Source of the DNA: an uncultured virus (IMG/VR IMGVR_UViG_3300008111_000024)
Lineage: Duplodnaviria; Heunggongvirae; Uroviricota; Caudoviricetes
Reading direction: 5' to 3' (one strand)
Virus record (IMG/VR): IMGVR_UViG_3300008111_000024
Length of the DNA: 20,000 bases
The translations under genes were made by a program, and so were the position numbers. The notes below the pieces were generated by a model. It saw only the letters and a program-made list of their open reading frames with translations, had not been told where the DNA came from and made no database searches. Position 1 is the first letter of the stretch. Every line of letters begins with the position of its first letter. Below are positions 1-20,000 of the stretch, piece after piece.

Positions 1-3
1 ACT

Positions 4-864
4 ATGGATAATAACACATTCCATATCAAATTTGTTTTATTCGCCCCCCAAAATGCGACAGGTAAAGATATTAAAGAATATCTTAAGAAAGAGAAGAACG
101 AAATTATTAGTTCAATCACTCACGAACTTAAACACAAATACGATGATTATAAAAAACCAAAAACTTCTTTAACCGCCCGTGGTGAATATAGTGCATACAA
201 TAATAGAGGGTTTGGGGATATTGACCCAATTAATAAGTTCCTTCACCATTTATATTTTACACATAGTATTGAAAATTTAGTTAGACCGTCTGAATTAGCA
301 GGTTCAATTCAATCGGGTGAGATTACTAAGAAAGATTTTTATAACTTCTTAATGGATAATAGAGTTTATAAAGAATTAAAAAAAATTCAAAATTTTACTT
401 ACGAAGGACTTAGAGAGGAATTAAGAGATTATTTAGATAAAATTAAATTTTTGTTTGATATGAACAATATTGAATACGAAGGATTGAGTGATGATGAAGT
501 TATAGATAGAACATTAGACTTAATTTTATTAAATCTAAAACATTGGAAAGCAGAAACTGTTCAGATGTTATTATCTGACAACCCATTTGAAATGTTTCTT
601 GGGTTTAGAGGTAAAAAAGACAAATACTTTAGAAAATATTTAAATAAAGTATCAAAATATGATGGAGATAGTAAACGTTATTTCAAATATGAAGAAAAAA
701 TGTTTAATATGATTGCAGATAAAATGATTAGAAAAATATCTAAATTATTTGCAATGGCTAAAGATGTTAAAACCGAATCTTTTAATAATCAGGAAATTTG
801 GTTAAGAGCAATAGGAATTCAGAATATGATTACAGAATCTACACAAACAAAAAAATCCTCTTAA
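4..864 (+). CDS. Putative zincin-like metallopeptidase-domain protein (may begin upstream of the window)
   Basis: 286-aa ORF with HExxH (ITHELKH) and a downstream Glu (HSIENLVRPSE); the frame is open back to position 1. Confidence 0.55.
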   Translation: MDNNTFHIKFVLFAPQNATGKDIKEYLKKEKNEIISSITHELKHKYDDYKKPKTSLTARGEYSAYNNRGFGDIDPINKFLHHLYFTHSIENLVRPSELAGSIQSGEITKKDFYNFLMDNRVYKELKKIQNFTYEGLREELRDYLDKIKFLFDMNNIEYEGLSDDEVIDRTLDLILLNLKHWKAETVQMLLSDNPFEMFLGFRGKKDKYFRKYLNKVSKYDGDSKRYFKYEEKMFNMIADKMIRKISKLFAMAKDVKTESFNNQEIWLRAIGIQNMITESTQTKKSS

Positions 865-877
865 AGAGGATTTTTTT
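849..877. terminator. Bidirectional intrinsic terminator
   Basis: AAAAAAATCCTC-TTAAA-GAGGATTTTTTT perfect stem with A/T tracts, between convergent genes. Confidence 0.8.
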
Positions 878-1063
878 TTAACTTAATAGTTTGTTTATAT
901 CATTCATAATCTTAATCTGTTGATTCTGTAACTTTTGAATTTCATTCAATTGTTCTTGATTCAACTCGAGACTTTCACCTTTAATAGATGAAATCTTATT
1001 TGATATTCGGGTATGTTGATTCAATAAATCACCATACATCTGAGCTTTTTGTTCGTTTGTCAT
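878..1063 (-). CDS. Small coiled-coil hypothetical protein (61 aa)
   Basis: ORF with ATG after an AT-rich leader; Q/N/L/I heptad pattern; ends at the terminator. Confidence 0.7.
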   Translation of the reverse strand: MTNEQKAQMYGDLLNQHTRISNKISSIKGESLELNQEQLNEIQKLQNQQIKIMNDINKLLS

Positions 1064-1161
1064 AATTTAATTATAATCGATTATTAATATTAGGAAACTT
1101 AATTTGTTTATTTTTTTAGTGGTATAATATTTAATAGTAAATAAAACTAATATAAAAAGAA

Positions 1162-1305
1162 ATGGCAAAGGCAAAAACTTCTCAAACCTCAACCAAAATC
1201 GAAAGACCTAAGGTTAGTCGTCCTGGTGTTCACTCAAAATCTAAAACCTCTAAATTAAAAAGTTCTAAAAATTATAAAAAGTTAAATAGGGGACAAGGTC
1301 GTTAA
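1162..1305 (+). CDS. Small highly basic protein ending RGQGR (47 aa; not in ORF track)
   Basis: MAKAKTSQTSTKIERPKVSRPGVHSKSKTSKLKSSKNYKKLNRGQGR*; A-rich leader and a terminator right after the stop; resembles small basic ...YRGQG(R/K) proteins of large phages (recalled, not searched). Confidence 0.75.
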   Translation: MAKAKTSQTSTKIERPKVSRPGVHSKSKTSKLKSSKNYKKLNRGQGR

Positions 1306-1338
1306 AAAATAAAACCCCTATTTTGGGGTTTTATTTTT
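1305..1338. terminator. Bidirectional intrinsic terminator
   Basis: 14-bp perfect stem AAAAATAAAACCCC-TATTTT-GGGGTTTTATTTTT between convergent genes. Confidence 0.8.
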
Positions 1339-1605
1339 GTTTTTAATTTCTTCTTTTAATATATTTCGAATTATTCGAGATAGACTATCTTCATCTAAAT
1401 TCTTAAGTGTGTTAAAATTATGTTTCAGTTTTATCTTCATCAAAGATATTACCGTTTCTAATTTTTTGTACTCCTGAGAGTCTGAACGTAATTGATATTT
1501 TCGAATAAAATCATTAACAAATGGAATTACATCTTGTAAATTCTGTAGGTTTTCACAAGATGTTATCTGTTTTATTAATAAAGCATATTCGATTCTTTTA
1601 TTCAT
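1318..1605 (-). CDS. Hypothetical protein (95 aa, start revised to MNKRIEY)
   Basis: ATG at 1605 lies 4 nt after the stop of the upstream gene; the longer start overlaps that gene. Confidence 0.7.
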   Translation of the reverse strand: MNKRIEYALLIKQITSCENLQNLQDVIPFVNDFIRKYQLRSDSQEYKKLETVISLMKIKLKHNFNTLKNLDEDSLSRIIRNILKEEIKNKNKTPK

Positions 1606-1609
1606 AATT

Positions 1610-2371
1610 TTATCCAAACATTGCGTCGTAAGTCTGAGTTCCAAAAATACCGTCAGGTTTTATTTCGGCATCTTCTTGGAATTTCTTAACCATATTTTTA
1701 GTTTTTACTCCGTAAATTCCATCACAACTATTTTCATCAGTTGCACAAGCTTGGATGTCATTTGTAAAGGTTTCACCAGTATATCCATTAGACGCTAAAA
1801 AGTTTTGAACCTTTTTAACCAAACCTCCTTTAGCACCTACCCCCATAATTTTATTATCGTCTGTTACGGCACTAAAATCAGTGTCAGTATCTGATACATA
1901 ACCTGGAGATGATTTAGTAACCCTATCCTCCCAAGTAAATGTAGGTTTAGACCCGTCCCAAGACCATTCACCATTAGTTCGTCTTGATTTCTTACAGTTA
2001 AATTTATACGCATCTTTATCATCATAAAGTTTCATAGAACAATCATTACCATTTGTGGCGGTGTCTTTAGTCTTTACTTGAATATAATCAAAAATTGTCC
2101 CTGAATGGTCTAGTGTACCTCCACTTACAAATTCCCAGTTTGCGTCAGTGTTACCTGAATAATAATTAACTATTTTACCGTAATCCGAATCATCAGGATT
2201 TTGAGTTGATGCTGAAGAACCGTTAGTTCCTGCAGAACCTGAAGTACCGCTAGTTCCTGAAGTACCGTTATTACCTCCAGGAAATGATTGTTCAGAAATT
2301 ACAACACCTTTTTTATACCCAAAAAGGTATTTCATCTTATTTAACTCCTCGTTTATTATTTCTTGTCCCAT
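1610..2371 (-). CDS. Peptidoglycan-binding-domain protein (PG_binding_1-like C-terminus) with N-terminal leader and G/T/S linker
   Basis: C-terminal GAKGGLVKKVQNFL...DGIYGVKTKNMVKKFQ...PDGIFGTQT matches the PG-binding motif; GTSGTSGTSG low-complexity linker; leader ends VISE|Q. Confidence 0.8.
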   Translation of the reverse strand: MGQEIINEELNKMKYLFGYKKGVVISEQSFPGGNNGTSGTSGTSGSAGTNGSSASTQNPDDSDYGKIVNYYSGNTDANWEFVSGGTLDHSGTIFDYIQVKTKDTATNGNDCSMKLYDDKDAYKFNCKKSRRTNGEWSWDGSKPTFTWEDRVTKSSPGYVSDTDTDFSAVTDDNKIMGVGAKGGLVKKVQNFLASNGYTGETFTNDIQACATDENSCDGIYGVKTKNMVKKFQEDAEIKPDGIFGTQTYDAMFG

Positions 2372-2432
2372 ATTAATAATATTTTATTAATAAATACTTG
2401 ATAAACGACAAAATATACAGACTAAACTACGA

Positions 2433-2807
2433 TTATCCTACAAGATATTCGTTTACATATGTGAAACCTGAGGACACAATAGGGGCATATCTTTGTATGT
2501 TGTTAATCATACCATTCTCATTCATATAGAAAAAAGTTATCTTATTACTAATATGAGGTATAAATTTATCCATACAATCATAAATCCCTTCCAAATCCAC
2601 GAATTTACCATTAACTAATTTGCGAACAGGACTAAAGTCTGCGGGATTATAAATTACATAACCCGAGTAATTAATTATTTCAACATTAAATCTCCACCTA
2701 TGTGGTAAATCGCACTCCCAATGACTATCAAATTGAGAATGTATTTTAAATTCTATGTCGGGATAGAATGTTCTTATAAATAGATTTATTGATTTTTCAA
2801 TTTCCAT
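2433..2807 (-). CDS. Hypothetical protein (124 aa, start revised to MEIEKS)
   Basis: ATG at 2807 is 3 nt downstream of a TATATTTG element; the longer start runs into a terminator. Confidence 0.7.
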   Translation of the reverse strand: MEIEKSINLFIRTFYPDIEFKIHSQFDSHWECDLPHRWRFNVEIINYSGYVIYNPADFSPVRKLVNGKFVDLEGIYDCMDKFIPHISNKITFFYMNENGMINNIQRYAPIVSSGFTYVNEYLVG

Positions 2808-2838
2808 ACCCAAATATAATAATTTTTTTTTAAAATAA

Positions 2839-2866
2839 AAAAACCCCACCGTATTAGAGTGGGGTT
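2839..2866 (-). terminator. Intrinsic terminator
   Basis: AACCCCAC-N9-GTGGGGTT stem followed by a U-tract on the minus strand. Confidence 0.75.
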
Positions 2867-2885
2867 AAAAGATTATTTAATATAA

Positions 2886-3059
2886 TTAAGCTTTGTTCTT
2901 GTCAACTACTGACCATACAAGACCAATTAATGATATTGCTGAACCAATAATCTCTTGGGATGTTGCATCATCAATAACACCCTTCATTATCAAGATACCA
3001 CCGACAAATGTTAAACCGTGTCTGATGATACCCATCACTTGTTCTTTTGTTAACTTCAT
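2886..3059 (-). CDS. Putative small two-TM holin-like protein (57 aa; not in ORF track)
   Basis: MKLTKEQVMGIIRHGLTFVGGILIMKGVIDDATSQEIIGSAISLIGLVWSVVDKNKA*; two hydrophobic helices and a basic tail; the IRH.LT..GG...KG...WS pattern recalls Pam3 gp28-like putative holins. Confidence 0.7.
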   Translation of the reverse strand: MKLTKEQVMGIIRHGLTFVGGILIMKGVIDDATSQEIIGSAISLIGLVWSVVDKNKA

Positions 3060-3142
3060 AGTTTTTTAGTTAAAAAGTTTATTACTCGAGTATTGATAAA
3101 TATTTCGTTTTGTTTGATAATCCTGTATTATTAGAATTAGGT

Positions 3143-3487
3143 ATGGAATCCGATATAAAAATATTTACAGATATTATTAAAAAAAAGTACCCAAAAACCA
3201 ATTTTGCATACGGTATTGGGGGTGTAAAATTCATTATTGTATATAGTGATGATAGTAACTGTAAAGAATTTTGTGAAAATATACGTGATTGGATGGGGAA
3301 ACCATTTAAAATCAGCTATGAGAGTGAAGAATCATATAATCAAATGATTTTTCGTAAAAAAAATAGAACTATTGAGTTATTTGACGTAGTAACTTCCGTT
3401 ATTAATTGGGTTGTAATGTTACCTATAAGTTTTTCAATATATTCTTATTATAGAATATCCAAATGGGTTAAAAAAACCCTAAAATAG
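3143..3487 (+). CDS. Hypothetical protein with C-terminal hydrophobic segment (114 aa from MESDIK)
   Basis: First ATG of the ORF; hydrophobic VINWVVMLPISFSIYSYY; convergent with the next gene. Confidence 0.6.
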   Translation: MESDIKIFTDIIKKKYPKTNFAYGIGGVKFIIVYSDDSNCKEFCENIRDWMGKPFKISYESEESYNQMIFRKKNRTIELFDVVTSVINWVVMLPISFSIYSYYRISKWVKKTLK

Positions 3488-3488
3488 G

Positions 3489-3818
3489 TCATTTATAGTT
3501 GTCAGGAATGTCTAAGTCCTTATCTGAGGGTAAAAGATTAACCCCGACCTTTTTAAGTGCAATTAAGACGGTAAAAATTGGTAGTGGGATTGGTAAAGTT
3601 GCAATTAATGCTAAAATTTTCGCCAAATCTTTAGAATGTTCCTTTAAAAATTTAATTTCGTCAGGTTGGACCTTAGTTTTTTCAATACCAAGGTAATAAA
3701 ACATCATTTTAGTAAGGATTTGGAAGGTAATTTTGGTTTCTTTAGATTCTCTTACGAGATTTTTCTTAAATTCGTCAACCCACTCTCGAATTTTTGACTC
3801 TAATACTACAAATTTCAT
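3489..3818 (-). CDS. Leader-bearing (MKFVVLE) membrane-associated protein, weak LETM1-like resemblance
   Basis: DLAKILALIATLPIPLPIFTVLIAL...LLPS hydrophobic hairpin; coupled to the upstream gene by TAA-T-ATG. Confidence 0.65.
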   Translation of the reverse strand: MKFVVLESKIREWVDEFKKNLVRESKETKITFQILTKMMFYYLGIEKTKVQPDEIKFLKEHSKDLAKILALIATLPIPLPIFTVLIALKKVGVNLLPSDKDLDIPDNYK

Positions 3819-3819
3819 A

Positions 3820-4680
3820 TTAATTTCTCTCGGCAGATATGACGTGCTTATTGTACCCCTTTCCTGTTAAGAGTTCATCAATTTTAGGCATTAAATCTCT
3901 AGTTGCGTTCCATCCTGCGTTTGATTTCATAACTAATTTTAGTCTAATACGGTAATCATCCACATCAACTTTAATTGAGTGTATTTGAGAACCACCAGGA
4001 AGAGATTTAATCTCTTTTTTTACTTGTTTATTCAATACTTTATTAACCCAATCTTCAACTCCAACCATAGTAGGGCGACTAGAATGGTATAATTTTAATT
4101 GTCCGTGGGCTGGATTACCATAATCAACCCCTAAAAAGTTTTCAAAACTATTTCTAATATTTCTTGAGATGTTTTTAATATTACGAAGTTGGTCATCATC
4201 AATATTACTCATTAAAAACTTAGGAAAATCAATTTCTGTGTACATATTAACGTCATATGGATGAGGTTCCTCCATTTTAACTTTAATATAATCAGGTAAA
4301 TCTAAATTTTTGATAATTAAATCGATACCTTTTTTAAATTTTTCTGTAAAATTATTCTTTTTAACTAAAGTTGGTAAATTATGTAGTTTATTTTGAACAA
4401 AACCTCTACCAATATCGGATAATCTTTTGGCAATACCACCATACGAACGACTATTAATATTATAATCCTTACAAAAATCGTCTATATATGTTTTAACTAG
4501 TAAAGACATAGGGTATTCACTAACTTCATCCCCGTGATTTTTCCTAATCCAAGGTCTAAATTTAGAAAAGAATACCTCAATAAAATCTTCATCAGAATAA
4601 TCGTTAATATTAATGTTTTCTTTAACAATATTAACAATGTTTTCTAATTCACTTTCACTAATTTTTATTTTTTTGTTCAT
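3820..4680 (-). CDS. Leader-bearing (MNKKIKISESEL) hypothetical protein, 286 aa
   Basis: Long ORF; TATTTAT 4 nt upstream of ATG. Confidence 0.8.
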   Translation of the reverse strand: MNKKIKISESELENIVNIVKENININDYSDEDFIEVFFSKFRPWIRKNHGDEVSEYPMSLLVKTYIDDFCKDYNINSRSYGGIAKRLSDIGRGFVQNKLHNLPTLVKKNNFTEKFKKGIDLIIKNLDLPDYIKVKMEEPHPYDVNMYTEIDFPKFLMSNIDDDQLRNIKNISRNIRNSFENFLGVDYGNPAHGQLKLYHSSRPTMVGVEDWVNKVLNKQVKKEIKSLPGGSQIHSIKVDVDDYRIRLKLVMKSNAGWNATRDLMPKIDELLTGKGYNKHVISAERN

Positions 4681-4694
4681 TTTTATAAATATTA

Positions 4695-5081
4695 TTATGC
4701 ACCGAAAGAAAATGTCTGATAACTTAAAATTTTACCCTTAATTTGAGGTCTAATCCAATTAATTACCAAATTTAACGCATCTTCTTTAGAAACTCCCAAT
4801 AAACCTGAAAAACTTGTAATCATTTTTTCATTCACGTTAATTAAATTACCCTCACGTCCTTTCATAATCACACTAATCATTCTTTCATCATTAGGTCCAT
4901 CCCATTGTGTAAGATTACCCCATCCGTGAAACCTTTCAGTATAGGTTTTTTTCAATCCTGACAAATATGAATTAACGTATTTTTCTCTAATAGTATCAAC
5001 CAATGATTTTGGTACATCTTTTCTACCAAATAATGATTTGATTAATTTAACTAAACGGCTTTCACTGATACTATATTGCAT
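4695..5081 (-). CDS. MKYIITE-family protein (MQYSISE variant)
   Basis: Leader plus family C-terminal pattern (FSGLLGVSKEDALNLVINWI). Confidence 0.75.
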   Translation of the reverse strand: MQYSISESRLVKLIKSLFGRKDVPKSLVDTIREKYVNSYLSGLKKTYTERFHGWGNLTQWDGPNDERMISVIMKGREGNLINVNEKMITSFSGLLGVSKEDALNLVINWIRPQIKGKILSYQTFSFGA

Positions 5082-5082
5082 T

Positions 5083-5460
5083 TTAGTTTACTGTATATTC
5101 TACTTTTCCTTTACAATATTCAGTTTTGTTAAGGTGAAATTTATCTATCATAATATAGTTATAATGTTCAAATATATTACTGTCGGTGAATATTGCCCTA
5201 AAGGCGTTTGTTATGAAAGATGATGCGTCTATTCCAATATCGGTCATATTATCAATATCAAATCTATTAAAATCAACACACATAATAAGTTCCAATGAGG
5301 GATATCCCCAAGATTGTCTTTCAGGTAAAAATAATTTATTAAAACTTTCCTCCGTAATTTCGAAATATTCCAAATTAGGGTATCTTTTTTTAATAGTATT
5401 AAAGACCAACTTGTTAAACAAGTGGTAATCGTTCATTACTTTATCTGAAATCCATTCCAT
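5083..5460 (-). CDS. Hypothetical protein (125 aa, start revised to MEWISD)
   Basis: TAA-T-ATG coupling to the upstream gene at 5464-5458. Confidence 0.7.
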   Translation of the reverse strand: MEWISDKVMNDYHLFNKLVFNTIKKRYPNLEYFEITEESFNKLFLPERQSWGYPSLELIMCVDFNRFDIDNMTDIGIDASSFITNAFRAIFTDSNIFEHYNYIMIDKFHLNKTEYCKGKVEYTVN

Positions 5461-5461
5461 A

Positions 5462-5782
5462 TTATTCAAGTATAACTTCGTTAAGGTGAAAGACAATTGT
5501 CGGAAAAATATCGTTCATCATATATTGTAACTCCGCCATTGTGTTATCGTAGTCTTCTCTTTCTTTATTTTGATAGATATTCAAATACACAACCAAACGA
5601 GAATAAGTTACTATTCGGTCAATAACTATTTTATCGATAGAGTCAATCTCATCCAATTCATCCATCTCTCCCAATCCCCATTCTTCAGATTGTTCACGAA
5701 TAGAATTAAGGGAGTAGTCGATAAATGTTTGAATATTATTCTTCAGAGATTCAACTTGTTCAGATGTTACAACATACTTCAT
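5462..5782 (-). CDS. MKYIITE-like leader protein (MKYVVTSEQ), acidic, 106 aa
   Basis: Start revised to ATG at 5782, 4 nt after TATTTAT (5787-5793). Confidence 0.75.
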   Translation of the reverse strand: MKYVVTSEQVESLKNNIQTFIDYSLNSIREQSEEWGLGEMDELDEIDSIDKIVIDRIVTYSRLVVYLNIYQNKEREDYDNTMAELQYMMNDIFPTIVFHLNEVILE

Positions 5783-5803
5783 ACTGATAAATACTTGGGA
5801 AAT

Positions 5804-5831
5804 AAAAAACCCCACTCAAAGAATGGGGTTT
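5804..5831 (-). terminator. Intrinsic terminator, copy 1 of a 28-bp exact repeat
   Basis: Minus strand CCCCAUUC-UUU-GAGUGGGG-UUUUUU; the G-U wobble forms only on the minus-strand RNA. Confidence 0.8.
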
Positions 5832-5853
5832 GTAAGTTTTTTTAATTTAATTA

Positions 5854-6789
5854 TTAGTTTAACATAATACTAATACTATCACCAACAATGTTAGCAACAC
5901 TTCTTCCACCAACACTTGTTTTTGCCGCTCTGTTTAAACAAGCCGCAATTTGTTTTCTTTCTTGGGAATCATCATCATAAGTTGTAAGTCCCGCAGTGAT
6001 TGTCTGATTAATAAATGCCTGTAATCCACCGTAGTCTCTTAACTCGTAATCTAAGTCTTTAATATCAGATAGAGTTTGTAATGCACAAATTGCTTTAGCA
6101 ATACCTTCTTCATCAGGATTAAAGTTCATACCTCTAGCGATTTTCATTAAATCCTCAACATCTCCAATTCCTGATTTATCCAAACCTTTTTCTCTTAAGT
6201 TATTGATTGTAACATATACAAATCTTTCTTCATCTAAAGGTTTAACACGACTTCTGTCGTATAAGTTAGCATCCACAGATGTCGGAGTGTAATTATAATC
6301 CGAATTTGTTGTAAGGAATTTTCTAATTATCTCATCATTGTAACCCATTTCAACCATTAACGCTCTTGCAACTGCAACTACCTCAGCAATTCTTTTTTGA
6401 GCAACCGCATCGTTCGCACTTGAACTACCTCCGCTTGTGGTACCTGCACCAACTATAATGAATTTAGGTATTTTATTATCTTTATAATACTTCTCAATAA
6501 CTTTTTTAGATTCAGCTAAAGTAGGTCTTAAAAATTCTTTAATACTCTCAATAATATGGGTAGGTAGTTTAGATTGTCCTTCTTTAGGGAAGAATACCTT
6601 AGCAGTTCTTGAACCCATCATAACTGGTTCAGGTGCAAGAGCAGCTTCACTAACCAATGTTTTTACATCACCCAATTTAGAGTTGATTAATTTAGAGAAG
6701 TTTTCAACCATAACTTTCATACCACCTGTATGTTGTTCACGTATACTGTTCTTCTCTTGTTCTGATAAATTATTTAATAAATGTTTCAT
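5854..6789 (-). CDS. Leader-bearing protein (311 aa from MKHLLNNLSE) with degenerate OmpA-like domain
   Basis: FIIVGAGTTSGGSSSANDAVAQKRIAEV...RFVYVTI parallels the OmpA C-terminal motif; leader ends LVSE|A; TATTTAT 17 nt upstream. Confidence 0.65.
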   Translation of the reverse strand: MKHLLNNLSEQEKNSIREQHTGGMKVMVENFSKLINSKLGDVKTLVSEAALAPEPVMMGSRTAKVFFPKEGQSKLPTHIIESIKEFLRPTLAESKKVIEKYYKDNKIPKFIIVGAGTTSGGSSSANDAVAQKRIAEVVAVARALMVEMGYNDEIIRKFLTTNSDYNYTPTSVDANLYDRSRVKPLDEERFVYVTINNLREKGLDKSGIGDVEDLMKIARGMNFNPDEEGIAKAICALQTLSDIKDLDYELRDYGGLQAFINQTITAGLTTYDDDSQERKQIAACLNRAAKTSVGGRSVANIVGDSISIMLN

Positions 6790-6824
6790 ATTATTTTCGT
6801 TTACTAATAAATACCTCAAAAAAC

Positions 6825-6852
6825 AAAAAACCCCACTCAAAGAATGGGGTTT
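6825..6852 (-). terminator. Intrinsic terminator, copy 2 of the 28-bp exact repeat
   Basis: AAAAAACCCCACTCAAAGAATGGGGTTT identical to 5804-5831. Confidence 0.8.
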
Positions 6853-6870
6853 TAAATTATATTAATTGGT

Positions 6871-7563
6871 TTATTTTTCTTTTTTCTGAAGTTCTTTACT
6901 ATAGTCAGCAACAGGAACAGGTGTTCCAACAGGATAAGGGAAACCAACTTTAGCTGCCGTTACTGAAGTCTGTCCGTTTTTAACAGGAATTGCTTTACGT
7001 AATGGAACTGCCGCCTCGTTAAGTGGTCCGTATACTTTTGCCAACACAATACCTGTAGATGTTGTATCGAAAACCACACCTGGCATCGCAAACATATTAC
7101 TCTCACTTGTACTTGGAGAATCCAAATCAATCACAAACGCTCTATTAACAGGTGCCATCATTTCCCATTCTTTAGTTGATGGGTTAAATTGTGGAATTGT
7201 AGTTGAAGAATCGTAGTACCAAAATAATGACCATACAGTTTTATCGGTTCCGTCAGGACTTTGGAAGTTTTCATTTACATTAAACTTACCGTAAGTTCCA
7301 CTCACACCTTCCATTGCCAAGTTAGACAAAGATGGTCCTGATAATACGGGACAGATTGCACATCCTTCATCATACTCAACACCTTGTACGATAATCTTTC
7401 TTCCTGTAGGAACGGCAGCTGACGCTCCACAAAAAGCGAAAGACCCTTCGTGTACCTTAACGATTTTATCAGATTTAATATCTTCTACTGTTTCTGTTTT
7501 TGGGGTTGTATTACAACTAAACAACATAGTAGCCGTAACAATACTCAATAATAGTTTTTTCAT
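6871..7563 (-). CDS. Predicted lipoprotein (230 aa)
   Basis: MKKLLLSIVTATMLFS|C signal peptide II with lipobox Cys; three further Cys. Confidence 0.8.
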   Translation of the reverse strand: MKKLLLSIVTATMLFSCNTTPKTETVEDIKSDKIVKVHEGSFAFCGASAAVPTGRKIIVQGVEYDEGCAICPVLSGPSLSNLAMEGVSGTYGKFNVNENFQSPDGTDKTVWSLFWYYDSSTTIPQFNPSTKEWEMMAPVNRAFVIDLDSPSTSESNMFAMPGVVFDTTSTGIVLAKVYGPLNEAAVPLRKAIPVKNGQTSVTAAKVGFPYPVGTPVPVADYSKELQKKEK

Positions 7564-7608
7564 AAAATTTTGTTTTAAAAATAAATAGTTTAGATAATCA
7601 AAAACATT

Positions 7609-7683
7609 TTAGGCAAATAATAGGTATCCAAGAGCGATTCCTGCCAAAGTATGTAAGACTCTGTAATAAATTTCTGTTTTCAT
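7609..7683 (-). CDS. 24-aa hydrophobic peptide (not in ORF track)
   Basis: MKTEIYYRVLHTLAGIALGYLLFA*; starts 8 nt after the upstream stop. Confidence 0.5.
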   Translation of the reverse strand: MKTEIYYRVLHTLAGIALGYLLFA

Positions 7684-7691
7684 AATAAAGA

Positions 7692-7850
7692 TTATTTCAT
7701 TTGTATGGTTAACGTATCTCCGACATTATACTTAACACCACTATAGAGTTTACCCACCTCATTAGTTGCCAAGTTCTTTGCCTCATAAACATAAGTTCCC
7801 TCTTTTTCGGAACCACAACAAATTACGATTAATAATAATAAAGTTTTCAT
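7692..7850 (-). CDS. 52-aa small protein with hydrophobic N-terminus (not in ORF track)
   Basis: MKTLLLLIVICCGSEKEGTYVYEAKNLATNEVGKLYSGVKYNVGDTLTIQMK*; ATG 5 nt after TATCTTTG. Confidence 0.6.
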   Translation of the reverse strand: MKTLLLLIVICCGSEKEGTYVYEAKNLATNEVGKLYSGVKYNVGDTLTIQMK

Positions 7851-7855
7851 ATACA

Positions 7856-7887
7856 CAAAGATAATATTATTAATTTAAAAAACCAAC
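7856..7887 (-). promoter_or_regulatory. Bacteroidota primary-sigma promoter
   Basis: GTTG-N20-TATCTTTG on the minus strand. Confidence 0.7.
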
Positions 7888-8068
7888 CCTTTTTTTTAGA
7901 TGACAATAAAATAGTTTACTATAAACACTATACTATAAACCAATAATACCCGAAGGGGTTCGGTCGGTCGGAAAAATCGGGGGGTAGGGGGGAACCGAAA
8001 AAAACCCGACGAAGTCGGTGAACGGTTACTGGCCCACAATCAAAAGTATGAAAATAATCTCCCAAAAT

Positions 8069-8094
8069 AAAAAACCCCCACTAAAGAGTGAGGG
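8069..8094 (-). terminator. Intrinsic terminator
   Basis: CCCTCACT-CTTT-AGTGGGGG-TTTTTT on the minus strand, just after the 8101 stop. Confidence 0.7.
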
Positions 8095-8100
8095 AATTTA

Positions 8101-8736
8101 TTAATCACACTGGCAAGTTCCGTCCCCACCATTATCGGGGTGACAAGCGCAAAGATTAGGGTTGTATCTAAAAATGGGTTCCTCTTTAAAGATATAGACC
8201 TCAGAAGATTTACCCATACTATCCAAGTGGTCATACACCTCAAGGTCGTCACCCTTAAATAAGAATGATTCAATAACTTCCCAAAAACCCTCGGGTGTAT
8301 CAACAGTTGTGTGAGTAAAAGAGAAGTCCTCAACCTGGGGAACCTCATCTGATTCAAAATCGTAACTGCAGTATCCACCTTTGTTCTCATCCATAGTAAA
8401 GAACACATCGGCATTCTCGGTGGGATAAACCTCATAAGGGTCAAGGTCGATATCCAATGGTTCAATATCTTCAATACCGAACTTTAGTACAATCTCCCCA
8501 GCTGAGTCAATAACTTCAAAATGAGCGGTACCATTATGTAATGGTTTATTGATGTGTAATAAATCACCATCCCAAATGTCGAAGTCCATTTCATCATCTA
8601 TATCAAAACGAATCTCCCACAACTCATCGACCTGACGGTCTTCCTTGAGGGATTCAATTTGATTAGTTTGTTCTTTTGTGAGGGACTTCCCAATGAACTC
8701 CCCGCTCCACCCGTAAGTATTTAATGTGTATTTCAT
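8101..8736 (-). CDS. Acidic hypothetical protein with C-terminal Cys-rich tail
   Basis: 211-aa ORF; tail CACHPDNGGDGTCQCD. Confidence 0.8.
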   Translation of the reverse strand: MKYTLNTYGWSGEFIGKSLTKEQTNQIESLKEDRQVDELWEIRFDIDDEMDFDIWDGDLLHINKPLHNGTAHFEVIDSAGEIVLKFGIEDIEPLDIDLDPYEVYPTENADVFFTMDENKGGYCSYDFESDEVPQVEDFSFTHTTVDTPEGFWEVIESFLFKGDDLEVYDHLDSMGKSSEVYIFKEEPIFRYNPNLCACHPDNGGDGTCQCD

Positions 8737-8739
8737 AGT

Positions 8740-9102
8740 TTAAAAAGTTATCTTTCCTCTATAAGTAGATTTAATTTTATCCAAGTACTCCTTCATTCCA
8801 ATCAAACACTGTTTATAATCGGTAGTCTCCCCCAAGTTAAAACGAACATTCTCTTCTTCTCTCTTGAATAACTCTATAATGGAATGGTTGATATCAGATA
8901 GAATCTCCTGATATATTCTTTCCTTATCTCTATGGTCAATAAGTTTGGATTCCAATTCATAAATCTCACCTTCCAATCTCTGAGTCTCACTCTCTTGAAA
9001 GAATTCATCCATCTCCACATCTCTATGTTTATCGATAAATTCCTTAAGACCTTTTTTCTTCTCATCACCAAAGATATCCTCGAATGTAATCTCCTTTCCC
9101 AT
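8740..9102 (-). CDS. Coiled-coil hypothetical protein (120 aa)
   Basis: ORF downstream of a host-type promoter; 3 nt from the next gene. Confidence 0.8.
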   Translation of the reverse strand: MGKEITFEDIFGDEKKKGLKEFIDKHRDVEMDEFFQESETQRLEGEIYELESKLIDHRDKERIYQEILSDINHSIIELFKREEENVRFNLGETTDYKQCLIGMKEYLDKIKSTYRGKITF

Positions 9103-9141
9103 TACTCAATAATTTTAATTCTATACATTACAACTTTTTTA

Positions 9142-9173
9142 CAAAGATAGTAAATTCTATAAAATTTTCCAAA
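9142..9173 (-). promoter_or_regulatory. Bacteroidota primary-sigma promoter
   Basis: TTTG-N20-TATCTTTG, a consensus match. Confidence 0.75.
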
Positions 9174-9328
9174 AATTTTTTTTCAGTATTTGAGTATAAA
9201 TTGAAAAGGGGGGTCGTGTTTTGAAAATACCCCCACATCTATAATTCTCCAAAACTAACTTTTTTTAATAGTTTTGGAAGATTATAACTCCACTTTACAT
9301 ATTAGTAGACTTTCACTTTACACATTAT

Positions 9329-9358
9329 AAAAAATCCCCACCTATAAAGATGGGGATT
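9329..9358 (-). terminator. Intrinsic terminator
   Basis: AATCCCCATC-TTTATA-GGTGGGGATT-TTTT on the minus strand. Confidence 0.7.
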
Positions 9359-9361
9359 AAA

Positions 9362-9454
9362 TCACTTTCTCCTTTCGTCACTCTTCCCTAAAACATATCC
9401 TACGGAGAAAATACCAATCACAATTACTGTGACAAAAAATACAGTCTCTCCCAT
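9362..9454 (-). CDS. 30-aa single-TM peptide (not in ORF track)
   Basis: MGETVFFVTVIVIGIFSVGYVLGKSDERRK*; bounded by terminators on both sides. Confidence 0.55.
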   Translation of the reverse strand: MGETVFFVTVIVIGIFSVGYVLGKSDERRK

Positions 9455-9477
9455 ATTAATATATACCTATGAAAAAC

Positions 9478-9507
9478 AAAAAACCCCTCCGTTGAAGAAG
9501 GGGTTTT
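9478..9507 (-). terminator. Intrinsic terminator
   Basis: AAAACCCCTTC-TTCAAC-GGAGGGGTTTTTT on the minus strand. Confidence 0.7.
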
Positions 9508-9602
9508 ACTATCCTGTGTTTTTACTTAAATTCCACACCATCCTAGACATACCTTACCGAAGGTAATCTTTTTGACAAATAAACAAATGTTCTTTTTCAT
9601 AA

Positions 9603-9863
9603 TTAAAATCCGTTATTACTGTAGTATTTTATTTTAGGTCCTTTGTACTTTACCTTAGTACGACAACCCTTTTTCTTAACTTTATATTTTCCTCCGTGAT
9701 TAAGTCCCACAGTCTTAGCCTGTTCAGCACTTATACTCTCGAAACACTTAAGGTCTTCAGAGTCAATCTTTGTCTCATCGACAACCACATCATCATCAGT
9801 CTCCTCTTCATATAATCCCATTATATGTTTTTTGTCTTCTTCTGTAATTATAAATTTTCCTAT
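9603..9863 (-). CDS. Leader-bearing small protein, probable ATA start (86 aa; 72 aa from internal ATG)
   Basis: In-frame extension gives (I/M)GKFIITEEDKKHIMGLYEE; TATTTAT 16 nt upstream of the ATA; acidic N-half and basic C-half. Confidence 0.6.
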   Translation of the reverse strand: MGKFIITEEDKKHIMGLYEEETDDDVVVDETKIDSEDLKCFESISAEQAKTVGLNHGGKYKVKKKGCRTKVKYKGPKIKYYSNNGF

Positions 9864-10005
9864 AGTATATTCTTTCCTAATAAATACCGAAATTTTCCCA
9901 AAAATTTTTTTTTAGATTTCCCCCTTAGGAATATAGAAGGGGGTCCATTTTTCCAAAAAAATTGTATAGACTTTTTTTAAGGGATTACCCCCCCTTTTTG
10001 GACCT

Positions 10006-10170
10006 GACAGACTGTCACCCACGGGGGGGATACGGAGGGGGCCCCCATACGGGGGGAGTATAGGGGGGTATGCCACCCCACCCCCACCTGTCAAGATGAC
10101 AATACCAAATAAAGTTATTAACATAGTGGTGTGTATAATATATCCCTGACAGGTTGTCTGTTCATAACTT
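10006..10170. other. Cluster 1 of DnaA-like boxes and TGACA/TGTCA palindromes, with G-tracts
   Basis: TTATTAACA 10115-10123; TTATGAACA (minus) 10159-10167; TGACA-GAC-TGTCA 10006-10018. Confidence 0.5.
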
Positions 10171-10181
10171 ATTGTGGGGGA

Positions 10182-10213
10182 CTTGTGTATGTAATATATT
10201 ATTCGTATCTTCG
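10182..10213 (+). promoter_or_regulatory. Bacteroidota-type promoter (variant)
   Basis: CTTG-N20-TATCTTCG upstream of the 10240 gene. Confidence 0.55.
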
Positions 10214-10239
10214 TAGACATTTAATTTTAATCTCCCCCT

Positions 10240-10665
10240 ATGTACTTCGGACCTGTATTCAATCTTACTTACGAACAACGAACTGAGTGTAGACTTAAAC
10301 AGAAGGACTATGCGAAGAAGGTAAGTAAGATGATTAAGAACCGTGAGTATACAGTGGGGACTGACCATCATAGAATCACCTTCCGTATTGTCAGTGTACT
10401 TGCAGGTCACAGTAACTATGATGTTAATGAGTATCGTCTTAATGTGGAGATTTCAAAAATAGAACTTCGTTATAGAGATGATGAGTCTTGGTCTAATCGT
10501 ACCCCATACAAAGGGGAGAGAATCCGTAAGTATGACATTAACAGATATAAGGAATTCATTCAGACTGAACTTATGGGATTCCTAAACATCTTTGGGTTTG
10601 GTCATCGTTATGGTCAGGGAGCTTCCATTTATCTTGAGACCCCCAAAATAATTAACCGTAGATAA
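10240..10665 (+). CDS. Hypothetical protein (141 aa)
   Basis: ORF with an upstream host-type promoter; basic and aromatic. Confidence 0.75.
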   Translation: MYFGPVFNLTYEQRTECRLKQKDYAKKVSKMIKNREYTVGTDHHRITFRIVSVLAGHSNYDVNEYRLNVEISKIELRYRDDESWSNRTPYKGERIRKYDINRYKEFIQTELMGFLNIFGFGHRYGQGASIYLETPKIINRR

Positions 10666-10697
10666 TTTGGTAGTGTCAAATATTATCACTACCTTTG
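10666..10697 (+). promoter_or_regulatory. Bacteroidota primary-sigma promoter
   Basis: TTTG-N20-TACCTTTG, a consensus match; no plus-strand ORF follows before the gap. Confidence 0.75.
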
Positions 10698-10761
10698 TAG
10701 TGTTGTTATAGGGGAGACCCTAGCAAAGGGTTCGACTCTTCAGTCGCAGAGGGTAGACTCC

Positions 10762-10809
10762 NNNNNNNNNNNNNNNNNNNNNNNNNNNNNNNNNNNNNNN
10801 NNNNNNNNN
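10762..10809. other. Assembly gap (48 N)
   Basis: Run of N; true length unknown. Confidence 0.99.
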
Positions 10810-11006
10810 AGACCTTCTAAGTCCATAGAGTTAATCACTATTATACGTTGGGGAACTTTCCCCTCTGTCTTATCTGTGATGGTGAACCTAAGTACTCCTA
10901 ATCCTATTCCCCCATCCTTACCATAGTATCTTACACTACAGTTGTTCTCCATACATTCCACCTTGGGAGTAAGTCCATCTAAGATTTTGTCTGTCATATT
11001 GTCCAT
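10810..11006 (-). CDS. Hypothetical protein, 3' end lost in gap (MDNMTDKILDGLTPK...)
   Basis: ATG at 11006 is 4 nt after TATTTAT (11011-11017); the frame is open into the N run. Confidence 0.55.
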
Positions 11007-11077
11007 AATAATAAATATATACCTTGAGAGAGGGGTAAACTTGTTTCCCGAATTTATGAGGGTACAATAAAATATAG

Positions 11078-11204
11078 TTATGAACACCTTAATTGTGAAT
11101 AACTTTTTTTATCCACATTGGGGACTGACACCCTGTCAGGGGGAAATTGTTGATAACTTTTTTTAAAAATAGTGGTCAAAAAATTTGGATTTGTCAAAAT
11201 GTCA
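11078..11204. other. Cluster 2 of DnaA boxes (origin-like element)
   Basis: TTATGAACA 11078, TTATTCACA (minus) 11094, TTATCCACA 11109, TTATCAACA (minus) 11148; CTGACA-CCC-TGTCAG 11125-11139. Confidence 0.65.
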
Positions 11205-11268
11205 GTCAGGGTTTCGATAGGGGATAATCGCTTTACAGGGTTTTAGTCCCCACTCTCTATACACAGTC

Positions 11269-11544
11269 CCCCACTTTCTACCACCGATAATGGTCCTTAC
11301 GCTATAGTAGTGACCACTTTTTCCCCTCTGTAGGTACTGTGAGAAGGGATTTTTTAGGTATATATGAACTCCAGAGAAAAATAGAAGTTATGGTACAGAG
11401 GCGGTGGAAACACGTAGTGTGTTAGGATTATCCTTCAACGGACCCTCGTTAGAGGGGAATTAATCGACCATAGTATAATATATATTAGTCCCCTTCGTAG
11501 TGGTGACAACTAATACCATATACAATAAGTGGTAGAAAGTGGGG
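11269..11544. repeat. 16-bp perfect long-range inverted repeat
   Basis: CCCCACTTTCTACCAC (11269-11284) and GTGGTAGAAAGTGGGG (11529-11544). Confidence 0.85.
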
Positions 11545-11921
11545 AGATATAACTTGTCATATAAAGGACAAACCCGTAGGGTTTTAAATACTATATGACA
11601 CATTATCTCCTTCGTTACCACACTATATACTCTATAGTTTGTTCAGTTCGTTTCATTGTTCAGTGTCTTTAGACCGACACGTAGTGGAGTGTAACTGAAC
11701 ATTATCTTATACTGAACATTAATTAAGAGTACAATATATATCTCTCACTTGTCACTTAATATATGGGGGACACCACAATAGTGGGGGGAATGAAAGAATC
11801 TAATCCTGAATGAAATCCGTAGTGAGTTTACGAACGGTAGGATGGAGTGAATGGATTAGAGTGTTTCATTATCCTATAAGTTTAAAACCTTATAATGATT
11901 ACATATAAGTCTATAACCTTA

Positions 11922-11928
11922 TATTTAT
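11922..11928 (+). promoter_or_regulatory. Putative phage (late-type) promoter TATTTAT driving the 13-gene array
   Basis: Same motif lies 4-5 or 16-18 nt upstream of ten starts in the window. Confidence 0.55.
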
Positions 11929-11932
11929 TATT

Positions 11933-12271
11933 ATGAATTACTTAGTCACCGAAAATCAGGTATCGAATCTTGCAATGACTTACTTAAATGGTAGATATCA
12001 TTTAGAGAAGTATAGAACCGATAAACACCCCGATATTATATTCTATGTTATTGAAGACAAGATATATATGGAATGGGACATTAAGAATAGTGATGTGTAT
12101 ATAAGTAAAAGATTGATGCACGAAATTAGAAGACATTTGGAGAATATATTTGGATTAGGTTTATATGACGGTAGAAAGGTATTTGATATGTGGGTTGCAC
12201 AGTATGTTGATACCTCGATAAATGATGTTCGTTTTAGTGAGACGTTACCTTACACAGTAAATGATATATGA
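11933..12271 (+). CDS. MKYIITE-family protein (MNYLVTE)
   Basis: Leader plus C-terminal LENIFGL...VFDMWV. Confidence 0.8.
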   Translation: MNYLVTENQVSNLAMTYLNGRYHLEKYRTDKHPDIIFYVIEDKIYMEWDIKNSDVYISKRLMHEIRRHLENIFGLGLYDGRKVFDMWVAQYVDTSINDVRFSETLPYTVNDI

Positions 12272-12579
12272 AAGTTAGAATAACAAATACTCAGTTACAC
12301 AAACTTATGGTGGACCACCTGAACTATCTTGCCAATAACGCATATGAAGGTCAGTTTGATTCATACATCATCTTATACTATAGTGATGAAGAAGAAGGCT
12401 TTGGTGATACAGATGTTATTATAGAACACGACTCTTATGACGGCAGATTATACATACAAAAAGATTACTTAAACACCTTCGTTAAAATGTTTCCCCTCGA
12501 TAGTGAGGACGCCTCTGAATTCATTAAAGAATGGTTCGAATGGAAGTACGGTGTCGAAGTAAAATATACTGAATCTTAA
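12268..12579 (+). CDS. MKYIITE-family protein (degenerate leader MKVRITNTQ)
   Basis: ATGA overlap; C-terminal MFPLDSEDASEFIKEWFEWKYGVEV. Confidence 0.8.
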   Translation: MKVRITNTQLHKLMVDHLNYLANNAYEGQFDSYIILYYSDEEEGFGDTDVIIEHDSYDGRLYIQKDYLNTFVKMFPLDSEDASEFIKEWFEWKYGVEVKYTES

Positions 12580-12580
12580 T

Positions 12581-12925
12581 ATGAAATACATTATAACAGA
12601 AAGTAAAATAAATAAATTTGTATCCGTTTATTTGAATTCACAAAAATGGGATTTAGAAGATATAGGTGACGGTGAATTTGATGTTACCGATGATAGTGAT
12701 GAGGGTGCAAAATTAAAATTTAGAATTCAAAATTCAACTACCGCACCTTACGAAGAATTTAATATGTTGTATATAGATGATGACCTAATTGTAAGAGTTG
12801 TTAATTTATTTAGTTTAAGCTTTAAAGATGCCACAAATTCAATCATTAATTGGTTTAATGAAAAATATAATACAAACATACCCGAGAATAGTTGGGAATG
12901 GTATATGAAAGATAAAGAAGAATAA
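12581..12925 (+). CDS. MKYIITE-family protein
   Basis: MKYIITESK; C-terminal LFSLSFKDATNSIINWFNEKY. Confidence 0.85.
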   Translation: MKYIITESKINKFVSVYLNSQKWDLEDIGDGEFDVTDDSDEGAKLKFRIQNSTTAPYEEFNMLYIDDDLIVRVVNLFSLSFKDATNSIINWFNEKYNTNIPENSWEWYMKDKEE

Positions 12926-12926
12926 T

Positions 12927-13250
12927 ATGAAATATATTATAACTGAAAGTAAAATTAATAGTATGATTAAGGATTATATCCTTAATAACTACGACGTTAT
13001 GGATGTCGACTTTGAAACCAAACGTGTTCATTTGGGCTCAGGTCCTAATGAAAAGGGTGAAACAAATGTGGTACAAAAAGTAATTGTTATCTATATTAAT
13101 AACATTAAGAATACTAAGAAATACGGCGAATTAAGAACTATTAAATCAGGTATCGCCAATTCTTTAGAAAACTTATTCGGTATTGATTTTAGAACTTACG
13201 GTTGTGAATGGGATTTAAACGTATATCAAGTTAAACGAACAGAGATATAA
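12927..13250 (+). CDS. MKYIITE-leader protein, divergent body
   Basis: MKYIITESK; LENLFG present but the WF motif is absent. Confidence 0.85.
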   Translation: MKYIITESKINSMIKDYILNNYDVMDVDFETKRVHLGSGPNEKGETNVVQKVIVIYINNIKNTKKYGELRTIKSGIANSLENLFGIDFRTYGCEWDLNVYQVKRTEI

Positions 13251-13251
13251 T

Positions 13252-13581
13252 ATGAAATATACTATAACAGAAGGTAAATTAGATAGTGTGATTGATTCTT
13301 TTATCACAAGCCAATTTGGTAACTTAGAACATCAGATGGATGGCGATAGACTTACCTTAACTAATGATAATGGTGACCCCCTTATTATTATCTTAGACTA
13401 TGACAATGTATATGAAGTGTTTGTATTGGACACCGTGTATGCTAGTATCTATAATCTATTCTCTTTAAATGGTTTTGATGATATACAACACCACCTAAGA
13501 AAATGGTTTAAGAAACACCTACACATAAACGCCGATGAGATTCAGACCTTTGATAACGAAGGTGTAGAATATATATACTAA
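13252..13581 (+). CDS. MKYIITE-family protein (MKYTITE)
   Basis: C-terminal LFSL...LRKWFKKHL. Confidence 0.85.
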   Translation: MKYTITEGKLDSVIDSFITSQFGNLEHQMDGDRLTLTNDNGDPLIIILDYDNVYEVFVLDTVYASIYNLFSLNGFDDIQHHLRKWFKKHLHINADEIQTFDNEGVEYIY

Positions 13582-13582
13582 T

Positions 13583-13891
13583 ATGAAATATACAATTAAT
13601 CATACCGACCTTAAACGTTTTATATTCATCTACTTATCTAAGACTGAGTATGTGACTCTTGGTGGTAAGTTTACTAATGAACTTACATTACGTAGAAAGG
13701 GAAATGAAGAGTATGTCTATGATGATTATATCTATACTTACGATGATAAAAGATTATTGGTGGAGACCAATCTTGTTTGGACCCTTGTAGGTTTATTTAA
13801 CATTAGTGAGGATGACGCTCTTGAGTATATTGGTGAGTGGTTTGAAATTACATATAAAGTACCCGTAGAGGAAATAATTGATTGGATTTAA
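13583..13891 (+). CDS. MKYIITE-family protein (degenerate leader MKYTINHTD)
   Basis: C-terminal LFNISEDDALEYIGEWFEITYKVPV. Confidence 0.85.
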   Translation: MKYTINHTDLKRFIFIYLSKTEYVTLGGKFTNELTLRRKGNEEYVYDDYIYTYDDKRLLVETNLVWTLVGLFNISEDDALEYIGEWFEITYKVPVEEIIDWI

Positions 13892-13892
13892 T

Positions 13893-14219
13893 ATGAAATA
13901 CATTATAACAGAATCACAGGTAGATGTAATGAAGAAGTATATGTATGATATACTTGACAAGGATTGCGTTAATTGGAATGTGGAGAAGTTTAACTTTAGA
14001 GAGATGATGGTTACTGATGAGTCGGGCGATGTCCTATTTAACTACTCGACTAACAATGAATACTTCGGTGAATTGATTGATACATTAATCATATCCCCCA
14101 AACTAATTAGAAAAGTTGAAGCCTTTCTTCCTCTTATGGATGAGTATTATATCTCTGATTGGTTCAGTGAGAAGTATAACCGTGTAGTGGATGAGATAAT
14201 TATAAGGGACGAAGAATAA
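13893..14219 (+). CDS. MKYIITE-family protein (108 aa, start revised)
   Basis: TAA-T-ATG junction; C-terminal ISDWFSEKYNRVV. Confidence 0.85.
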   Translation: MKYIITESQVDVMKKYMYDILDKDCVNWNVEKFNFREMMVTDESGDVLFNYSTNNEYFGELIDTLIISPKLIRKVEAFLPLMDEYYISDWFSEKYNRVVDEIIIRDEE

Positions 14220-14220
14220 T

Positions 14221-14616
14221 ATGAAATACATTATAACCGAAAATAAACTGAATCAAACCATTATGTCATATATCGATAAGGTATATGGTGATAAGAAAAT
14301 ATATATGGCCGAAGCTCTTATTGATGGTAAAGAAGTTGAGGGAGCTTATGATTTCTTTACTGAAGATTATTCAGAAGGAATTGATGAGGATTATTTATTC
14401 TTGTGGTCCGAAGCCAAGTATTACGAAAATACTATGATTAATGATAGTGTTCGTAAACGAAAACTATTAAGGGAATGCCCCATCTTAGAGATTACTAATA
14501 CAGGTAGTTCTAAAGGTAAACTTAATGAGTTATTCGGTGATAGATGGCACGAACCATTTAAAGAATGGTTTACTAATAAATTTGGTTTACCCGTTAAAAC
14601 AATATACTCCACTTAA
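14221..14616 (+). CDS. MKYIITE-family protein
   Basis: C-terminal LFGDRWHEPFKEWFTNKFGLPVKTI. Confidence 0.85.
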   Translation: MKYIITENKLNQTIMSYIDKVYGDKKIYMAEALIDGKEVEGAYDFFTEDYSEGIDEDYLFLWSEAKYYENTMINDSVRKRKLLRECPILEITNTGSSKGKLNELFGDRWHEPFKEWFTNKFGLPVKTIYST

Positions 14617-14617
14617 T

Positions 14618-15295
14618 ATGAAATACATTATAACAGAATCTCAGTATATAAAATTAACTGAACAGTCTGATGAAAGATTCGAAACTCCTTATAATAAAGA
14701 GTTTATGAAGAAGTATCATAAACCAACTAACTTAAACAATATATCTATTGATGATGCTATTGATGTTATATCAGGGATTATTGATGGTATACCAGGTATT
14801 GGGAATTTAATATCTGCGGGTATTGATGTTAGTCACGCTTTGGCGTATGGTATTAGATTCTTAAATTCAAATGACGAAAATGATAAAATTGAATATGCAA
14901 CTTTAGGTATCGTTACTTTAGGTGCTGCAACAATACCTGTTCAGGGTAATGCGTTACCTATTTTAGCTAGACAAGGTATTAAAAGTGTTTTGAAAAAAAC
15001 TCCTGAAGAAATACTACTTATAGGTAAAAAACTTGGGCTTTATAAACAAACAGTATTTATGTTATCTAAAACTAAATGGAAGTATAATATACTTTTAGTG
15101 TTAGCAAAAATATGTGGCGCAGAATTATTGGAGACATTAACAAATGTTGTTAAATATATTAAAGATTTAATACAAAAAATATCTAATGTTGATATAAAAA
15201 ATTCTCTTAAATCAATAATCTCTCTATTGAATGAATTTTTAAATGATGTCGATAGTATTAATACGGCAATTAAAATTAGTAAAAACTTAAAATAA
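14618..15295 (+). CDS. MKYIITE-leader protein with hydrophobic helical body (225 aa, start revised)
   Basis: DGIPGIGNLISAGIDVSHA and LGIVTLGAATIPVQG Gly/Ala-rich hydrophobic helices. Confidence 0.8.
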   Translation: MKYIITESQYIKLTEQSDERFETPYNKEFMKKYHKPTNLNNISIDDAIDVISGIIDGIPGIGNLISAGIDVSHALAYGIRFLNSNDENDKIEYATLGIVTLGAATIPVQGNALPILARQGIKSVLKKTPEEILLIGKKLGLYKQTVFMLSKTKWKYNILLVLAKICGAELLETLTNVVKYIKDLIQKISNVDIKNSLKSIISLLNEFLNDVDSINTAIKISKNLK

Positions 15296-15301
15296 ATTAA
15301 T

Positions 15302-15961
15302 ATGAACTTACAAGAACAAATATCAAGAATACAATCAATGATGAGATTATTGATTGAGGATGAACAAAAAACATATGAGAGTAAACCAATCATTTTAATT
15401 GGTCCACAGGGAACAGGAAAATCAACCACGGCAAGGGCATTGGCCGAAAAATTAAGTATACCATTAGTTGAGACAGATATTTTGATGACTGATGAAACAT
15501 ATGAAAATATGTGTAAAGGTCAGCCAGGTGTTGAGGTTAAAATTACAAGAGTTGCAGGTGGAGGTATAAATTATTCATCTAATAAAGAGTACGAATTTTG
15601 TGTTATGAATAAAATATTTGATAGGTACAGAGATAAAAAAATTGTTCTTGATATTGGTGGTTCACACGCCAAGTGGGAAGATGAACATTCATCAAAAATG
15701 AAAGAACTTTTTAACTCAACTCCAAATATATTTATTTTCAATGTTACAGGGGATGAGGATGAAACATATGAGTTTTTAAAGAAACGAAGAGAAGGTAGAG
15801 GTGAAAAAATATCACCCGAAAATGAAGAAAAATTCAGAAGAATTATAACTGATTTAAATAACTTCTACAGAGGAACTCAAAAGATATCTATCGTAAATAA
15901 AGAAGGTTCAGATAAAACAACAGAAGAACTTGTTGATGAAATTATTACAAAATTAACATAA
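15302..15961 (+). CDS. P-loop kinase (shikimate/NMP-kinase fold) with MNLQEQISRIQSMM leader
   Basis: IILIGPQGTGKSTTARALAEKLSIPLVETD Walker A; IVLDIGG; lid-like KKRREGR. Confidence 0.8.
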   Translation: MNLQEQISRIQSMMRLLIEDEQKTYESKPIILIGPQGTGKSTTARALAEKLSIPLVETDILMTDETYENMCKGQPGVEVKITRVAGGGINYSSNKEYEFCVMNKIFDRYRDKKIVLDIGGSHAKWEDEHSSKMKELFNSTPNIFIFNVTGDEDETYEFLKKRREGRGEKISPENEEKFRRIITDLNNFYRGTQKISIVNKEGSDKTTEELVDEIITKLT

Positions 15962-16281
15962 TGAACCTTCAAGAACAAATATCAAGAATACAATCAATGA
16001 TAGGAGTAATTAATGAATCACCATTCTTTAATAGAAGAGTCGACTTAGATAAAGTTAAAGAAATACTCGTACTTCATTCAGACCAAGTATACCACGAAAC
16101 GGATAGTTATGAACAATTTAAATATGAATTGACTTTAAGAGCCGTGGAAGCCGCAATATGGCAAGATTTCGGTTTGGGATGGGAAGACTTACCTAGTGAG
16201 GAAGAAATAAAATACGTTACTGAAGTTTCTGAAATGTTTGAGGACCTCATTAAACATCTATATAAATCACATCTTAAATAA
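15961..16281 (+). CDS. MNLQEQISRIQSM-leader hypothetical protein
   Basis: TAATG overlap; same leader as the preceding gene, ending VINE|S. Confidence 0.8.
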   Translation: MNLQEQISRIQSMIGVINESPFFNRRVDLDKVKEILVLHSDQVYHETDSYEQFKYELTLRAVEAAIWQDFGLGWEDLPSEEEIKYVTEVSEMFEDLIKHLYKSHLK

Positions 16282-16282
16282 T

Positions 16283-16717
16283 ATGAATTACACAATAGGA
16301 GAAAATAGAATGACTGATATCCTTCATAAAGTTCTTACTTTAGAGTTTGAAGGATTTGATGACATATACTACAATTGGGCCGACTTTAATTGTGGTTGGG
16401 GAGTTTGTTGTGACATATACGCCATTGGGTTTACTTTACCTAAGAAAGATTATGATGATTACCTATTTAAATTGGTTGATGGTGAGGAGTATGACCCTAA
16501 CGGTAATTATGGTGAAGAACTTACAGGTGAACTACCTGAGATTTGTATGGAATCCCCTGACATAAGAGACCCTCGCTTTGATACTTATATATTCTATGAT
16601 GTATTCGTAGAACAACTTGAGAATTACTTAGGTCCTCATACTAATTGGGACCAATCATTATTGGAATTATTAAACAGGACTTACCGTACCGAAGCAACTA
16701 AGATACTATTTATTTAA
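16283..16717 (+). CDS. MKYIITE-like protein (MNYTIGE), acidic, Cys cluster (144 aa, start revised)
   Basis: TAA-T-ATG junction; NCGWGVCCD motif. Confidence 0.8.
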   Translation: MNYTIGENRMTDILHKVLTLEFEGFDDIYYNWADFNCGWGVCCDIYAIGFTLPKKDYDDYLFKLVDGEEYDPNGNYGEELTGELPEICMESPDIRDPRFDTYIFYDVFVEQLENYLGPHTNWDQSLLELLNRTYRTEATKILFI

Positions 16718-16718
16718 T

Positions 16719-17621
16719 ATGAATTACATCATTAACGAATCTCATCTTTTTATGTTGTTGGATAGTATCTTCCCTGATTTATCTGTAAAGAAAATACGCT
16801 CACAGAATCCCGCTTACGCAATTGAATCTAACGATGATGAGATGTTCCACTATGAGAACGGTTCCGTTAATGTTAATCCCGACCTTATTAAAATGATTAA
16901 TAAGTTCGCCCCTATCAGAATGACTGAAGATGTTGTTAATGTTATGGGTAAATGGATTCATAATAGAACAGGACTTAAACCAAGAGTTATTTGGATTGGT
17001 CTTAAAGAATATAATGTCGAACCTCATCTTAATGAATCGTTTGATAAGTTACGTGCCAGAAGATTAATGCACATTGCTAATGATTATTTTAATAACTTAA
17101 GTTCTAAAGATGTTTGTGACTATTGGGACTCTGACGGTGTGGATGATTACGTAACAGAAACTATGGCTGAAATGGTTCGATTTATTACTGATGATTATCC
17201 TAATGTATCTGCGGATGATTGGCACGATACCTATGAAGGAATATACGAAATGTTAGATAGTATTGGTTATTCTAATGATATTAGAGATTTCTTCTATGAA
17301 TCTCTTGATAACTGTAATAATCTTAATGAATCTATGTACCCTGATAAACCTATGAAGAAGTTTAATAGAGACAGTAACCCTGGGCCAGGTAAATACGGTA
17401 AAATGATTGAGAAATTAACTTATCAGTATTTTTCAGATATTAAAGAATCTGTCTGTGATGTTATTTGTATGAAAGCGGATAACCTTGATTCGTATATACT
17501 ATTAGTTTTATTGAATCACTCTAGAAGTGAAGTAGGTTTAGTGAGATATCTTGAGAACTTCATACCTATCGATATTATAGTATTATTTAATACGTCTTTT
17601 GGTTGTGATAAAGAAGATTAA
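16719..17621 (+). CDS. MKYIITE-family three-module protein (MNYIINE; internal LNES x2)
   Basis: 300-aa ORF; LNES at aa 104-107 and 202-205. Confidence 0.8.
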   Translation: MNYIINESHLFMLLDSIFPDLSVKKIRSQNPAYAIESNDDEMFHYENGSVNVNPDLIKMINKFAPIRMTEDVVNVMGKWIHNRTGLKPRVIWIGLKEYNVEPHLNESFDKLRARRLMHIANDYFNNLSSKDVCDYWDSDGVDDYVTETMAEMVRFITDDYPNVSADDWHDTYEGIYEMLDSIGYSNDIRDFFYESLDNCNNLNESMYPDKPMKKFNRDSNPGPGKYGKMIEKLTYQYFSDIKESVCDVICMKADNLDSYILLVLLNHSRSEVGLVRYLENFIPIDIIVLFNTSFGCDKED

Positions 17622-17634
17622 TGGAAAATTTTCT

Positions 17635-18018
17635 CTAATTTTCCTCGTTTAGTGGAAAATAATCTTCATTTTCTATCTCTTCCCCTTCTATAATGGAAAA
17701 TTCTCCTCGTAAATACTCTAAGAATACTCCTCTATCGTTCACATAAGTAATATACTCAGGGTTGTGGTACCCCGAGTTAATTAATGATATTCTTTTTTCA
17801 CATTGTAAGTACCACTTAGCTAACTTTAAAGACTTAATCATTGTCTCATACACATCTCCGAACTCGTGGTTATCGTTATACCATCCTGTCTGTGTTCCCT
17901 GATTCTTAAACTCTATCGAGAAGTTTAGATTACTCCCGTCTTTATAGTGTTCAGCGACATAATGTATATACACACCTTTCTCTTCTAATTCTTTATATGT
18001 TTCTAAGGTAACTTCCAT
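17635..18018 (-). CDS. Hypothetical protein (127 aa)
   Basis: ORF with TATTTAT 16 nt upstream. Confidence 0.75.
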   Translation of the reverse strand: MEVTLETYKELEEKGVYIHYVAEHYKDGSNLNFSIEFKNQGTQTGWYNDNHEFGDVYETMIKSLKLAKWYLQCEKRISLINSGYHNPEYITYVNDRGVFLEYLRGEFSIIEGEEIENEDYFPLNEEN

Positions 18019-18049
18019 AACTAAATGTTTAGTAATAAATATCGATACT

Positions 18050-18337
18050 TTAGTGCTTATCTTCTATATGGTTGTATTCTAACTTACAAACCCACGCATC
18101 TTCGAACTCATACATACCACAAACAGTACAGGCTTCGTCTAAGGTTTCATAGTAATTAATCTCACCTTTTTCGTTCTTCATATAGTCCATATTCCTAAGG
18201 TCTACGATAACGTACTTATGTTTCTGTTGACTTAATGTCTCCATTATCTGTCTAGTAAGACTACCTGCAGTCTTGGTCCCATCATTACTCCATCGAATAA
18301 TAAGGTCTTCTATTTGTGAATATAATTCTTTACTCAT
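18050..18337 (-). CDS. Hypothetical protein (95 aa)
   Basis: ATGA overlap with the metallophosphoesterase; CTVC motif. Confidence 0.75.
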   Translation of the reverse strand: MSKELYSQIEDLIIRWSNDGTKTAGSLTRQIMETLSQQKHKYVIVDLRNMDYMKNEKGEINYYETLDEACTVCGMYEFEDAWVCKLEYNHIEDKH

Positions 18338-19038
18338 AATCTATAACCATCTACCTCATCGTCCTTGATGACTAAATAACCATCTGTAGTTCCTAAACAA
18401 TCGATTAGTATTAAGTTTTCCTCATCTAAAATTGTTAACTCTTTTACTTGAGTGTGTCCGACAATACAGATAATACCGTCCACCATATCTTTAACTAATG
18501 ATTGAGGTCTAACCCATATTGGAGTTTGGGTAACATCATTACCACCATAACTGTAGTTATCCCCCATTGTGAACTTAAACCTGTGTATTTTGGTACGGAA
18601 CAATTCATTGACAGAATCCTGTATATTGTCCATATCTATATCGTTGTTCTTTGCCCAAGTATTAGTTAATCCCGCGTGACTGAAGAAGAACTTACCATAT
18701 TGGTAGCACATCTGTAACAATCCCTCATCTACTGCGGGTTGTAATACACTATTAATATCTTTGGCGTAACCAAACTGATAAGATGAATATGTTTCATCTA
18801 CCTTATCTAAATAATGGAAGTCGTGATTACCGATTAACAATACAACTTTATTAGGATTCTCTCTTTTAAATTCTAAAATGTCCTTAAAGTTTTCTATCTG
18901 TCGGTTGGCACTATAACCCCCATCTTTGGCATCAAAATAGTCTCCGATAAAGATAATCTTATCGGCATCATTTTCCTTCTCCACAATCTCTTTCCACTTA
19001 CTTCTTCCGTGAGTGTCTCCTAACGCAATTAATTTCAT
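18334..19038 (-). CDS. Calcineurin-like metallophosphoesterase
   Basis: All five motifs: GDTHG, GDYFD, GNHD, HAG, GHT. Confidence 0.92.
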   Translation of the reverse strand: MKLIALGDTHGRSKWKEIVEKENDADKIIFIGDYFDAKDGGYSANRQIENFKDILEFKRENPNKVVLLIGNHDFHYLDKVDETYSSYQFGYAKDINSVLQPAVDEGLLQMCYQYGKFFFSHAGLTNTWAKNNDIDMDNIQDSVNELFRTKIHRFKFTMGDNYSYGGNDVTQTPIWVRPQSLVKDMVDGIICIVGHTQVKELTILDEENLILIDCLGTTDGYLVIKDDEVDGYRL

Positions 19039-19097
19039 AACACTAATTTATAACTTTCGCACAACACTAATTACTAATTTTGATACGTGTTGATACG

Positions 19098-19129
19098 CAA
19101 ATATACGACTATATTTTGGTTTAATCAAT
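19098..19129 (-). promoter_or_regulatory. Bacteroidota-type promoter for the phosphoesterase operon
   Basis: ATTG-N20-TATATTTG on the minus strand. Confidence 0.65.
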
Positions 19130-19145
19130 ATTTTCCCTACCTTTG
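19115..19145 (+). promoter_or_regulatory. Bacteroidota primary-sigma promoter (divergent, overlapping the previous one)
   Basis: TTTG-N19-TACCTTTG. Confidence 0.7.
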
Positions 19146-19226
19146 TCATATTGAAATCTGTCGTTGTGTGGCTACCGTTCCGTAATCCCCCAACCCCCTT
19201 TTTTATTTCACATATATTTATACAGT

Positions 19227-19633
19227 ATGAAGTATATTATAACTGAGTCTAAATTAGAAAATACAATCCATAGTTATCTAACTGCATATGTTCATCCTGA
19301 TTATAATTGGGGTCCTGAATTACACGACTTCTATCTCCTGATTATAATTGGGGTCCTGAATTACACGACTTCTATCGTGAAGATGTTAAGAAATATGGTA
19401 GGTATGATTTCCTTATTAATGATGATGTAGCATATACTTATGACGGTTATCAAGGTTATGCAGATAGTGATGAAGTTGAGGAGATAGGTATACTATACAT
19501 CCTACCTTGGTTGGTTGATAAACTAACAACTTTATTTGGTAACTTTTGGCAACCCGTATTTAAAGATTGGTTTGAAGAAAATTCAGGTCTTGAAGTTAAA
19601 AAAATGATTATAGGAAATGAAGAAATTAATTAA
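19227..19633 (+). pseudogene. MKYIITE-family gene frameshifted by a 41-bp tandem duplication (possibly an assembly artefact)
   Basis: Removing one copy restores a 121-aa ORF ending LFGNFWQPVFKDWFEENSGLEVKKMIIGNEEIN. Confidence 0.8.
19295..19376 (+). repeat. Exact 41-bp tandem duplication
   Basis: TCCTGATTATAATTGGGGTCCTGAATTACACGACTTCTATC x2 (19295-19335, 19336-19376). Confidence 0.95.
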
Positions 19634-20000
19634 AAAAGTATTAAGAGAATCCACGGAAGAGTTACTTAAATATCGTAATTTATTTAACGACTTTGAAATA
19701 CCTGAAGAAGGTATTAAAGGTAACATTAATGGGGGAACCAATATAGACAACTTCTTTTGGACTTTAGTTGATATGGTGGATTATAAATCCGATGACGATT
19801 ATAAGAGAATTAATGATATTCTATTAAATATAAATAGGTTCGGTGGTGTTCCTGCAGAAAAGATACTTGCATTGGCTAAAGTACTTAATTACAAATGTAA
19901 AGCAATCGATAATAAATGGGGTGACGATATCCGAGGAGTTGGTGACGATAGTTGGTCAGACCTTAAATCTGACATTGTATCTCGTGGGAAAGAATATTAC
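19617..20000 (+). CDS. Leader-bearing (MKKLIKKVLRE) protein, DUF4240-like, runs off the window (not in ORF track)
   Basis: Open frame of 128 codons; FFWTLVD...GDDSWSDLKSDIVSRGKEYY resembles the DUF4240 FW...SDD.F..FR..LI..G pattern. Confidence 0.65.
   Translation, partial: MKKLIKKVLRESTEELLKYRNLFNDFEIPEEGIKGNINGGTNIDNFFWTLVDMVDYKSDDDYKRINDILLNINRFGGVPAEKILALAKVLNYKCKAIDNKWGDDIRGVGDDSWSDLKSDIVSRGKEYY

Follow-up and report, generated by a model that had tools for sequence, protein, structure and literature searches.

The window analysed here, 20,000 nucleotides in length, is the right end of a 75.6-kb viral record (G000; 32% GC, judged 33% complete). Between about 9,980 and 11,800 it carries a mostly gene-free island of 1.9 kb, which a clade of giant lake phages keeps as a single copy. 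From left to right, the island is composed as follows.

10005..10017, no strand assigned: TGACA-N3-TGTCA dyad of the heat-shock-promoter type, ahead of the G-tract, from the genome-wide dyad list
10023..10068, plus strand: G-rich tract with a GGGGGGATAC core, a candidate packaging or end signal or sequencing-break site
10113..10169, no strand assigned: cluster A, with DnaA-type boxes at 10115 (plus), 10130 (minus) and 10159 (minus) and a CTGACA-N3-TGTC dyad at 10146-10158
10183..10213, plus strand: look-alike of a Bacteroidota-type sigma-70 promoter (TTG, 20 nt, TATCTTCG) ahead of the cassette
10240..10665, plus strand: cassette ORF of 141 aa, without a Pfam or PHROG family
10666..10850, plus strand: second host-type promoter (TTTG at 10666, TACCTTTG at 10690), followed by a short non-coding element
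11061..11065, plus strand: GGTAC word preceding cluster B; 17 of 26 islands have GGYAC here
11076..11158, no strand assigned: cluster B, with DnaA-type boxes at 11078 (plus), 11094 (minus), 11109 (plus) and 11148 (minus) and a perfect CTGACA-CCC-TGTCAG dyad at 11125-11139
11159..11230, plus strand: A/T-tract spacer, TTTG, a direct TGTCA-AAA-TGTCAG dyad (11192-11205), then GGGGATAATC
11248..11284, minus strand: MraZ-type GTGG repeats with a period of about 10 bp
11529..11544, plus strand: a further MraZ-type dyad, GTGGTAGAAAGTGGGG, which inverts 11269-11284 exactly
11543..11610, no strand assigned: long imperfect palindrome of 68 bp
11783..11788, plus strand: closing downstream G-run; in 22 of 25 islands, at least 5 consecutive G stand between +450 and +700

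Six of the seven boxes had been listed in a preliminary description of this DNA, and all six were recovered at the positions and on the strands given there. Five of them carry the AG prefix that it had reported, the exception being 11109 with TT. Its convergent pair at 10115 and 10159 consists of real boxes, but a seventh one between them was overlooked: TTATACACA, on the minus strand at 10130, matches TTWTNCACA perfectly, so that the left pair is a trio. A strict fit to TTWTNCACA is found in only three of the seven boxes, and one-mismatch boxes occur across the whole window at chance level (75 versus 69 +/- 8). The clustering itself exceeds chance: seven of the contig's 21 TTATNMACA words fall inside 1.1 kb, four of them inside 90 bp, a density reached in none of 20,000 random placements. 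The longer word AGTTATNMACA occurs seven times in 75.6 kb, five times within the island. A switch of gene strand, also described for this position, holds locally, with plus-strand genes from 11.9 to 17.6 kb, but is not a property of four near-complete relatives, in which the 10 kb to the right of the island are mainly minus-strand (coding index -0.20 to -0.87). The window interval 11933-17621 is occupied by an array of small paralogous genes starting MKYIITES or MNLQEQISRIQSM, without Pfam or PHROG matches for those tested and many of them preceded by a TATTTAT word; an ORF of the MKYIITE type is broken at 19290-19375 by about 40 bp duplicated in tandem, possibly an assembly artefact.

Relatives were gathered by cassette-ORF and motif scans of IMG/VR. 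The motif scan yielded 57 loci, of which 31 were kept by eye as the phage clade; the other 26, lacking the downstream TGTCA dyad, were removed ahead of counting. Together with L004, two mis-binned contigs and the window itself, the 31 loci give 35 sequences and 26 distinct islands, in all of which the last box and second dyad are present because the anchor was built on them. Two pieces of the phage clade (L155, L156) had been mis-binned into two Bacteroidota MAGs. The anchor motif has exactly one match in G000 and in each of eight large relatives, which have just 3 to 34 of the 100 ORFs of G000 in common with it.

Across these islands the layout recurs. The upstream GGGGATAC word is present in 22 of 26, the remaining four offering at most 1.5 kb of upstream sequence, and the order G-tract then boxes is kept in 21 of 22. 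The tract at 10023..10068 is the only one in the contig to combine four runs of at least 4 G each; both ends of the related record G006 fall inside its G-tract. The MraZ-type dyad is found in all 26 islands with a loose pattern and in 17 with a stricter one, mostly as two repeats, three clear ones being seen in G006. The GGGGATAATC element belongs to a GGGAYAATC type found in 23 of 26 islands, and other conserved short words lie between the GTGG-type dyads and the closing G-run. The direct dyad at 11192-11205 sits in the spacer of a degenerate promoter, and the GGTAC word at 11061..11065 looks like a sigma-54 -24 element whose spacing varies between islands. Promoter look-alikes were called with TTG...TAnnTTTG, which we take to be the Bacteroidota sigma-70 consensus. 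Spacing within the right half changes in steps: the last box lies -46/-48 or -56 to -59 from the second dyad in 25 of 26 islands, and MraZ-type dyads fall at +30, 41, 53, 64, 85 and 98 (R = 0.91 at 11 bp). Such steps of roughly one helical turn are what a phased nucleoprotein array would give, and a repeated MraZ array would yield part of the pattern too.

The cassette varies between islands, and its ORF has close homologues in just two viral contigs. The non-coding element behind it (10700-10850) contains a GTAGACTCC word conserved in 12 of 25 relatives and has a conserved end of the form GTAGACTCC..CCT(G/A)CCTTATA; the element was seen in the window and in L004, L053, L061, L067, L078, L081, L084, L088, L092, L094, L155 and L060. 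It is possibly a small RNA. No consensus fold was obtained across the 12 relatives, and Rfam returned nothing at E<=1 for 10666..10850, an interval that is partly N in the window. Scans of 8.5-12.5 kb gave no Rfam family at gathering score and no tRNA. Within the palindrome at 11543..11610, the inner part has one orientation in the window and L155 and the opposite one in L056 and L156, which may reflect flip/flop or template switching. An RNA helix formed by the 16-nt inverted repeat 11269/11529 was considered and dropped because both arms are MraZ-type dyads. CCTGWCAGG as a palindrome for a phage initiator was likewise given up, the conserved unit being CTGACA-N3-TGTCAG, a host heat-shock-promoter word, and GGGGAYAATCCC was not enriched as a host operator (12 matches versus 11 in the control, in 61 genomes).

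The gene content of G001 includes a tail sheath, head and portal proteins of the T4 type, DnaK and a sigma factor, together with a DNA polymerase, a DnaB-like helicase, a primase, an SSB and a UvsX-like recombinase. A bS21 gene is present in six of nine island-bearing relatives tested, including all four of those at least 90% complete; the 33%-complete G000 does not cover it. Phages of freshwater Bacteroidetes that encode bS21 are given, in the consulted part of PMC9723584, genomes of about 290-330 kb with 31-34% GC and bS21 in the structural region, and G001 (308,574 bp, 31.5% GC) and G000 (32% GC) match these in size or GC. The sequencing runs richest in the window stretch are labelled lake-water, freshwater or 'fungus' metagenomes. 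INPHARED, searched for cultured relatives, returned zero DNA matches, and the island is absent from the 156 of 160 kb scanned of Flavobacterium phage immuto 2-6A, on whose termini the consulted part of PMC7077304 carries nothing. Capture of a host chromosomal segment was rejected, since 301 host genomes gave short matches only, the best of them a mis-binned phage contig, and no long homology to the island. ParB was found in none of five phage records searched, an apparent 'partition protein' match being DnaK, and a dif-like site in none of the 26 islands.

To place the island words in a host context, the 30 best loci per gene for mraZ, groES and dnaA were drawn from 41 Bacteroidia genomes. Ahead of mraZ, GTGG dyads were present in 27 of 30 loci, compared with one for groES and none for dnaA, and the MraZ repeat described in 10.1101/2022.02.09.479790, in the part consulted, is of the same GTGG type. 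The box variant of the phage is a word of host mraZ promoters too, TTWTNMACA being found in 28/30 upstream regions of mraZ, 7/30 of dnaA and 0/30 of groES. In 19 of the 30 mraZ loci (L219-L248), an AGTTWTYAACA box immediately precedes the GTGG repeats, which suggests that DnaA may control the Bacteroidota division cluster, as in B. subtilis, where it is reported to bind the mra/ftsL promoter (PMC8203912; 10.1101/2022.02.09.479790, both in the parts consulted). Common to the phage island and the mraZ/dcw promoter of Bacteroidia are the AGTTWTYAACA word and GTGG repeats with a period of about 10 bp. The arrangement differs: the host box adjoins three repeats and mraZ, whereas the phage words lie about 110-120 bp apart, the repeats are mostly two and stand in both orientations, and mraZ is missing from the five records searched.

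The remaining dyads point to heat shock. CTGACA/TGTCAG occurs upstream of groES in 23 of 30 loci (3 and 5 in the other two gene sets), TGGCAY in 27 of 30 (L159-L188), and the complete TGWCA-N3-TGWCA dyad in 8 of 30, compared with 0 of 60 controls. The 8-bp dyad spacing that dominates in the islands (48 pairs) is also the commonest upstream of groES. Chaperone genes are described as sigma-54-dependent in Bacteroidota in the part of PMC12316311 consulted. The phages appear to use a promoter of this kind themselves, as the dnaK promoter of G001 (about 28,830), G005 and G007 has a TGWCA dyad followed 11 nt on by TGGYAY. Likeness of the island to the Bacteroidota sigma-54 heat-shock promoter (PMC12316311, same limit) lies in its TGWCA-N3-TGWCA dyads; its dyads differ in that no TGGCAY element follows them after 11 nt, as it does at host groES and phage dnaK. 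The dyad also recurs within ORFs upstream of phage sigma-factor and helicase genes in three genomes. Judged by these motifs, the island holds three putative host-operator types, of which the boxes are one.

That the boxes are of the DnaA type, as first described, is probable. Host DnaA is the likely binder, because its D-H-x-T-V recognition motif is intact in 30 of 30 loci and because oriC-like arrays in a few hosts use TGTGGATAA, of the same 9-mer family as the phage boxes. Dense arrays of TGTGGATAA, candidates for a Bacteroidia oriC, were seen at L258:1280-1580 (G052), G094 C52 and G130 C389, with up to 16 boxes in 300 bp; the one in L258 lies upstream of nadA. The phage boxes are mostly TTATYAACA, whereas those of the L258 array are mostly TTATCCACA, and in their wording the former resemble promoter-type more than origin-type boxes. 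A dnaA-like gene of the phage, proposed as something to look for, was not encountered: a search for DnaA domain IV in G000-G007, G010 and G011 gave none, and neither a phage DnaA nor a mini-DnaA was identified, two weak PF00308 matches below cut-off, in long ORFs, being disregarded. A phage mraZ gene is absent from all five records searched.

We then consider the position of the island in the genome. Contig ends lie at most 10 kb from it in 22 of 32 records, compared with 9.1 expected, some records being repeat assemblies of one phage; the excess is weak because G-runs and variable flanks also break assemblies. Read depth climbs rightwards from about 9,850 in three of four runs and does so cleanly in one only (12.2 to 19.4), two runs being strain mixtures and the fourth having one contig that is flat across the G-tract. 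The island is GC-richer than its flanks. Three raw-read runs contained almost nothing of this phage and revealed no terminus, and neither they nor an RNA run gave coverage of the island. Homologues of the last 1.2 kb of the window are not at right-hand ends in the 12 relatives searched. With T4 gp17-type proteins the terminase shares 25-28% identity; terminases of that type package by the headful mechanism and produce permuted genomes.

An inflection of GC skew had been predicted at the island, and the cumulative skew of the contig does reach its minimum at window position 10,022. However, skew tracks gene strand (1-kb windows, r = 0.83 in the contig and r = 0.51-0.83 overall), and a V-shaped profile at the island is absent from the four near-complete relatives (G001, G005, G006, G007). 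Skew was computed at fourfold-degenerate sites (GC4), corrected for gene strand, over 45 kb on each side of the island. The GC4 term is -0.03 to the left and -0.23 to the right, a step of -0.20 (gene bootstrap -0.26 to -0.13, with related genomes not independent) that becomes -0.19 without the repeated gene family; intergenic skew changes from -0.018 to -0.144. The term is lower to the right in all six measurable genomes, three of nine having an unmeasurable side, and in three of three circular maps the most negative step of the map lies at most about 12 kb from the island. With a G-rich leading strand (PMC7111523, in the part consulted), the step expected of a bidirectional origin is positive, and a leftward origin should leave the left flank C-rich. 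The observed pattern fits leftward forks terminating at the island. A boundary of leftward transcription could cause the step as well. The same method applied to T5 gave no step at the known left end or at the injection-stop region (iss; term about +0.03 at 0-15 kb), and the skew argument is therefore uncalibrated and the step without precedent.

Among the three readings first offered for the boxes (an origin mimic, a DnaA-titration site and a genome-end control region as in T5), the last fits best, on indirect evidence. As in the T5 iss (10.1101/866236, in the part consulted, here and below), two untranslated DnaA-box clusters at variable distance flank a short plus-strand cassette, the TTATCAACA and TTATTAACA variants occur in both, and both regions are better conserved than the ORFs that flank them, rich in palindromes and accompanied by a phage-encoded replisome. 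In T5, a siphovirus, the boxes form tandem pairs with a 3-bp spacing; these sit in 131-bp inverted repeats, which in turn belong to a 10-kb terminal repeat (10.1101/866236). Those of the island alternate in orientation at 6-7 bp, and the arms around clusters A and B share just 25 nt at 80%. The island adds MraZ-type dyads, heat-shock dyads and a G-tract, whereas T5 1-12 kb has no GTGG/TGGG dyads, and the island phage differs in its tail sheath and T4-type head genes. By this analogy the island may work like an iss, yet we do not class it as one, because box spacing and long inverted repeats differ and a terminal repeat is not evident here. For T5 itself the role of the injection-stop DnaA boxes has been open since 1987 and is argued in silico in the part of 10.1101/866236 consulted.

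We tentatively favour, at somewhat less than even confidence, a docking site for host DnaA and other regulators at a genome end or fork stop, similar to the T5 iss. The island likely marks such an end or stop because strand bias changes abruptly there, and a fork-stop point would most probably be the packaging start or a preferred genome end beside the G-tract. Host DnaA, MraZ and a heat-shock regulator would bind the island. Most forks would move leftward, in the direction of the bulk of transcription, and would halt there, which would make the island an end or a barrier, not an origin. At entry, the bound host proteins could hold or organise the DNA end, as proposed for the T5 injection-stop region, and might also control the small cassette that the two clusters enclose. 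Once copy number is high, these sites might in addition drain DnaA and MraZ from the host, and a DnaA-titration site, the second of the initial readings, is in this respect possible. A bacterial comparison is offered by E. coli datA and DARS, DnaA-regulating host loci with non-origin DnaA-box clusters at fixed spacing that need IHF or Fis; the island resembles them in having non-origin box clusters at fixed spacing.

On balance unlikely, though a serious competitor, is an operator hub linked neither to ends nor to forks, in which phage promoters read the replication, division and stress state of the host and the amplified genome soaks up DnaA, MraZ and the heat-shock regulator like a sponge. 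Each of the three site types matches words of host promoters and not of oriC, a host-type promoter lies within about 20-50 bp of cluster A, the heat-shock dyad is used at the phage's own dnaK promoter, the records searched yielded neither a dnaA nor an mraZ gene of the phage, and DnaA is reported to bind the B. subtilis mra/ftsL promoter (PMC8203912; 10.1101/2022.02.09.479790, as above). The skew step would then be a boundary between transcription domains. However, a plain sponge requires neither helical phasing nor a G-tract, cluster B has no conserved downstream gene, and the hub by itself leaves unexplained why the sharpest strand-bias step of the genome coincides with the island.

An origin is improbable. 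It would be assisted by host DnaA in the first rounds, primed through an R-loop from the promoter transcript and the G-tract, and mainly unidirectional, with recombination-dependent replication later. The single-copy, conserved DnaA-type boxes do adjoin an A/T-rich 35-bp stretch and a G-tract, the strand-bias step coincides with the island, and 9-mer clusters in both orientations beside an A/T-rich stretch are features of a bacterial oriC. Unlike an oriC, the island lacks DnaA-trios, a C-to-G skew switch and an adjacent dnaA, and has few perfect boxes. In a crude scan, the longest trio run beside a box was 0-3 in all 26 islands. Moreover, the sign of the step is opposite to that expected from a G-rich leading strand, and inverting the polarity would set forks head-on to most genes genome-wide. 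A polymerase, a helicase, a primase, an SSB and a UvsX-like protein are encoded by the phage itself, at loci distant from the island, and the T5 origins are central, its DnaA boxes not being thought to serve replication (10.1101/866236, in the part consulted). The initial suggestion of an oriC mimic is therefore not supported, because trios are missing, relatives show no V-shaped skew and the corrected step has the wrong sign; by two tested criteria, trios and skew switch, the island is not an oriC.

Least likely, in our view, DnaA is uninvolved and the 9-mers are bound by a phage protein or by another Bacteroidota factor that is active at the mraZ promoter as well: the contrast between phage TTATYAACA and L258 boxes allows another host protein, A at position 6 and an AG prefix are preferred in the boxes of the phage and of host mraZ (57/83 and 15/32), unlike L258, and strict TTATNMACA occurs in only 2 of 30 host dnaA upstream regions, but TTATCAACA and TTATTAACA are one mismatch off the DnaA consensus, the related TTATAAACA occurs in host oriC-like arrays, and 14 of the 41 host genomes have convergent pairs, compared with one in the reversed control, dnaB and dinB being among the genes that such pairs precede.

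The literature search found no paper describing the island, most subscription journals lying outside its scope, and in the main text of PMC9723584 the words 'GC skew', 'origin', 'DnaA', 'intergenic' and 'non-coding' are absent. As far as we are aware, the strand-corrected step is new, as are the host-side counts that tie the box to mraZ promoters. Beyond the docking site that we favour, a bolder version, to which we give a low probability, is that a jumbo myovirus clade tags its genome end with a helically phased array capturing DnaA, MraZ and a heat-shock regulator together. Such an array would be a DNA-only cell-cycle sensor that controls entry or a carrier-state switch and stalls host replication without any phage protein, the boxes of T5 being a second, independent case.

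The strand-bias step predicts genome ends or fork arrest at the island. A widespread lake-phage clade unrelated to T5 has a similar two-cluster layout, with division and heat-shock operators in addition; this similarity suggests that phages have repeatedly used bare DNA to engage the cell-cycle proteins of their hosts.
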